A DNA stretch of 58,048 bases from an uncultured virus (IMG/VR IMGVR_UViG_3300037519_000101) (IMGVR_UViG_3300037519_000101), one strand, 5' to 3'; positions 1 through 58,048 are shown, counted from the first letter of the stretch. Program-made: numbers and translations. Notes: generated by a model from the sequence alone, not told the origin.

Positions 1-738
1 AGCTTTTGCTTCATCTTTTCTTTTTACATATGCTTCTGTAGAATATTTCTTTTGTAAAGCAGGATCATTAATGTAATCAGCATAAAACATCTTTTGTAGT
101 GTAGGAATAATAAGGTCTCCATTTTTTTGTCTAACTGTATACATACCACTTGCATCTGGTTCAGTAATATCAACAGATAAGTTGTATTCCTTAGCCATAT
201 CCAAGTATTGTTTTGTAGCATTAACATTTGGAGTATACATAATATTTCCAAAACCTAAAACATCAGCTTCAGCTGCATTTTTAAATTCTTCCAATCTGTA
301 ATCCATGTCTTTAATACCTACATCCCAGTATGCACCTCTATCTTCTTTATTTTTACTTGCTGCTAATGCTAATGCTCTTGACTTTTCATCTTTATAGTTC
401 TTAGTAAGAGCCATATCTTTCATCAAGTTCTTATTTTCATAGACAGGTCTAAAAATTTGTTTAGCTTGTTCTACATTTTGTTCAAGAGATAAATCTAAAC
501 CTGATACTCTCTTTAATTCATAGTCTATATTTTTTAGATAATCATCTTTCATCTTATTACTAGAATCTCTAGTAACATCTTGATAGTATAATTGTCCATA
601 TAAATTATTTAATTGCTTATAATTCTTGTCATATTGATTTTGCTTTGTTTGCAAAACATTATTATAAAAATTATAGTCAGGCTGAAATGGTTGAAAATCA
701 GGAATATAATCTGTTACACCTTGTATATATGAAGCCAT
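1..738 (-). CDS. Putative virion cargo/ejection protein, N-terminal part (runs off the window; missing from ORF track)
   Basis: ATG at 738 opens a frame with no stop to position 1 (MASYIQGVTDYIPDFQPFQPDYNFYNNVLQTKQNQYDKNY...). Lies downstream of other cargo-like genes. Confidence 0.7.
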   Translation of the reverse strand, partial: MASYIQGVTDYIPDFQPFQPDYNFYNNVLQTKQNQYDKNYKQLNNLYGQLYYQDVTRDSSNKMKDDYLKNIDYELKRVSGLDLSLEQNVEQAKQIFRPVYENKNLMKDMALTKNYKDEKSRALALAASKNKEDRGAYWDVGIKDMDYRLEEFKNAAEADVLGFGNIMYTPNVNATKQYLDMAKEYNLSVDITEPDASGMYTVRQKNGDLIIPTLQKMFYADYINDPALQKKYSTEAYVKRKDEAKA

Positions 739-798
739 AATTAATTTTTTCTATTGTAAATCTATAAAATTTTTAATTTCTCAGTAAACATCAAAAGT

Positions 799-3630
799 TT
801 AGAGTATAAATGGGTAAGTTATATCACTATACATAAAGCCTCCTTTTTGTTTATATATTGACATAACTTTTTGAGCATCCTCATCACTACCATCACCACC
901 AGAACTCATACTTTCGCTTTTGCGTTTTGCACAATTTTCAAGAGCCTGACCCTCAAGACCTTGTTTTCTACAAAATGCATATATTGCATCATCATCAGGT
1001 CCTGACATTTCAGGTTTAACCTTTCTAGATTTAGTCGGATCATATGTAACTTTACCACCTCTACCAGCAGCAGTATCAAACTGAGGATACAATTGATTCA
1101 TCGCATCTGTTTTCATCATGTTTGTTATACCTGATGTAGTTTGATTCAATAAATTATTTCTTAATGCTCTCTTAGTATTATCATACTGTTGATTAGAAAT
1201 TGTATTTTGGTCATACATTTTTTGTTGAGCCGCTGTATTTAATTGTTGCTCTTGATTCTCAATGTTAGAAATATTTGATTCAAATTGGTTAGCAATATTT
1301 ACATTGGCGTTATTGTATTTAGCCATTACATCAGCAGCATTTTTACTAGCCGCACCCATCACACCAGAAGATCTAGCTGACAAAGCTTGAGGACCTGCAA
1401 ATTGACCCAAAGCTTGAGTTTGGATATTAGCTTGTTCAGCATTAGCAGCAAGTTCTCTTGTTGGATCCATGAATGTAGGTTTTGGTGTTCTCAAATCATA
1501 CTTAGCAGCCCAAGGCATGTATTTCTTAGCACCCATTAAATCACCAAAAGCACCTGCAATTTTCATTTTATCTTGCAACCACATTTCAGGTTCAGTCTCT
1601 TGAGCAGGAGTACCACTTTCTACACATGGAGGACAACTATTATCAGCATTTCTTTCTGGTACATAAGAAGTTCCATCAGCTCTAGTACATTCTGGACATG
1701 GACCTGTAGCTTGTTCTTTCTTTTCTTCTGGTACAGCTTCAAAGTTTCCTCTATCAACTGCTGGATCAACACCATGAGCAAGTGTGGAATTTTCTGCATC
1801 ACCATCTATAGGAGACATTGTAGCATATTCAGAACCATATAATGTTCCCATTTCAGTTTCATCTGCACCACCTGTATTAGTTTCTCTACTTTTATCTTTT
1901 CCTAAGAATTGATACATTGAATATTTTTGATCATCATCAAATTTATCATAAGCACCACTTTTTTTATTTCTTTGTACTCCTGCAATAGCATGTGTACTAG
2001 CTTGCTCAAGAATAGTTGTTTTTACATCAGGTAATGTAATACCAGTTGCCTCAGCAACTTTTTCTTTACTTGTCCAATTATTATCTGTGTATTGTTTATT
2101 TATTTTTTTAGCATCATCAAGAGTCATAGTTGAGCCATCAGCTTTTTTAATACCAGCAGCAACCATTTGTTCTGGTGTCATAAGTTTACCTTTGTAATTT
2201 GTAAAAAGTTGCATGTCAACACCTGTTTCTTTTATTTTATCATTTCTTTGCTTTTGACTTAATAAATATTTTACAGCATCATCATCTGATATGTCCATTT
2301 TAGAATACATCTCAAATCTTTTATCAGCATTTTTAGTTTTACCATAGGCAGCTCTATTTTTTAATGCTGCTCTATATTCTTTAACATACTCTTCTCTAAC
2401 TTTTGATTTTGGATTTCTTAATTCTGTTTCTAGATATTTATATTGAGCTTGATGTAGTGCTTTAAGGTCATCTAGTGTTGGAGCATCTTTTTTAGTAGGT
2501 GGTACATATCTTGCAGGTTTACCATTTAACAATATGTTAGGTTCTTTACCTGGATGTTTATCTTTCCACATGTAATATCTTTTATTAGATTCTTCAGGAT
2601 CTAAACCTGTAACATCTAATGTACCATCATCTGCTGGAGCACCTCCTGCAGCACCAGTAGAACTAGCACCTTCAGCACCTTGATATGTTCTTAAAGCACC
2701 ACCTCTAGCATACATAGCAGACTTAGGTCTTCCCATATAGTTCTTAGAAGTAATACCCATAGACATACCATATTCAGCTTCTGGCATATCATCACCATAA
2801 GGTAAATCATATCCACCCATAGCCATACCATATTGTGCCATCGGTTGTTCCATTTCTCCTGGTTGAGCAACAGGTTGTCCTTGATTCATCTCTTGAGCTT
2901 GTTGAGCTTGTTGAGCAAAATCCGGATCTTGTTCTGCAGTATTTTGTTCTTGCTCTATTGCTTGTAATTTACCATCTATTTGTCCGGCAAACTGTTTAAT
3001 AGAAGGATCAACAAATGTATCTTCAGTGTATTGATTTTCTGCACTCATTGGTTTTGCTACAGCCGGCATACCTTGAGGGAATCCTTTCTTACCTTCTTGT
3101 ACTAAAGCTAATGCAGCAAGTTTAGACTGATAATTTTTAATCATCAATTCTGCAGTTTTTCTATCAATTGCATCTGAGTCTGGATCTTGAAGAATCTTTC
3201 TGTACTTCTCAATATCATATTGTTTAGCAAGTGCAGCTGGAGTATAACTTTTCTTACCCTTACTACCTTTACCAAACATTTGTAAGAACTCAGGTTCTTT
3301 AATATTCATACCTCTGAAGTCACTGTATATGAAAGTGTCATCAGGTAAGTTTAATGGAACACCACCGCCAGAGTGTCTAGCACCTTTGATGATTTTGTGT
3401 TCCGGCATTCCATCACCATTGATATCACCATATACAGTTTCTCCTCCTTCAGCTTCTAGATTAGCTTCTTCTCTAGGAACAGCCGTCATATACTTACTAG
3501 CTTTCAGATTTGGTTTACCTATATAAGTATTATAGTCTGCACCACCCATAGCTGGTACATCATTAGCTAAAGAACCTTGTACTTGGTATCCTGTTCTAGC
3601 TTGCGGTACTTTTTTAATTCTTACTTTCAT
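799..3630 (-). CDS. Putative virion cargo/ejection protein (943 aa)
   Basis: N-terminal EAEGGETV..GARHSGGGVP domain typical of crAss-like cargo proteins; Q/N-rich helical C-terminus; xxxGG motifs; downstream of the muzzle gene. Confidence 0.65.
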   Translation of the reverse strand: MKVRIKKVPQARTGYQVQGSLANDVPAMGGADYNTYIGKPNLKASKYMTAVPREEANLEAEGGETVYGDINGDGMPEHKIIKGARHSGGGVPLNLPDDTFIYSDFRGMNIKEPEFLQMFGKGSKGKKSYTPAALAKQYDIEKYRKILQDPDSDAIDRKTAELMIKNYQSKLAALALVQEGKKGFPQGMPAVAKPMSAENQYTEDTFVDPSIKQFAGQIDGKLQAIEQEQNTAEQDPDFAQQAQQAQEMNQGQPVAQPGEMEQPMAQYGMAMGGYDLPYGDDMPEAEYGMSMGITSKNYMGRPKSAMYARGGALRTYQGAEGASSTGAAGGAPADDGTLDVTGLDPEESNKRYYMWKDKHPGKEPNILLNGKPARYVPPTKKDAPTLDDLKALHQAQYKYLETELRNPKSKVREEYVKEYRAALKNRAAYGKTKNADKRFEMYSKMDISDDDAVKYLLSQKQRNDKIKETGVDMQLFTNYKGKLMTPEQMVAAGIKKADGSTMTLDDAKKINKQYTDNNWTSKEKVAEATGITLPDVKTTILEQASTHAIAGVQRNKKSGAYDKFDDDQKYSMYQFLGKDKSRETNTGGADETEMGTLYGSEYATMSPIDGDAENSTLAHGVDPAVDRGNFEAVPEEKKEQATGPCPECTRADGTSYVPERNADNSCPPCVESGTPAQETEPEMWLQDKMKIAGAFGDLMGAKKYMPWAAKYDLRTPKPTFMDPTRELAANAEQANIQTQALGQFAGPQALSARSSGVMGAASKNAADVMAKYNNANVNIANQFESNISNIENQEQQLNTAAQQKMYDQNTISNQQYDNTKRALRNNLLNQTTSGITNMMKTDAMNQLYPQFDTAAGRGGKVTYDPTKSRKVKPEMSGPDDDAIYAFCRKQGLEGQALENCAKRKSESMSSGGDGSDEDAQKVMSIYKQKGGFMYSDITYPFIL

Positions 3631-3640
3631 CTTATTAAGA

Positions 3641-6223
3641 TTATAAATATTCTACTTCACCTCCGTTAGCAATAAATTCTGCTAGTTCTTCTTCAGTCAT
3701 ATCAACTTCATCTCCCTCAGTATATCCACCATCTTGCATATAACCACCTCTTTGACCATATGCAAATCTACCCATAGTTTCTTGACCTGTTTCATTAGGT
3801 CTAAACATTCCTGTTTGTTGACCATAAGCTACATAATCTCCTTTGTCTTTATTAGTAGATGCTCCATAAAGTTTATCAGCATTAAAGTTATTTGCATACA
3901 TTTCATTTTGTTGCTTAGCTTGATCTAAACCACGCATTCCACTTGTAAATGCATCAATACCAGCATTCAACTTCATGTTAAAATTAGTACCGTTGAACTT
4001 TCTTTTTGTTTCTACATCTTGAGCAATTAAATCATCATCTTCTTTATTATCACTTACAGGACTTTCTCCTACTGCCTCTACAGCTCCTGATAAACTTTGA
4101 AAACTTTTTGGTAGACCTGGTATTCCTGCTGATGGTTGTATCGGTCCTAATGAAGCTGTAGCATCAGATGCCGGATTTACACCATTAGTAGGTGACTTAA
4201 CACCTATTTGAGCTTTTGGTAAACCACCATATCTTTTTTCATACTCAGCTTCTCTACCTTCTTGTTCCATTTGCATTCTCATTGCTTCTTCCTCAGCTTC
4301 TTTTTTTGTTGTTGCTTTTGATTTACCTGTAGGGAATCTATAATAAGGATTTAAACCTGGATCATCCATACTAGAAGAAGGTGTAAATTCTTCTCTAGTT
4401 TGTACTGCATTTTGTATTGTTGGTATATACCAATTGTCTATAAAATCACCTCTATCTGAATTATTTAATAATTGTGAATTAGGATTAAGATAAGTCTCAA
4501 GTACTCTTTGTTTTTTTAACATATTTTCTCTTTCCGCATTTGAAGTATTTATCATTTCAATATCTTCATCAGACAATCCTTCTGGTAATGCAGCTTCAGT
4601 AGTTCCATTATCCCACCATTCTGGAGTATCCATACCAATTTTAGTAGACCATGCTGCAGCATCTTTCATTGCTGCTTTAAGTTCTTTTTCTTTTTGCTTT
4701 CTCTCTTCCTCATCAACATTAACAAAATTAACACCTTTGTTAAATTCTTTTGTTTCATTTTCTAACTTAGCCCACTTTCTTTCTTGTCTTTTTTCTCTTC
4801 TAGACAATTTTTCATATTGCTCATCAGGTATGTTATACTCACGTTTTTTTGAATCATCATCATAAACATCTCTTTGTGGTTTATGATTTGGTTGAGGTCC
4901 TCTTTTAAGTTCATCAATATAATCTTCACCAACTTTACCAATGTTACCACTTTTAGAATAGTAATCAGTATATTTTTTAGGTCTCCCTAATATACCTCTC
5001 TTATGTACAGTTCTTGCTACAGGAGTTAAACCTGTCAAAGGATCTCTATACAAAGCACCAGTCTTAGCGTTATATGGATTATTAGCTGTAGTATATTTTT
5101 CTCCTAATAAGAAGTCACCAGCTTTTTGAATAAATCCTTTTTGTGCTTGAGGCATATCAAAACCACCTTGACTAAACATGTCAGGCTGATTCTCTCCTAT
5201 ATAACCACCTTGTTGTGCTATAGGTTCAAAGCTTCCCATTTGACTTGACTTCTGTCTGTTCTGAGCAAGTTCTTGTGCAGATTGCATTAACTCAGGATCA
5301 TTAGACTTCATCATCTTATCATAGATAGAATCTATAGCAGCTTTACTGGATACTTCTTTTAGTTTATCAGTGAATGAAGATTTAATTTTAGAAACTTCAT
5401 TTGTTAAAGTATCTTTTTTATTGCCTTTACCTATTTCAGTAGACTCTTCTGCATCACCACCTTCTTGTTTTTTAATAAGAGATAATACATTTTTTGTAAA
5501 GTTCTTTTTAGAACCTCCTTTTTTATAGTAACCATAACCATCTCCTAATGTATCCCATTCAATAGGTGTATAGTTACCTTCATATTCACTTATGTCTTTT
5601 CCAAAATCACTAAAGTCATCATCTTCAGTTTTACCTACAAAGTCCTCAAGTGAAATTAATCTGTCATTTAAATCATCACTAGCATTTTCTTCTTCACCTT
5701 CATTAGCTGATAATTGTTCATATGATAAAATTGGTCCACCATCTTGATATTCTTCTTCACTGTTAGCAATTACATTTGAGTCTTCTTCATCAGCATATGA
5801 ATTATAATAATTCATACCATCACTTGCAGCATCTTCTTCTTCAGTCTCTTGATTCTCTTGACCTACAGGTTGAAATTCAGACTGACCAATTTTAGATTCT
5901 TCAGCAGATCCTTCTTTAGTTTCTGGTTGCTCTTCTTCTTCTGGAGCTTCCATTTCTTGCATAACTTGAGTTAAAATAGGATATGCTACTTCTTTAGGAA
6001 TACCTTTGGAGATTAGTAGTTTGTATACTTCTTCCGGTTCCATTTGATTATCCAAAGCACCAGTTACATATTGCTTCAAAGCTTCTATTTGTTTTTCCTG
6101 CATAATATCTTCAGAAGATGTTTCTGCACCCATTTGAGCTTTCTTTAAAAACTGACCTGTTTTATTTATATATTCACCTTGTCCATTCGGAGCTTTGTAA
6201 ATTCTAACTGTTCTTCTTTCCAT
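3641..6223 (-). CDS. Putative virion cargo protein, acidic/low complexity (860 aa)
   Basis: Acidic low-complexity stretches, about 11 xxxGG/AQxG motifs, C-terminal EVDMTEEELAEFIANGGEVEYL module; position in the cargo cluster. Confidence 0.6.
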   Translation of the reverse strand: MERRTVRIYKAPNGQGEYINKTGQFLKKAQMGAETSSEDIMQEKQIEALKQYVTGALDNQMEPEEVYKLLISKGIPKEVAYPILTQVMQEMEAPEEEEQPETKEGSAEESKIGQSEFQPVGQENQETEEEDAASDGMNYYNSYADEEDSNVIANSEEEYQDGGPILSYEQLSANEGEEENASDDLNDRLISLEDFVGKTEDDDFSDFGKDISEYEGNYTPIEWDTLGDGYGYYKKGGSKKNFTKNVLSLIKKQEGGDAEESTEIGKGNKKDTLTNEVSKIKSSFTDKLKEVSSKAAIDSIYDKMMKSNDPELMQSAQELAQNRQKSSQMGSFEPIAQQGGYIGENQPDMFSQGGFDMPQAQKGFIQKAGDFLLGEKYTTANNPYNAKTGALYRDPLTGLTPVARTVHKRGILGRPKKYTDYYSKSGNIGKVGEDYIDELKRGPQPNHKPQRDVYDDDSKKREYNIPDEQYEKLSRREKRQERKWAKLENETKEFNKGVNFVNVDEEERKQKEKELKAAMKDAAAWSTKIGMDTPEWWDNGTTEAALPEGLSDEDIEMINTSNAERENMLKKQRVLETYLNPNSQLLNNSDRGDFIDNWYIPTIQNAVQTREEFTPSSSMDDPGLNPYYRFPTGKSKATTKKEAEEEAMRMQMEQEGREAEYEKRYGGLPKAQIGVKSPTNGVNPASDATASLGPIQPSAGIPGLPKSFQSLSGAVEAVGESPVSDNKEDDDLIAQDVETKRKFNGTNFNMKLNAGIDAFTSGMRGLDQAKQQNEMYANNFNADKLYGASTNKDKGDYVAYGQQTGMFRPNETGQETMGRFAYGQRGGYMQDGGYTEGDEVDMTEEELAEFIANGGEVEYL

Positions 6224-6281
6224 TTGTAAAGATTATAATTTAATATACTAAAAATAAATTTATTGTTTAAACTTTAAAAAT

Positions 6282-8486
6282 TTACTTAACATCCTCAACT
6301 ATGTAACCTTGTTTAATATAGTCTTGAATTTCTGCATGAGTTAAATCAGCAACAATACCACCTTTCTTCATTTGTTTAGCTTTTTGTTGTTTAGGCATGT
6401 TCATCAATGCTGCTCCAGTTATACCAACAGGTGCTAAAGCCCATGATCTGTTTATACCAGCAATTATGTTTCTTCTTGTTTTAGCACTTTGCCCTGCAGT
6501 TTGTGTATGACCAGTTAGCATTTCACCAATATCTTGCATACCTCTTGGCATATTACCTTTTCCTTGAACCATATGTTCTTCATTAACCCATTTGTTATAG
6601 TCATTAGCAAATAAATCAAAATCTTTTTCACTTATTGGTTCATGTTTAGATATACCATATTTATTATTCAAGTAATTTTTAATTCTATTAAATCTTACTT
6701 GCTGTTCATAGTCAGAACCTAAATAACCATCTTTATCAATTTTTTTACTAATTTTTAAGTTAGGGTAATTTTTGTACTTAGGCATTCCTTTAAAAGTGCT
6801 TTGATTTGCTGGAGATAAAGCATGTCCAATTTCATGATCTAAAACGTGCAAAGCCTCAGTTCTAGAACTTACCTTATCAGGGTTAACACCGGTAACATCC
6901 TTTGATTTCTTACCAAGAAACCATTTTCTATCTCCTCTTATATGACCTCCTGGATATTCAATATTTAAACCAAGATCAATGTCTGATTTTTTTAAATTAT
7001 TTATGTAACTATCTATATCTTTTTTAATCTGTTTAGTAGTTTCTCCTGTTACTGATTGTCTACGTTTGATGTAGTTGGGATGTGTAAGATATTCTAGATT
7101 TTGATTTATAAGTTGATGAACATCTTTTTCATTAATATCATAACCACGTGTTTGTTTAGTAGGTAAATTTTTAATATTTGGTCTTATACCAAAATCTTTT
7201 ACAGGAGTTTTTTGTAAAACATATTCTGCATCAGGATGTTCTGTTAATGATTTTGGCCAGTATTCATTTTGCAATGCATCATTATATGCAGTAACTTTTG
7301 AAAGTTTACTTGATTTATTTTGTGTCTTAGCTAATTTACCTAACTGTTTAAGACCTTTACCTGCTGCATTATACAAAGGAATAGCATCTAAAGCTGTATA
7401 CATATTTTCAGCAACGGCATCTACATAGTCAGAAACTTTACCAGACTTATTAGCTTTTTTCCAAGGTTCAGCAACTTTACCAGTTACTATATCAGTTAAT
7501 GCAGTACCAGCAAATTCTGAAGCTACTAGATTATTAATACTTGATCCAGGTAAACTTTTAATTAAAGACTTTTTAAGTCCAGCTCTACCTGCCTGAACTA
7601 ATGATGATTTAAGAGCATTACGCCCAAGAGAAGTTAAACCTTTTACTAAACCAACTGTACCTTTAAGTCCTGCACTTGTCATACCAATAGGTAATGTCCA
7701 AACATCATCTACTGATTGTAATGCACCATCATTCATTTCAATCTCTCTAGGATCAGGTTTATAATTTTCTTGAGATACAGAATTACTTTTTGGATAAGTT
7801 GTTGAAGCATCTTGTTTATAAAATACTTTACCATCTTTTGTTTTTACTTTATAATGAGTGATACCTTTTGAATCCTGTACTTTAGTTGTAATATTACCTT
7901 TCTTATCAGTATGTACACTTGTAGTTCCTACAGTACCATCATCACCAATATGAGTAGCAAATTTATCTTTAGCTCCACCTTTCTGAGCTTGATTAAGTTC
8001 TGGTACAGATATGTCTTCTACAATGAATCCACCTTTTCTGTATTCTTCTATTTCATCATCTGTAAGTTCTGCTTCTATATAACCTCCACCTTGAAAGTAA
8101 TCTACATTTGGATCATATACTCTTTTTGAGTAATCTTGGAATAAAGGACCTTTTTGCATGAGCTTATTCATACCCATTATACTCTTAGTCTTTCTCTTCT
8201 TTTTAGTTCCTCCTTTTTTCATTTGAGGATACTCATCTACATACTCTGCTCCAGGAAAAGTATAGTCTGCTCCCGGAAGCATTATCTTTCTCTGACCATT
8301 ATTAGCCACACCTAATACAGGATAACCTACTCCTTTCATAGTAATATCATTACTAGGAATTCTAGTAGGTAAACCAGGATACTTCCACTGACCCATTGGA
8401 TCAGTGATTATATCTTTTGGTTTCTTAGGAGCTTTAGCCTTGTCCAACTCAGCTGTAGCTTTAGATAGAGTCTTCTTGTTATACAT
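6282..8486 (-). CDS. Putative cargo protein with C-terminal zincin-like metallopeptidase domain (734 aa)
   Basis: HEIGH (HExxH) at 6822-6836 with downstream E (DYEQQVRF); N-terminal DPMGQWKYPG..PSNDITMKGV domain. Confidence 0.6.
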   Translation of the reverse strand: MYNKKTLSKATAELDKAKAPKKPKDIITDPMGQWKYPGLPTRIPSNDITMKGVGYPVLGVANNGQRKIMLPGADYTFPGAEYVDEYPQMKKGGTKKKRKTKSIMGMNKLMQKGPLFQDYSKRVYDPNVDYFQGGGYIEAELTDDEIEEYRKGGFIVEDISVPELNQAQKGGAKDKFATHIGDDGTVGTTSVHTDKKGNITTKVQDSKGITHYKVKTKDGKVFYKQDASTTYPKSNSVSQENYKPDPREIEMNDGALQSVDDVWTLPIGMTSAGLKGTVGLVKGLTSLGRNALKSSLVQAGRAGLKKSLIKSLPGSSINNLVASEFAGTALTDIVTGKVAEPWKKANKSGKVSDYVDAVAENMYTALDAIPLYNAAGKGLKQLGKLAKTQNKSSKLSKVTAYNDALQNEYWPKSLTEHPDAEYVLQKTPVKDFGIRPNIKNLPTKQTRGYDINEKDVHQLINQNLEYLTHPNYIKRRQSVTGETTKQIKKDIDSYINNLKKSDIDLGLNIEYPGGHIRGDRKWFLGKKSKDVTGVNPDKVSSRTEALHVLDHEIGHALSPANQSTFKGMPKYKNYPNLKISKKIDKDGYLGSDYEQQVRFNRIKNYLNNKYGISKHEPISEKDFDLFANDYNKWVNEEHMVQGKGNMPRGMQDIGEMLTGHTQTAGQSAKTRRNIIAGINRSWALAPVGITGAALMNMPKQQKAKQMKKGGIVADLTHAEIQDYIKQGYIVEDVK

Positions 8487-11400
8487 TATCTTAGAGAAAT
8501 TTCATTTTTACTATTATCAATTTTCAACACAATGTTAGTGTTACCAGATATATTTTTCTTGAAGTTAATAAAACTCATGTAATGTCTGAATTTTTTTCTT
8601 TGTAATTCTGGTTTAGCATAGTTAAGATTATTCTGATTTAATACTCTTCTAAAACCATCTGGTTCTGTAATCCATGTATTTAAATTGCTATAATTACCTA
8701 ACAATGTTGTAGTCCCCGGTCCATATGGTCCTTGTCCAACAGGATAAGTTGTACCAATTGGAAACTCACCTCTATCTTTTGTAATATCCCAGAACTGATT
8801 AAATCTATATTTGTTTTCTTCTTTTGAAAATAAAATATCAAATGAAGTTAAGGTAGTTGGATTCAATCTAGGAAATTGTCTTGTAAGAACAAGATCATTC
8901 TTAGGATATATATTAAGATTTAAGTAACCTGATACTTGTTCTGAGTTATACACAACAGCTGTATCAAAGTTATAATCTAATACATGATAAGAATCTACAC
9001 AGTTATCTGTTTTTCTATATGCTTCCATTATGTATTCTACTGATCTTGTAGTTGTAACCGCTTGACCTGTTGTAATTGGAACATCAATTTCACATGCATA
9101 ATCAATACCATAATAATTACAATACTTATCACAGATCCAGTTATGTCTCCAACCACCGGTACCTTTTGTAGATATAAATACATCTTTAGTAGGCATAAAT
9201 AAATCTGGATGCCAGTCATGGAAACTAATCCAGAACTGATTCTTAGGATCATAACTTATAGTCCATGAAGCATCTCTAAATAAGATTGGGTCACCAAGTT
9301 TAAATCTAGCTGTAGTATTACCATTAATGATAAAATAATCACCTGTGCTATCACCTTTAAGTGGAATGTATGTTACTTTACCTTTGTATTTATCTTTAAG
9401 TTGATAATCTTTTTTACAGAAGTATAGAATAGTATTTGTATTATCAAACACTGCTTGACATCCAATACCTGCTACAGGATTATCTTGATAAGGATATAAT
9501 GGGAAATCTTCTGTTAATTTGTACGGTAAGAACAAAGTGAACCACCATTTCATACCTTGCTGAGAAATCTCTTGTAGTCCTTCTCCCACTGAGAATATTT
9601 TACCTGCCGCTTGAGACATGTAGAATATACCAACTGGTGTAGATATTACAGACAATCTATTTTGAGATGCACCATACTCATATGGTTTATCTGCATTAGA
9701 TAATTGCTGTGGTGCTTGGCTGAATAAACCTCCGTCACCTAAAGTAACTTTAGTACCTAAATCAGTTTGCAGAGTATCTACTCCCTGATACATCATAGGA
9801 CTATCATTTTTAAATGTAATTATTAAACCAGATTTGTTTATTGATTTAACACCACTTACATGAGACTTAAATGCTTTGTAATTATTTACTAAATAAACAA
9901 ACCAACTATCTTTAATTGCTTCATCTTGTTGAGGCAATGAGTAAATAATTCTATTAGGATAGTATGTATAACATAAGTCAGCTACATTAGGATCATAGTA
10001 TCTATTTTGTACACTACCTAATGAAAAATATTGGTTATATAACTTAGATACACTTAATGAATAATCATATTGATTATAACTATTCACCCCATATATATTT
10101 GGGTTTGTATCAAACATTGCATTGTAATCAGTAAAGTTATATGGATTATAATACTTTCTTGCAATTTCTTCCGGTTGTGTTCTAAAATCAACTAATACTT
10201 CTGACTCAACAAAGAAATCTCTTATTGATGATACACCTAAATAAAAGTAAGAATCTTTACAAGTAAAGAATCCTGGATAGTTTTTTGCTTCATCCTTATT
10301 ATAATTATATTTTTTAGAAGTATCAACAAAGTAATCTAAATTATAAAAATCAGATGGTAATATACCTTCACCAGGAGCAAATGTATTTGTTCCAGTAATA
10401 AATCCTATAATATTTGTTATATTAAGAGCACCTGCTAAATCTTGTGCATCATAAAGTCTACTATTTAATCTAAACCTTGGATTAGGAATCATACTTCTCA
10501 AGTAATAATTATATTCAAAACCATCTGGTTGATCATATAACCAATCAAAGAAGAAACACATAGTATCTTTTTCAGTATATCTATTAATGTAAGTATCACC
10601 ACCAAACATTAAAGGAGTTCTGTAAATTGTATTTTTTATTATGTTAACAGAATTACAAACTAAAGTAGTAGAATTAATGGTATAATCAGAAAGCTTTTGC
10701 TCACATGTTCCAACCGGTAATTGCTTGATAGAATCTAACTGACCATACTGGTTTCTTACTCTACCTCTTATAGCACCATAGTGACTTTGAATAGGTAATG
10801 AAAAAGTTCTATCTACATCACCTTTAAAATCTGGTTTAACTGCACCTACAGGTAAATAAGTATTAAAACCTGGTACTTGTAATAATGTCCCTAGTGTAGT
10901 TAATGATTTATCACCTGTTAATAATTTAGGACCTTTGTTTTGATTATTACCAGCTTTAGTTCTCACAATTACTTTAGGCGATCTTTTTATATTATTGATA
11001 GTATAAGATCTCCATGTACCATTATTATCTTGATATCTAGAAACAGTTTGAATATTATCTCTTAAATAAAAACCATCTTCCATTTTAAATCTAGTAGTAT
11101 CAGTATTTAAGTTTTTATCAATATTAGAATAAAAACCATATGCTTTTTGTTGTAAAGCTTGTTGTTTATATCCTGTTAAAGCATAAATAAGATCTAAAGT
11201 TACTCTCATTCCTTCTGAAAAGTAATAAGCAAAGCTTCTAACGCTGTTTAAAAATTTTAATGACTCAGGTAAATATCTTGAAGCATTCCATTCAGAATGT
11301 ATTTCTTGAGATGTGTATATACCACCAAATACATCTTTTGCACTTTTAGCACCATCTTCATATACATCTTCATACTTACCACCACCTGCTGCAATATTTG

Positions 11401-13990
11401 CACTAATAGCAGCAAAAGTATTTTGAGCTGATTGTTGACCATTGTTGATCACTAATTTAGCATCAAATTGACCAGGCTTACTAACTTCAATACCTTCATC
11501 TTCTGTAGTAATTTTACCACCACTTATATCTGAGACTTTTGTATTAATTTCACCTGTTCCCAAGTAGAGAGCATTTACAGGCGAACCTCCACCACCGCCC
11601 TCTAATTTTGTACCTTGAACATCAGGTACTACAATACTCTGGTAAGCGGGACCTTTAGATACACCAGTTCTTTTACCAACAGATGCAATAATTGCTTCGG
11701 CCAATCCTGCAAGTAACATTGGTACAATAATAACATCTGATAACAATTTAAATTTAGGATGATCTGATGGAGTATTAAAATTTTGTTGACTATATCCGGA
11801 TAATTGACCATAAGTTTTAAATTCTGTAGTGGATAAAAATGGTGTTGTCATCATAGTATCCGGTGAATGGAAACTAAAAATATCTTCCGGTACAGTTTGA
11901 GGATACACATAGTCTGAATTATTACTTATACCAGCTCTGATAAATGGATCATTATACCCAGCAACATGTCCTAATAAAGTATTACTTAAAGGTTTAATAG
12001 TATTAAATGGATAGTTAGGATACAAACCTGTTGTTGTACTATTATTACCTGAACCAGGAACCTGATAAGTTCTTAAATTGTTTACCATTCCTTTAGCAAC
12101 AATAGTTTTGTTACCTTCTCTAGATCCTCTAAGAATTTCAAAACCTACAATACCCGGTATATCATTACCATCATTATCTTTTGGTAAAGCAATATTTTCA
12201 AAATAAACACCCATTAGTCTAATAAAAAACTGATTAGTATTATTTTTAGGATTAGAATTTCTTCTAAAATGTGTTACTGTATCTGCTGCACTTCCAGCTG
12301 CATAATCTTCTGGAAATTTATGATGTCTGATATATTTACCACATAAATCAAACTCTTCCGGATTTACAGTTGCATCTTGACCTGTCCAACAGTGAGCTGA
12401 TGGATTCCATATATCTGGTCTATTATCAGGATACTTCTCTGTTGATTCCCAATATCCCATATCTCCAGTTGCTATAACCTTTCCTCCATCATCACTAAAA
12501 GTACCTACTACAGAGGATGAATTATCTATTGTAGCAGTATTATATACTTCAAATACTTTATCATCTGAATATAATGTATTTTGATTACCTGTTAACCCAG
12601 CATTTTCAAGTGTAGGTGCTCCGTTAGGGACATTAAAGTTTCTAGGAGGTCTTCCCGGAATATGGTATGTTGATGTTTTATCTCCTGTATTATATACCCA
12701 TCTAATAAAAAATGAATATACTTCATCTCTCATATAGTTAGTTTTGTTACCACCTTTCATATAGTAATCAGCAGGATATTCTACAGAAGCCCACTTAGTT
12801 CTAATTAAGTTAGCTAAAGGTTGATAATTAAAATCAAACTTACTTCTTGGACCAACTCTTAGCAAATAATTATTTACTTCTGCTATTTGATCTGAAGTTT
12901 CAAATACTGGAGTTTGTAATGGTAATTGTTCAAGAGGTATTGTTATGTTAGCTCCATTATCAATTTGATCAATACTTACGGTAGATGTATTAGTGGAGTA
13001 TATACCCATTAACTGTGCTACAGTTTGTTGATTAACACACTTTACTATTACTAATTGAAACTCATCAAAGTTTACATTATCCGCAGATATGTTTAAAGTA
13101 AGTGATCCTTGAAGATCTTGAGGAGAATATATAAACTGATAATTACTTTGTGCAAAGTAATCAGTTACTTTCTGTCCTTTTATAGTATATGCTATAAGAG
13201 CAAAATATGTCCCGTTAGCTAGTGTACCCCCTTGTTGCCCTCTTGTTAAATTTAAACAAGGTGTAGTCATAAGTCTTGCTAGTCTTATGTGTTCACAATC
13301 TAAAGAATTTAATTTTGTACATGTAACACAACCTACAGCAGTATAATTAGGTTTTGGTACAATTACACCAGATTCATCTTTACATTCTTCTACCCACTGT
13401 ACATTTGGCCAAAGTATTTTAGTTCCTCCAGGTCCTTGGTAGTAATTTGCATTAGCTCCTATGGATGTTATGTAAGAATAATCTGGTCCAGGCCATGTTT
13501 GAGGATCACCAACATTTAAATATCTATCTGGATTTAAACCATCACCCCAATATACTTGCCAAGTACAATCTTCTTTTAATCTTGATACACCAGATATTAA
13601 ATATCTTTTATCAAAGTTTAAGCAAGCATCAATTACAATAGGTTTATAACTACATCGTTCTTCTTCAAATAAACCAATTTCAGAACTTACAGGCTGACCA
13701 TTTGCGTTATGACCCGCTGTAAATATTATCCACTTATCTGAAAAAAGATATATAGCTCCTATTACTAATTTTTCTACAGCAATACTTGGCATAAATGTAC
13801 CAGCATTAAAACAAATATAATTAGCAGCTTCATTAGATATTGAACCTACTTTACCTGTCTTAGAGTTATTCACCATGTTGACAGCATGTGTCCACATACC
13901 GTCTGTAACATATGAAGGATCTGAATCTTTATTAAGTCCCTTTATAAAACTATCCGTTATATTCTGGGAAGTATCTTGCATATCTGCCAT
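8486..13990 (-). CDS. Tail muzzle / tail stabilisation protein (P22 gp10-like), 1834 aa
   Basis: N-terminal SFIKGLNKDSDP..W..AVN; YMRDEVYSFFIRW, IRHHKFP, FGGDTYINRY and WISFHDWHP motifs; position after ring proteins. Confidence 0.75.
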   Translation of the reverse strand: MADMQDTSQNITDSFIKGLNKDSDPSYVTDGMWTHAVNMVNNSKTGKVGSISNEAANYICFNAGTFMPSIAVEKLVIGAIYLFSDKWIIFTAGHNANGQPVSSEIGLFEEERCSYKPIVIDACLNFDKRYLISGVSRLKEDCTWQVYWGDGLNPDRYLNVGDPQTWPGPDYSYITSIGANANYYQGPGGTKILWPNVQWVEECKDESGVIVPKPNYTAVGCVTCTKLNSLDCEHIRLARLMTTPCLNLTRGQQGGTLANGTYFALIAYTIKGQKVTDYFAQSNYQFIYSPQDLQGSLTLNISADNVNFDEFQLVIVKCVNQQTVAQLMGIYSTNTSTVSIDQIDNGANITIPLEQLPLQTPVFETSDQIAEVNNYLLRVGPRSKFDFNYQPLANLIRTKWASVEYPADYYMKGGNKTNYMRDEVYSFFIRWVYNTGDKTSTYHIPGRPPRNFNVPNGAPTLENAGLTGNQNTLYSDDKVFEVYNTATIDNSSSVVGTFSDDGGKVIATGDMGYWESTEKYPDNRPDIWNPSAHCWTGQDATVNPEEFDLCGKYIRHHKFPEDYAAGSAADTVTHFRRNSNPKNNTNQFFIRLMGVYFENIALPKDNDGNDIPGIVGFEILRGSREGNKTIVAKGMVNNLRTYQVPGSGNNSTTTGLYPNYPFNTIKPLSNTLLGHVAGYNDPFIRAGISNNSDYVYPQTVPEDIFSFHSPDTMMTTPFLSTTEFKTYGQLSGYSQQNFNTPSDHPKFKLLSDVIIVPMLLAGLAEAIIASVGKRTGVSKGPAYQSIVVPDVQGTKLEGGGGGSPVNALYLGTGEINTKVSDISGGKITTEDEGIEVSKPGQFDAKLVINNGQQSAQNTFAAISANIAAGGGKYEDVYEDGAKSAKDVFGGIYTSQEIHSEWNASRYLPESLKFLNSVRSFAYYFSEGMRVTLDLIYALTGYKQQALQQKAYGFYSNIDKNLNTDTTRFKMEDGFYLRDNIQTVSRYQDNNGTWRSYTINNIKRSPKVIVRTKAGNNQNKGPKLLTGDKSLTTLGTLLQVPGFNTYLPVGAVKPDFKGDVDRTFSLPIQSHYGAIRGRVRNQYGQLDSIKQLPVGTCEQKLSDYTINSTTLVCNSVNIIKNTIYRTPLMFGGDTYINRYTEKDTMCFFFDWLYDQPDGFEYNYYLRSMIPNPRFRLNSRLYDAQDLAGALNITNIIGFITGTNTFAPGEGILPSDFYNLDYFVDTSKKYNYNKDEAKNYPGFFTCKDSYFYLGVSSIRDFFVESEVLVDFRTQPEEIARKYYNPYNFTDYNAMFDTNPNIYGVNSYNQYDYSLSVSKLYNQYFSLGSVQNRYYDPNVADLCYTYYPNRIIYSLPQQDEAIKDSWFVYLVNNYKAFKSHVSGVKSINKSGLIITFKNDSPMMYQGVDTLQTDLGTKVTLGDGGLFSQAPQQLSNADKPYEYGASQNRLSVISTPVGIFYMSQAAGKIFSVGEGLQEISQQGMKWWFTLFLPYKLTEDFPLYPYQDNPVAGIGCQAVFDNTNTILYFCKKDYQLKDKYKGKVTYIPLKGDSTGDYFIINGNTTARFKLGDPILFRDASWTISYDPKNQFWISFHDWHPDLFMPTKDVFISTKGTGGWRHNWICDKYCNYYGIDYACEIDVPITTGQAVTTTRSVEYIMEAYRKTDNCVDSYHVLDYNFDTAVVYNSEQVSGYLNLNIYPKNDLVLTRQFPRLNPTTLTSFDILFSKEENKYRFNQFWDITKDRGEFPIGTTYPVGQGPYGPGTTTLLGNYSNLNTWITEPDGFRRVLNQNNLNYAKPELQRKKFRHYMSFINFKKNISGNTNIVLKIDNSKNEISLR

Positions 13991-13991
13991 C

Positions 13992-15044
13992 TTAGATCAC
14001 TTTAGTATTATAATTTAACCTAGCATAATTACCAAATGTTGGAGCTTTAAACATATCATAGTATTTAGAATACTGCGCTCTTCTATTAGTCCACCATAGT
14101 TGCTCCATCTCTTTAAAGTTTGGAGTATTAACCAAACTTAATGCATTGTTTCTAGATTCTTTTAACTCAGGGATAATAACTTGTAGTCTCTGAGCTACAT
14201 CTTCTCCATTTAAATATAAGTTTTCAAGAATTCTTTTCTTAAAAGCATATTCATAGTAATCATTAAGTCTTGGATGATCAGGAACCATTAAGTTTCCATT
14301 CTCATCTTGTAGTTCTCCTTGGTAATTTACATACACATGACCATCTTGGAAAGTAGTAAAAAGAAAACCATCTTTAAGCCAACCTTCATCTGGACCATTA
14401 TGATATAAGTTAGGACATTCACATTCTATATTCTGACTTGGTTTCATTCTTAACTGAACAAGTGTATTATATTTTCTTGTAAGTCCTGAGTGAACTACTT
14501 GGATTAATTCATATGACTCACCTTTACAATTCATAAATACTCTTGGAGCTACACAAGTATCTCCATAAGGATTCTCGGGATCATAAGTTGGTGTTGTATT
14601 TGTGATAGGTGTATTAAATTCACAAGCTGCTGTGTGGTTACATGGATTGGAATTACAGGTTCTACAATTAACTGTTGCTACAGCACAACTATCTACACCA
14701 CCAGGAAATTCTCTATATTTTACTGTTCCTAAAGGAACCTCTTGTATATTAGTTCCACCAACTCTTCCATCATAACCAACATGCTCTGTTCTTTCATGAC
14801 AGGACATACCAAAATTCCACACATAGAAGTCATCTGGGAGCTTAACTCTTCCATGACAGATATCTAGTACCACTTCCTTAGTTTGATTAATTCTAAGACC
14901 TAAATCATAGTTTATCTTTCTAGCAAGTTTAATTAACTGTTGTGGCTCAATCATGTTTTCCAAAGCAAAACTTGATAAGTCAATCTGAACATCTTCCATT
15001 AATTGGTCAAATGTTCGGAAGCGGAGTGTGTAATTAAAGTCCAT
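13992..15044 (-). CDS. Tail ring/tubular protein
   Basis: GRVKLPDDF and VYVNYQG..DENGNLMVPD motifs as in crAss-like ring proteins; directly upstream of muzzle. Confidence 0.65.
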   Translation of the reverse strand: MDFNYTLRFRTFDQLMEDVQIDLSSFALENMIEPQQLIKLARKINYDLGLRINQTKEVVLDICHGRVKLPDDFYVWNFGMSCHERTEHVGYDGRVGGTNIQEVPLGTVKYREFPGGVDSCAVATVNCRTCNSNPCNHTAACEFNTPITNTTPTYDPENPYGDTCVAPRVFMNCKGESYELIQVVHSGLTRKYNTLVQLRMKPSQNIECECPNLYHNGPDEGWLKDGFLFTTFQDGHVYVNYQGELQDENGNLMVPDHPRLNDYYEYAFKKRILENLYLNGEDVAQRLQVIIPELKESRNNALSLVNTPNFKEMEQLWWTNRRAQYSKYYDMFKAPTFGNYARLNYNTKVI

Positions 15045-15715
15045 TATCTTAAAATATTTTGACTGTCATCACTACCATCAACTGGTATCTGAGCAATCAT
15101 GGTTAATTCTTTTAATGTGTACTGTTCTATTTCTGAAAATAAATAATCAGGAAATGGAAATGGTTGATCTTGTTTAAGTTTGCATTGATCTTCTGGATCA
15201 CATTGATAAGCTGTGATATCTCCATCAAATATAGCTTCTATTCTTATGGCATCCCAATCAACATTAGGTAGATACAAGTAGCCATTTAAAAACCAAAAAT
15301 ATTTTCTTGTGTTATATTTAAAAGTAGTTGATCTTGTTATAGAAACCCAAGTACCCGGATTTGTTCTAAACATAATATCACTACCATCTATTGAAGATAC
15401 AGTACGTATAATAGGTCCTAGTATACCATTTAATATAGAAGGAATTTTTTCTTTAGTTCTTTTAAAGTAACATCCAGAATATACTCCTGTACAACCAGCC
15501 TCTATCTTATCTACATCTATAAGTTCTACAAAAGGTAATACAGAAAATATAGAACTTATTTTCATAAGTCTATACTGGTTGTCTTCTCTTTTAAGTAATG
15601 TTTGACCATACTTTAAAAGAGATAAATAAATCACTCTATCAGTTAAGAATGGATCTTCTTTTACTGCTTTAAGAGTGTTTCTCATTCTTGATATTGCTTC
15701 ACCAACTGTTGTCAT
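15044..15715 (-). CDS. Tail ring protein
   Basis: DPFLTDRVI, KYFWFLNGYLY, IRIEAIFD, DQPFPFPDYL motifs; synteny. Confidence 0.6.
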   Translation of the reverse strand: MTTVGEAISRMRNTLKAVKEDPFLTDRVIYLSLLKYGQTLLKREDNQYRLMKISSIFSVLPFVELIDVDKIEAGCTGVYSGCYFKRTKEKIPSILNGILGPIIRTVSSIDGSDIMFRTNPGTWVSITRSTTFKYNTRKYFWFLNGYLYLPNVDWDAIRIEAIFDGDITAYQCDPEDQCKLKQDQPFPFPDYLFSEIEQYTLKELTMIAQIPVDGSDDSQNILR

Positions 15716-16293
15716 AATTCAAATTCATTATATGTTTTAAGAGCATTTTGGGTAAGTAATGCTTCCTTCCCCGCATAGTATACTTGTTGATATAGTTTTT
15801 TGATTTTTTTATTATTCTCTACTACTCTATACATATTCCAATTTTCAGGATATGATTTAGCAACAAGTCTTTTAAAATCTCTACATGCAACAAAAGTCCA
15901 ATACTCTCTATTTTTCATTTTATGTTTTAGTGCATTGCTTGTAAAAAATATCTTTGCTAACTTTCCGTCCGTAGCAAAATTATTATTATTCACTTCTACA
16001 CCATACTGTCTAGATTTAGAAAAATCAACATTTCTTTTTTTACTTTGTTGACATGTTCCTACAAAAAGCCATCCAATTTGATCAGGTAGTTGAACACCAT
16101 CTCTACTATCAACAACCATATTATACACTGTTCTATTAAATGTCTTTGTTATATTCTTTAACATGCTGTTTTCATACTTAGCATATCTAGGATACTTCTT
16201 TTTAAATCCATCAAAGAACTCTTTGTCTAAGAGATTAGATACTTCAGGTCTATATCTCGGTGCTGATAAATCAGGTGTCTTAAACTCTCTCAT
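15712..16293 (-). CDS. IHF/HU-like basic protein of the crAss-like tail module
   Basis: GVQLPDQIGWL and WTFVACRDFKRLVAK; basic; located before ring genes. Confidence 0.55.
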   Translation of the reverse strand: MREFKTPDLSAPRYRPEVSNLLDKEFFDGFKKKYPRYAKYENSMLKNITKTFNRTVYNMVVDSRDGVQLPDQIGWLFVGTCQQSKKRNVDFSKSRQYGVEVNNNNFATDGKLAKIFFTSNALKHKMKNREYWTFVACRDFKRLVAKSYPENWNMYRVVENNKKIKKLYQQVYYAGKEALLTQNALKTYNEFEL

Positions 16294-16322
16294 AATAATA
16301 TAGTAAAAATTAGTTATATTAG

Positions 16323-16330
16323 CAAATATA
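16323..16330 (-). promoter_or_regulatory. Bacteroidota-type -7 promoter element TATATTTG
   Basis: Matches TAnnTTTG, ~30 nt upstream of ATG 16293 and just after a terminator. Confidence 0.5.
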
Positions 16331-16335
16331 GCTAT

Positions 16336-16363
16336 AAAACAAAACCCCTACAAGTGCAGGGGT
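16336..16363 (-). terminator. Rho-independent terminator
   Basis: ACCCCTGC-ACTT-GTAGGGGT then TTTGTTTT. Confidence 0.75.
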
Positions 16364-16410
16364 CTGTCCGTAGTTGTAAGAATAAACCAACAAACTTCAA
16401 CTAACTAATA
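16336..16410 (-). ncRNA. Candidate 3'-UTR small RNA: hairpin with UUUGUUGGUUUAUU loop followed by an intrinsic terminator
   Basis: Stem TAGTTGAAG (16403-16395) / CTTACAACTA (16380-16371) with a 14-nt loop complementary to AAACCAACAAA at several start codons. Confidence 0.45.
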
Positions 16411-17055
16411 TCAAGGAATATCAAATGGTGTCAAAGGATGATTACCTGTAGCAGTCATAATTTTTTTAAGTTGTTGCATCATCAATCCTAGTACTGTTCT
16501 AAATTCTAAATAATGACTATACTCAGGAGTTTGATAATTTGTAAAATCTATACTATATGTATATGGTTGATCTGGTACATTTGGTCCCACTGGAATACTT
16601 ATTGTGTTTGTTTCTATACCTGTTTTTTTATTAGGATCTCCTGGAGGTAATAATGAATTTTGTATTTGCTCTCTTTTAGATCTAAAGTTTATAGATTTTA
16701 TAACAAAACCATCAGGTTGTCCATAATATAGACTACACATTGTAGTCAAGTTACTTAAAGAATTACATTTCTCATTAAGTAAACCTTCCGGTATAATTAT
16801 ATCTCCTGTAATAGGATCTTGATAACCAGGATCATAATAAAAATTATATGAAGCTAAAAAGTAATTATCAACAGCTGCTAACCAAGCATCATATGTTGCT
16901 CTTGCTGTTCCATATAAATCTTCATTTTCTGGAATATTTGTATTTTCCGTACAGGTATTTCCTGCTGCACCAATAAGACAATACTCTTCAATATCAAAGT
17001 TACAAACTCTTGGTCTGTGATTATTCCAAATTTCTATGTTCTTTATAAAACTCAT
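16411..17055 (-). CDS. Hypothetical protein, probably structural
   Basis: 214-aa ORF, last gene of the Cys-rich cluster. Confidence 0.55.
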   Translation of the reverse strand: MSFIKNIEIWNNHRPRVCNFDIEEYCLIGAAGNTCTENTNIPENEDLYGTARATYDAWLAAVDNYFLASYNFYYDPGYQDPITGDIIIPEGLLNEKCNSLSNLTTMCSLYYGQPDGFVIKSINFRSKREQIQNSLLPPGDPNKKTGIETNTISIPVGPNVPDQPYTYSIDFTNYQTPEYSHYLEFRTVLGLMMQQLKKIMTATGNHPLTPFDIP

Positions 17056-17057
17056 AA

Positions 17058-18416
17058 TTAAACTGGATATTTTAATTCATATTTAAATCTATGAAACATT
17101 ACATAATCATTAGCCCAAAGAAAAGGTCCGTTTGCAAATAAAACAGAATTAAATGCTGCTAACCAAGCATTTCTTTTTGACCGGTCCGGTTGACCTATGT
17201 TAACTATTATACCACCTAATGTTTCACTCCACATATTTGTGACTGGATCCCATGCATATTCACCAAATAAAGTTGGATCTAACGGATCAGTTGCCCATTT
17301 TACTAATTGACCGGGCTGTCCAGTAGGAGGTGTATTTCCAAAAGGTACAGCAGCTATCCAATAAAATTTTGTACAATCTTCAGGATCTAACATTGAGAAT
17401 CTTTCAGCTAATGTTTGATTAGCTAATTCAGGCCAAGAAATTTCATTCCATACTCTAAATGTACATTCTGGACATCCCCATAAAATATTATAATTCATGA
17501 GACCTCCTTTATAAAATATTAATTGATCACCTAAATTACCAGGTTCCCATTGTGTGTAATCCAAAGGAATTGTAGGTTCAGGTGAACCTACATTTTCATT
17601 AAGACTATTTTCATTAACTGCTTGAGCATATTGATCTCTAGCTTCTCTATACTCACTTGCCGCATCTTCATATGATGGATAACCTTCAACACAACAAATA
17701 TTTTTTAATTCAGTACATGTAGGCATGTAATCTGGATTATCCATAAAATCCATTGGTCCTAATGCAAATGGAGTTTCATATCCGTTGTTATTAAATATCC
17801 TACCTCCTAAAAATGCTTGTCTTGGTTGAGGTGGATCAACTATTATAGAATAACAGTCTGATGCATAAAGGAAATGAACTGTTTCTTTACATCCTCTTGA
17901 ATCTTTAACTGTAAGTTGAATGTTACTTACTTTAATATTTTTATCTATATTACCTGTCATAATTGCATTAGCTGCAATACAAGTTAAATTCAAAGTAGGT
18001 AATGTTGTTGAGCCAGAAACAAAATGACCAACAAAATCTCCTTGAGCAATTTCCCATTCATATGTATAAGGTGCTTGACCATTTGCTACACTAGCAGTTA
18101 ATGTTGGAGTATCCTCATCATCTGGATTTGGAACAATATTAACTTCTAGAGCACATCTTGGAGGTGTTTGACAAATTATATCAAGTAGGCTTTGTAAAGC
18201 AGATTCTAAGTTTTCAAATTTACTAATTACTACAAAGGTAGTTCCACAATATAATATATTGTTATTTGTGTATTGTACGCATGCTGAATCAAGTATCTCA
18301 GAACATGCATATGATTCTGGACAAGTTCCTGGATCAGGACATATTGTATATGATTTTGGTGTATAGTTTAAAATTACTTTTTTATTGCTACCACCACAGT
18401 TTCTACAAACAGGCAT
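17058..18416 (-). CDS. Cys-rich putative fibre/decoration protein with Ig-like (SprB/PKD-like) segment
   Basis: N-terminal CxxC..CSEILDSACVQYT; LTASVANGQAPYTYEW..LTVKDSRGC. Confidence 0.55.
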   Translation of the reverse strand: MPVCRNCGGSNKKVILNYTPKSYTICPDPGTCPESYACSEILDSACVQYTNNNILYCGTTFVVISKFENLESALQSLLDIICQTPPRCALEVNIVPNPDDEDTPTLTASVANGQAPYTYEWEIAQGDFVGHFVSGSTTLPTLNLTCIAANAIMTGNIDKNIKVSNIQLTVKDSRGCKETVHFLYASDCYSIIVDPPQPRQAFLGGRIFNNNGYETPFALGPMDFMDNPDYMPTCTELKNICCVEGYPSYEDAASEYREARDQYAQAVNENSLNENVGSPEPTIPLDYTQWEPGNLGDQLIFYKGGLMNYNILWGCPECTFRVWNEISWPELANQTLAERFSMLDPEDCTKFYWIAAVPFGNTPPTGQPGQLVKWATDPLDPTLFGEYAWDPVTNMWSETLGGIIVNIGQPDRSKRNAWLAAFNSVLFANGPFLWANDYVMFHRFKYELKYPV

Positions 18417-18418
18417 AA

Positions 18419-18952
18419 TTAAACTAAATTAGCAAATGTATAATATCTTGTTGTTTTATTTAAAGCACCATCAGTGACATCTAATCTTATGTGAGACATA
18501 TTAACAGCACCAGTTGCACCACTTATTCCACCTACCTGAAATGTATTACCTACTATAGGTGAAAGAATAACAGATGAAAAATTAGCACCACCAGTTATTG
18601 TATGTCCAACAAATGTTCCTTGTTCTATTGACCATAAAAATTGATATGGTGCACTACCACCAGATACATTTGCAGCTAACCCACCTTCATTATCAGTAAT
18701 TTCAACTACTAGAGTACCACTTGTAATTTCACAAACTTTATCAACTATATTTTGTAATGCTTGTTCTATACTTGTATTAGTTGCTACAACAGTATCTGTA
18801 CCACAATCTAAATTTAAACCTGTATATATAACACATGCTGAATCAAATGTCTCTTCACACTTCTGTGGTGTAGGGCATTCAGCTGGATCCGAGCATGGTG
18901 CTACAGGTAAGAAAGTATCTTTGCATCCGCAATTTTGACATGTATTTTCCAT
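18419..18952 (-). CDS. Cys-rich putative fibre/decoration protein, paralog of the N-terminal half of 17058..18416
   Basis: CQNC..CEETFDSACVIYTG; ANVSGGSAPYQFLWSIEQGTFVGH matches ASVANGQAPYTYEWEIAQGDFVGH. Confidence 0.55.
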   Translation of the reverse strand: MENTCQNCGCKDTFLPVAPCSDPAECPTPQKCEETFDSACVIYTGLNLDCGTDTVVATNTSIEQALQNIVDKVCEITSGTLVVEITDNEGGLAANVSGGSAPYQFLWSIEQGTFVGHTITGGANFSSVILSPIVGNTFQVGGISGATGAVNMSHIRLDVTDGALNKTTRYYTFANLV

Positions 18953-18962
18953 AACTAATATT

Positions 18963-20825
18963 TTATATTCCTGTTACTATAGCAAGATCACCTCTTAATT
19001 TAACAATTGAAAATCCTATATTATCTGAACCATCGTATCCTGAACCATCATAATTTTTATCAGAATAATTTAAAACACTCATATATACAGGTGTTGTACT
19101 TATGTTACCTATTACTTTACTACATGTTACATCAACTTGTCTTGTTACACCTGGTACAAATGTTTGTGTTTGACCTGCATATGTATCAGTATTATTAGCA
19201 CACAAACCTATACCAAAAGATCCTGCAGCACTTGTCCAAATTGTTGTTCCTGAATCATCAGGTTTTAAATGTGCAAATGCTGAAATTAAATACATACCAG
19301 GTTCAGTTATGGTAAAAAAACCAGTTGAAACATCAAATGTTCCAAATGTACAACCATATGTATCAAATTGTCCTTGTGATACAAACCAGTTAATAGCAGT
19401 TTTACTTATGTTATAAGTAAGATTATCTACAGAACTTGTTGTTGTAATGTTATTAGGTTGAATAATTCTTTTAAAAGAACTTGGAAAACTAAATTGAGGA
19501 AATGCAGCCGGTGGAGTTGTTAATGAAGTAGGCATTGTCATCCAACTACCAGCAGTAGTATTTTTAATTGTCCATTGACAACCAAACATTTCTAAACCAT
19601 ATTGACTATAAACAGAATATGTAGTATCACCTAATCCAGGACCTGCCGTTGGGGTTACAGTAACAGTGTTATTAGCAGTAAGGGATGGTTGTACAATTGC
19701 TTCTTTACCAGATACTGTATAGATAGTATTTGTAGGATCTGTTGTATTTGTTGCTACTGTTATGTTATCACCGGCAGCAACAGTAGTTCCTCTTGCATTT
19801 ACTGTATAATCAGTATTGTCTCCTACTACAGTTGTGGTAACACTAGCAATATTAGTACCTGCAGAAACAGAAGAACTTTTAGCTCTTACATCAAAAGAAA
19901 TTTCTGGTCCGCATGTTCCAGGAGTTGTTGTAGTTGTAACGATAACATTAGTGTTACCTGCAGTTACATTGTATCTTTTATATGCATCTCTAATATCTTG
20001 AACAGTTAACCATAAATCAATAAAGCTTTCACTTAAATTAGTTGGTGTAGTAATCCATGTAGTAGAAAATAATTGATCTAATGTTAAAGCACAGTTAGAT
20101 AATGCACCATCTGTACCGCTTACAGTACTGTTACCTAAGTTATATGCTATTGTGATATCTGATGGTTGACCTGTTGATCCAAGTAGTGCACAGTATCCAT
20201 GATCATTATCATTAATAAGTGCTGTAAGAATTATGTTCAGAGGGTAAGCTACTCCCGCAACAACACTACCATCTGCTAATGTACAATCTGGTATAACAGA
20301 AGGAAGTACGTATGGAGGTGTAGGTGGGATAGATTCTAATGCTATTACTCTATTTGTTATATTTGTAATAGAATTATTTATTGTAGTAATGTCATCTAGA
20401 ATAGAACAGATAGTATTACCAATTAACTGTACATAGTCTAACAACTTCATTGTAGTTTGAGTACCTGTTTGTAAACAAGCAGCTACTGGTACAATACAAT
20501 CTGTAGGGCATGAACTATTTCCACGGGTAGGAAATGAGCTAGGAGTTGGTACATTATTTATATCACAAATCTTATCAATTAAAATTTGTAGTAATTGATT
20601 AATGTTAGTAGGTGTACCTGTTGTAATTTCTAAACAATCTAAATCAAGTGTAGAAATATTTACTGCATCTACAATGTCACACAACTGCATAGCTAATGCA
20701 TATACTACATCTGTAATAGTATCTCCTGTACATAATTTTATACAAGGAATATTTGGACCTTGCCAAATAACACAGTTACTTGATATTGGACTGCAAGGGC
20801 TGTTATCTAAATTAAGTGGTTTCAT
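18963..20825 (-). CDS. Putative tail fibre
   Basis: CSPISSNCVIWQGP N-terminus, short coiled coil, Thr/Val-rich AGxNI repeats, C-terminal C1q-like FTITEPGMYLISA head. Confidence 0.65.
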   Translation of the reverse strand: MKPLNLDNSPCSPISSNCVIWQGPNIPCIKLCTGDTITDVVYALAMQLCDIVDAVNISTLDLDCLEITTGTPTNINQLLQILIDKICDINNVPTPSSFPTRGNSSCPTDCIVPVAACLQTGTQTTMKLLDYVQLIGNTICSILDDITTINNSITNITNRVIALESIPPTPPYVLPSVIPDCTLADGSVVAGVAYPLNIILTALINDNDHGYCALLGSTGQPSDITIAYNLGNSTVSGTDGALSNCALTLDQLFSTTWITTPTNLSESFIDLWLTVQDIRDAYKRYNVTAGNTNVIVTTTTTPGTCGPEISFDVRAKSSSVSAGTNIASVTTTVVGDNTDYTVNARGTTVAAGDNITVATNTTDPTNTIYTVSGKEAIVQPSLTANNTVTVTPTAGPGLGDTTYSVYSQYGLEMFGCQWTIKNTTAGSWMTMPTSLTTPPAAFPQFSFPSSFKRIIQPNNITTTSSVDNLTYNISKTAINWFVSQGQFDTYGCTFGTFDVSTGFFTITEPGMYLISAFAHLKPDDSGTTIWTSAAGSFGIGLCANNTDTYAGQTQTFVPGVTRQVDVTCSKVIGNISTTPVYMSVLNYSDKNYDGSGYDGSDNIGFSIVKLRGDLAIVTGI

Positions 20826-20843
20826 ATCTTTTACTTCTTATTT

Positions 20844-20851
20844 TAATATAC
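20844..20851 (-). promoter_or_regulatory. GTATATTA putative late-promoter motif
   Basis: Same octamer at 6241, 24912, 43979, 46831, 50039, 51427 and 54561, each shortly upstream of a minus-strand start. Confidence 0.55.
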
Positions 20852-20857
20852 AAAATA

Positions 20858-22423
20858 TTATTGACTTATACAATTTCCACAGCCGCATTCTGCAGGTGCG
20901 CAGCAAGACAATGCTTGAGTGCAATTAAAGTCAGGATCATTTAAAGCTTGCAAATCAATTACTTCTTTATTAACTATTAATCTTTCATCATCATCAGGAC
21001 AACAATTACTTATACCATATCTTTGTTGTAAAACTTGTCTATATAATACCTCCGCTGTTTGACAAGTTATTTTTTCAAATCTATCAGGATCACAATTTGG
21101 AGTAGTGTATCCTGGTCTCATCATTCTACCAGTAATATCAACAGGACATATTTTATTTAAAATGTCATTAGGATCCTCAACACACTCACCATATTCAGTT
21201 ACTATATCTGTGTTAAGATGAATAAGTATCCATTGATTAACACAACGCTTAGCACTAGTTGCACCAGGAGCTAATGTAAAAGTTTGCTCTACATCTGAAC
21301 AATCCTTATAAGTATAAGTTAATGGTTCACTTGTTGTATTTTTAACTTTAGTACATGTACATCCAACAACTTCTAAACATGTTGGACAATCATCATATTG
21401 TTGAGTAACAGATACTCCTACAGCATTTTCATAATCTGGAGTAGGAGAAGTTTGTACTGACCAACAACTTGGGTATCCGGCTAACTTTAAAATGTCAGAC
21501 CCATAAGAAGTCATATCAGTAAATGTTGTTATTGGAGCTAAATCACCTGCACAATCATAGAGTATAAAATATGCTCTTGAACATTGTTCACATGAATCAT
21601 ATGCATTTTCAACAACAAAGGTTTGTGTATTAGGAGGTCTAAAATCTATTTCTTCTACAAACCAACAATCTCCACAATCTAAAGAAACTATTTTCCCAAC
21701 ATACTGAGATAAATCTTCTTCAGAATAATTTACTAATGATAAGTTTTCACAATTAGTAAGAGTGTAAGCTACAATAGGCAAACATGTTTCACAAGAACTA
21801 TATATAAGATTTATACTTACATCTTGAAAACAGTCACATTCAACACCCAAGTCTATAGTCCAGCAACCATCCAGTTCATTTAAACTAATTGTGCTACCAT
21901 TTGCATATGCTGGAAATAAACTTTGATTGTTTGAATTAATAATCTGACCTGTTGCACAATTAGTTAACTCATAACATGAAATATTACAACCACCAACTGT
22001 TTCACAACCTTCACTAATAACATTAATTAGTGGGTTTTGTATTGAAACATATGGTTTTGTTTTAGTACATATATTAGCTGGCAAAGATGTAGTAGTTTCA
22101 ACATCATTATAGTTAATATATCTTACAGTACCAATTCCACCACCTATAGTAATACAAGAAGCTATACATGGATCACAACTTGCACCATCATAAGTAAGGC
22201 CATTATTTATAACTGCAAATGTAGGAGGTGTTCCTGAAAATAATTTTACAGTAAAGCAACCTAAATTTTCAAGAAAAATATTATCATATACTTCAATTGT
22301 AGTATTCAAATATGCATTGAATAAAATTGCTTGTGTAAAAATTACAGGTTGGTTTGAATCATAGCAAGGATATAAAATATACCATTGATTTCCTGTCACA
22401 GATGTAAAACTTTCTTGTGCCAT
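20858..22423 (-). CDS. Cys-rich repeat protein (four YxLxxC...CW...YxxCxxC modules), putative tail hub/fibre-associated
   Basis: Repeated ~65-75 aa modules; C-terminal RYGISNCC motif. Confidence 0.6.
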   Translation of the reverse strand: MAQESFTSVTGNQWYILYPCYDSNQPVIFTQAILFNAYLNTTIEVYDNIFLENLGCFTVKLFSGTPPTFAVINNGLTYDGASCDPCIASCITIGGGIGTVRYINYNDVETTTSLPANICTKTKPYVSIQNPLINVISEGCETVGGCNISCYELTNCATGQIINSNNQSLFPAYANGSTISLNELDGCWTIDLGVECDCFQDVSINLIYSSCETCLPIVAYTLTNCENLSLVNYSEEDLSQYVGKIVSLDCGDCWFVEEIDFRPPNTQTFVVENAYDSCEQCSRAYFILYDCAGDLAPITTFTDMTSYGSDILKLAGYPSCWSVQTSPTPDYENAVGVSVTQQYDDCPTCLEVVGCTCTKVKNTTSEPLTYTYKDCSDVEQTFTLAPGATSAKRCVNQWILIHLNTDIVTEYGECVEDPNDILNKICPVDITGRMMRPGYTTPNCDPDRFEKITCQTAEVLYRQVLQQRYGISNCCPDDDERLIVNKEVIDLQALNDPDFNCTQALSCCAPAECGCGNCISQ

Positions 22424-22430
22424 GTTTTAT

Positions 22431-22625
22431 TTATTTATTTGCTGTGTATCTATCAGCACCCCAAACATTTTTGTTTACTGTTGGTGCTGTAGGGACTATT
22501 TGTTTTTTATCTTGTAATCCTTTTTCATAAAAGGCTAAACAACTTGAACAACAAGATGTTCCATTACTTGCTCTTCTCTTTTGACATCCGCAAGACATTT
22601 TTGCATTACAATTACTACAATTCAT
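22431..22625 (-). CDS. Small Cys-rich metal-binding protein (64 aa; start revised to 22625)
   Basis: MNCSNCNAKMSCGCQKRRASNGTSCCSSC; A-rich leader AAAACCAACAAAA precedes this ATG. Confidence 0.6.
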   Translation of the reverse strand: MNCSNCNAKMSCGCQKRRASNGTSCCSSCLAFYEKGLQDKKQIVPTAPTVNKNVWGADRYTANK

Positions 22626-22644
22626 TTTTGTTGGTTTTAAAGGT

Positions 22645-23214
22645 TTAACAATTATTACATTCAAATTTATTCAAAAGTTTTAATGCATAGTTATATAAAC
22701 TCATTCCTTTTTGTGGTTCATGACAAAATTCTACTTTTGACTTAGCAGATTCTAAATACATTTTTATTAATCTAAGTCTTTCAAGTTTTGCTTTTATCTT
22801 AGCTGGAGGATCACATGCAGCTAAATCAACATTACATAAAACTTTATAATATTTATTCAATGCTTGAGAAATTCTCAAATAATTATATTCTACAAATAGT
22901 AAATTGTTTGGTGAAACACTGTATCTAATTGCATAAATACCATCTGGTATATTTGCTAATATAGTATCACAATTTTCTTTTTGTAATCCAAGATCACATG
23001 CTGTTAAATTGATATGTCCACCCTCAACAAAATTTATCATCTTGTCACCAATAATTTCAGTTGAGTAACCAAAACCAGGAACTGTAATTGTTAGTGTAGG
23101 ACATATAATAGGAATATTAGGTGATGTAGTTTGATACACACTAGTATCAAAAATTTTCATCACACAGGTATTTAATACCGTAGGTATATCTAAACTTAAT
23201 ATATGATTTGCCAT
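22645..23214 (-). CDS. Virion structural protein (tail hub-like)
   Basis: IPDGIYAIRYSVSP motif; follows the auxiliary-capsid-like gene as in crAss-like gene order. Confidence 0.5.
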   Translation of the reverse strand: MANHILSLDIPTVLNTCVMKIFDTSVYQTTSPNIPIICPTLTITVPGFGYSTEIIGDKMINFVEGGHINLTACDLGLQKENCDTILANIPDGIYAIRYSVSPNNLLFVEYNYLRISQALNKYYKVLCNVDLAACDPPAKIKAKLERLRLIKMYLESAKSKVEFCHEPQKGMSLYNYALKLLNKFECNNC

Positions 23215-23222
23215 AGTTCCTT

Positions 23223-23267
23223 AAAATAAAAAAGGAGAGAAGAGTTTGAAACTCTCACTCTCCTTTT
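23223..23267 (-). terminator. Rho-independent terminator
   Basis: AAAAGGAGAG-TG-AGAGT-TTCAA-ACTCT-T-CTCTCCTTTT followed by a T tract. Confidence 0.75.
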
Positions 23268-23298
23268 AAAGTTATTATTTTTTTTTCTATTAGATTGT

Positions 23299-24876
23299 CT
23301 AAGGAATATCTACAACTGGTGTACAGTCTGAACCACATTCAAATGTTTCTAAACCACCACAGTTATTTCCACAAGCATTTAACCATGTGTCAACAAATAG
23401 TGTGAAAGCTTGTCCTTGTCCACCATCAGTTGGATTTACATTATCTGCTACAATAATTTCTAATAAGTATTGATCACTGTCAAAAGTACTAGAGGCATTG
23501 TTGAAACGTGGAACATGATGTTGGATATAAAATCTGTTGTAAGACAAACCTCTATCAATAACATTTAACATTTCGTTTCCTTGAGTAATCTCACGGATAC
23601 GGAAGTCAGAATGGAAGAAGTTTTGTCTGTATCTTTCTGAAAGAATTACATCTCTCAATACAGTTTCACCTAAACCATTTGCTTGTCTTCCTTGACACTC
23701 AGTAACTATACACAATCCTTGGAATGCACATGGGTCACCATTTAAGTCAGTTTCAGAAGCATACAATCTTACTGGTTCTTTTTCATAGAAATCAGAAACT
23801 TGGAATGTACAATCACCAAATTTAGTATCTACGTAAGCACCAAATAAAACCATACCTGCATATTGACCAACTGTATGTCCTGCAGATACATAGTTATTCC
23901 AAGTACCACCTAATGTGTAACCTGCAGGAATTGATAAACCTGCTGTGTTTGTTCCTGGTTTGTACCAAATTGTATTATTTTCAGCAATAACTACTGGATA
24001 AACAAATGGAGAAATTAATGGAGAGTCAACAATTTGTTGAGCCCATTTGATATATACTTCAGTACCATCTACTGCAGTTGGAACAATTGATCCTTCTGGA
24101 CAACATCCTGTGTAAGCAGTTAATGTCAAGTAAGCATTGTGATTTAAGAATCTTAATGCTGGAGAACCTTTAATATCTAAACGTAAATTATAAGTTTCAC
24201 CACATAAGAAATCTTTTTTACAAGCTTCTTTAGCACCAGCTGTTTCAACAGTTAATGTAACCTCTGTAATACCACTTCCGTTATCAAGTAATTGACCAGC
24301 AATTGAAGTTAATGAATCACTTGCTGCATATCCTGTACCACCATTAACAATTTCTACTACAGTAGCGACACCACCAACAACAGTAACTTTAGCAATAAAT
24401 CCAGAACCTGAACCACCTGAGAATTCAACTTCATTATAAATACCATCTACAATGTTGTTACCATCATTACTGATTGTAAGTGTTAACACTTGATCATCTG
24501 TAAATGGAGTATATCCAACATGAAGAACATTTTGTGAAGCAGGACATGCAGGAGCAAAATAAAATTTGCTTACATATTTTGGGTTGATTTCTTTAGATTT
24601 ATTAGACTCTAAATATCCACCGTGAAAAGGTCCAATTTTATCTTTTGAAAATAAAGAACCTGATGCCAAAATTAATGGGCAACATCCTGTACCAGTAAAA
24701 GAAGTTGGTTGAACCAACCAAGTTTTAGGATTAACAAAAGCATACTGTCCAGCTGCTAAAATGTTTCCTGTAGTTCCTAATACACCTTGATTTAACGCGG
24801 TGTAACCTTGTGTACCTGGAGATAAAGCGTTAACTCCTACAAAGGCTTTTTGAAAAGCATGATTAAAATAACTCAT
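23299..24876 (-). CDS. Auxiliary capsid protein-like structural protein with an inserted Gly-rich beta domain
   Basis: Own promoter motif (24912) and terminator; position after ring gene; SKEINPKYVSKF and C-terminal HHVPRFNN..DQYLLEI. Confidence 0.55.
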   Translation of the reverse strand: MSYFNHAFQKAFVGVNALSPGTQGYTALNQGVLGTTGNILAAGQYAFVNPKTWLVQPTSFTGTGCCPLILASGSLFSKDKIGPFHGGYLESNKSKEINPKYVSKFYFAPACPASQNVLHVGYTPFTDDQVLTLTISNDGNNIVDGIYNEVEFSGGSGSGFIAKVTVVGGVATVVEIVNGGTGYAASDSLTSIAGQLLDNGSGITEVTLTVETAGAKEACKKDFLCGETYNLRLDIKGSPALRFLNHNAYLTLTAYTGCCPEGSIVPTAVDGTEVYIKWAQQIVDSPLISPFVYPVVIAENNTIWYKPGTNTAGLSIPAGYTLGGTWNNYVSAGHTVGQYAGMVLFGAYVDTKFGDCTFQVSDFYEKEPVRLYASETDLNGDPCAFQGLCIVTECQGRQANGLGETVLRDVILSERYRQNFFHSDFRIREITQGNEMLNVIDRGLSYNRFYIQHHVPRFNNASSTFDSDQYLLEIIVADNVNPTDGGQGQAFTLFVDTWLNACGNNCGGLETFECGSDCTPVVDIP

Positions 24877-24942
24877 TGTTTTTTGTTTTAATTAATAAAT
24901 AACACTAATTATAATATACTAAAAGATTTTATAATATCAAAA

Positions 24943-25395
24943 TTATTTCAAGAAAAGTAATTTATATTTTGCAGAATTCATAGTTGATTTGATTGTGTCA
25001 AGATCATTTACAATTTCTGAGTAAGGCATTTTATCTTGCAACTTACATACCATATTACACATATCTTTTAAATAATCAATACCGTCAGCAACAGTATTTA
25101 ATTTTCTAGGAGCAGCTTCTCCATAAGATAATAATTTTTCACTAGCACCTTGGAAACTTTCTGCTAAATCATCAGCATGTCCAGGTAAAGCATCATATAA
25201 CTCATTAAGAGCTTTGTGTGCAGCATAGGATCCAGCACCAGTTACTTTTAAATGTAACTTGTGGAAACTAGTTGCAGCATTCATTAATTCACTTACACAA
25301 GCTGCAGTAAGGGATTCTACATTGCCATTAGCTGGAGCAGTAGCATATTCACTACTTGCTTTACTTGCCTCTGGTCTCTTTAACATTCTTTGCAT
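24943..25395 (-). CDS. Dps/ferritin-like four-helix-bundle protein (DUF5856-like)
   Basis: FHKLHL..SYAAHKALNELYD..ADDLAESFQG ferroxidase-type pattern; C-terminal KYKL. Confidence 0.75.
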   Translation of the reverse strand: MQRMLKRPEASKASSEYATAPANGNVESLTAACVSELMNAATSFHKLHLKVTGAGSYAAHKALNELYDALPGHADDLAESFQGASEKLLSYGEAAPRKLNTVADGIDYLKDMCNMVCKLQDKMPYSEIVNDLDTIKSTMNSAKYKLLFLK

Positions 25396-25400
25396 ATCTA

Positions 25401-26099
25401 TTAGTTATTTCTTTCTGATGACTGAGAGTTTCTAGAGTATTGATTTGTTGATTCAATATCTCCTGCTATTATAGCTACAGCATCATCAATTATTAGTTCC
25501 ACTATATCATCTTTGAATTCACATAATACATCTGCTGTAGAAGCAGCTCCGGTGTATGGGTCTGAGCAGTTTAAAAACTGAACCTTTACAGGCTGTCTAT
25601 AATAAGTTAGTGATGCATTAGGAATTTCAAATTTATCATTGGTGTATATTTTAACACCATTATCCATTAGAGTAGCAAATGTTTCAGCCCACTCAAAACT
25701 AGGTTCTTTAGCCTTATCTCTTAAAAGTAAACTCAAGTCATCTTCTTCTGCAAGATATACTACCATCTTTCTCTTATCGCAGCATTCTTTATTAGCATAC
25801 ACATCTACTCTCTTCCACTGTAAATAGTTACCTGGTAAAGGTGATTCATAATAAAGATCTCTTTTTCCTAAAGTAAGATTTTCTAATACAAGTAATCTTT
25901 GAAGATCATCTTTTCTTCTGTTACTAGATTCATCTCCTTCTTTAAAAGCATTAGTTCCATGCAGCTGTCTTCTTACCCATTCTACCTGAGCTTTATTAAA
26001 TGCCTCAACTATTTGCCAACATTGAATGTTGTCATAGTCTTGAGAATCTAATTTATTCAGCCTTTGTTTTACTTTTATTTCAATAGTGCTATTTAACAT
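25401..26099 (-). CDS. Tail ring / head-tail adaptor protein
   Basis: RLNKLDSQ..FNKAQ..RKDDLQRL, PSFEW, LTYYRQP motifs; synteny. Confidence 0.65.
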   Translation of the reverse strand: MLNSTIEIKVKQRLNKLDSQDYDNIQCWQIVEAFNKAQVEWVRRQLHGTNAFKEGDESSNRRKDDLQRLLVLENLTLGKRDLYYESPLPGNYLQWKRVDVYANKECCDKRKMVVYLAEEDDLSLLLRDKAKEPSFEWAETFATLMDNGVKIYTNDKFEIPNASLTYYRQPVKVQFLNCSDPYTGAASTADVLCEFKDDIVELIIDDAVAIIAGDIESTNQYSRNSQSSERNN

Positions 26100-26101
26100 T
26101 A

Positions 26102-26593
26102 CTAGTCATTTAAAGTTCTTCTTGGGCGGTTGGCATATTTAATTCCTGCAGCTGCCGCAATTGTACCAATAACCACTGCTTGTTTAATTCTTTTTTTCTT
26201 TTGAGGACTCATTGGTTTTTTACCAGAAGTAGTTTTATTTGTTTTTTGTGAATTTAAATCATCCATCAATCTTTTTTCTTCTGATACTAATTTAGCTTTT
26301 TCAACTTTAGCTTTTTCAGCAACTACTCTTTGAGCAGCTTTAGTCTTTTCAGTTTTTATTCCAGATTTCACACCTCTAGCAAAACCTTTTCCAGCAGCTT
26401 TAACTCCTTCTTTTCCAGCTTTAGCAAAAGATACAGGACCCTTAATAGGTGTATTTCCAACAGCATTGTAATATGCTTTACCACCTCTAACAGTTGCTTT
26501 ACCAGCAACTTTACCAGTTGCTGCTATAGCACGAACCATAGGCTTAATAATTTTGCCCATCATTGCTTTTGGAAGTTCTTTTTTCTTTGCCAT
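26102..26593 (-). CDS. Lys/Ala-rich basic protein with C-terminal hydrophobic segment
   Basis: LPKAMMG tag; AVVIGTIAAAAGI. Confidence 0.6.
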   Translation of the reverse strand: MAKKKELPKAMMGKIIKPMVRAIAATGKVAGKATVRGGKAYYNAVGNTPIKGPVSFAKAGKEGVKAAGKGFARGVKSGIKTEKTKAAQRVVAEKAKVEKAKLVSEEKRLMDDLNSQKTNKTTSGKKPMSPQKKKRIKQAVVIGTIAAAAGIKYANRPRRTLND

Positions 26594-26595
26594 AA

Positions 26596-26742
26596 TTATT
26601 TCTTTTTAGCTATTTTTTTCAGTGTTTTAGCCAAAGCTTTTCTCTTTGGTGTACAAGTAGGTTTAGAAATTGGAGTGCAAAAACCCTTATGTTTAGGGTT
26701 AACCGCTTTTTGTATCCAATTTTTATCCTTCTTCTCAGCCAT
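26596..26742 (-). CDS. Small basic protein, 48 aa (not in ORF track)
   Basis: MAEKKDKNWIQKAVNPKHKGFCTPISKPTCTPKRKALAKTLKKIAKKK; fills the gap with 2-nt spacers. Confidence 0.7.
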   Translation of the reverse strand: MAEKKDKNWIQKAVNPKHKGFCTPISKPTCTPKRKALAKTLKKIAKKK

Positions 26743-26744
26743 TA

Positions 26745-27140
26745 TTAACAGTTCTTTTTAGTTGCACCACCCATTTTTTTCTTGCTCATTTTTGCACCAG
26801 CAATTCTATCAGCAGCAGTAGCTCTAGGGTTTTTATCTACACCAGCTTTAACAGATAGCATACCAAATGTAGAACCACCTTTTTTAAAGCTAGGTGTTTC
26901 TCTAGTACCACATCTACCATCAGGCATTCTAACTGTACCTGGAGGACATGAATGTTTAACAGCAGTTACTTTAGAACCACCTTTCTTCATAGACTCCATA
27001 CCTTGCATATTAGGTCCTGTAGCGCCAGCATTAGGAATCCCAAATATTAATCCTTTTGGTGAAGCAGATCCTACTGTTGTTTTCATTGTAGACCCACCTT
27101 TTTGCATCTTAGCACCACCACATTTCATACACTTTGCCAT
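26745..27140 (-). CDS. Small basic protein with five xxxGG motifs
   Basis: MKCGG, MQKGG, MKKGG, FKKGG, KKMGG. Confidence 0.7.
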   Translation of the reverse strand: MAKCMKCGGAKMQKGGSTMKTTVGSASPKGLIFGIPNAGATGPNMQGMESMKKGGSKVTAVKHSCPPGTVRMPDGRCGTRETPSFKKGGSTFGMLSVKAGVDKNPRATAADRIAGAKMSKKKMGGATKKNC

Positions 27141-27152
27141 CTTATATAAGTT

Positions 27153-27683
27153 TTAACAATTCCATTTTCTTAGAGAAAGAGCTTTTCTAGTAGGTCTTCC
27201 TTTTTCATCTTTCATAGGTCCAGGCATTCCTGACATTCTAGCACAAAAGCTTTTTCTTCTCTTAGCATCTTTACTATCTGGATCAAGCTTTGATGGCTTA
27301 GTAGTCACAGCCATTTTTAATTTGCTTCCTGGATTTTCTTTTCTGTAGGAAGCAACTCCTTTAGCATTAAGACCACCTGTCTTATTCTTACCTTCTTTTC
27401 TAGTCCAAGCTGCCGTAGACCCACCAGTTTTCATTTTAGATAAACCTTTTCCCTGATAGTTGTAATCAGGATTATCTTTATGCCATTTCTTTGTAGCTGC
27501 TACACCCTGAGCTACTGTTTTTGCTCTTCCTTTTGCAGTAAGATCTATTGTATCCCACTGACCTTTATCTTTGGTAGGATGGTTAACCATTATATTACCA
27601 ACCTTTCCTTCACCTTTTTTTGTAGTTTTTTTATATACTACATGTTTTTCACCATCTGCAGTAACTTTTACCTTAGCTGCCAT
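27153..27683 (-). CDS. Basic protein with C-terminal DUF6321-like domain
   Basis: AWTRKEGKNKTGGLNAKG..RRKSFCARM..LRKWNC, joined to an N-terminal domain through MKTGG. Confidence 0.7.
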   Translation of the reverse strand: MAAKVKVTADGEKHVVYKKTTKKGEGKVGNIMVNHPTKDKGQWDTIDLTAKGRAKTVAQGVAATKKWHKDNPDYNYQGKGLSKMKTGGSTAAWTRKEGKNKTGGLNAKGVASYRKENPGSKLKMAVTTKPSKLDPDSKDAKRRKSFCARMSGMPGPMKDEKGRPTRKALSLRKWNC

Positions 27684-27685
27684 GA

Positions 27686-27838
27686 CTATTTCTTTTTTGT
27701 TGTTGCCTTAATCTTCTTCTCTTGTTTCAGCATTGCTGCTGTAGGTTTCTTTCCAGAACCTTTAGCATCACGGATGTTATCCCAGAGACCTCTCTGGGAA
27801 ACACTACCGTCTTTTCTTTTTAGCATTTGCTTTGCCAT
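27686..27838 (-). CDS. Small basic protein, 50 aa (not in ORF track)
   Basis: MAKQMLKRKDGSVSQRGLWDNIRDAKGSGKKPTAAMLKQEKKIKATTKKK; TAATG overlap with upstream stop. Confidence 0.7.
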   Translation of the reverse strand: MAKQMLKRKDGSVSQRGLWDNIRDAKGSGKKPTAAMLKQEKKIKATTKKK

Positions 27839-28080
27839 TATTTTCTTTTTAAAGTTCTAACTGGTCTTGCTACAGTTTTTGCTGCTGGAGCTTTACCTGA
27901 AGTAACAATTCCTCCTAGTGCTTTAATTTGTTCTTGTGCATGCTTTGCAACATGCATCATCATTTTAGGATCTTTTCTGATTTCATCAGCTCTTTTCAAA
28001 GTACTTAAAGCAGATTCAATCTCCCATCTGTCCATTTCTTTCTTTGCCGGGGAAGCAATTGGTTTACTTACTTTAGCCAT
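27838..28080 (-). CDS. Small basic protein
   Basis: RWEIESALSTLKRADEIRKDPKMM. Confidence 0.7.
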   Translation of the reverse strand: MAKVSKPIASPAKKEMDRWEIESALSTLKRADEIRKDPKMMMHVAKHAQEQIKALGGIVTSGKAPAAKTVARPVRTLKRK

Positions 28081-28082
28081 GA

Positions 28083-28364
28083 CTATTTCTTTTTAAATAA
28101 TTTTTTAAAAAAAGATTTAATTTTAGTAGACAATGATACTGACTCAACAACTTTTTCTTCAACTTCTTTAACTAATTCTTCTAAAGATTCTTTGTGTTCA
28201 GAAATAATTTTAGTTGTTTCATATACAGCATTCTCAACTACTGGTAATACTTCTTCAACAATTGCTTCAACTTTCTTAACTACTTTTTTTACAACTTTTT
28301 TTCTTGGAGCTCTTGGAGTCTTTACTTTCTCAACAACAGCTACTTCTACTTTTTTCTTTGCCAT
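28083..28364 (-). CDS. Small Lys/Glu/Val-rich protein
   Basis: Tightly packed ORF with amphipathic C-terminus. Confidence 0.65.
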   Translation of the reverse strand: MAKKKVEVAVVEKVKTPRAPRKKVVKKVVKKVEAIVEEVLPVVENAVYETTKIISEHKESLEELVKEVEEKVVESVSLSTKIKSFFKKLFKKK

Positions 28365-28373
28365 AATATTAAA

Positions 28374-28407
28374 ATAAAATTAAGCAGTACCCTATCTAGG
28401 TACTGCT
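28374..28407 (-). terminator. Terminator-like hairpin overlapping a stop codon
   Basis: AGCAGTACC-TAGATAG-GGTACTGCT then TAATTTTATTTT. Confidence 0.55.
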
Positions 28408-28568
28408 GTTTTAGGAGCTTTGGATGTTCCACCCACTCTTCCTTTTGCTACTTTTTGTACGGTTGCTTTTGGATTAACTCCAGATTTAACACCTTTACTT
28501 CCAGCAACTTTAGAAGCTGTAACTTTTGCATTTGGGTTATTCATTTTCCCAGTTGTGTAATTTGCCAT
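28392..28568 (-). CDS. Small basic protein, 58 aa (not in ORF track)
   Basis: MANYTTGKMNNPNAKVTASKVAGSKGVKSGVNPKATVQKVAKGRVGGTSKAPKTAVPR; A-rich leader. Confidence 0.7.
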   Translation of the reverse strand: MANYTTGKMNNPNAKVTASKVAGSKGVKSGVNPKATVQKVAKGRVGGTSKAPKTAVPR

Positions 28569-28580
28569 TTTATTTTATTT

Positions 28581-29597
28581 TTAAGAGTTCCAATATTTTT
28601 CACAAGCCATGTTCAAGTCTTTTAAAATATCCTCATTTAAAGGATTTTTTAAGTGCTCTAATACATCAGAAACATTCCTACCTAACAATGCATTAGTTTT
28701 GGTATGATAGATATAACCATCGGCCTTATTAACAATATACTTAAAAAATACGGAATCTCTAACAATTGATTTAATTTTTAATGTTTCCATATCTAAAGTA
28801 GCTACTTCCATAAATGTTTTAGCAGCTCTTTCTTTGTTGCTTTCACCACCTAAACCAGAAATGTAGTTATCCATATTTTCATAGATTACATCATTTGGTG
28901 TAGATTTTCTATATTGTGTACTGTTAATATCTACAACTTTTGCAATGTAGAATAACTTAGTACTGTTTTTGTCAAATAATTTTTGTAGTTCAGATAGAGC
29001 TTTGTTACGTAATTTTTTGTACTCTGTTCTTACCATTACAGTTTCCTCTTCTTTGTCTAAGTAAAACTTTGGTGGAACAGCTTTTGCTCTTGCATCTTCT
29101 AAACTTTTTGAAACTAATGAGAATCCCCCAGCTTCAATTGCATATAATTTAATTCTGTCATACGGATCCTTTGGATCTAAGAACAAAGGTTCATTACCAC
29201 ATGAAATAGAAATTCTATTCCAGAATTCAGAATTGTTTGGTCTTAGTAAAGTTACTTTAGCCCAAAATTCTTTATCATCAACATCAATAACATTAGCTGC
29301 TAGTTCTTGTTCTAACTCTGCAACTGCTGCTCTAATCTCTCTTACTCTAGCTTCTTTCTCTGCTGTAGGAAGTAATTTGATTTCTGGAGCAAACTCATTT
29401 AATCCAGTTACATATCTTACTACACCATTGTTATCTAAACAAGCTAGTTGTTCATTATGTGTTACCCCATCAAATAAGCTCATACCATAGTCTTCTAATC
29501 CCATGTTAGAAGCAGAGTTATCAAAGTAAGGTCTTACAGCAATAGCTGTTTTTTTAACTGAGCCTTTTCCGGTCTCAACCATTGTGAAATTTTCCAT
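28581..29597 (-). CDS. Conserved virion protein after the capsid gene (portal-vertex auxiliary protein-like)
   Basis: PNNSEFW..LFLDPKDPYD; synteny with crAss-like capsid module. Confidence 0.6.
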   Translation of the reverse strand: MENFTMVETGKGSVKKTAIAVRPYFDNSASNMGLEDYGMSLFDGVTHNEQLACLDNNGVVRYVTGLNEFAPEIKLLPTAEKEARVREIRAAVAELEQELAANVIDVDDKEFWAKVTLLRPNNSEFWNRISISCGNEPLFLDPKDPYDRIKLYAIEAGGFSLVSKSLEDARAKAVPPKFYLDKEEETVMVRTEYKKLRNKALSELQKLFDKNSTKLFYIAKVVDINSTQYRKSTPNDVIYENMDNYISGLGGESNKERAAKTFMEVATLDMETLKIKSIVRDSVFFKYIVNKADGYIYHTKTNALLGRNVSDVLEHLKNPLNEDILKDLNMACEKYWNS

Positions 29598-29631
29598 TGT
29601 TTTGTTGGTTTTTGTTTGTGTAAAATTAATT

Positions 29632-29668
29632 AAAAAAATAGGTAGAGGAAATTAATCCCCTACCTATT
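29632..29668 (-). terminator. Rho-independent terminator after the capsid gene
   Basis: AATAGGTAGGGGA-TTAATT-TCCTCTACCTATT followed by a T tract. Confidence 0.8.
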
Positions 29669-29678
29669 CTAGGTATTA

Positions 29679-31298
29679 TTAGAAACTTCCTCCTGTAATA
29701 GGGTTTCTCATTACAATCTTTAATACCTTAGTCGGATCTTTAACCCAAATAGCAGGCATTGTTTGAGACATCATTACACGGTATCCATTGAATTGACCTG
29801 AAGATTGGAACCCTTGAGTTCTACCCATGTAATCCATAGTACCATTTTGATACCACCATTTCAATTGATTATCCCAAGATAATTTCAATAAGAAGATGTT
29901 ATCATTAGTATTATCAGTGATATCAAAGATAATGAATGAATAAGAAGATAATGGGAAACCATCAATGATTGGGTTCTCAATATCATTTGTGTGAACATTA
30001 TCAAATGCTGGATTCAATACAAATTTCACGTTAGCCAAGAATGGGATAACATATGAAGTGTATGCAAATCCAAAGTTTAAGTCCATACCTTTACCAGTGA
30101 TTGCACCGATATCAGCAGCTTGGATTAATAAACCTGAAGATACTGCTTCACGTTTGATAGCCTCATTTACCATTCTCATACCACCCATACCAGTTTGTAC
30201 AACTAGAGAGCGTTTTGGATCTGGACCTTGGAATTCAACTTTACCATTGAAGAAGTTGTAGATCTCACCACGGAATAAATCCAATGTGAAGTTATTTTTG
30301 TTGTAGATTCTTTTGAAAGAGTTATCCAACTGTTTCCAAAGACCCACTGACAATCTTAAATCATCTGGACCATCTTGTTTGATTCTACCACCTTGTCCCC
30401 ACATTAAGTAAGTCTCAATATCTTGAGCTATCTTAGACAAGTGAGCAGCTTCCATAGTAGTTAAGAAAGTTCTAGATAAATCACCATTGTCAAAAGCTTT
30501 TTTAACTTTGTCTTTACCTAATGTCTTAACCATATCATCTAAGCTACTGATTGAAGGATCATTTAAGTTTGTATCAAATGTTCTCCAGATCTCAGTTACA
30601 GGAACTGTACCATCTGCATTCATACCACCTTTGATCATCAAATCTGCTCTAGAAGAAATAGAGTAGTGAACGTGAGCTTCTGCACCTCCTACAAAGTTGT
30701 AGAATTCACGGAAACCAGCTCTAGTTTGGATGTCAGAGAATCTCTCTCCATACTCACCACGTGCGGAACCTTTACGGAATACTTTAGTACCATTAGCTAA
30801 GTACTTGTTATCCAAGAACTTGAAGTTATCATTGTTTACTAACTGTACGGTATAGATAAATCCATCACCTACAGGTAAGATATCTTCAGCTGTTACATAA
30901 AGTTCAACACCGTTGTATTTGTCATAGGTGAACATATCACCATGTCCAAACTCACGTCTGTTTAATTTAATTCTGAATGTTGAACCCTCAATACCTTTGA
31001 ATTCATTATCCGGTTCAATGTCCTCAATAATGTAAGGAAGATCAATAGATACAGGAGTCTGCCATCTATATTCACCTCTTGCATTGTCTACCATAATTAC
31101 ATTCTTTCCACCGAAAGAAGACATTTGGTACAAAGGCATTTCAACTTTTTGGGACATAGCCCATAAGTCAACCGGACCTAAATCCATTGGTTGAGCATCT
31201 TTCAACATGTTTACTAAGTGGTAGGAATCTACGTGTGAACTTGCATTGTATGCAGTATCACGCAGAAATATACCATTGTTTAAAACTGGAGTTGCCAT
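29679..31298 (-). CDS. Major capsid protein (crAss-like)
   Basis: Follows portal and scaffold; EYRWQ, YLMWG, GLWKQL, TGMGGM, NPAFD and IWVKDPT motifs; strong terminator. Confidence 0.85.
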   Translation of the reverse strand: MATPVLNNGIFLRDTAYNASSHVDSYHLVNMLKDAQPMDLGPVDLWAMSQKVEMPLYQMSSFGGKNVIMVDNARGEYRWQTPVSIDLPYIIEDIEPDNEFKGIEGSTFRIKLNRREFGHGDMFTYDKYNGVELYVTAEDILPVGDGFIYTVQLVNNDNFKFLDNKYLANGTKVFRKGSARGEYGERFSDIQTRAGFREFYNFVGGAEAHVHYSISSRADLMIKGGMNADGTVPVTEIWRTFDTNLNDPSISSLDDMVKTLGKDKVKKAFDNGDLSRTFLTTMEAAHLSKIAQDIETYLMWGQGGRIKQDGPDDLRLSVGLWKQLDNSFKRIYNKNNFTLDLFRGEIYNFFNGKVEFQGPDPKRSLVVQTGMGGMRMVNEAIKREAVSSGLLIQAADIGAITGKGMDLNFGFAYTSYVIPFLANVKFVLNPAFDNVHTNDIENPIIDGFPLSSYSFIIFDITDNTNDNIFLLKLSWDNQLKWWYQNGTMDYMGRTQGFQSSGQFNGYRVMMSQTMPAIWVKDPTKVLKIVMRNPITGGSF

Positions 31299-31322
31299 TT
31301 ATATTTATTTATTAGTTACTAA

Positions 31323-32597
31323 TTAAAAAGTACGTCTGAAAATATTAGTATTCTGACGCTGTATTGTTTTTTGTGGTTTATTTGAAGATGGTCTATCTTC
31401 TCCTATACCGGTGTTTGTTGAAGAACTAGATAATTTTCTAGACTCTTCAGTTTTCAAGCTTCTTACTGTTTTTTCTACAGCAGCTTTAGAACCTTGTTCT
31501 TTTATTCTACTTCTGTATCCTTCTGGATCTTGAAGTAACCAAAGTGCTTCAGCAATTAAACCATGGTTAGGTTCTACAAACTGATACTTTTCTAACAAGT
31601 GTCCTAACAAGTTTGTATTCTTACCAGATATAGAAGGATAGTTTGGTTGTACTAATCCTGAATAAAGAACACTTTGTGTTTTCTTATCAAGTTTAACTCC
31701 CGCAATTTCTCCTGCCGCAAGTGTATTGTATACACTATCTGTATAAGCTCTTGCTTGTTTTGTTTGTTGTTCTTTTTTGTGTTCTTGCTCAGCTAATTGT
31801 CTTGCAACAATTTCTTCTTGCATTCTATCTAACTTAGGCTTGAACTGATTTGCTTTTTGTTCTAACTTATTCATGTCAGCCCAATCTTGAATCTCTGATT
31901 CAATTTCTTCTGCATTTCCAAAGTTAGTAGCCCAAAGATATTGTCTAGCAATTTCTTCTTGGTCATGTTCATTAGTAGGATCTAAATCAATAATCTCTTC
32001 TACATGAGCAAGAGTTCTGAAAAGACCTTTTAAATCTTGTCCACCATCAGCCACATACTTAGCAGCAATTTGAAGTTCTTCAGGAAGAGCATTAAAAAAT
32101 TCTTTAGGAACTTTTGCTTTTACAGCATTTTCTCTTTCTTGGAAGTTTGCTTCAAACAATTCTCTGAAGTCTTTAGTACTATATTCTTCTAATGATTTCT
32201 CATCATCAAAAGGAATAAGTGTACCTTCTTCAATCATCTTTTGAGCTAGATCATAAAGACCATCTTTATCTACTTTTGGTCTTCCGTTCTTAGTACTAGC
32301 CTCTTCATTCTGACTAATAAGATTATCTAACTCAGCAATAGTTTCTTCAACTTCTGCTTTGTCTTCTACTGCTTGAGCTTTTTCTTGAGCTGTAGCAGGT
32401 TTGTTGTCAAGGAACGAGGTGTCAATGTTTTCAGCACTGAACATAGTTTTTGGTTTTTCTTCTGCTTTACCATCTTCTGGTGTCATGATGTTTGCAGCTC
32501 CGGGATTACCAAATAGTTCATCAATGTTAACATCAACTTGTTCTACCGTTGTAGAGTCTTGAATCTGTTCTTCAAGATTAGTTGCTTCTTTATTCAT
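31323..32597 (-). CDS. Scaffolding-like protein
   Basis: Acidic and helical, located between portal and capsid. Confidence 0.65.
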   Translation of the reverse strand: MNKEATNLEEQIQDSTTVEQVDVNIDELFGNPGAANIMTPEDGKAEEKPKTMFSAENIDTSFLDNKPATAQEKAQAVEDKAEVEETIAELDNLISQNEEASTKNGRPKVDKDGLYDLAQKMIEEGTLIPFDDEKSLEEYSTKDFRELFEANFQERENAVKAKVPKEFFNALPEELQIAAKYVADGGQDLKGLFRTLAHVEEIIDLDPTNEHDQEEIARQYLWATNFGNAEEIESEIQDWADMNKLEQKANQFKPKLDRMQEEIVARQLAEQEHKKEQQTKQARAYTDSVYNTLAAGEIAGVKLDKKTQSVLYSGLVQPNYPSISGKNTNLLGHLLEKYQFVEPNHGLIAEALWLLQDPEGYRSRIKEQGSKAAVEKTVRSLKTEESRKLSSSSTNTGIGEDRPSSNKPQKTIQRQNTNIFRRTF

Positions 32598-32687
32598 CTT
32601 GTTGGTTTTAGTTTATAATTTAATATAAGCAATAAACTTGAAAAATTTAAATACTTTTAAAAATTTTTGGGCACTATATAGCTAACC

Positions 32688-35417
32688 CTATTCTTTTTTA
32701 TCATATTTGTTCTTATTTTCTCTTGCAATTGCTAGTTGTTTATCTGCTATTTCTTTTTGAGCTTGTATTTTTTCTCTTTCAATTTGAGTTTTTGTAGAAT
32801 CATTATTCATTCTATTTACTTCTTTTTCTCTTTGTAGATTCATTTGATCTTGGAATTCTTCAGACTGTTTGATATCCTTCATTGCATCTATATAATCAGA
32901 TTGCATATTTTTATCAATATCAGTCATTGCTCCCATACCAGCAGCTCTAATTTCAGCAACAAGAATATCTCTTTGTCTATTCTTCTCATCTCTTAATTCA
33001 TTTGCATCAAGTTCCATTTTCTTTTGTCTTTCTTGAGACTCCATTTGTTGTTGTTGCATTTGTTGTTGTTGTTGTTGCTCTTCTTGCTTTTGTTTATTTT
33101 GTTTTTCTTCTGCAGCTTTAAGAGTATTGTTTACTTCAGATACTGTATCTGCTTGTACAAGTTTTCCTAAATCATATATTGTAGCACCAGTAGTGTTATT
33201 AGTCATAGCCATTTGTTTTAATTGCTCTAGGACAGCTCTATGATTTGCTGTGGTACTGCAGAAGATATTAAGATCTCTCATTAATAAATCTGTACCATTT
33301 ATTTCAAAGTTTACTTTCTCATCATCAGAAGTCATATAAGAAAGTCTTGCTGATGGTTTTGTTGAGTGATAGTACTGTGCAAGGTCTGTTCTCATGGTAT
33401 GCACGCGAGGCATTAAGTAATCACAGTGTTGCATAAAGAATATTTCTGTCTGAGCATATGATGCTGAAGCAGCTTGCTCAACTCCAGTAGCAGTCATTTG
33501 TGATAACTGTTGACCCATCCTTTGAGGATTAACACCAATTACATCATAAGCTTGTTGCTTAAAGTGCTCAGCTAATTTAATTCTTGACATCAACCTTTCT
33601 GTTTGTGAAAGATCTAGTTTTTGAAAATGTTGGAAGTTGAGTGGATTTTCTGTATTACTTATTGAGGTATCCAATGGAAGCATCTGGAAATTCTTCATTG
33701 CCACATATGCTTTTGCTAAGTTATTCTTACCCCAGTCTTCACCCATTGAGTGTCTTGGTAATGAATTTTGATCAAGTAGAATTACTGTTCCTAATTCATC
33801 AACTAGTATATCAGCAATCTGATTGTTTACAATGTTGTATCCAATCTGGTATGGCTTCATTAAATCTAACAAAGCTGTTGACTTAGTATTTCTATCAGAG
33901 AACACAGCTCCTTCTACCGGAAGCTTGCATCCATATAAACTATTATCTCCTTTAAATTGGAATCTTAATGGTCCAATATGGTTTTTATCTATACCTATAT
34001 AAACTGGAGAGAATCCACCAGGATTATTCATACCCCAGAATGAAGGAATATTTGGTCCAATTTTTACACCACCCCAAACTTCATTAATCCAGATCCAGTC
34101 AATATGTTCCCCATACACAAGATTCTCTTTATTTTTATTCTTAAATAATCTTGTATCATATATTGGATTATCAGTTATCTTATAATCTTCAGTAATGATT
34201 TCATTAATAACTTCACCATTATCTTTAATTTTAGTTAAGTGTCCTACTTTTCTTTGAGACTTCCAATAACCTGTAGTTACTCTTAACAAGTAAGCTGTAC
34301 CTTGATCATAATAATCTTCCCCTTCAGAAAGGATTTGATTAATAATATCTCCACCATCATATACAGATCCTGCCATCATTGTAGTATACTGTCTGTATGC
34401 TAATGAAGGCATGTTAGTATTCCACTCATGTGACTTAGTAGCATCATAGAATGTACCATCATTTTGACCCCCTATTGCATAACCTGCAGATCTAATTGGA
34501 TAAATAGCTTCTAATGCTTCATGTTGTTCTGCTGTAAGAACATATCCGTACTTATCAATTACATCAGCAACAGTTAACATGTCTACTTTTCCAACCCAGT
34601 TACCTTGAGAAATATATCTTGCATCTGGAGATTTGTGATAAAAAGTAACAGGAGGATTCCATAATTCTACATCATAATCATCTTCCATCATACGGAAATG
34701 CCAGAACTCTCTGTCTGTAATAAGCATATCACGGAAACCTCTTTCTTCTAACTCATCCATATGGAATCTTTCTACGTCCACTTTATGTTGGTGAGAAGCC
34801 CATTGTTCTACAAGTGATTTGTAATCTTTCTTAAAGAACTGCTCAATCTGTGGTAATGTTTTTAAATTCTCAGGAGATAATTGTTGTTGTGCTTCAGGGG
34901 ATTCTGGATTCATACCTTGCTCCATTAAAGCAGCTTGTATTTGAGTACTTGCTTCAGCCATTAATGTATCCTCTACCATCTTTCTTTTTTGCTCCATCAT
35001 CTCATTGTATGAGAATTCATCAATAGCTCTGTAAGTAAGTTTGGTAGATCTTTTAGCAAATTCAGCTACAAGAACATTAATAACATTTGGAATGATTGGG
35101 TAAAATTTTAATTCTAAAGCAGACCAGTCTTCTCTAGTTAATACATCAACAATATCTTTCATTTCATTGTTTTCTTCAACTATATAATCTGACTTATCTA
35201 TAATACCTTTAGCAAGCTTATAGTTTTTCATTAGTCTGCGCGCATTTCTGCGGATTTGTTTTAACCCATTCCATTCTAACCAATCAAGATTCCAAGCAGC
35301 CCACTCATCATCTTTTTCTTTTTTAGGAATAAATTGCAACGGTTGAGTAATACTACCCATCCTATTATGAGAAGCCTTAGCTCCTTTTTTGAGCTGCATA
35401 GCGTTGAAAACCTGCAT
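32688..35417 (-). CDS. Portal protein
   Basis: 909 aa; FYPIIPNVINVLVAEF, YWKSQRKVG, WIWINEVW, MKPYQIGYNIVNNQ, GVNPQRMG; Q-rich coiled-coil tail. Confidence 0.85.
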   Translation of the reverse strand: MQVFNAMQLKKGAKASHNRMGSITQPLQFIPKKEKDDEWAAWNLDWLEWNGLKQIRRNARRLMKNYKLAKGIIDKSDYIVEENNEMKDIVDVLTREDWSALELKFYPIIPNVINVLVAEFAKRSTKLTYRAIDEFSYNEMMEQKRKMVEDTLMAEASTQIQAALMEQGMNPESPEAQQQLSPENLKTLPQIEQFFKKDYKSLVEQWASHQHKVDVERFHMDELEERGFRDMLITDREFWHFRMMEDDYDVELWNPPVTFYHKSPDARYISQGNWVGKVDMLTVADVIDKYGYVLTAEQHEALEAIYPIRSAGYAIGGQNDGTFYDATKSHEWNTNMPSLAYRQYTTMMAGSVYDGGDIINQILSEGEDYYDQGTAYLLRVTTGYWKSQRKVGHLTKIKDNGEVINEIITEDYKITDNPIYDTRLFKNKNKENLVYGEHIDWIWINEVWGGVKIGPNIPSFWGMNNPGGFSPVYIGIDKNHIGPLRFQFKGDNSLYGCKLPVEGAVFSDRNTKSTALLDLMKPYQIGYNIVNNQIADILVDELGTVILLDQNSLPRHSMGEDWGKNNLAKAYVAMKNFQMLPLDTSISNTENPLNFQHFQKLDLSQTERLMSRIKLAEHFKQQAYDVIGVNPQRMGQQLSQMTATGVEQAASASYAQTEIFFMQHCDYLMPRVHTMRTDLAQYYHSTKPSARLSYMTSDDEKVNFEINGTDLLMRDLNIFCSTTANHRAVLEQLKQMAMTNNTTGATIYDLGKLVQADTVSEVNNTLKAAEEKQNKQKQEEQQQQQQMQQQQMESQERQKKMELDANELRDEKNRQRDILVAEIRAAGMGAMTDIDKNMQSDYIDAMKDIKQSEEFQDQMNLQREKEVNRMNNDSTKTQIEREKIQAQKEIADKQLAIARENKNKYDKKE

Positions 35418-35418
35418 A

Positions 35419-36063
35419 TTATAAAAATTTTAAATTAAATTTATTTACTTTAATAAGTCTTGTCATATGACTTGGGGATTTTCCAAAAACTTTTGCAACA
35501 TCTTGTATAGAGTCATATATCACATTAGTTGCTAAATCTATAACTTTTTTCCTTGTTTTTGAATAAATTTTTTCCTTTTCTTCTTCTGACTTAACCCGTC
35601 CTTTTTGACTTTTACTGATTATATTTTTTTGTGTATCTGATAATATTTTAGCATAATTAGGATTATTAAAACCTTTCATGCGCTGTGACATTTGCTCTCT
35701 TTTTTCTTTAGACCAAGTTTTTCCATACATAGGATTTTTTACACCTTTTTTTGAATCAGATATTTTCTTTATTATTTGTTCAGCAGGTTGAAATAAACCC
35801 TCTCCTCCCATTGTTAAATTTGCAAGTTTTATATTACATTTTCTATAAAAACTAATAAATTCTATTTCTTTTTGACAAGCTTCTCCCCATGTTAAATCAT
35901 CCAACATTATGTCAATTGTGTAACTTGTTTTTTTAATTACATGTTTCCAATGTTGATTTCTGTTATGTTTTGAGTTAGCTCTTTTATAACTGTTATCAGA
36001 ACCTATACCAATATAAAATGGTAAATTAGTATCCAACCTAATATGTCTATATAAATAAGGCAT
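35419..36063 (-). CDS. Free-standing GIY-YIG-type homing endonuclease with NUMOD3 repeats and C-terminal NUMOD1-like HTH
   Basis: YLYRH..FYIGIG..R, E..FI, NLTMGGEG, KKISDSKKGVKNPMYGK. Confidence 0.8.
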   Translation of the reverse strand: MPYLYRHIRLDTNLPFYIGIGSDNSYKRANSKHNRNQHWKHVIKKTSYTIDIMLDDLTWGEACQKEIEFISFYRKCNIKLANLTMGGEGLFQPAEQIIKKISDSKKGVKNPMYGKTWSKEKREQMSQRMKGFNNPNYAKILSDTQKNIISKSQKGRVKSEEEKEKIYSKTRKKVIDLATNVIYDSIQDVAKVFGKSPSHMTRLIKVNKFNLKFL

Positions 36064-36065
36064 AA

Positions 36066-38279
36066 CTATCTTATATTTTTAAATGGAGATCTTTTTACAT
36101 TTTGTCCTCCTGATGAACTACCTGCACTCCTACCCATGTGACGGAAAGGACTACTACTTAATTTATACAAATTTTCTGACTTTTGCAAGTTTTTAGCTGT
36201 ATCATCCATGATAACTCTTTTACTATAACCTCTATTAGCTTGCTGAATTCTCATGAAAGCAACCATTGCACAAAAAGCAACAAGTCTATCCACATTGACT
36301 CCATCTGAATATGCAGCCATTTCTTTTAACAACATAATATCAGGTATTCTTTCAATACCGTATTTAGTTCTTACAATAGTACCATCAGATTTAGTTTCAA
36401 CATCAAGTTCTTCTTTTGTGTACTCAATAGCATAACTCAATAAGTGAGCTTTAAATAATGTTCCTGTATTCTTCCAACCATACTCCTGATACACTGAATT
36501 ATTAGATCCCAGGTCTTTTAAGAACATTATTTGACTTTTTGGTACTAAGTACTTCTGCTTCTTTCTAGAGATCATATACTGGATAAATAATGATATGTTA
36601 TTCTCAATTACTGTCCAGGCATTATACCATTCAATAATTGTCTCCAGTCTCTGATGTGTTTTGTTAATATCATCAAACCTTCCACACCAAGCAGCTACAA
36701 TTTTATCTGGTTCTATGTATGTTTCAGTTTCTATACCCGTAACCTTTGTTACTTCTACAGGAGCTTTCATAATATAGATAGAACACAAAGATTCAGATGT
36801 TGTAGTTTTTCCCTCCGCAACCGGGTCAATACTAGCATAATACATACCAAAGCTAGGGTTCTCAACTGGTCTTTCCCATACTACAAGAACTCCTGTTTTA
36901 TCTTCAGTATTTTTTGTAATTGGAAATTCTGTAATTGGTCTTCTGTTACTATGTTCAGGAAGTATTTTTCCATTAGCATCTCTGCCTAATTCTAAGAATT
37001 CATATGCATATTCTTTATCTTCAATTCTTCTCTGCTGTGCTGTTACAAGATGCATTGGGAATTTAGATATAGTTCTGTTAGCAAAGGCTTCTTCAATATT
37101 TCTTGGGTGCTGAGAAATCCTTAACTGATATGTCTCTGGAGCAAGTTCTTTTTTCCATTTTTCAAACTGATCATCCAATGCTTCTAATGCTTCTTGTACT
37201 TTAGAATTCCCAAAGTTGTCAATATATGGAGGCATAGACCATTGTTCAGGTATGAATAACCCGGATCTTCCTACAGAACCTTTATTATCTAGTAAGTCTG
37301 TTTCTACAGAATAGATATCATTTTCAGTTGGATAAAGAATCATTTTTCTCAATGGTTCACACTGAGATAAATCCCCTACAGATCCTGCAGCAATAAATAC
37401 ACCAGTAGTTGTTAAACCAGATCTCATGGCTGGACGCATATACTCATAAGTATTATCCATCCTTGGAGCAATCCCGGCTTCCTCATGAAAGAAGTATTTT
37501 ACCGGACCCCCTACACCATTTGTTGGATCTTTCTCAAATGACATACCTTGAATTGTACCTTTAAGACCTACTTCTGTTTTTCTATCCCCTCTTCTTACCT
37601 CAATCTTTTGTTGCCACATCATTACCTTGTCTGGAGACATTGGTCTATACCATGCTGTATGTTCATTAAGAAAAGCCGCGTACTCTTGTAAAAATTTCCA
37701 AGATCCTTTCTCATTAATGTAGTCTTTAAGACTAGCACCAATCTTTAGAGTAACCCCTTCTTCAAACCATTGTTGGTTAAGAAGCTTAGCCATGTGATAA
37801 TAAGAAGAAGCTATCTGTCTTTTTTTAAGAATAGCAATATGATTATAGTTTAGTTCTGCTAGTATCTCATATAAAGCCATATGATACTGAGCATCCCGGA
37901 TATCAGCAAAACCAAACTTTTGAATCTCTTTGTTAAAGATAGGTAGGAAGTTCAACCACATATAGTAGTCTCTGGTCATATACCAGACTTTACCTTTTTC
38001 TTTAATAAGAACACCTCTTCTGCATTTTGCTTTTTGGTCATCCCAATAAGCAATAAAATCTTTGGATTTAAAAGGAGCAGTACAGTAAACTTTGTCTTTA
38101 TTAAACTTTGCAGACTCTTGTGTAAATAAACTTGTGGTAGTATCATTAAATTCATACTTACCAGGTTCTTTAAAAACATTGGTCAATAAGTAAGTATAGA
38201 ACTCTTCTCTGGAATTAAAGTCAGTAGAAGTCCATGTACCATTATCCCATGTAGGTATGTCTTGATATATTTCTCTCAT
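36066..38279 (-). CDS. terL: Terminase large subunit
   Basis: ILKKRQIASSY (Walker A region), FFHEEAG (Walker B), ASIDPV nuclease motif, NVDRL. Confidence 0.9.
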   Translation of the reverse strand: MREIYQDIPTWDNGTWTSTDFNSREEFYTYLLTNVFKEPGKYEFNDTTTSLFTQESAKFNKDKVYCTAPFKSKDFIAYWDDQKAKCRRGVLIKEKGKVWYMTRDYYMWLNFLPIFNKEIQKFGFADIRDAQYHMALYEILAELNYNHIAILKKRQIASSYYHMAKLLNQQWFEEGVTLKIGASLKDYINEKGSWKFLQEYAAFLNEHTAWYRPMSPDKVMMWQQKIEVRRGDRKTEVGLKGTIQGMSFEKDPTNGVGGPVKYFFHEEAGIAPRMDNTYEYMRPAMRSGLTTTGVFIAAGSVGDLSQCEPLRKMILYPTENDIYSVETDLLDNKGSVGRSGLFIPEQWSMPPYIDNFGNSKVQEALEALDDQFEKWKKELAPETYQLRISQHPRNIEEAFANRTISKFPMHLVTAQQRRIEDKEYAYEFLELGRDANGKILPEHSNRRPITEFPITKNTEDKTGVLVVWERPVENPSFGMYYASIDPVAEGKTTTSESLCSIYIMKAPVEVTKVTGIETETYIEPDKIVAAWCGRFDDINKTHQRLETIIEWYNAWTVIENNISLFIQYMISRKKQKYLVPKSQIMFLKDLGSNNSVYQEYGWKNTGTLFKAHLLSYAIEYTKEELDVETKSDGTIVRTKYGIERIPDIMLLKEMAAYSDGVNVDRLVAFCAMVAFMRIQQANRGYSKRVIMDDTAKNLQKSENLYKLSSSPFRHMGRSAGSSSGGQNVKRSPFKNIR

Positions 38280-38281
38280 AA

Positions 38282-38797
38282 TTATTGATCATATCCTAAA
38301 CCAATTCCTCCGCGCACTTTGCTGGATTGTTCTTCTTGTAAATCTTTGTAGACTCCTTTAAATGAAGCTCTGATATCATTAAAACTTTTAGCAGCTGCAA
38401 TAATAGAGTTCATATTACCGTCCCTACCTGTTGTAAGAGTTGATGTTTCCATAAACTTTGCTAATCTATCTAGCATGGATGCAATACCTTTATATGCTCT
38501 TGATGTTGGTGTTTCATACATTCTTTGACAGAAGAGTAAACCAATAGCAATATCATCATCTTCAGTAGAAAACTCAGCTTGTATTTCCTCAAGAATTAAA
38601 GATTCTTTATCTACTTCAGGTGTATAGAAAAACGGATTCATATCAGGATTAGGACAAGTCATGTAAAACAAATACTGATAAATCTTTAAGTATTCATTTG
38701 GATAGTTATCCATGATATCCTTTAAAGCTTTCAGTGTATAACAATGTTCTGTAGGAATTACAGTACCATTCTGTACATCAAATAATCTTACTAGCAT
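38282..38797 (-). CDS. Putative terminase small subunit
   Basis: Helical protein immediately upstream of terL, ending in KVRGG. Confidence 0.45.
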   Translation of the reverse strand: MLVRLFDVQNGTVIPTEHCYTLKALKDIMDNYPNEYLKIYQYLFYMTCPNPDMNPFFYTPEVDKESLILEEIQAEFSTEDDDIAIGLLFCQRMYETPTSRAYKGIASMLDRLAKFMETSTLTTGRDGNMNSIIAAAKSFNDIRASFKGVYKDLQEEQSSKVRGGIGLGYDQ

Positions 38798-39024
38798 AAT
38801 AGTTTATTTTTAATTTCATCATAAGGGCTATTGATAGTAAATATTGAACCTGTTAGTAAATAAATAGTGCATTCATTTTCAATAACTTCTCCCTCATCAT
38901 CTATAGATTCTCTTACAGCAGATATATCTTCAGTATTAAGAATCATCCTTACAGCAATTTCTGTGTCTACACCTAAGTCTTTCAGTTGTGTATTTTCTAA
39001 AAATATCTCAGTTTCAATATACAT
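38791..39024 (-). CDS. Small acidic hypothetical protein
   Basis: Tightly coupled 77-aa ORF. Confidence 0.6.
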   Translation of the reverse strand: MYIETEIFLENTQLKDLGVDTEIAVRMILNTEDISAVRESIDDEGEVIENECTIYLLTGSIFTINSPYDEIKNKLLC

Positions 39025-39025
39025 A

Positions 39026-40891
39026 CTATTTCTTTTTAATTACTATTTTGTTGTCTTTAATATAATGCATTAAAGCATTAACCTCATCTACAAGATACGG
39101 AATTACCATGGGAATTACATCTTTTATTACAGGATCTCCATTATGATCAAGTTTAATAACTGGATATCCATATTCATCTTCAGACTCTACTTCAAATACA
39201 ACATGGTGAATAAACATTTTTCCTGGTTTCAATTTAGGATTATGTTTAAGCATGATGTACATGTAGATACTTAACTGAATTGCATAATGATTAAAGTTAC
39301 AATCATCTAAACCATCTAATGGAAATTGTAATTTATCTGAAGCTCCTTCCCAGTTTACAAAAGATTCTTTCTTGATCTCTTTGTTAGTATTATGAGTTTT
39401 AATATAATTTTTTCCTGCTAAATAACTATGTGTTTTACTTTTTACTGATAAGCATTTAGTAGCAACAGTCGGTATTAATTCAATTGATTTAATTAATCTA
39501 TAACTGTCTCTAGTATATTTATTAAAAGATTTCATGTCTAAATGTATATCTTTATTTCTTGTTAAAAAAGGACTAAATGTATCAATTCTAAATGTAGCAT
39601 GATAGGCAGGTTTTTTTATTTTATTATATGTTGTATAAGTATAATGTAATGTAGCTTTAATACCTAAACTACTAGCTATTTGAACAACAGCTTCTGCTTG
39701 CCATTTTTGTGTTGTATTAACTACACATGACTTTCTTTTACTATTATAATGACCATCTGAATCCATTAAACCTCTTAACAAATCCAATCTTTGGGTATAA
39801 GATGCTGTTAAATATAATTCAGGTAAATGTTTATTATCAATAAGATTTAATTTTTTTAATATTGGATATATATCTAATATAGTTTTAGTTTGTGCTTTAC
39901 CACAACCACCTTTAGATATATCTTTTCCTAAAACATAACCTCTACGTTCAATTTCTAACCATGTATCATTATTCATATTAGTTAAAGCTCCACACTGTTT
40001 TGAACCATCACCTAACCATAAACCTAATACATATGGATCAAGCGGTAATTCTTTAAATTTATTTTCAATACTTGTACAAGAAATTCTTAGTATTTCATTT
40101 TTATTTTTTTTATGTAATAACTGTTCAGTTGTATATTCTTTTTCAATATAAGACACTGTATAAGATTTTGTATTATATACACCTTTAGTTATTCTTTCTG
40201 TTATTAACCATTTATGTTCATGATCACAAATTAATTCATCATTAGTATTAAATTTAATTTTATAACAAGGGTTATGATGTATTTCAGAAACATGTTCTAC
40301 TTTAGTAGGTTTTCCGTTACCATCATATATGATATCCCCTATCTGAATATCTTTTATAAATTTAAAACCTTTAATTGTTGGTATAGGAGTATCTAAAGCT
40401 AAACCTTTATAGTCAATGATGTTTATTTTACCATTCACCACTTCAACTAAATCTGATTGACCGCAGATACCTGCAGATTTAAGATATACCATATGTTCCG
40501 GATATACTCCTTCTTCTAGCTTCTGACTAGGTGCAAGTTTTATACCACTTTCTGTTGTTTCATTAGGAATAAAAATAGGTATGTTTTTTCCATCAACTTC
40601 AAGAGATGATAATGCACAAAGATCCGCTTCTCTCTGATTGTGATAATATGTTCCCATAGTCACAGCTCTTTCAGATTCAGTTTCCCAAATCTCTTGTATC
40701 TTCTTTGGATCAATACCAAACCATTTAGATCTCTTATTCTTAGAAACTTTTGCAGCAATAGATTTAGCATCAAAAGGTTTTTTAAAGTGAGCAACTAAAG
40801 TTGTTACACTTATCCAATTAACTTTATCTTCAGCTTCTAAGCTTTTGTAAGTATGATCTGTTGCACTAAAGTATATACTCATAACCTTCAT
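39026..40891 (-). CDS. PD-(D/E)xK exonuclease-like protein containing an intein
   Basis: SVTT, GTYYH, E..V..ICGQSDL..IIDYK|TNK, YAIQLSIY. Confidence 0.85.
   Translation of the reverse strand: MKVMSIYFSATDHTYKSLEAEDKVNWISVTTLVAHFKKPFDAKSIAAKVSKNKRSKWFGIDPKKIQEIWETESERAVTMGTYYHNQREADLCALSSLEVDGKNIPIFIPNETTESGIKLAPSQKLEEGVYPEHMVYLKSAGICGQSDLVEVVNGKINIIDYKGLALDTPIPTIKGFKFIKDIQIGDIIYDGNGKPTKVEHVSEIHHNPCYKIKFNTNDELICDHEHKWLITERITKGVYNTKSYTVSYIEKEYTTEQLLHKKNKNEILRISCTSIENKFKELPLDPYVLGLWLGDGSKQCGALTNMNNDTWLEIERRGYVLGKDISKGGCGKAQTKTILDIYPILKKLNLIDNKHLPELYLTASYTQRLDLLRGLMDSDGHYNSKRKSCVVNTTQKWQAEAVVQIASSLGIKATLHYTYTTYNKIKKPAYHATFRIDTFSPFLTRNKDIHLDMKSFNKYTRDSYRLIKSIELIPTVATKCLSVKSKTHSYLAGKNYIKTHNTNKEIKKESFVNWEGASDKLQFPLDGLDDCNFNHYAIQLSIYMYIMLKHNPKLKPGKMFIHHVVFEVESEDEYGYPVIKLDHNGDPVIKDVIPMVIPYLVDEVNALMHYIKDNKIVIKKK
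39389..40405 (-). mobile_element. Class-3-type intein (339 aa) with LAGLIDADG homing endonuclease
   Basis: Starts GLALDTPIPT; block B CDHEHKW; LGLWLGDG and LRGLMDSDG; block F TKCLSV; ends KTHN/T. Confidence 0.88.
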
Positions 40892-41231
40892 TTTTTAAAA
40901 TTACACATGCTAGTTCTTTTGATGCTTCATCATTAGACTCTAGCATGTTTTTAATATTATCAGTTTCTTCTTTTGTAAACTTACCTTCAAACACAAGTAA
41001 TCTAAGAAATATTGAAACACTATTTCTTTCTATTTGTCTAAGGTATTCTGCTGTAATTTTTTTAGCACCCTTTTCATCACTAAGCATTATACAAGGTTCA
41101 GCAGAACTAGTCGTTGGCACCCATTCACCAATGATAGATGATACATCAACATCTGTAAGTAATGATGGTTGATTTATACCACCTATTGCATACTTACCAG
41201 TATCATTTAAGTGCGTCAAGTTTGTCTTCAT
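40866..41231 (-). CDS. Hypothetical protein (start uncertain)
   Basis: ORF overlapping both neighbours in the operon. Confidence 0.55.
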   Translation of the reverse strand: MKTNLTHLNDTGKYAIGGINQPSLLTDVDVSSIIGEWVPTTSSAEPCIMLSDEKGAKKITAEYLRQIERNSVSIFLRLLVFEGKFTKEETDNIKNMLESNDEASKELACVILKNEGYEYIL

Positions 41232-41508
41232 CTTCTTCTGATATTACGGCTTTCCATCTTAAATCAGGACAATCTGATGAAAGAGATCTTACTTTAAATT
41301 TTAATGAGCATCCACATAATTGACAACATGGTTGTGATCCTGTTAAAGCACAAGAGTCACCTTTATCATCTTTTCTTACACATGCGTTACAATGTTGCAT
41401 TCTAGCTGCAGCTATCTCCTCAACAAATCTATCTCTTATAATGGAATTTTTAACACCTTCCATGATTTGGGTTCTATTCTTCCAAATCTCTTTTAAGTTT
41501 GGCTTCAT
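41203..41508 (-). CDS. Cys-rich zinc-finger protein (start revised to 41508)
   Basis: ARMQHCNAC..C..CCQLCGCSL.FKVRSLSSDCP..W. Confidence 0.7.
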   Translation of the reverse strand: MKPNLKEIWKNRTQIMEGVKNSIIRDRFVEEIAAARMQHCNACVRKDDKGDSCALTGSQPCCQLCGCSLKFKVRSLSSDCPDLRWKAVISEEDEDKLDALK

Positions 41509-41863
41509 CTTTAGATTTTTTAAAATTAGTTTTTCTTTCTTCTTCTTTAACAATCATCTCATGCAGATTCTTCATTGCCTCAACTTTTATTTCTAAAACT
41601 TTTTTATGTTGATATGCGGCAAATGTTGATGTGTCATGAGTGATTAGTTTTGTTTCTATAGTTTCAATACCTTTTTTAATAGCATATGGTTTAGCTACAA
41701 ATTGTCCTAAGCCATCTACATTAATTCTAGGATGAGATAAGTTAGTAAGATTTTTCTTTAATGTTTTATATACATATTCAATTAAATCTTCTACTAAATT
41801 ATGATCAACTTCTAATTCCTCAGAAATTGTTTTATACAGGTTGACTGCTTTCTTCGGATTCAT
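41474..41863 (-). CDS. HU/IHF-like DNA-binding protein
   Basis: Helix-turn-helix followed by RINVDGLGQFVAK. Confidence 0.6.
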   Translation of the reverse strand: MNPKKAVNLYKTISEELEVDHNLVEDLIEYVYKTLKKNLTNLSHPRINVDGLGQFVAKPYAIKKGIETIETKLITHDTSTFAAYQHKKVLEIKVEAMKNLHEMIVKEEERKTNFKKSKDEAKLKRDLEE

Positions 41864-42221
41864 AACCTAATAATTTATAATCAAGTAAAATTGTACCTGC
41901 TGTTTGTATTTTCAATGCTGGATTTAACATAACTTGTTTTTTATTATTTGGATCTTTTACTATTAATCCATTCTTCTCAGCTTTGTTTATACAGTTTCTA
42001 ACAGTTTGTGGAGATTTAAATATCCAGTCATCTTCTGAAGATGCATCATAACAAAAATGAGTAAGCTCTATTGGTTGATTAAAACTTAATAGAGTTAAAC
42101 AGTTTAAATCAGACTCACTCATCACTATACGGTTAATATAGCAATGAGTTAGTATCTGAAATTTAACCACATCCCATTTAGGCATCTTAACCTTTTTCTG
42201 AACTTGGTTAACTGTTGCCAT
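41832..42221 (-). CDS. Winged-helix DNA-binding protein
   Basis: SPQTVRNCINKAEKNGLIVK..VMLNP. Confidence 0.55.
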   Translation of the reverse strand: MATVNQVQKKVKMPKWDVVKFQILTHCYINRIVMSESDLNCLTLLSFNQPIELTHFCYDASSEDDWIFKSPQTVRNCINKAEKNGLIVKDPNNKKQVMLNPALKIQTAGTILLDYKLLGYESEESSQPV

Positions 42222-42223
42222 GC

Positions 42224-42535
42224 TTATGATCTTTTAAGTTTTCTTTCTGCTGTAGGAGAAGTTTGTTCCGCAGTTTCTTTTTCCTTTTTCTTTTCTTCAG
42301 GATCATCCTCACGGTCACTAGTATCTTGTTCTTGTTGTGCTGCCATAATGTTAGCCCACTGAATTTGAATAGTTGCTCTCTTAAATCTTGCTTCCTCAAT
42401 TTCAGTTAAGAACTTTTCATACTTTGCTTGTGACTCTAAGTAAGGTAATGAATCATCATAAAATGCTTTCATTTCTTCTTTTCTTGCAGCTAACTCCTCT
42501 TGAGTTAATTCTTGCTCTTCATGTTGGTTTGACAT
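42224..42535 (-). CDS. Coiled-coil hypothetical protein
   Basis: First gene after the TATCTTTG promoter element. Confidence 0.7.
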   Translation of the reverse strand: MSNQHEEQELTQEELAARKEEMKAFYDDSLPYLESQAKYEKFLTEIEEARFKRATIQIQWANIMAAQQEQDTSDREDDPEEKKKEKETAEQTSPTAERKLKRS

Positions 42536-42558
42536 AATTTATACTTTTTAAGTTTAAA

Positions 42559-42566
42559 CAAAGATA
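42559..42566 (-). promoter_or_regulatory. Bacteroidota -7 promoter element TATCTTTG
   Basis: Matches TAnnTTTG; lies between a terminator and ATG 42535. Confidence 0.6.
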
Positions 42567-42593
42567 CTAATAAAGTTTAAATCTATTATGTTT

Positions 42594-42629
42594 AAAACAA
42601 AAAATCCAGATGTTTAATACACCTGGATT
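42594..42629 (-). terminator. Rho-independent terminator after lysis genes
   Basis: AATCCAGGTGT-ATTAA-ACATCTGGATT then TTTTGTTTT. Confidence 0.75.
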
Positions 42630-42657
42630 ATAGTAATGTGAATTACGGTAATCTGTA

Positions 42658-42816
42658 TTACCTATTCTTAATTGTAAAGTTTAATATAGTAAGTGAGTAA
42701 AAGTCTCTAGTCACATCTATTTCTACACTAAATAAATCAAGACTTGATATTCTTAATTTTAAAATTAATTTATCCCACTGTTTAGTTGGGGATTTCCAAT
42801 TGTTTCTAAATTTCAT
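42658..42816 (-). CDS. Small protein, 52 aa, coupled to the lysin (not in ORF track)
   Basis: ATGA overlap with the lysin stop; MKFRNNWKSPTKQWDKLILKLRISSLDLFSVEIDVTRDFYSLTILNFTIKNR. Confidence 0.65.
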   Translation of the reverse strand: MKFRNNWKSPTKQWDKLILKLRISSLDLFSVEIDVTRDFYSLTILNFTIKNR

Positions 42817-43406
42817 ACTTCAAATTCATTTAATAAAACATAAGTAACTTTCTTTTGTGGTTTCACAAGTTTAATAATTTCTAAATGTTTTTGTTTATTA
42901 TTAACTACCTGACAACCTGCAGACCAGTTACCAATATTTTCTTGAAGACCTTTAAAGTTACTGTCATAAGTAGCAGCATGGAAGTTAATACCATAACCAG
43001 AGCCCTTAATAGGAATCCCAATTTCTTCTGATTTTTCATCTCCATCTCCATCACGGAATACAATAAAGTTACCTACTTGTTTTAATGCCGGCATTTTACC
43101 CATATGAAGACCATAACTCCATACATCATAATACCATTCATTTGCTTTAAGGACAGCAGCTCCTAGTTTATTATACTTTAAGAAACCTCCTTCTAGAATT
43201 GGTGTACCTGGATTTGTAGTACCTGTTGTTACTGTTACAAAAAGTTCACCATTAAATAAATAAAATTTATCATCAAACTTATTTGCTGCATCTTCATTAG
43301 ATCTTATTCCAAGTATCCAATAACCTTGAGGAACACTTTTAAATGATGGTAAAGATTTTACTTTATTTAGTAATTCTTTATCATTATAGGTTCTTACATT
43401 TGTCAT
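42813..43406 (-). CDS. Putative endolysin, L,D-transpeptidase (YkuD)-like Cys peptidase
   Basis: GINFH..WSAGCQV His/Cys motif; adjacent to holin-like genes. Confidence 0.7.
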   Translation of the reverse strand: MTNVRTYNDKELLNKVKSLPSFKSVPQGYWILGIRSNEDAANKFDDKFYLFNGELFVTVTTGTTNPGTPILEGGFLKYNKLGAAVLKANEWYYDVWSYGLHMGKMPALKQVGNFIVFRDGDGDEKSEEIGIPIKGSGYGINFHAATYDSNFKGLQENIGNWSAGCQVVNNKQKHLEIIKLVKPQKKVTYVLLNEFEV

Positions 43407-43417
43407 ACTTTAATTTT

Positions 43418-43645
43418 TTAATTTGCAACTTGAGAATCATCTACTGTTAACTGTGACATAGTAGCTATTAAACCTCCTCCAAACGCAGCATATCCAGCAA
43501 CTGTTACAATTATAGCTGGTAAAGATACTGGAGCTGTTGCTAATGCTGTTCCTACAGCAGTTAGAACTAATCCTATTCTTTGCACCTTTTTCCAAAACTT
43601 AGGTGTAGGTGCTTTAAATCTTTCTTTTAAACTTAGACTTTCCAT
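43418..43645 (-). CDS. Holin-like protein with two transmembrane segments
   Basis: RFKAPTPKFWKKV followed by two hydrophobic segments. Confidence 0.65.
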   Translation of the reverse strand: MESLSLKERFKAPTPKFWKKVQRIGLVLTAVGTALATAPVSLPAIIVTVAGYAAFGGGLIATMSQLTVDDSQVAN

Positions 43646-43649
43646 ATGA

Positions 43650-43949
43650 TTATTTATTGATTACAAACTGTCTTACAGCATCAGAAAGTTCACTGACATG
43701 CTTTGCAAGATTTTTAATTTCTAACTGAGTTTGTTCCTGTATCGCTTGATACTTTAGTCTTGCTTCTTGCTCAACTAACTCAATTTTACCTTTTAGTTTA
43801 CCAAGTTCTTCAGCGTGTACTCTAGAACCATTAAGTAAAATTTCAATGTCTTTTCTTGTATCATTGTATGCATTTCTTAAAAAGAAGCCTAATACTGTTA
43901 TAATAGTTGCTGCTACAAATAATACAATAGTTAATAATGATGAATCCAT
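43650..43949 (-). CDS. Membrane protein with N-terminal TM and coiled coil (lysis accessory; start revised to 43949)
   Basis: MDSSLLTIVLFVAATIITVLGFFL; the GTATATTA motif at 43979 lies inside the longer ORF call. Confidence 0.6.
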   Translation of the reverse strand: MDSSLLTIVLFVAATIITVLGFFLRNAYNDTRKDIEILLNGSRVHAEELGKLKGKIELVEQEARLKYQAIQEQTQLEIKNLAKHVSELSDAVRQFVINK

Positions 43950-44005
43950 GTATAATAAGTTTATAAAAATATATATAATAATATACAAAAAATTTTAAAC
44001 TAAAC

Positions 44006-44248
44006 CTATAAAAAATACGTATCTCTGACTTCTATAGGAACATTATCCATCTCCTGAAACTTCTCAAATAAGATAGGTCTCTGAGTAATAGCCAATTCAT
44101 AGATTTCATCTAATGCAGCTTGCTCATTGGGAAAAATAAAAAAGCTTGCAATATAATCTGATATCTCTGGATCAGATGGTCTTAAACATACATTAGCCTC
44201 TAAATCTGGCTCAATGAAATAACTTGTTGATAATGTAAACTGTTTCAT
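44006..44248 (-). CDS. Small acidic protein, possible fibre chaperone
   Basis: Directly follows a fibre-like gene. Confidence 0.55.
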   Translation of the reverse strand: MKQFTLSTSYFIEPDLEANVCLRPSDPEISDYIASFFIFPNEQAALDEIYELAITQRPILFEKFQEMDNVPIEVRDTYFL

Positions 44249-44250
44249 AA

Positions 44251-45249
44251 TTATAAAGAATAAACACCTAATCTATAAACATCAAATTGTCCTGAGTTAG
44301 TAATACCACCTCCGGATGTTCCCATAGTTCTTACACCAAAGAAATTTAAACCTGCTGTGGAGGCAGGTAAATTAGTTGATAAAGTTCCTTGTGCTACTGC
44401 ACCCGTTTCTTTGTTAACTATTCTATAAATAACATTTGATGATGCCGGAGCATTGTATAAGTAACAACTGTATATTGTTGTAATTGCTGCACCTGCAGTT
44501 CTATTTGATGGGAAACTTGCACCTAAATCAGTTTTAGTTGCTGTACCACTTGCATCATTGTGCATGATCTGTAAGTTAGCATCTCCTGAATCATTAGCAA
44601 AAGCAATGGTGTTAAGTAATGCGGAAGGCTGATCATTACTGCTACCACCAATTATTAAATCTGTTGTTGATGAAGCTAGACCCCAAAAGTTATGTGTACC
44701 AGCCGCAGTTCCTGTATCAGAAATATTAAATTCACCAGTGTATAAAAAACCACCAGTTACATACCATAATAAAACACCACCCCTTATACCAGAATATCTA
44801 CCCGTTGCAACTATTGATGCAGTAACACCCATTCTAATACCTCTTGTAGCATAAGATGTTGTTGCTACTGATCTTGCAGTATTTGTACCTGTTGTAGATA
44901 GAGTAAGACCTGCTGTACTATCAAATGTAGTTGAGTTATTTCTAAACGTGTGTCCTCTCCAAATTTCATTACCAGACATTTTAGGAATCAAAGATGATTC
45001 ATATGTTGGTATGTTTAAAGTATTTCCAACAAGAGTAGCAGCACCATTTGTACCTGTTGTAGTAACTGTCAGTCCTGTAAAAGTAATCCAAGATGTTCCA
45101 TCTGAATAATAATATTGACCAGACCAATACACTATTCTTTTAGTATTAGCACTTGCTAAATTAGAAGTAATATCTAATGTATCTGCTTTTAAATTATTGA
45201 TGTTATTCCCTTGAAGGTTAACATCAACAAAAAACTTCTTCTCTGCCAT
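44251..45249 (-). CDS. Fibre/receptor-binding-like protein (start revised to 45249)
   Basis: MAEKKFFVDVNLQG N-terminus shared with 45333..46793; LTVTTTGTNGAATLVGNTLNIP; beta-rich C-terminus. Confidence 0.65.
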   Translation of the reverse strand: MAEKKFFVDVNLQGNNINNLKADTLDITSNLASANTKRIVYWSGQYYYSDGTSWITFTGLTVTTTGTNGAATLVGNTLNIPTYESSLIPKMSGNEIWRGHTFRNNSTTFDSTAGLTLSTTGTNTARSVATTSYATRGIRMGVTASIVATGRYSGIRGGVLLWYVTGGFLYTGEFNISDTGTAAGTHNFWGLASSTTDLIIGGSSNDQPSALLNTIAFANDSGDANLQIMHNDASGTATKTDLGASFPSNRTAGAAITTIYSCYLYNAPASSNVIYRIVNKETGAVAQGTLSTNLPASTAGLNFFGVRTMGTSGGGITNSGQFDVYRLGVYSL

Positions 45250-45263
45250 ATTATTATTTTTTA

Positions 45264-45271
45264 CAAATATA
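45264..45271 (-). promoter_or_regulatory. TATATTTG -7 element
   Basis: Between a terminator and ATG 45249. Confidence 0.5.
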
Positions 45272-45279
45272 GTGTATTT

Positions 45280-45312
45280 AAAAAAACCCACCCCTATTAT
45301 GGAGTGGGTTTT
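45280..45312 (-). terminator. Rho-independent terminator
   Basis: AAAACCCACTCC-ATAATA-GGGGTGGGTTTT then TT. Confidence 0.75.
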
Positions 45313-45332
45313 AAGTTTATTATTTGATAGGA

Positions 45333-46793
45333 TTATTTAGCTTTCATAACAATAACCGCAGTATTACCTGTAGGTAAAATATTACTAAAAACCGTTACAT
45401 CATTTAGACTAACTGGTTTTGTTAACATTTCAATTACTTCTCTTTGATTGTTCATAACTTGAATTAATGGAAAAAATGAGTCAAGACCATGATTAAGTGT
45501 AAAGTAATAAGAACCATCTTCAAATAGCCAATCCTCAGAAGCAATACTTGTAAAACTTGACTGATCAGCAATTGCTGTATCAGTATAAGCATTAGCATTA
45601 GCTTCAGCTGTTGCAGCCGTAGTATCAACATAAGTTTTATTAGTAGCATCACCTCCCTCTGTTGGGGCTGCTAAGTTGATAGCTTTTGTTGAATTTTGAA
45701 AATCTAATGGTTGAAATAATTTAATATCTGCATTAGTACTAGATCTTATAGTATTAAAATGACCCTCATCACCAGCAAGAGTATTAGCGCCATAAACAGC
45801 ATTACCATTCATATTAATAGCCCCACTCATATCACCACCAGCTAAATTCAATTTAGTAGCAAGTCCTGTATTAGTGTAAGCATTAGCATCAGTTAATGCT
45901 TGAGCAGCAGCACCTGCAGCATCATAGTTAGGAGCTAATGAATCAGCGTAAGCTTCAGCAGCAGCTTGTGCAGCATCTGCTTTTGTAGTAGCGTCAGCAG
46001 AAGCAGTAGCTTCAGCGTTAGCTTGTGCAGTTGAAGCAGTAGTATCAACATAAGTTTTATTAGCTGCGTCCCCACCATCGGTTGGTGCTGGTAAATCGGA
46101 AATAATTTGTCCATCTGCATTTAAAGGAGTAATTAAAGTAATAACTGGATAATCAGAACCTAATTCTCTTACATTTAATACTTGAACAGTATTAATATTG
46201 TTACCAGCCATATCAATCTCACCACTCATAGTACCACCAGCAAGAGGTAATTTGCTAGAAATCTCAGGAGTAATTTGAGCATCAATTTTACCTTGTAATG
46301 TAGCAGGAGTAATAACTACTGCACCACCTTCAGTACCATCATTAGCTTCAGTTTGTGTAGCTAAACGAGAGATACCATCAACTGAATCAGTTGCAATAAC
46401 AATGTTACCTTGTAAAATCAACCAGTCTGCAATTGTTGCACCAGCATTATCAACTTTAGCAATAATTGAATCACCAACTTGTACAGACTCTCCTAAGAAA
46501 GTACCTGCTGCAGTTGCTGCCCAAAAGAAACCTTTATAAGCTGTACCATCTGTAATGTCAGGAGTATCCGTTGTTGGATCATATCCACCTTGGAAAATCA
46601 AACCACCTGTTACAGCTGCAACATCAGCTAAGTTAGCTACTTCTTCAATAGCAGTACCATTGAAATATTTTAATCTTGTTCCGTCAAATCCAAATGAACC
46701 AGCTTTGGTTAAGCTTGAATTTGTTCCAATTGTTGCGTTAGTTAACGCACTACCTTGTAGATTAATGTCTACAAAAAACTTTTTTTCTGCCAT
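45333..46793 (-). CDS. Fibre protein with Ala-rich coiled coil
   Basis: LAGGxMSGxIxM and PTxGGDAxNKTYVD repeats; C-terminal HGL module. Confidence 0.7.
   Translation of the reverse strand: MAEKKFFVDINLQGSALTNATIGTNSSLTKAGSFGFDGTRLKYFNGTAIEEVANLADVAAVTGGLIFQGGYDPTTDTPDITDGTAYKGFFWAATAAGTFLGESVQVGDSIIAKVDNAGATIADWLILQGNIVIATDSVDGISRLATQTEANDGTEGGAVVITPATLQGKIDAQITPEISSKLPLAGGTMSGEIDMAGNNINTVQVLNVRELGSDYPVITLITPLNADGQIISDLPAPTDGGDAANKTYVDTTASTAQANAEATASADATTKADAAQAAAEAYADSLAPNYDAAGAAAQALTDANAYTNTGLATKLNLAGGDMSGAINMNGNAVYGANTLAGDEGHFNTIRSSTNADIKLFQPLDFQNSTKAINLAAPTEGGDATNKTYVDTTAATAEANANAYTDTAIADQSSFTSIASEDWLFEDGSYYFTLNHGLDSFFPLIQVMNNQREVIEMLTKPVSLNDVTVFSNILPTGNTAVIVMKAK
45619..46063. repeat. 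25-bp direct repeat (45619-45643 / 46039-46063) within the fibre gene
   Basis: gtagtatcaacataagttttattag twice, 420 bp apart; encodes NKTYVDT. Confidence 0.8.
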
Positions 46794-46850
46794 TTTGTTT
46801 TGTTTTTTAGTTTAAATTTAAGTTATAATATAATATACAATTTTATTTTA

Positions 46851-47102
46851 TTAATTACAATAAACATATCCAGAAACTGGAATATTAAATGTTATGTTTA
46901 CAGTGTTGTTATTTATCCAGTCAATCTGAGCAATTATTTCATTTTTATCCTCATCAACTACCTGCACAGAACATTTAGTATTTAGATTATGATTAACAAC
47001 CCATATGGTTTCTGGAACAGATTGAGTATGTACATAACTTATGTCTTGAAGTGAGTTTACAAGATCAAACTCACCAGATACTGGATTGTATTTATTTTTC
47101 AT
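46851..47102 (-). CDS. Small fibre-associated protein
   Basis: YVHTQS..WVVNHNLN..VQVVD..F..PVSGYVYCN. Confidence 0.65.
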   Translation of the reverse strand: MKNKYNPVSGEFDLVNSLQDISYVHTQSVPETIWVVNHNLNTKCSVQVVDEDKNEIIAQIDWINNNTVNITFNIPVSGYVYCN

Positions 47103-47104
47103 AA

Positions 47105-47470
47105 TTATGAATATTGAATTTGTGTTACATTTCCATTTACGTCATATGTAAGAGTTTCTATAATAGTTTCTGCACCATACTCAGTAGTTCCTGTATGAGT
47201 AACACTTGTAACATCATTATTACCATTATAAACTAAAACTCTATTGTAATTTGATGAACCTTGAATCCTACTTATTTTAGATATAGAATTCTTTTTAATT
47301 ATTTCTATAAAAGCCTCTACTATTAAGAGGGTTGTTTCTGAAGCAACACCACCTGCAGGTACAATATTAGAAAGGCCATTCACTATCTGTTGAAGACCTA
47401 GTAAAGTTTTCATTTGATATGGGAAATTATTTCCTTGATTTCCTGTATCTTTTAAGTTTCCTATTGACAT
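47105..47470 (-). CDS. Structural protein sharing its N-terminus with 49587..50012
   Basis: MSIGNLKDTGNQGNNFPYQ; C-terminal LTYDVNGNVTQI. Confidence 0.65.
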   Translation of the reverse strand: MSIGNLKDTGNQGNNFPYQMKTLLGLQQIVNGLSNIVPAGGVASETTLLIVEAFIEIIKKNSISKISRIQGSSNYNRVLVYNGNNDVTSVTHTGTTEYGAETIIETLTYDVNGNVTQIQYS

Positions 47471-47529
47471 TATTTTTATTTTTAATTAAACTGATCTTTA
47501 ATTTTTATACAGACATTATCCAATTGCTT

Positions 47530-49581
47530 TTATGAATATAATGTACATGCAAATCTAATTGCCGTAGCTGTACCAGTTGGTGTTGCAGGCATGGTTGTTA
47601 TATTTGCTGTATTAGTTATTCCAAATAGAGCATCAGAAATACCTACATCATATATAGTTCTCCAACTAATTCCATCTGCATAGTAACCTACAACAAGATT
47701 TTCTCCAACTACTAAATTTAATGTTTGTCCTATTTCTGCTGTAAGAGGTATTTCATTTGGACCAAGACCGCAGGTTAAAGATCCTTGACCTATTAAAGTC
47801 ATTGAACCACCTAAAACTCCTCTATAAATTCCAAATCTAACTAAGTCTGTTCCAGAAAAACCCCATAATTTTACTTTAGATATAGTTCCTGTAACAGTAC
47901 TTATTGTTTGATAATAATACTGAGTGGATGCTGCAGTTGGTGCAGTGTCAGCAGAAGATACATCTTGAGGTGAAAAAGCAACAGATAAAGAAGACCATGT
48001 ACCTACTCCGTTTGCATCTGATTTTAAATACTTGTCAACTCCTTGAGTTGTGTCAACTAGCCTAAATATACCGGAAGTTGATGATTCTATGTGAAGTTTT
48101 GTAGACGGTGTTGTTGTACCAATACCCACATTACCACTAGCTGCAATAGTCATTAAGGTTGTTGCCCAGTTTCTAAAGTCAAATGCAGGTCTTGTAGTAG
48201 ATGGAGCAAGTGAAGTTAATGCAGACCTAAATGACATAATAGGAGTTGTTCCTGTATCATCCGCTGAATTAATATAACCCGTTAAGTTTAATGCTATTTG
48301 ATTTGTTCCTGTAGCTTGATTACCTACTAAAGATGGTATAAATAGACTGTCAGTGTTAGCAGCATTTTGAATTGAAAATGAGGCAGATGAGTCACTAACG
48401 GCAAATGAAGCAATACTTTCTCCAGCAGAAGGTACAGCAGTTGCTTTAACATTAAGTGTAGAACTACCAACTGAAGGAACAACATTGATACCTACTTTAC
48501 CACCTGACTCAAATACAGCGCTATTCCCTAAAGTTCCTGATGCAGTAAATTTAGATAAGTAGTTTATAGTTCCTGAACCATCTACTTTGCTATTAAATGT
48601 AGTCCAGTTTGCAGAACTTAATGCTCCTCTATTTGTTGCTGATGCTGTAGGAATGTTAAAAGTATGTGTATCAGTAGCAGATGATATATTAAAATCTGTA
48701 CCTGATGTTCCAGTAGCAAAATATTGTACTTGAGAAGTTAACCCATTTAATGCGGTTAATCCTGTTGTAAATGTTGTAAGCACCTCACAAAGATTTCCAT
48801 TCTCTGTATGCAAGGTTATAGTTCTTCCACTTGTAATTACATAAATACGAATTGCTAATCTATCAGTTATAAGTAATGAAGTTTGCGGTACAGGAATTGA
48901 AGTAAAGTATTGGTCAATAGTTGTACCATTTGTAATACCTTCAGGATTTGCTGATCCACTTGCAACAAGTGTAAAAACATTTGTAGCACTAACTTTATAG
49001 ATTTCAGCATAAAATTGTGGACTATTTCCTGATGCACTTGATTGAAAATAAAATTCTAAATTCCAATTACCTCCAGGTATATTTAAAAGTGAAGGGTCTC
49101 CTGCGTCAGTTATGAATGATGCAATATATCCATCACCTGAGCCATTTGTTCTTATAAAATTAGTACCTGCCCCAAGTATTGGTGTTTTACTCATTTGATA
49201 ATAAATATCTCCTCCAAATGTACCTTGAGAAACACTACCATTAAGATAATAATTAATTGATGAGCCACCGCCTGTTGAATTTGGAAAATTAGCTAATGTT
49301 CCGTCACCTCTAACATATTGTGAAACCGTTCCTGCTCCAGTAACTGCAATAGTTCCTGATGAAATAATAGGTGAGTTAGAAACAGAAAATGCAGAAGGCA
49401 TTGATAAGCCAACACTTGTTACACTCGGAGGTGCTCCGTTAATAGTAACTGTTACATCATTACCTATAGTTGATGCAGTAACACCAGCACCAACAAAATC
49501 AATACTAGAAACATCTGTAGTGATTATTGTTGATTCTTCTGAAACAGCAATTTTTTTCTTTATATTTATTTCTGTACTCAT
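47530..49581 (-). CDS. Tail fibre / adhesin protein
   Basis: IDFVGAGVTAS, VTSVGLSMPSAFSV, GALSSANWTTFNSK and GNVGIGTTTPSTKLHI motifs. Confidence 0.75.
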   Translation of the reverse strand: MSTEINIKKKIAVSEESTIITTDVSSIDFVGAGVTASTIGNDVTVTINGAPPSVTSVGLSMPSAFSVSNSPIISSGTIAVTGAGTVSQYVRGDGTLANFPNSTGGGSSINYYLNGSVSQGTFGGDIYYQMSKTPILGAGTNFIRTNGSGDGYIASFITDAGDPSLLNIPGGNWNLEFYFQSSASGNSPQFYAEIYKVSATNVFTLVASGSANPEGITNGTTIDQYFTSIPVPQTSLLITDRLAIRIYVITSGRTITLHTENGNLCEVLTTFTTGLTALNGLTSQVQYFATGTSGTDFNISSATDTHTFNIPTASATNRGALSSANWTTFNSKVDGSGTINYLSKFTASGTLGNSAVFESGGKVGINVVPSVGSSTLNVKATAVPSAGESIASFAVSDSSASFSIQNAANTDSLFIPSLVGNQATGTNQIALNLTGYINSADDTGTTPIMSFRSALTSLAPSTTRPAFDFRNWATTLMTIAASGNVGIGTTTPSTKLHIESSTSGIFRLVDTTQGVDKYLKSDANGVGTWSSLSVAFSPQDVSSADTAPTAASTQYYYQTISTVTGTISKVKLWGFSGTDLVRFGIYRGVLGGSMTLIGQGSLTCGLGPNEIPLTAEIGQTLNLVVGENLVVGYYADGISWRTIYDVGISDALFGITNTANITTMPATPTGTATAIRFACTLYS

Positions 49582-49586
49582 ATGTA

Positions 49587-50012
49587 CTATGAATTATAAA
49601 TTATTACTAATTCTGTTCCTGTAGCATTATAAGTAAATGTACCAGCAGTATAATAATTATTTATTGCATCTGCACTAAAGTTAAGAGTTTCTCCTGGTTT
49701 AATAATAACACTTAAAAAAGTTCCGTTAGCAGCACCCACATTTGAAACAGATACACTATAAGTTATAACACCAATTGATCCTGATGAAGTTGCCCTTACA
49801 AAACCGGGAGTTCTTGCTATACCAGTTTGATCAGAAGCTAATGTTACAGATACACTATCAGCCATAAGCTCTTGACCTATTGGATTTACAATAGTTAGAT
49901 CTAAACCGTTATTTACAGCATCCGCAATTGCTTGAAGACCTAGCAAAACTCTATATTGCCAAGGGTAGTTATTACCTTGATTTCCGGTATCTTTTAAATT
50001 TGCTATGGACAT
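49587..50012 (-). CDS. Structural protein (start revised to 50012)
   Basis: MSIANLKDTGNQGNNYPWQ, paralogous to 47470; promoter motif at 50039. Confidence 0.65.
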   Translation of the reverse strand: MSIANLKDTGNQGNNYPWQYRVLLGLQAIADAVNNGLDLTIVNPIGQELMADSVSVTLASDQTGIARTPGFVRATSSGSIGVITYSVSVSNVGAANGTFLSVIIKPGETLNFSADAINNYYTAGTFTYNATGTELVIIYNS

Positions 50013-50060
50013 GAAATAAATATTTATACTATATATATTAATATACTTAAAAAAATCCAC

Positions 50061-50096
50061 AAAAACAAAAAACCCCAGAAGTTAATCTAGGGTTTT
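50061..50096 (-). terminator. Rho-independent terminator
   Basis: AAAACCCTAGA-TTAACT-TCTGGGGTTTT then TTGTTTTT. Confidence 0.65.
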
Positions 50097-50117
50097 AATA
50101 AAGGAGTCAAGCAATGA

Positions 50118-50282
50118 CTATTCTGATACTACTTCTAAAGTAGGTTCAGTAGCTGGAACTAAACTGTGTAATACATTTAATGCTACCAATATTTGATTGG
50201 TATCTGCTAATGTATAAACACCTTTTACCGTAGCTGCATTCAATGCTTGCTCAATAGTTTTAACTGCGTCAGTTGGATTCAT
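50118..50282 (-). CDS. Small protein, 54 aa (not in ORF track)
   Basis: MNPTDAVKTIEQALNAATVKGVYTLADTNQILVALNVLHSLVPATEPTLEVVSE; A-rich leader; followed by a terminator. Confidence 0.65.
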   Translation of the reverse strand: MNPTDAVKTIEQALNAATVKGVYTLADTNQILVALNVLHSLVPATEPTLEVVSE

Positions 50283-50332
50283 GGTTTAAATTTTTTTGGT
50301 TTATATTTTTTGTAAATATAATAAATTTAAAC

Positions 50333-50569
50333 TTATTTGATAGCTTCTAATTCAGTTTTTTGTGCTGGAGTTAATGCAGTTGCAAACCACTCTTTACCTA
50401 ACATAATAGCAATGTGATCCACATTACGTTTTACTGTTGCTGTTTCTTCTTCTGATAATTCTGCTTTTGCTTTTAATTCAGCAATTAAGTTTACGCTATC
50501 ATAAGCTGCTAATACAGACTTTGCTGCTTGTTCAGCTGTTATTTCTTCTTTAAATTGTTCTACTGACAT
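50333..50569 (-). CDS. Small helical protein, possible fibre chaperone
   Basis: AAYDSVNLI..RNVDHIAIML; directly follows the beta-helix fibre gene. Confidence 0.6.
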   Translation of the reverse strand: MSVEQFKEEITAEQAAKSVLAAYDSVNLIAELKAKAELSEEETATVKRNVDHIAIMLGKEWFATALTPAQKTELEAIK

Positions 50570-50593
50570 TTTATTTTTATTTTAAATTAATTA

Positions 50594-51388
50594 CTAAGCT
50601 AATAAAATTTTTCTTGCTATACCATTGATTCTAACATTCCAAACTTGAGTTGATGTATTTGCTTCAAGTGTTACAGAACCTGCGTTACTGCCAGCTGAAC
50701 CAACTACAAATTGATTACTAGCTGTTGCTTGTGCTTGTTTTCCTAATATTATACAATTACTAAAATTTTGATTATCAATATCTGAACCTATCATAATATT
50801 AAACTGACCTGTAGTATTAGCATTTCCAGTACTTACACCAATTGCAATATTATCACGACCTGTAGTATTATAAAATAATGATTGAGTACCAATTGCTATA
50901 TTCTGGTAACCTGTTGTATTAAATAACATTGTTACTGTACCAAGACCTACATTATTATTACCTGTTGTATTCCTAAGTAAAGCACTATTACCAAGTGCTA
51001 TATTTTGAGAACCAGAAGTATTATCATACAGTGCATCTGAACCAATTGCAATACTTTGATCAGATGTTGTAGTATTCTTTAAAGCATTTTTTCCTATTGC
51101 TATATTTACAGAAGCTGTTGTAATAGTTTCAAGAGAATTATCACCAAGAGCAATATTATCACTACCTGTTGTTACACTAGCTAATGCTGACTCACCAAAT
51201 TTAATATTACCATTTGTAAATGTTGGCGTAATTGCACTTGCAAAATCAAGTACTGAAATAGCTCCGGCTAAATAACCGTCATCTCTCTTAGGATCTTTAA
51301 GACCTACTGGTAATAAAGTGTGAGAGGCATCTACGGAAGTAACTACTCTACCTCCTTTTGTCCATGATATAAAATTTAAAATATCCAT
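50594..51388 (-). CDS. Fibre with YadA-head-like NxAIG repeats (start revised to 51388)
   Basis: Tandem 14-aa repeats NTTGxxNIAIGxxAL; MDILNFISW N-terminus. Confidence 0.75.
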   Translation of the reverse strand: MDILNFISWTKGGRVVTSVDASHTLLPVGLKDPKRDDGYLAGAISVLDFASAITPTFTNGNIKFGESALASVTTGSDNIALGDNSLETITTASVNIAIGKNALKNTTTSDQSIAIGSDALYDNTSGSQNIALGNSALLRNTTGNNNVGLGTVTMLFNTTGYQNIAIGTQSLFYNTTGRDNIAIGVSTGNANTTGQFNIMIGSDIDNQNFSNCIILGKQAQATASNQFVVGSAGSNAGSVTLEANTSTQVWNVRINGIARKILLA

Positions 51389-51401
51389 AATTATTATTTG
51401 T

Positions 51402-51938
51402 TTATTGATTGATTGTGTAAAGTTCATAATATACATACAAATCACCATCCCAGTTATTACCTCCAGCTATTGCAGGATTAGCATTATAAAGAGTAAATCC
51501 TAAACCTGTTGGTGATCCTCCTGTAGCAATTAAATATGGAATAGCATTATCCGTTATAGTGTTTTTATAATATACGGAGTATTGTACATAGATGTTATCT
51601 CTATTACCTATATTAAGATCTAGATCTAAATTATTAATAAAAAAATCTACTGAAGTAGCATAAGCTGGATCAGGAGTAAAAACTCCCATATTAATAATAT
51701 CAATAATACCACGGGGGGTATCTACTGTTACAACACTAGTAGCTGTAATATCTAACTCATAGTGTTTAGTATTACCTTTACAGCCTGATTGTACTGCATT
51801 ATCCAATGTCATTGCTACTGTAAGATATTTGTCATCTCTTTTTGTTGTCGGTACACCTACAGCAATTAATGATTTTTCTGGAACCGTAGTAGTTATACGG
51901 TTATCTTTAAGCCAGGAAATAAAATTTAAAATGTCCAT
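51402..51938 (-). CDS. Structural protein with the MDILNFISW N-terminus
   Basis: First ~45 aa paralogous to the 51388 protein. Confidence 0.65.
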   Translation of the reverse strand: MDILNFISWLKDNRITTTVPEKSLIAVGVPTTKRDDKYLTVAMTLDNAVQSGCKGNTKHYELDITATSVVTVDTPRGIIDIINMGVFTPDPAYATSVDFFINNLDLDLNIGNRDNIYVQYSVYYKNTITDNAIPYLIATGGSPTGLGFTLYNANPAIAGGNNWDGDLYVYYELYTINQ

Positions 51939-51967
51939 GATATATATATTTATTTAAAAGTTTTTTA

Positions 51968-53416
51968 TTAATAAGGATAAAATTTGCCTGTTCCTGCGTT
52001 ATATAATTCTGTTACTTCTGTTGAGCTTAGTTCTTTATTCCAAATGTTTAATTCGTCTACAGCAAATCCACTTTGAGCAAAATAACCAACAGAACCTCTT
52101 GCAGGGATATTTAGTGCACCAATACATGGTTTAGAAACGGTTGCTAAATACGTTGGATTAACAGATGTTACTTTAGTTCCAACTAAAGAGCCATTTAGAT
52201 ATAGATTCATATTTCCATTTGCTAACTTAGTAGCTGTTACATGATACCAAGTATTTGTGGAAAATGTATAATTTGCACCTAATACCGTTTCTGTATTTGT
52301 ATTATTGTAAATAGTGAAGTTAAGTACATTGCCATATTGCTCTACACCAAAACCATTTCCATTATTGAACCATGTATTTGCCGATAGATTATTCAATATA
52401 TAATTATCAACATTTAAAATTGAACTTGATGTCTTAAACCATGCACTAACGGAGAATGAACCATTCAACGAATTCAATGCATTGTCTGGTAATTGAACAT
52501 AAGCATTTGTACCATTAAATGTAAAAGCATTACCACTTTTTCCAGTACTATAAGTCAATCCACCTTGTGCTGTCCCGTTGTATGTAGCTAGTGAATCATT
52601 AACTATTGTAGAATAGAAAGCATTATTTTGGTAGAATACACCATTACCTGATTTATATAATTCAGTTATTTCTGTAGATGTTAATTCTTTATTCCAAATG
52701 TTTAATTCGTCTACTTTACTACCATTAAATGCATAGTTTGAATCTTGAACTCCATTTGGCATTTTAATATTACCTATTGTTGGTGTAGTTAAATTAATAC
52801 CAGTATAATAAACTGGATTATAAGTATCTGTATTACTTGCTTTTAATACATTATTTACGTATATTTTACTAATAGTTCCACTTTTTCTTGTAGCTACTAT
52901 ATGTGCCCATGTTCCAGGCAAAAGGTCTGCAGTTGTATTGTAATTAAAAAAAGTTGCATTTGTTTTGTCTGCAATAGCTAATTGTATAGTTGGTCCAGCA
53001 AATCTAAGCCAAAAACCACCTGGATTATTTAACCATGAAGGCGCTGACATATTCATAAATACAGGACAATTATCTAATCCACTATATCCAACTGGTAAAT
53101 ACACCCACGCAGACACACTAAAATCTGTAGTTAATGTATTAAAAGCACCAGCGGTAAAACTAACATAAGCATTGCTCCCATTAAATGTAAAAGCATTCCC
53201 ACTTTTACCAGCTGTATAAGTTAACCCACCTTGTGCTGTTCCATTGTATGTACCTAATGAATCGTTTGCATTTGACTCAGCTTTATACACTGCATATAGA
53301 TTATTGGTTAAACTAGCCAAAGCATTTGATTCAGCTTTATATACGGCATATAAACCAGTTAGTAACGAACTGATTACAGCTTTTAGCATTGAACTTATTA
53401 AGTTATAGTAATTCAT
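51968..53416 (-). CDS. Double LamG/concanavalin-A-like lectin domain protein
   Basis: FSVSAW, WxHxxAT, DELNIWNKELxSTE twice. Confidence 0.85.
   Translation of the reverse strand: MNYYNLISSMLKAVISSLLTGLYAVYKAESNALASLTNNLYAVYKAESNANDSLGTYNGTAQGGLTYTAGKSGNAFTFNGSNAYVSFTAGAFNTLTTDFSVSAWVYLPVGYSGLDNCPVFMNMSAPSWLNNPGGFWLRFAGPTIQLAIADKTNATFFNYNTTADLLPGTWAHIVATRKSGTISKIYVNNVLKASNTDTYNPVYYTGINLTTPTIGNIKMPNGVQDSNYAFNGSKVDELNIWNKELTSTEITELYKSGNGVFYQNNAFYSTIVNDSLATYNGTAQGGLTYSTGKSGNAFTFNGTNAYVQLPDNALNSLNGSFSVSAWFKTSSSILNVDNYILNNLSANTWFNNGNGFGVEQYGNVLNFTIYNNTNTETVLGANYTFSTNTWYHVTATKLANGNMNLYLNGSLVGTKVTSVNPTYLATVSKPCIGALNIPARGSVGYFAQSGFAVDELNIWNKELSSTEVTELYNAGTGKFYPY
52031..52714. repeat. 30-bp direct repeat between the two LamG domains (52031-52060 / 52685-52714)
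   Basis: ttctttattccaaatgtttaattcgtctac twice. Confidence 0.75.
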
Positions 53417-54528
53417 TATGCTTGTTGATTAAGTCCTAAAATATCCCATTTTGCATCTGTAGAATTATAAATAATTCCTAGATACATAGTTTTACTTATT
53501 ACAGTTGTGGTAGGTAAAGTTATTCCAATTGCCCTATAGTTAGTGTCAAAAGCAATTGTTCTTGCTGTACCATTATCCTTAATTCTAATCATTAATGATT
53601 GACCTTCGGAGAAAGTTCCGGTAGGATTAGCAAGTGTAAGTCCAACCGCTTGTGCTGTAATAGTTACAATATCATTTGTTGACACTGGTGTAACTGTAGC
53701 GGAACTTGCAACTGTTTGAACTCGTGGAGTAAGTGGAGCATATCCGCTTAAATCCTGATCTCCTGTATTACTTCCTGATAAGGTGGTTATACCTAATTTA
53801 CTTTTAATAGTTGTAACTGTTTCATCTCCAGTATTTGTACCTGATAAAGTACTTACAGGAGTTGGAACACCCGTTATACCAGACCAAGCAACTGAAGAAG
53901 CTGTACCCGCTGTATAAACAGCATAACCACTAGCATTATTTAAATTAGTTTGATCTATTACATAATAGAATTCTCCTGTATCACTTTGTTTAACAGTATC
54001 TCCGTTTTGTACTGAAGCTGTAGTTAATGCAAAACGTGCAGCTTGATCGGTTACAATAACTAATCTTTCTATTGCTGCTGGAGGAATCTGTGTAATAGGA
54101 ACAAGTCCACCAATTAAATCTGCTTTTGCATTTAATGCTGTTTGTGTTGCAGTTGAAATAGGTTTATTAATATCACTTGTATCATTTACATTAGGGAGAC
54201 CTATATCAGTTTTTGTTAAACTTATACCACCACTACCTACCAATGAATTACCATTAACAGTTTTAATATTACTTCCCGAAACTAAAGTGTTTTGTTTAGT
54301 ACCAAACAAACTAATCAAATCTGTTTGTAAGTTTATATTACCTATAATACTACCCCAGGAAGTACCGCTTAATATACTAGATTTTAAATCTGCAAAAGTT
54401 ACACCTAAGGTATTACCTTGTAAACTATTACCAATTGATAATGGTATCACAGCATTATTAGGAATATTTTCTATTATGTTTCCAGCTACTAAAGGGTAAC
54501 CAAAATTTATTTGTCCTTGAAAACTCAT
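53416..54528 (-). CDS. Tail fibre-like protein
   Basis: KQNTLVSGSNIKTVNG, DINKPISTATQTALNAK, SGTNTGD repeats, KWDIL C-terminus. Confidence 0.75.
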   Translation of the reverse strand: MSFQGQINFGYPLVAGNIIENIPNNAVIPLSIGNSLQGNTLGVTFADLKSSILSGTSWGSIIGNINLQTDLISLFGTKQNTLVSGSNIKTVNGNSLVGSGGISLTKTDIGLPNVNDTSDINKPISTATQTALNAKADLIGGLVPITQIPPAAIERLVIVTDQAARFALTTASVQNGDTVKQSDTGEFYYVIDQTNLNNASGYAVYTAGTASSVAWSGITGVPTPVSTLSGTNTGDETVTTIKSKLGITTLSGSNTGDQDLSGYAPLTPRVQTVASSATVTPVSTNDIVTITAQAVGLTLANPTGTFSEGQSLMIRIKDNGTARTIAFDTNYRAIGITLPTTTVISKTMYLGIIYNSTDAKWDILGLNQQA

Positions 54529-54582
54529 AGATTTTTTATTTTAACTATTAATACTATTAATAATATACAAAAAAAATTTCAC

Positions 54583-54610
54583 AAAAAAAAGCCCTAGTAA
54601 AAACCAGGGC
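54583..54610 (-). terminator. Rho-independent terminator
   Basis: GCCCTGGT-TTTT-ACTAGGGC then T8. Confidence 0.8.
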
Positions 54611-54631
54611 CCTTTTATATAAATAAAAAAT

Positions 54632-54838
54632 TTAATTTATCATTAGTACAGATATAACACCCATAACAAATGATATCATACACATCATGATTATTGCAAT
54701 ATTAGCTTTATTAACTTTCTCAACATCTTCTTGCCACATATTGTAAACCTTATTATATGTAGGAAGGCGCAAGAAATTATGCAATGCGAACAAAACATAC
54801 AAAGCAATCAACCCAATAATTAAATATATAACAATCAT
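54632..54838 (-). CDS. Small membrane protein with two TM segments
   Basis: Two hydrophobic segments; overlaps upstream stop. Confidence 0.6.
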   Translation of the reverse strand: MIVIYLIIGLIALYVLFALHNFLRLPTYNKVYNMWQEDVEKVNKANIAIIMMCMISFVMGVISVLMIN

Positions 54839-55221
54839 AAACTATCAATTCTGCGTTGTAAATATACTAAAGCTTTTTGTAAATCCTCTTTTGTTTTTGT
54901 AGAATCTTTCTTACCAGCTCTTGCAACATACTTAATTACATTACCTAAATAGAAGTCTTTATCAAGTTCCCATGCTTCTAATACTTTGAATACTTCATAG
55001 TTACTATCAGCTCCACCGTAATGCTTAGGTCTTAACGCACTTGGTTGTTCGGTAGGAGAAGTTGTACACTTACGTCTCCAGTCAGGAGAAAAGTTATTCA
55101 AAATCTTTTTATTGTACTCCTGTGGATCAACCCATTTAGGTTCTTGTGTAACAGATACATTTTCTTTTTTCAAACCTTTCATAATAGTTCTATTATAATC
55201 TCCGTAACGCATTTCATTCAT
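54835..55221 (-). CDS. DUF3310 family protein (T7 gp1.7-like nucleotide kinase family; start revised to 55221)
   Basis: PKHY..E..FYLGNVIKYVARAGKK..DLQKALVYL. Confidence 0.8.
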   Translation of the reverse strand: MNEMRYGDYNRTIMKGLKKENVSVTQEPKWVDPQEYNKKILNNFSPDWRRKCTTSPTEQPSALRPKHYGGADSNYEVFKVLEAWELDKDFYLGNVIKYVARAGKKDSTKTKEDLQKALVYLQRRIDSL

Positions 55222-55222
55222 C

Positions 55223-55498
55223 TTAGTATACAATAGCAATATCAAACTCTTTTACCAACAACTTAATCTTACCATCTAGATCTATTCTCTCTGCTCCTTC
55301 TAAAGCAAATGTTTGAACATATACTTTGTCCCCAGCTTTTACTTTTTCTACTTCATCTCCCACAGAGTGAATTTCTAACTGAGTCCATTTCTTGATAGCT
55401 TCTTTCTCGCGCTCAGCTTCTTGTGCAGGTGATAACTCTATCACTGCTTTTTCAATCTCCGGTACGTTGATCAAAATTCTTTTTCCTAATAATTTCAT
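55223..55498 (-). CDS. groES: GroES-like co-chaperonin
   Basis: MKLLGKRILI..SVGDEVEKVKAGDKV..LLVKEFDI. Confidence 0.75.
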   Translation of the reverse strand: MKLLGKRILINVPEIEKAVIELSPAQEAEREKEAIKKWTQLEIHSVGDEVEKVKAGDKVYVQTFALEGAERIDLDGKIKLLVKEFDIAIVY

Positions 55499-55516
55499 TT
55501 TCTTTTTTTATTTAAT

Positions 55517-56029
55517 TTATTTAACTATAAACCAATCTTCTGCAAGACAATCACTACCACTTGGAGCCCAATAAGCAACATCATCTTGTGCAGTTTTTAA
55601 CATAAATGCTGGGCGTACATCCATTGCTCCACCATTATTTTCAGCATATGATGCCAAATCTTTATTAAAGAAGTCTTTTGCAGGTAATGCTTTTGCACCA
55701 GGTGATAATACTGCAAACATGTTAGAACCATTCCAACCTTTTCTTGCAACTTTATATCCTTTTTTCATTGCTTCAATAGCAAATCCAAAAGTTAATTCTA
55801 CAGTTTCTCTATAAGCATCCACAAACACATCTGCCGGAGACCAAGAGATATAACCCTTATGGTTTGGATGATTTACATTAGGACTTGTTTCGGATTGTTC
55901 GTATTCAACTAAGTAACCCTCATCTGCTCCATTTTCATCAGCAGGAAGTTCCCAACCTCTGTAATCATTGTACTCTTTACGATTCATAGGTGTTGCTTGA
56001 ATCATATTTACCCCAATAAACTTTTTCAT
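55517..56029 (-). CDS. Two-domain protein with C-terminal DUF2829 / Tad2-like domain
   Basis: TFGFAIEAMKKGYKVARKGWNG..WAPSGSDCLAEDW; N-terminal GYLVEY..GYISWSP.DVF domain. Confidence 0.75.
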   Translation of the reverse strand: MKKFIGVNMIQATPMNRKEYNDYRGWELPADENGADEGYLVEYEQSETSPNVNHPNHKGYISWSPADVFVDAYRETVELTFGFAIEAMKKGYKVARKGWNGSNMFAVLSPGAKALPAKDFFNKDLASYAENNGGAMDVRPAFMLKTAQDDVAYWAPSGSDCLAEDWFIVK

Positions 56030-56035
56030 TCTTTT

Positions 56036-56314
56036 TTATTTAAACGTGATTACTTTTACTACTGCCATTTGCGCACTTACTAATTCTCCTACAGCATGGT
56101 CAAATAGCAAACTTTTAATTGGGTTTCCTGGTCCATCTTGGTAAGAGTCTTTAAGAATATTAGCTGCTTCTGCAAACAATTCTTTTACTTTAGCTACACC
56201 ATCATCATTAGATGGATTAAACTCAATACCTACTAATTGCTCACCAAATGAAAGCACCTTAGCTTCATTTACTTCAACAATCCCTTCTGGGATTTTTACA
56301 ACTGTCTCAGCCAT
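56036..56314 (-). CDS. Acb2/Tad1-like helical-hairpin protein
   Basis: FNPSNDDGVAKVKELFAE..HAVGELVSAQMAVVKVIT resembles the A..E..MWAVK pattern. Confidence 0.55.
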   Translation of the reverse strand: MAETVVKIPEGIVEVNEAKVLSFGEQLVGIEFNPSNDDGVAKVKELFAEAANILKDSYQDGPGNPIKSLLFDHAVGELVSAQMAVVKVITFK

Positions 56315-56394
56315 TACTTATATTTTTTAATTATTAAACTTTGAAGCCATCCTTTCAAGGCTTCTACTCTTTGCTTGTTACTTGTTTTACTCAT
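56314..56394 (-). CDS. 26-aa microprotein (not in ORF track)
   Basis: MSKTSNKQRVEALKGWLQSLIIKKYK; ATGA overlap upstream and TAATG overlap downstream. Confidence 0.6.
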   Translation of the reverse strand: MSKTSNKQRVEALKGWLQSLIIKKYK

Positions 56395-56678
56395 AATAAT
56401 TTATTTTCGGTTTTCTTTACTTTTAAAAAAAGTTCATCTAGTTGTCCTTCTGTTAATACACTGAAGTAACCTTGACTATCCTTTACAATATAATCATTAG
56501 GATTACACTTCTTAGGACCCAAATCAGTATGCACATATAATGTCAACTGCTTTGTATTAGCCGGTATAATAAACTCTGCTTTACTATTTGTAAATGTAAA
56601 CACAGAATCTCTTTCATCATCTATGTATTTTAACACATCAACATATGTAGGCTTACTCATATATCTTTCAGTCATCAT
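56391..56678 (-). CDS. Small phage protein of the KKP..V(E/D)..GDYI (PGDYG-like) family
   Basis: RYMSKPTYVDV..HTDLG..NPNDYIVK..GYF. Confidence 0.55.
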   Translation of the reverse strand: MMTERYMSKPTYVDVLKYIDDERDSVFTFTNSKAEFIIPANTKQLTLYVHTDLGPKKCNPNDYIVKDSQGYFSVLTEGQLDELFLKVKKTENKLL

Positions 56679-56902
56679 GCATCATATTTATTAGTTGTAA
56701 CATTCACAGACGGCAATTCTTCAGCTGCACCCTCTTCATCAAAGTCTCTAGCTAGTAAATCAAACTTTACCTTTTCTAATAAACCCACTATAACTGGAAT
56801 AGTAGATTTATCAACTCTCTGGAGTCTGATTTCAAATTTATCATCTGAATTAATACTGATTTCTACAAGGACTAGAGGTTCCTTTTTTTTACTCTTACTC
56901 AT
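56675..56902 (-). CDS. Hypothetical protein
   Basis: VIVGLLEKVKFDLL; first gene after the TATATTTG element at 56922. Confidence 0.7.
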   Translation of the reverse strand: MSKSKKKEPLVLVEISINSDDKFEIRLQRVDKSTIPVIVGLLEKVKFDLLARDFDEEGAAEELPSVNVTTNKYDA

Positions 56903-56921
56903 ACTTAGTTTGTTGGTTCCA

Positions 56922-56929
56922 CAAATATA
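56922..56929 (-). promoter_or_regulatory. TATATTTG -7 element
   Basis: TAnnTTTG between a terminator and ATG 56902. Confidence 0.6.
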
Positions 56930-56944
56930 TGAATTATTTTAAAT

Positions 56945-56988
56945 AAAAAACCCAGGAAGTAATTCTTGATCAGAGAAACTTTCCTGGG
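56945..56988 (-). terminator. Rho-independent terminator with extended stem
   Basis: CCCAGGAA...TTCCTGGG then TTTTTT. Confidence 0.75.
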
Positions 56989-57135
56989 TGTTGCAAACAG
57001 TTATATGACTGACTAAGTGGGGTTCGTCAACCAGACTTAGTGCACATTCACTTTCCTGCGCAGAGAAGGCCAGATCTAGTGAGCAGTTCTTACGGTATGC
57101 TTACCTGGCACTGAACCTGCAGATCCTATCTACAG
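56945..57135 (-). ncRNA. Candidate structured RNA in the tRNA 3' trailer, ending in a terminator
   Basis: GC-richer than flanks, no convincing ORF, several consecutive stems. Confidence 0.5.
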
Positions 57136-57145
57136 GGGAGGGTTG

Positions 57146-57219
57146 CGCTTTTTCTAGGGCTCGAACCTAGGACCCCCAGATTAACAGTCTAGTGCTCTAA
57201 CCAACTGAGCTAAAAAAGC
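57146..57219 (-). tRNA. trnN: tRNA-Asn (GTT), CCA not encoded
   Basis: Cloverleaf GCTTTTT/AAAAAGC, GCTC/GAGC, CTAGA-CTGTTAA-TCTGG, CTAGG-TTCGAGC-CCTAG; discriminator G. Confidence 0.93.
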
Positions 57220-57227
57220 GGTTCTGT

Positions 57228-57257
57228 AAAAAAGCCCTGGGATTTTACACCAGGGCT
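57228..57257 (-). terminator. Terminator-like hairpin just upstream of the tRNA
   Basis: AGCCCTGG-TGTAAAATC-CCAGGGCT then TTTTT. Confidence 0.65.
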
Positions 57258-57302
57258 ACACAACATACTAGGATTTGCGGAAACAGCACCTAAACGACAG
57301 AA

Positions 57303-57310
57303 CAAATATA
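57303..57310 (-). promoter_or_regulatory. TATATTTG -7 element upstream of the RNA cluster
   Basis: TAnnTTTG match. Confidence 0.55.
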
Positions 57311-57487
57311 TACAACATTTCTTATAGCACAACTATAGATAAAAAAATTTTTATAAAATTTTCATGATCTGTAATAACCCCCCCCACTCATGTTACCACT
57401 TGGTAACTTACCCCATGGTAATATTGCTGTGAGAGATTCACTAATATATGCTTACGGTATTTGGGGCTTGTATGTGGAATGACTTGT

Positions 57488-57541
57488 GGGGATCCCCCTG
57501 TACCCACGCCCCCCGCCCCGCAAGCCAGACCCCTACCCCCC
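57488..57541. other. C-tract-rich (G4-prone on the minus strand) element at the strand switch
   Basis: Six C runs of 3-6 nt plus the palindrome GGGGATCCCC, in an AT-rich genome. Confidence 0.6.
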
Positions 57542-57558
57542 ACTAACTTAGAACAACG

Positions 57559-57570
57559 AACCCTTAACTA
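57559..57570 (+). promoter_or_regulatory. AACCCTTAACTA motif, copy 1 (candidate early promoter)
   Basis: Identical 12-mer also at 57853-57864; each copy precedes a + strand ORF. Confidence 0.55.
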
Positions 57571-57595
57571 GAATAAAATATTAAAATTAATTGTC

Positions 57596-57823
57596 ATGGA
57601 AAAGAAAGATAGGTTATTCACTTTCAGAGCTAAAGTGTGTAAGAGTTCTCAAGATTGGGGATTCATGTTAATTGTTGTCGGATTTGAAAATAAATCCTTC
57701 ACAATCAACAAGAACTATGCTACTAAGTGTGGTATGGTATTAAACCGCATTTATGATGTGACTTGCACCTTGAAAGAGGTTGGCAAGTATACCAATATTG
57801 AAAAGGTATTAAGAGTGCATTAG
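57596..57823 (+). CDS. Hypothetical protein (putative early gene)
   Basis: A-rich leader and own terminator. Confidence 0.65.
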   Translation: MEKKDRLFTFRAKVCKSSQDWGFMLIVVGFENKSFTINKNYATKCGMVLNRIYDVTCTLKEVGKYTNIEKVLRVH

Positions 57824-57838
57824 CACTCTTTATTTTTT
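57811..57838 (+). terminator. Rho-independent terminator overlapping the stop codon
   Basis: AAGAGTGC-ATTA-GCACTCTT then TATTTTTT. Confidence 0.7.
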
Positions 57839-57852
57839 CCCTCTTCTTTACT

Positions 57853-57864
57853 AACCCTTAACTA
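57853..57864 (+). promoter_or_regulatory. AACCCTTAACTA motif, copy 2
   Basis: Directly after the terminator, upstream of ATG 57903. Confidence 0.55.
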
Positions 57865-57902
57865 AATAAAAATAAATTATTAATTAATTAAAACTAAAAA
57901 TT

Positions 57903-58048
57903 ATGAAAGCTAAATTAATTGGCAAGAGCAAAAGTGCAAAGAGCAAAACTGGATTATCATTTAGATATGTAATCAGTGGCACTAAAGAAGAAATTGCTGA
58001 GTTGGTAAAAACTGAGAATTTCAAAGAGTATCCTCAATATGAAGAAGC
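57903..58048 (+). CDS. Hypothetical protein, truncated by the window end
   Basis: MKAKLIGKSKSAKSKTGLSFRYVISGTKEEIAELVKTENFKEYPQYEE..., open to the end. Confidence 0.65.
   Translation, partial: MKAKLIGKSKSAKSKTGLSFRYVISGTKEEIAELVKTENFKEYPQYEE

What the first reader, a model, noticed from the sequence alone, without database searches (positions are those of the whole stretch)
16336..16410. Candidate phage small RNA whose hairpin loop is antisense to a motif at the start codons of multiple genes
Seen: just after the stop of 16411..17055 the minus strand reads TAGTTGAAG-[TTTGTTGGTTTATT]-CTTACAACTA (9-bp stem, one bulge, 14-nt loop), then an intrinsic terminator. The exact complement (AAACCAACAA[A]) lies within 5 nt upstream of the ATG of four minus-strand genes: the small Cys protein (22627-22637, 11 nt), the post-capsid gene (29601-29611, 11 nt), the scaffold gene heading the scaffold-capsid unit (32599-32608, 10 nt) and the first gene of the putative anti-defence operon (56907-56918, 12 nt). 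There are 9-nt matches in codons 2-5 of the 42535 gene (42522-42530) and in the leader of the 50282 gene (50296-50304). Inference: a 3'-UTR-derived, loop-seeded trans-acting sRNA that tunes translation of several operons. An alternative is that the motif is a protein-binding site or A/C-rich translation enhancer and the antisense copy is incidental.
Basis: partly seen in the sequence, partly recalled or inferred. Interest (0 to 1): 0.85.

Follow-up and report, generated by a model that had tools for sequence, protein, structure and literature searches.

The report
Phage hairpin complementary to gene-start motif
A small RNA hairpin at the end of a tail-gene message in an uncultured crAss-like phage carries a loop that is the exact complement of a short motif sitting at the start of several head and other genes, and both are kept across a large phage clade, which suggests an RNA-based control of protein synthesis that has not been tested at the bench.

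Summary
On the minus strand, 16403-16371 is a 9-bp hairpin with a bulge and the loop UUUGUUGGUUUAUU. An intrinsic terminator follows at 16362-16336. The complement AACCAACAA lies directly before four start codons.

The window is part of a crAss-like phage with SD-less leaders and TAnnTTTG promoters. The hairpin plus terminator occurs once in each of 83 of 83 related loci. It always sits right after the stop codon of a variable upstream gene. The loop core UUGUUGGU is invariant, and the stem changes while keeping its pairs.

AACCAAC sits next to the start codon of three genes in relatives:
- scaffold gene: 79 of 80
- 338-aa head-module gene: 32 of 33, often as two tandem copies
- small Cys gene: 24 of 30

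It is absent from the capsid gene leader (0 of 29) and is not enriched in the outgroup phage phi17:2.

Best reading (about 0.5): the 3'-UTR hairpin loop pairs with these initiation regions and tunes translation, most likely by repressing it. A discrete RNA, a regulatory effect and loop-leader covariation are all unshown. Coincidental complementarity, a DNA-level site and a recombination linker remain possible.

The parts
16395..16403 (-). 5' arm of hairpin (TAGTTGAAG)
   Evidence: homologous arm in 83 of 83 related loci
16381..16394 (-). hairpin loop UUUGUUGGUUUAUU; core UUGUUGGU invariant in relatives
   Evidence: (81 of 81)
16371..16380 (-). 3' arm of hairpin (CTTACAACTA, one bulged A)
16336..16362 (-). 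intrinsic terminator: stem CCCCTGC/GTAGGGG, loop ACTT, U-run; an A-rich stretch upstream can pair with the U-run
   Evidence: (4 of 8 pairs with compensatory changes)
16411..17055 (-). upstream gene (214 aa, no family hit) whose 3' UTR holds the hairpin; this position is occupied by different genes in relatives
16323..16330 (-). TATATTTG, Bacteroidota-type -7 promoter box for the downstream 193-aa gene
   Evidence: consensus and position from PMC9723704
22627..22637 (-). AAACCAACAAA before the ATG (22625) of the 64-aa Cys-rich protein gene
   Evidence: AACCAAC kept in 24 of 30 relatives
29601..29611 (-). AAACCAACAAA in the leader of the conserved 338-aa head-module gene (28581..29597), after the capsid gene terminator
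   Evidence: 32 of 33 relatives, 16 with two tandem copies
32599..32608 (-). AAACCAACAA one base before the ATG of the 424-aa gene between portal and capsid (putative scaffold)
   Evidence: 79 of 80 relatives
56908..56918 (-). AACCAACAAAC, 3 nt after a TATATTTG box, the predicted 5' end of the transcript of gene 56675..56902
   Evidence: same arrangement in 8 of 12 homologous loci
42522..42530 (-). AAACCAACA in codons 2-5 of gene 42224..42535 (weaker candidate site)
   Evidence: -11.1 kcal/mol
50296..50304 (-). ATAAACCAA in the leader of the 54-aa ORF 50118..50282. It matches only the clade-specific 3' part of the loop, so it is a weak candidate.

Best explanation
The element is the conserved 3' end of the phage's variable tail-fibre-region message. 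It is a 7-9 bp hairpin that displays the single-stranded loop (U)UUGUUGGUUU, followed after 6-10 nt by the intrinsic terminator. The loop is the complement of AACCAACAA. That motif is a gene-specific element in the very short 5' UTRs or intercistronic gaps, and sometimes the first codons, of the putative scaffold gene, the 338-aa head-module gene, a small Cys-rich protein gene and the first gene of a TATATTTG-driven operon. I infer that the hairpin pairs through its loop with these initiation regions, either as the 3' end of the full message or as a stable 3' fragment left after decay. The inferred effect is on ribosome loading, most likely repression by occlusion of positions about -13 to -2. 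That would set the output of the genes flanking the capsid gene apart from the capsid gene itself, whose leader lacks the motif. Shown: the structure, its conservation, the complementarity, and the position and gene-specificity of the motif. Inferred: that pairing happens, that it acts in trans, and the sign of the effect.
For: (1) All 80 loci encoding a relative of the downstream 193-aa protein (54-99% aa identity) carry the element. Model R1 finds exactly one sense-strand hit in 83 of 83 sources at 57-97 bits, and opposite-strand hits score <= 29 bits. (2) The core TTGTTGGT is present in 81 of 81 copies, 58 of them distinct versions. It lies in the loop of the minimum-energy fold in 56 of 58. 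(3) The stem varies but stays paired. Over 50 distinct sequences, 349 of 350 cells pair. Three positions show full series through wobble intermediates: UA19/UG27/CG4, AU28/GU19/GC2 and CG48/UG1/UA1. 59 of the 350 cells are G.U, which would be A.C mismatches on the other strand. Distant homologues use other stems around the same loop: GTCGTAG/CTGCGGC, GTCGTGG/CTACGGC and CCTGT/ACAGG. (4) The intergenic block is about 95% identical where the flanking upstream gene is only 56% identical in protein and has a different C-terminal domain. (5) AACCAAC is next to the start codon in 79 of 80 scaffold-gene loci (0 of 80 in a control region inside the gene), 32 of 33 338-aa-gene loci and 24 of 30 Cys-gene loci. 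Two copies occur in 29 of 80 and 16 of 33. (6) The motif is gene-specific: 0 of 29 capsid-gene leaders have CCAAC. (7) The conserved cores coincide: leader AACCAACA(A) against the loop complement AAACCAACAA. (8) Across 30 relatives the 9-mer counts are 151 sense, 55 antisense (about 29 of them the hairpin, 30 records minus G010 whose loop lacks the exact 9-mer) and 54/26 for the reversed control. (9) The outgroup phage phi17:2, with the same head-gene order, has one exact copy in 145 kb and none in its head-gene leaders. (10) In Bacteroides, a small RNA that anneals to an SD-less initiation region represses its targets (GibS; passages of PMC7366714).
Against: No discrete RNA, 5' end or level could be read, because the four metatranscriptome runs are kept as contigs. 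One contig (X3) bridges hairpin, terminator and the downstream gene, so read-through or DNA carry-over cannot be excluded. Loop and leader cores never vary, so there is no loop-leader covariation. The variable edge positions do not track each other. Most stem variation within the majority clade is one-sided transitions, which a DNA palindrome could also tolerate. In cofolding, the four targets gain -6.1 to -7.5 kcal/mol, but the capsid-gene control gains -6.6, so A/U-rich pairing is promiscuous. An 11-nt loop cannot form all 11 pairs without opening the stem. Record G020 keeps the hairpin while its scaffold and Cys leaders are degenerate. The relatives were found through the gene beside the hairpin, so the finding that all have it is partly by selection.
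Confidence: 0.5

Rival explanations
1. The two elements have independent functions. AACCAACAA is an initiation-region element read by a protein or by the ribosome (an enhancer or operator). The hairpin is kept for another reason, such as a protein-binding site, message stabilisation or terminator efficiency. On this view the complementarity is incidental.
For: The motif is A-rich and unstructured, as favoured in Flavobacterium initiation regions (A at -3, -6, -12, -13; PMC6847099 passages). It sits at a nearly fixed 1-2 nt from the scaffold ATG in 70 of 78 upstream copies. Tandem copies would suit a multimeric binder. There is no loop-leader covariation.
Against: The same paper reports no effect of C or G in the initiation region, so the invariant CC..C is unexplained. 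The capsid gene, expected to be the most expressed, lacks the motif in 29 of 29. The conserved cores of loop and motif coincide over 8-9 nt, which I estimate from composition to have well under 1% chance for one conserved loop (my estimate, not a tool result). Apart from the hairpin, antisense copies are at background level.
Confidence: 0.22
2. The pairing is in cis rather than in trans. The message that begins at the small Cys gene leader (motif) and ends at the hairpin brings its two ends together, to control translation or stability of the variable tail-fibre operon.
For: A TAAATTTG box lies upstream of the Cys gene. My scan found no terminator-like site between 22625 and 16365. In relatives the Cys gene lies 5-10 kb upstream of the hairpin on the same strand (coordinates).
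Against: The best-conserved motif copies (scaffold and 338-aa genes) are on other transcription units separated by terminators. The Cys-gene copy is the least conserved (24 of 30). G006 and G007 lack it but keep the hairpin.
Confidence: 0.1
3. The conserved stem-loop, terminator and promoter block is mainly a recombination linker. Its homology lets different tail-fibre cassettes be swapped in front of a conserved structural gene, and exchange keeps it uniform.
For: The element marks the exact boundary between a variable gene and a conserved gene. There are 41 different C-terminal decapeptides among the 66 of 80 loci for which an upstream ORF end could be called. The intergenic block is far more conserved than its flanks.
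Against: This does not explain why the loop is invariant while the stem changes with compensation. It also does not explain why the loop matches the leader motif. It is not exclusive of the best explanation.
Confidence: 0.1
4. This is a DNA-level site. AACCAACAA/TTGTTGGTT is bound as double-stranded DNA by a phage regulator in either orientation, at gene starts and about 50-60 bp upstream of the -7 box of the 193-aa gene's promoter.
For: At the 56902-type locus the motif keeps a fixed 3-4 nt distance from the TATATTTG box in 8 of 12 while its distance to the ATG varies. An inverted repeat around a spacer resembles an operator.
Against: At the 338-aa and Cys genes the motif lies in gaps with no promoter, right after a terminator or a stop codon. 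Its distance to promoter-like boxes differs between genes, but it is always within 0-13 nt of, or just inside, the coding start. In the hairpin the spacer is invariant and the arms vary, the opposite of an operator. 17% of stem cells are G.U.
Confidence: 0.06

Closest known systems
GibS and other base-pairing small RNAs of Bacteroides thetaiotaomicron (Ryan et al. 2020, PMC7366714; passages read)
   Same: A conserved single-stranded seed anneals to the SD-less translation initiation region of several mRNAs. The hosts lack Hfq and ProQ. UTR-derived small RNA candidates exist in the phylum.
   Different: GibS is a host, intergenic RNA with its own promoter and a long 5' seed. Here the element is phage-encoded, has no promoter of its own, presents the seed in a hairpin loop, and targets one short shared motif. 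Nothing has been tested experimentally.
3'-UTR-derived small RNAs that share the parent message's terminator (class as defined in PMC7366714 methods; enterobacterial examples such as CpxQ and SroC are recalled, not looked up)
   Same: The position is directly after a stop codon, the terminator is shared, and there is no room for a promoter.
   Different: A processing site and a stable fragment, which define the class, could not be examined.
Loop-seeded antisense RNAs of phages and plasmids, e.g. the c4 RNA of P1/P7, whose loops pair with sites covering a ribosome binding site on the same transcript
   Same: Hairpin loops act as the recognition elements against initiation regions of phage genes. 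The RNA is made by processing rather than from its own promoter.
   Different: Those systems have one target operon in temperate coliphages that use SD sequences. Here a shared motif sits on at least four units in crAss-like phages. The loop begins UUUG, which fits the YUNR U-turn pattern known from antisense loops (recalled), but in a U-rich loop this is weak evidence.
Phage small RNAs described so far (review PMC12197685, term look-ups only; PAK_P3 sRNA1/2, PMC4933390 passages; non-coding RNAs of crAss-like phage phi14:2, preprint 10.1101/2020.03.07.982082 passages)
   Same: These are abundant late or constant non-coding RNAs from intergenic regions of virulent phages, with function unknown.
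   Different: The review text has no occurrence of 'capsid', 'lytic phage', 'virulent phage' or 'Bacteroid'. PAK_P3 sRNAs have single 11-nt matches inside coding regions. The phi14:2 RNAs come from other, long intergenic regions. None is reported to match a shared leader motif.
Kozak-like A-rich initiation regions of Flavobacterium johnsoniae (Baez et al. 2019, PMC6847099; abstract and passages)
   Same: Leaders are SD-less, A-rich and unstructured, with A favoured at -3 and -6.
   Different: That rule is positional and A-only, with C and G showing no effect. The phage motif has invariant C residues, is gene-specific and is absent from the capsid leader.

Membership tests
Trans-acting base-pairing small RNA (3'-UTR-derived) | Discrete, stable RNA species with defined 5' and 3' ends | not testable with these tools
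   Four metatranscriptome runs hold parts of the region, but only as contigs. No start or end table was produced.
Trans-acting base-pairing small RNA (3'-UTR-derived) | Lies in a 3' UTR and shares the intrinsic terminator of the parent gene, with no promoter of its own | tested here: met
   The stop codon ends 7-27 nt before the loop core in the 66 of 80 loci for which an upstream ORF end could be called. The terminator is kept with compensatory changes. The upstream gene is variable, so no conserved promoter is possible.
Trans-acting base-pairing small RNA (3'-UTR-derived) | Conserved, accessible single-stranded seed | tested here: met
   The core is invariant in 81 of 81. It is unpaired in the minimum-energy fold of 56 of 58 versions.
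Trans-acting base-pairing small RNA (3'-UTR-derived) | Conserved complementarity to target mRNAs at functional sites | tested here: met
Trans-acting base-pairing small RNA (3'-UTR-derived) | Covariation between seed and target, or an effect shown with compensatory mutations | tested here: inconclusive
   Neither core varies. The edge positions do not co-vary. One leader A-to-G change in G037 stays pairable as G.U.
Structured RNA hairpin (as opposed to a DNA palindrome) | Pairs kept through compensatory and wobble changes on one strand only | tested here: met
   349 of 350 cells pair. Three positions show UA-UG-CG-type series, and 59 cells are G.U. Other stems occur in L423, L460 and L485. Caveat: on the MAFFT and model alignments, helix 1 shows mostly one-sided changes, and RNAalifold did not call it.
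Intrinsic (Rho-independent) terminator | G+C-rich stem-loop followed by a U-run, kept in relatives | tested here: met
Any Rfam family | Score at or above the family's gathering threshold | tested here: not met
   At gathering threshold, only a tRNA was found in the whole window. The best sub-threshold matches on the element are rnk leader at 25.8 against 55 bits and MicC at 25.5 against 90 bits.
rRNA-complementary translation enhancer | Motif complementary to a conserved, accessible 16S rRNA stretch of the host phylum | tested here: not met
   TTGTTGGT occurs in 7 of 80 Bacteroidota-type 16S loci and the 9-mer in 3 of 80, all near position 245. That this position is helix 11 is recalled, not tested.
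crAss-like phages (Crassvirales-type head module) | Major capsid protein of the Crass_capsid family | tested here: met
   PF23898 at 99.2 bits against a cut-off of 27. Portal and head-protein PHROGs also hit. Gene order is shared with phi17:2.

The most novel reading that the evidence does not exclude
The motif and the hairpin form a phage-private addressing system for translation in hosts whose ribosomes ignore Shine-Dalgarno sequences. A single phage RNA loop recognises a shared 'zip code' on selected phage messages. It either switches them off together at a set time, or works as an adaptor that brings them to ribosomes, in effect a trans-acting, virus-encoded substitute for the SD/anti-SD contact.
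Probability: 0.07. Interest if true: 0.95.

Novelty: new variant of a known kind. Interest (0 to 1): 0.72.

Why it matters
crAss-like phages are among the most abundant phages of Bacteroidota, yet almost nothing is known about how they control protein synthesis after transcription. Their hosts lack both Shine-Dalgarno recognition and the usual RNA chaperones. This finding gives a deeply conserved pair of complementary elements: one hairpin loop, and one motif on the start regions of specific head and other genes but not the capsid gene. That makes a concrete, testable case for RNA-based control within and between phage operons. If it holds, it would be the first such regulator in this phage group. 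It would also explain how genes on one message get different outputs, and it would supply a compact control part for engineering expression in Bacteroidota. If the complementarity turns out to be incidental, the leader motif itself is still an unexplained, sequence-specific start-region signal in an SD-less system.

Tried and rejected
1. 16S rRNA complementarity was rejected. I scanned for 16S loci with a published 16S probe target. Only 7 of 80 loci hold the 8-mer and 3 of 80 the 9-mer.
2. Rfam gives nothing at threshold.
3. I looked for cultured relatives. There is no DNA match in GenBank phages. The 338-aa and 193-aa proteins have no tblastn match. The capsid protein is only 24-28% identical to its best hits. 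None of 387 candidate stretches in GTDB genomes encodes a relative.
4. RNA evidence: the four metatranscriptome runs were laid, but only contigs are held, so nothing can be said on ends, strand or level.
5. Loop-leader covariation is uninformative.
6. RNAalifold on the MAFFT alignment called only the terminator. The covariance model did not re-register the window clade's slipped stem, so that clade's compensatory changes rest on my structure-based reading.
7. Cofolding energies do not separate targets from the capsid-leader control.
8. I tried to identify the target proteins. Pfam, PHROGs and PDB gave no hit for the 338-aa, 424-aa, 64-aa and 75-aa proteins. A fold of the 338-aa protein reached only pLDDT 64 and pTM 0.44 and was not searched further.
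9. My recollection that the PAK_P3 sRNA2 targets ribosome binding sites was wrong according to the paper's text.
10. I considered an invertible DNA segment bounded by the inverted 11-mers and dropped it. All 83 copies have the same orientation and intact arms.
11. Earlier findings of this scan: none on record.
12. A literature search for crAss plus small RNA terms returned only unrelated papers, because the term also matches 'crassa'. The statement that no such regulator is in print for crAss-like phages therefore rests only.

Full report
**What is at the coordinates.**
Read on the minus strand, gene 16411..17055 stops at TGA 16413-16411. Seven bases later comes a hairpin:
- 5' arm TAGTTGAAG, 16403-16395
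- 14-nt loop TTTGTTGGTTTATT, 16394-16381
- 3' arm CTTACAACTA, 16380-16371, with one bulged A

After a short spacer there is an intrinsic terminator: CCCCTGC-ACTT-GTAGGGG at 16362-16345, with a T-run to 16336. A TATATTTG box follows at 16330-16323, and the ATG of the next gene is at 16293.

RNAfold returns exactly these two hairpins at -24.9 kcal/mol, z = -3.9, with 0 of 200 shuffles as good.

The 9-mer AACCAACAA, the complement of the loop core, occurs 7 times in the window against 1.0 expected.
- Four of the five gene-strand copies lie directly before start codons, at 22625, 29597, 32597 and 56902.
- The fifth (37770) and one antisense copy (21660) are inside coding sequence.
- The other antisense copy is the loop.

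Duplex energy with the loop is <= -10 kcal/mol for 5 of 53 initiation regions. Shuffled loops average 0.64, and 3 of 300 shuffles reach 5. On this window alone it is moderately beyond chance.

**What the window is.**
All genes run on the minus strand, and G+C is about 32%. Start codons are preceded by A-rich stretches without Shine-Dalgarno sequences. TAnnTTTG boxes stand after terminators. That box is the -7 element of Bacteroidota promoters, placed at -12 to -5 (PMC9723704, passages).

The 539-aa protein matches the Pfam family Crass_capsid at 99 bits against a cut-off of 27. PHROGs give portal and head protein hits. Gene order matches Cellulophaga phage phi17:2.

The window's own assembly is not held. 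Relatives are IMG/VR contigs of 112-136 kb when complete, two of them with terminal repeats. No close cultured relative was found, and no copy was found in GTDB genomes. This is an uncultured clade of crAss-like phages. Its host phylum is inferred from promoter and leader style.

**The hairpin in relatives.**
A search with the downstream 193-aa protein returned 98 relatives, of which the best 80 were kept (54-99% identity). Every one has the hairpin, terminator and promoter block in front of the gene.

With the window there are 81 copies in 58 distinct versions, and all 81 contain TTGTTGGT. A covariance model built from them finds one sense-strand hit in each of 83 of 83 sources (57-97 bits). 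It finds no second copy in the 58-kb window. On the opposite strand it gives only weak hits of <= 29 bits, on the terminator palindrome.

In the two relatives whose upstream gene is only 56% identical and carries an extra Fib_succ_major domain, the intergenic block is still about 95% identical.

Of these, 48 carry the downstream box, and several more are divergent true members whose downstream gene starts with the same peptide.

**Is it an RNA structure?**
The loop core lies in the loop of the minimum-energy fold in 56 of 58 versions. The stem sequence differs between clades:
- GTTACAG/CTGTGAC
- GTTGCAG/CTGTAAC
- GTTACGG/CTGTAAC
- GTCGCAG/CTGTGGC
- GTCGTAG/CTGCGGC
- GTCGTGG/CTACGGC
- CCTGT/ACAGG
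- in the window's clade, TAGTTGAAG/CTTACAACTA in a slipped register

I tallied 50 distinct sequences aligned to the model, leaving out the window clade, L423 and five opposite-strand rows. Of 350 stem cells, 349 are standard pairs. Three positions run through full compensatory series: UA19/UG27/CG4, AU28/GU19/GC2 and CG48/UG1/UA1. Fifty-nine cells are G.U. These wobble pairs would be A.C mismatches on the other strand, so the structure belongs to the message strand.

The caveats need stating. On the plain alignments most helix-1 changes are one-sided. RNAalifold called only the terminator. The shuffle controls of the count of structure pairs are inflated by relatedness. The terminator itself shows clear compensation, with 7 of 12 pairs changed on both sides.

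**It is a 3' UTR, not a gene of its own.**
An upstream ORF of at least 60 aa could be called in 66 of 80 loci. In these, its stop codon ends 7-27 nt (mostly 9-17) before the loop core, so the hairpin starts within a few bases of the stop. The upstream proteins end in 41 different decapeptides. There is therefore no room for, and no conservation of, a promoter. If a short RNA exists, it must arise by processing or by decay down to the hairpin.

**The leader motif.**

| Gene (window coordinates) | Relatives with AACCAAC near the start | Full 9-mer | Two copies |
|---|---|---|---|
| 424-aa gene between portal and capsid, putative scaffold (no family hit) | 79 of 80 | 71 of 80 | 29 of 80 |
| Control stretch inside that gene | 0 of 80 | not counted | not counted |
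| 338-aa gene after the capsid gene | 32 of 33 | 30 of 33 | 16 of 33 |
| 64-aa Cys-rich gene | 24 of 30 | 16 of 30 | 1 of 30 |

Position details:
- At the 424-aa gene, the upstream copy ends 1-2 nt before the ATG in 70 of 78 cases. The second copy, in codons 3-6, occurs in two reading frames (23 and 4), so it is kept as nucleotides and not as a peptide.
- At the 338-aa gene, the two tandem copies fill the gap between the capsid terminator and the ATG.
- At the Cys-rich gene, the motif fills the roughly 20-nt gap after the preceding stop codon.
- At the 56902-type gene, homologues were found in only 12 of 30 records. Eight of the 12 have TATATTTG, then 3-4 nt, then (A)ACCAACAA. By the -12 to -5 rule this puts the motif at the predicted first bases of the transcript, while its distance to the ATG varies.

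The motif is gene-specific. The capsid gene leader has no CCAAC in 29 of 29 relatives where its start was found.

Over 30 relatives the 9-mer occurs 151 times on the structural-gene strand and 55 times on the other. About 29 of the 55 are the hairpin (30 records minus G010, whose loop lacks the exact 9-mer). The reversed control gives 54 and 26.

Phage phi17:2, with the same head-gene order, has one exact copy in 145 kb. It shows no excess at one mismatch (28/34 against 25/32) and has no copy in its head-gene leaders.

**RNA level or DNA level?**
The motif's one constant is closeness to a start codon. Its relation to promoters differs between genes: it is at the predicted +1 at one gene, about 12 nt downstream of a TAnnTTGY-like box at another, and has no promoter at all at two intercistronic sites. 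So it acts as part of the message.

In the hairpin, the invariant part is the spacer (the loop) and the arms vary. That is the reverse of a protein operator. A DNA-level reading is therefore unlikely (about 0.06).

**Do the two belong together?**
The information profiles coincide. The leaders conserve AACCAACA(A), and the complement of the loop conserves AAACCAACAA. Both are present in all 30 paired genomes except that G020's scaffold leader is degenerate. They are also present in three more distant genomes, and both are missing from the outgroup.

The known A-rich rule for Flavobacterium start regions assigns no role to C (PMC6847099). It therefore does not explain the invariant C residues or the absence of the motif from the capsid leader.

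This is my estimate, not a tool result. What is missing is covariation, because neither core varies. The edge positions do not track each other.

**How it most likely works (inferred).**
The loop nucleates pairing with the unstructured motif at about -13 to -2, and in many relatives also at +8 to +16. This is within the ribosome's footprint, so ribosome loading is blocked or altered.

Small-RNA repression at SD-less start regions has been shown in Bacteroides (GibS, PMC7366714). The scaffold-type and 338-aa genes flank the capsid gene on the same strand, and only they carry the motif. This would allow different outputs from neighbouring genes.

The sign of the effect, the acting form (full message or 3' fragment) and any protein helper are unknown. 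I put this reading at about 0.5. The alternatives are:
- independent functions with incidental complementarity: 0.22
- cis end-to-end pairing of the tail-fibre message: 0.10
- a recombination linker (not exclusive): 0.10
- a DNA site: 0.06

**Expression data.**
Four metatranscriptome runs, labelled three freshwater and one marine, hold 10-32% of the sampled words of the region. When laid, they give only contigs at depths of 3-7. One contig covers 16145-16406, across terminator and hairpin. One stops at 16362. One ends at 16294, one base before the ATG of the 193-aa gene. Contigs cannot show ends, strand or level, so this neither supports nor refutes a discrete RNA.

**Comparison with what is known.**
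The element works like a loop-seeded antisense or 3'-UTR-derived small RNA. It meets the structural and comparative features of that kind, but the defining expression and effect features could not be tested. It matches no Rfam family.

In the papers I could search, phage small RNAs are mostly from temperate phages of Proteobacteria. The review PMC12197685 has no occurrence of 'capsid', 'lytic phage', 'virulent phage' or 'Bacteroid'. The only crAss-like transcriptome text I read reports other non-coding RNAs of unknown function and promoters used by the host polymerase. I could not see the supplements of that preprint, and its promoter lists might bear on the boxes described here.

I rate the finding as a new variant of a known kind. 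It is of clear interest because it is deeply conserved, gene-specific and directly testable.

Noticed in passing
window 16294-16312 (minus strand) and the same place in L025-L104: A second conserved box, TTTTTA(G/C)TATATTA(A/T)T, abuts the ATG of the 193-aa gene in nearly all relatives, downstream of the TAnnTTTG box. One metatranscriptome contig ends at 16294, one base before the ATG. This may be a very short or absent leader, or a second promoter type.
   Followed up: partly
window 32609-32660 (minus strand); L105-L184 positions about 340-400: The scaffold-type gene is preceded in the whole clade by a conserved block, CAAGTTTATTTTGTATATTAAAGTATAAAC. It contains TATTTTGT, which fits the TAnnTTGY variant box described for Flavobacterium psychrophilum (PMC9723704).
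   Followed up: partly
G007 (record behind L033), positions about 4235-8246 and 126409-130423: This 135.9-kb record holds two copies each of the scaffold-type and 338-aa genes (100% and 90-96% identical to the window). It may be a chimeric or concatenated assembly of two related phages.
   Followed up: no
L005 3001-4830 (G004) against window 16411-17055: The gene before the hairpin is 214 aa in the window but 609 aa in G003/G004, with a C-terminal Fib_succ_major domain (PF09603, 249 bits). Among the 66 of 80 relatives for which an upstream ORF end could be called, this position ends in 41 different ways. It is likely a swappable receptor-binding cassette.
   Followed up: partly
alignment A4, helix 1 columns 13-58, 14-57, 16-55: Almost every stem haplotype keeps at least one G.U wobble, and its position moves between clades (UG+AU, UA+GU, UA+AU+GU). 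This could mean selection for a stem that opens easily, or it could simply reflect shared descent.
   Followed up: no
window 16371-16376 and relatives (ACAAC after or within the 3' arm): CAAC(AA) just 3' of the hairpin is kept in about 90% of versions and is complementary to GUUG in the loop. In the window clade it pairs instead with the 5' arm. A pseudoknot or alternative fold that hides the seed is possible.
   Followed up: partly
window 16351-16356 (terminator loop CACTTG): The terminator loop is conserved (CACTTG, CACTCG or CACTAG) and lies about 20 nt upstream of the TATATTTG box, where a -33 TTTG element would be expected. Terminator and promoter may overlap.
   Followed up: no
window 57145-57219: A tRNA-Asn (GTT) gene lies on the minus strand (ARAGORN, and Rfam at 69.5 bits). 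AAC, an Asn codon, occurs twice in the leader motif; this is probably irrelevant.
   Followed up: no
L245-L324 (Bacteroidota 16S loci), about position 245: GTTGGT occurs there in 45 of 80 and TTGTTGGT in 7 of 80. This is a partial look-alike of the loop core inside what I recall to be helix 11. It is not conserved enough to matter.
   Followed up: yes
window 28581-29597: The 338-aa protein is among the best-conserved proteins I compared across the clade (57-100% identity). It has no Pfam, PHROG or PDB relative. The AlphaFold model is mostly helical but of low confidence (pLDDT 64).
   Followed up: partly
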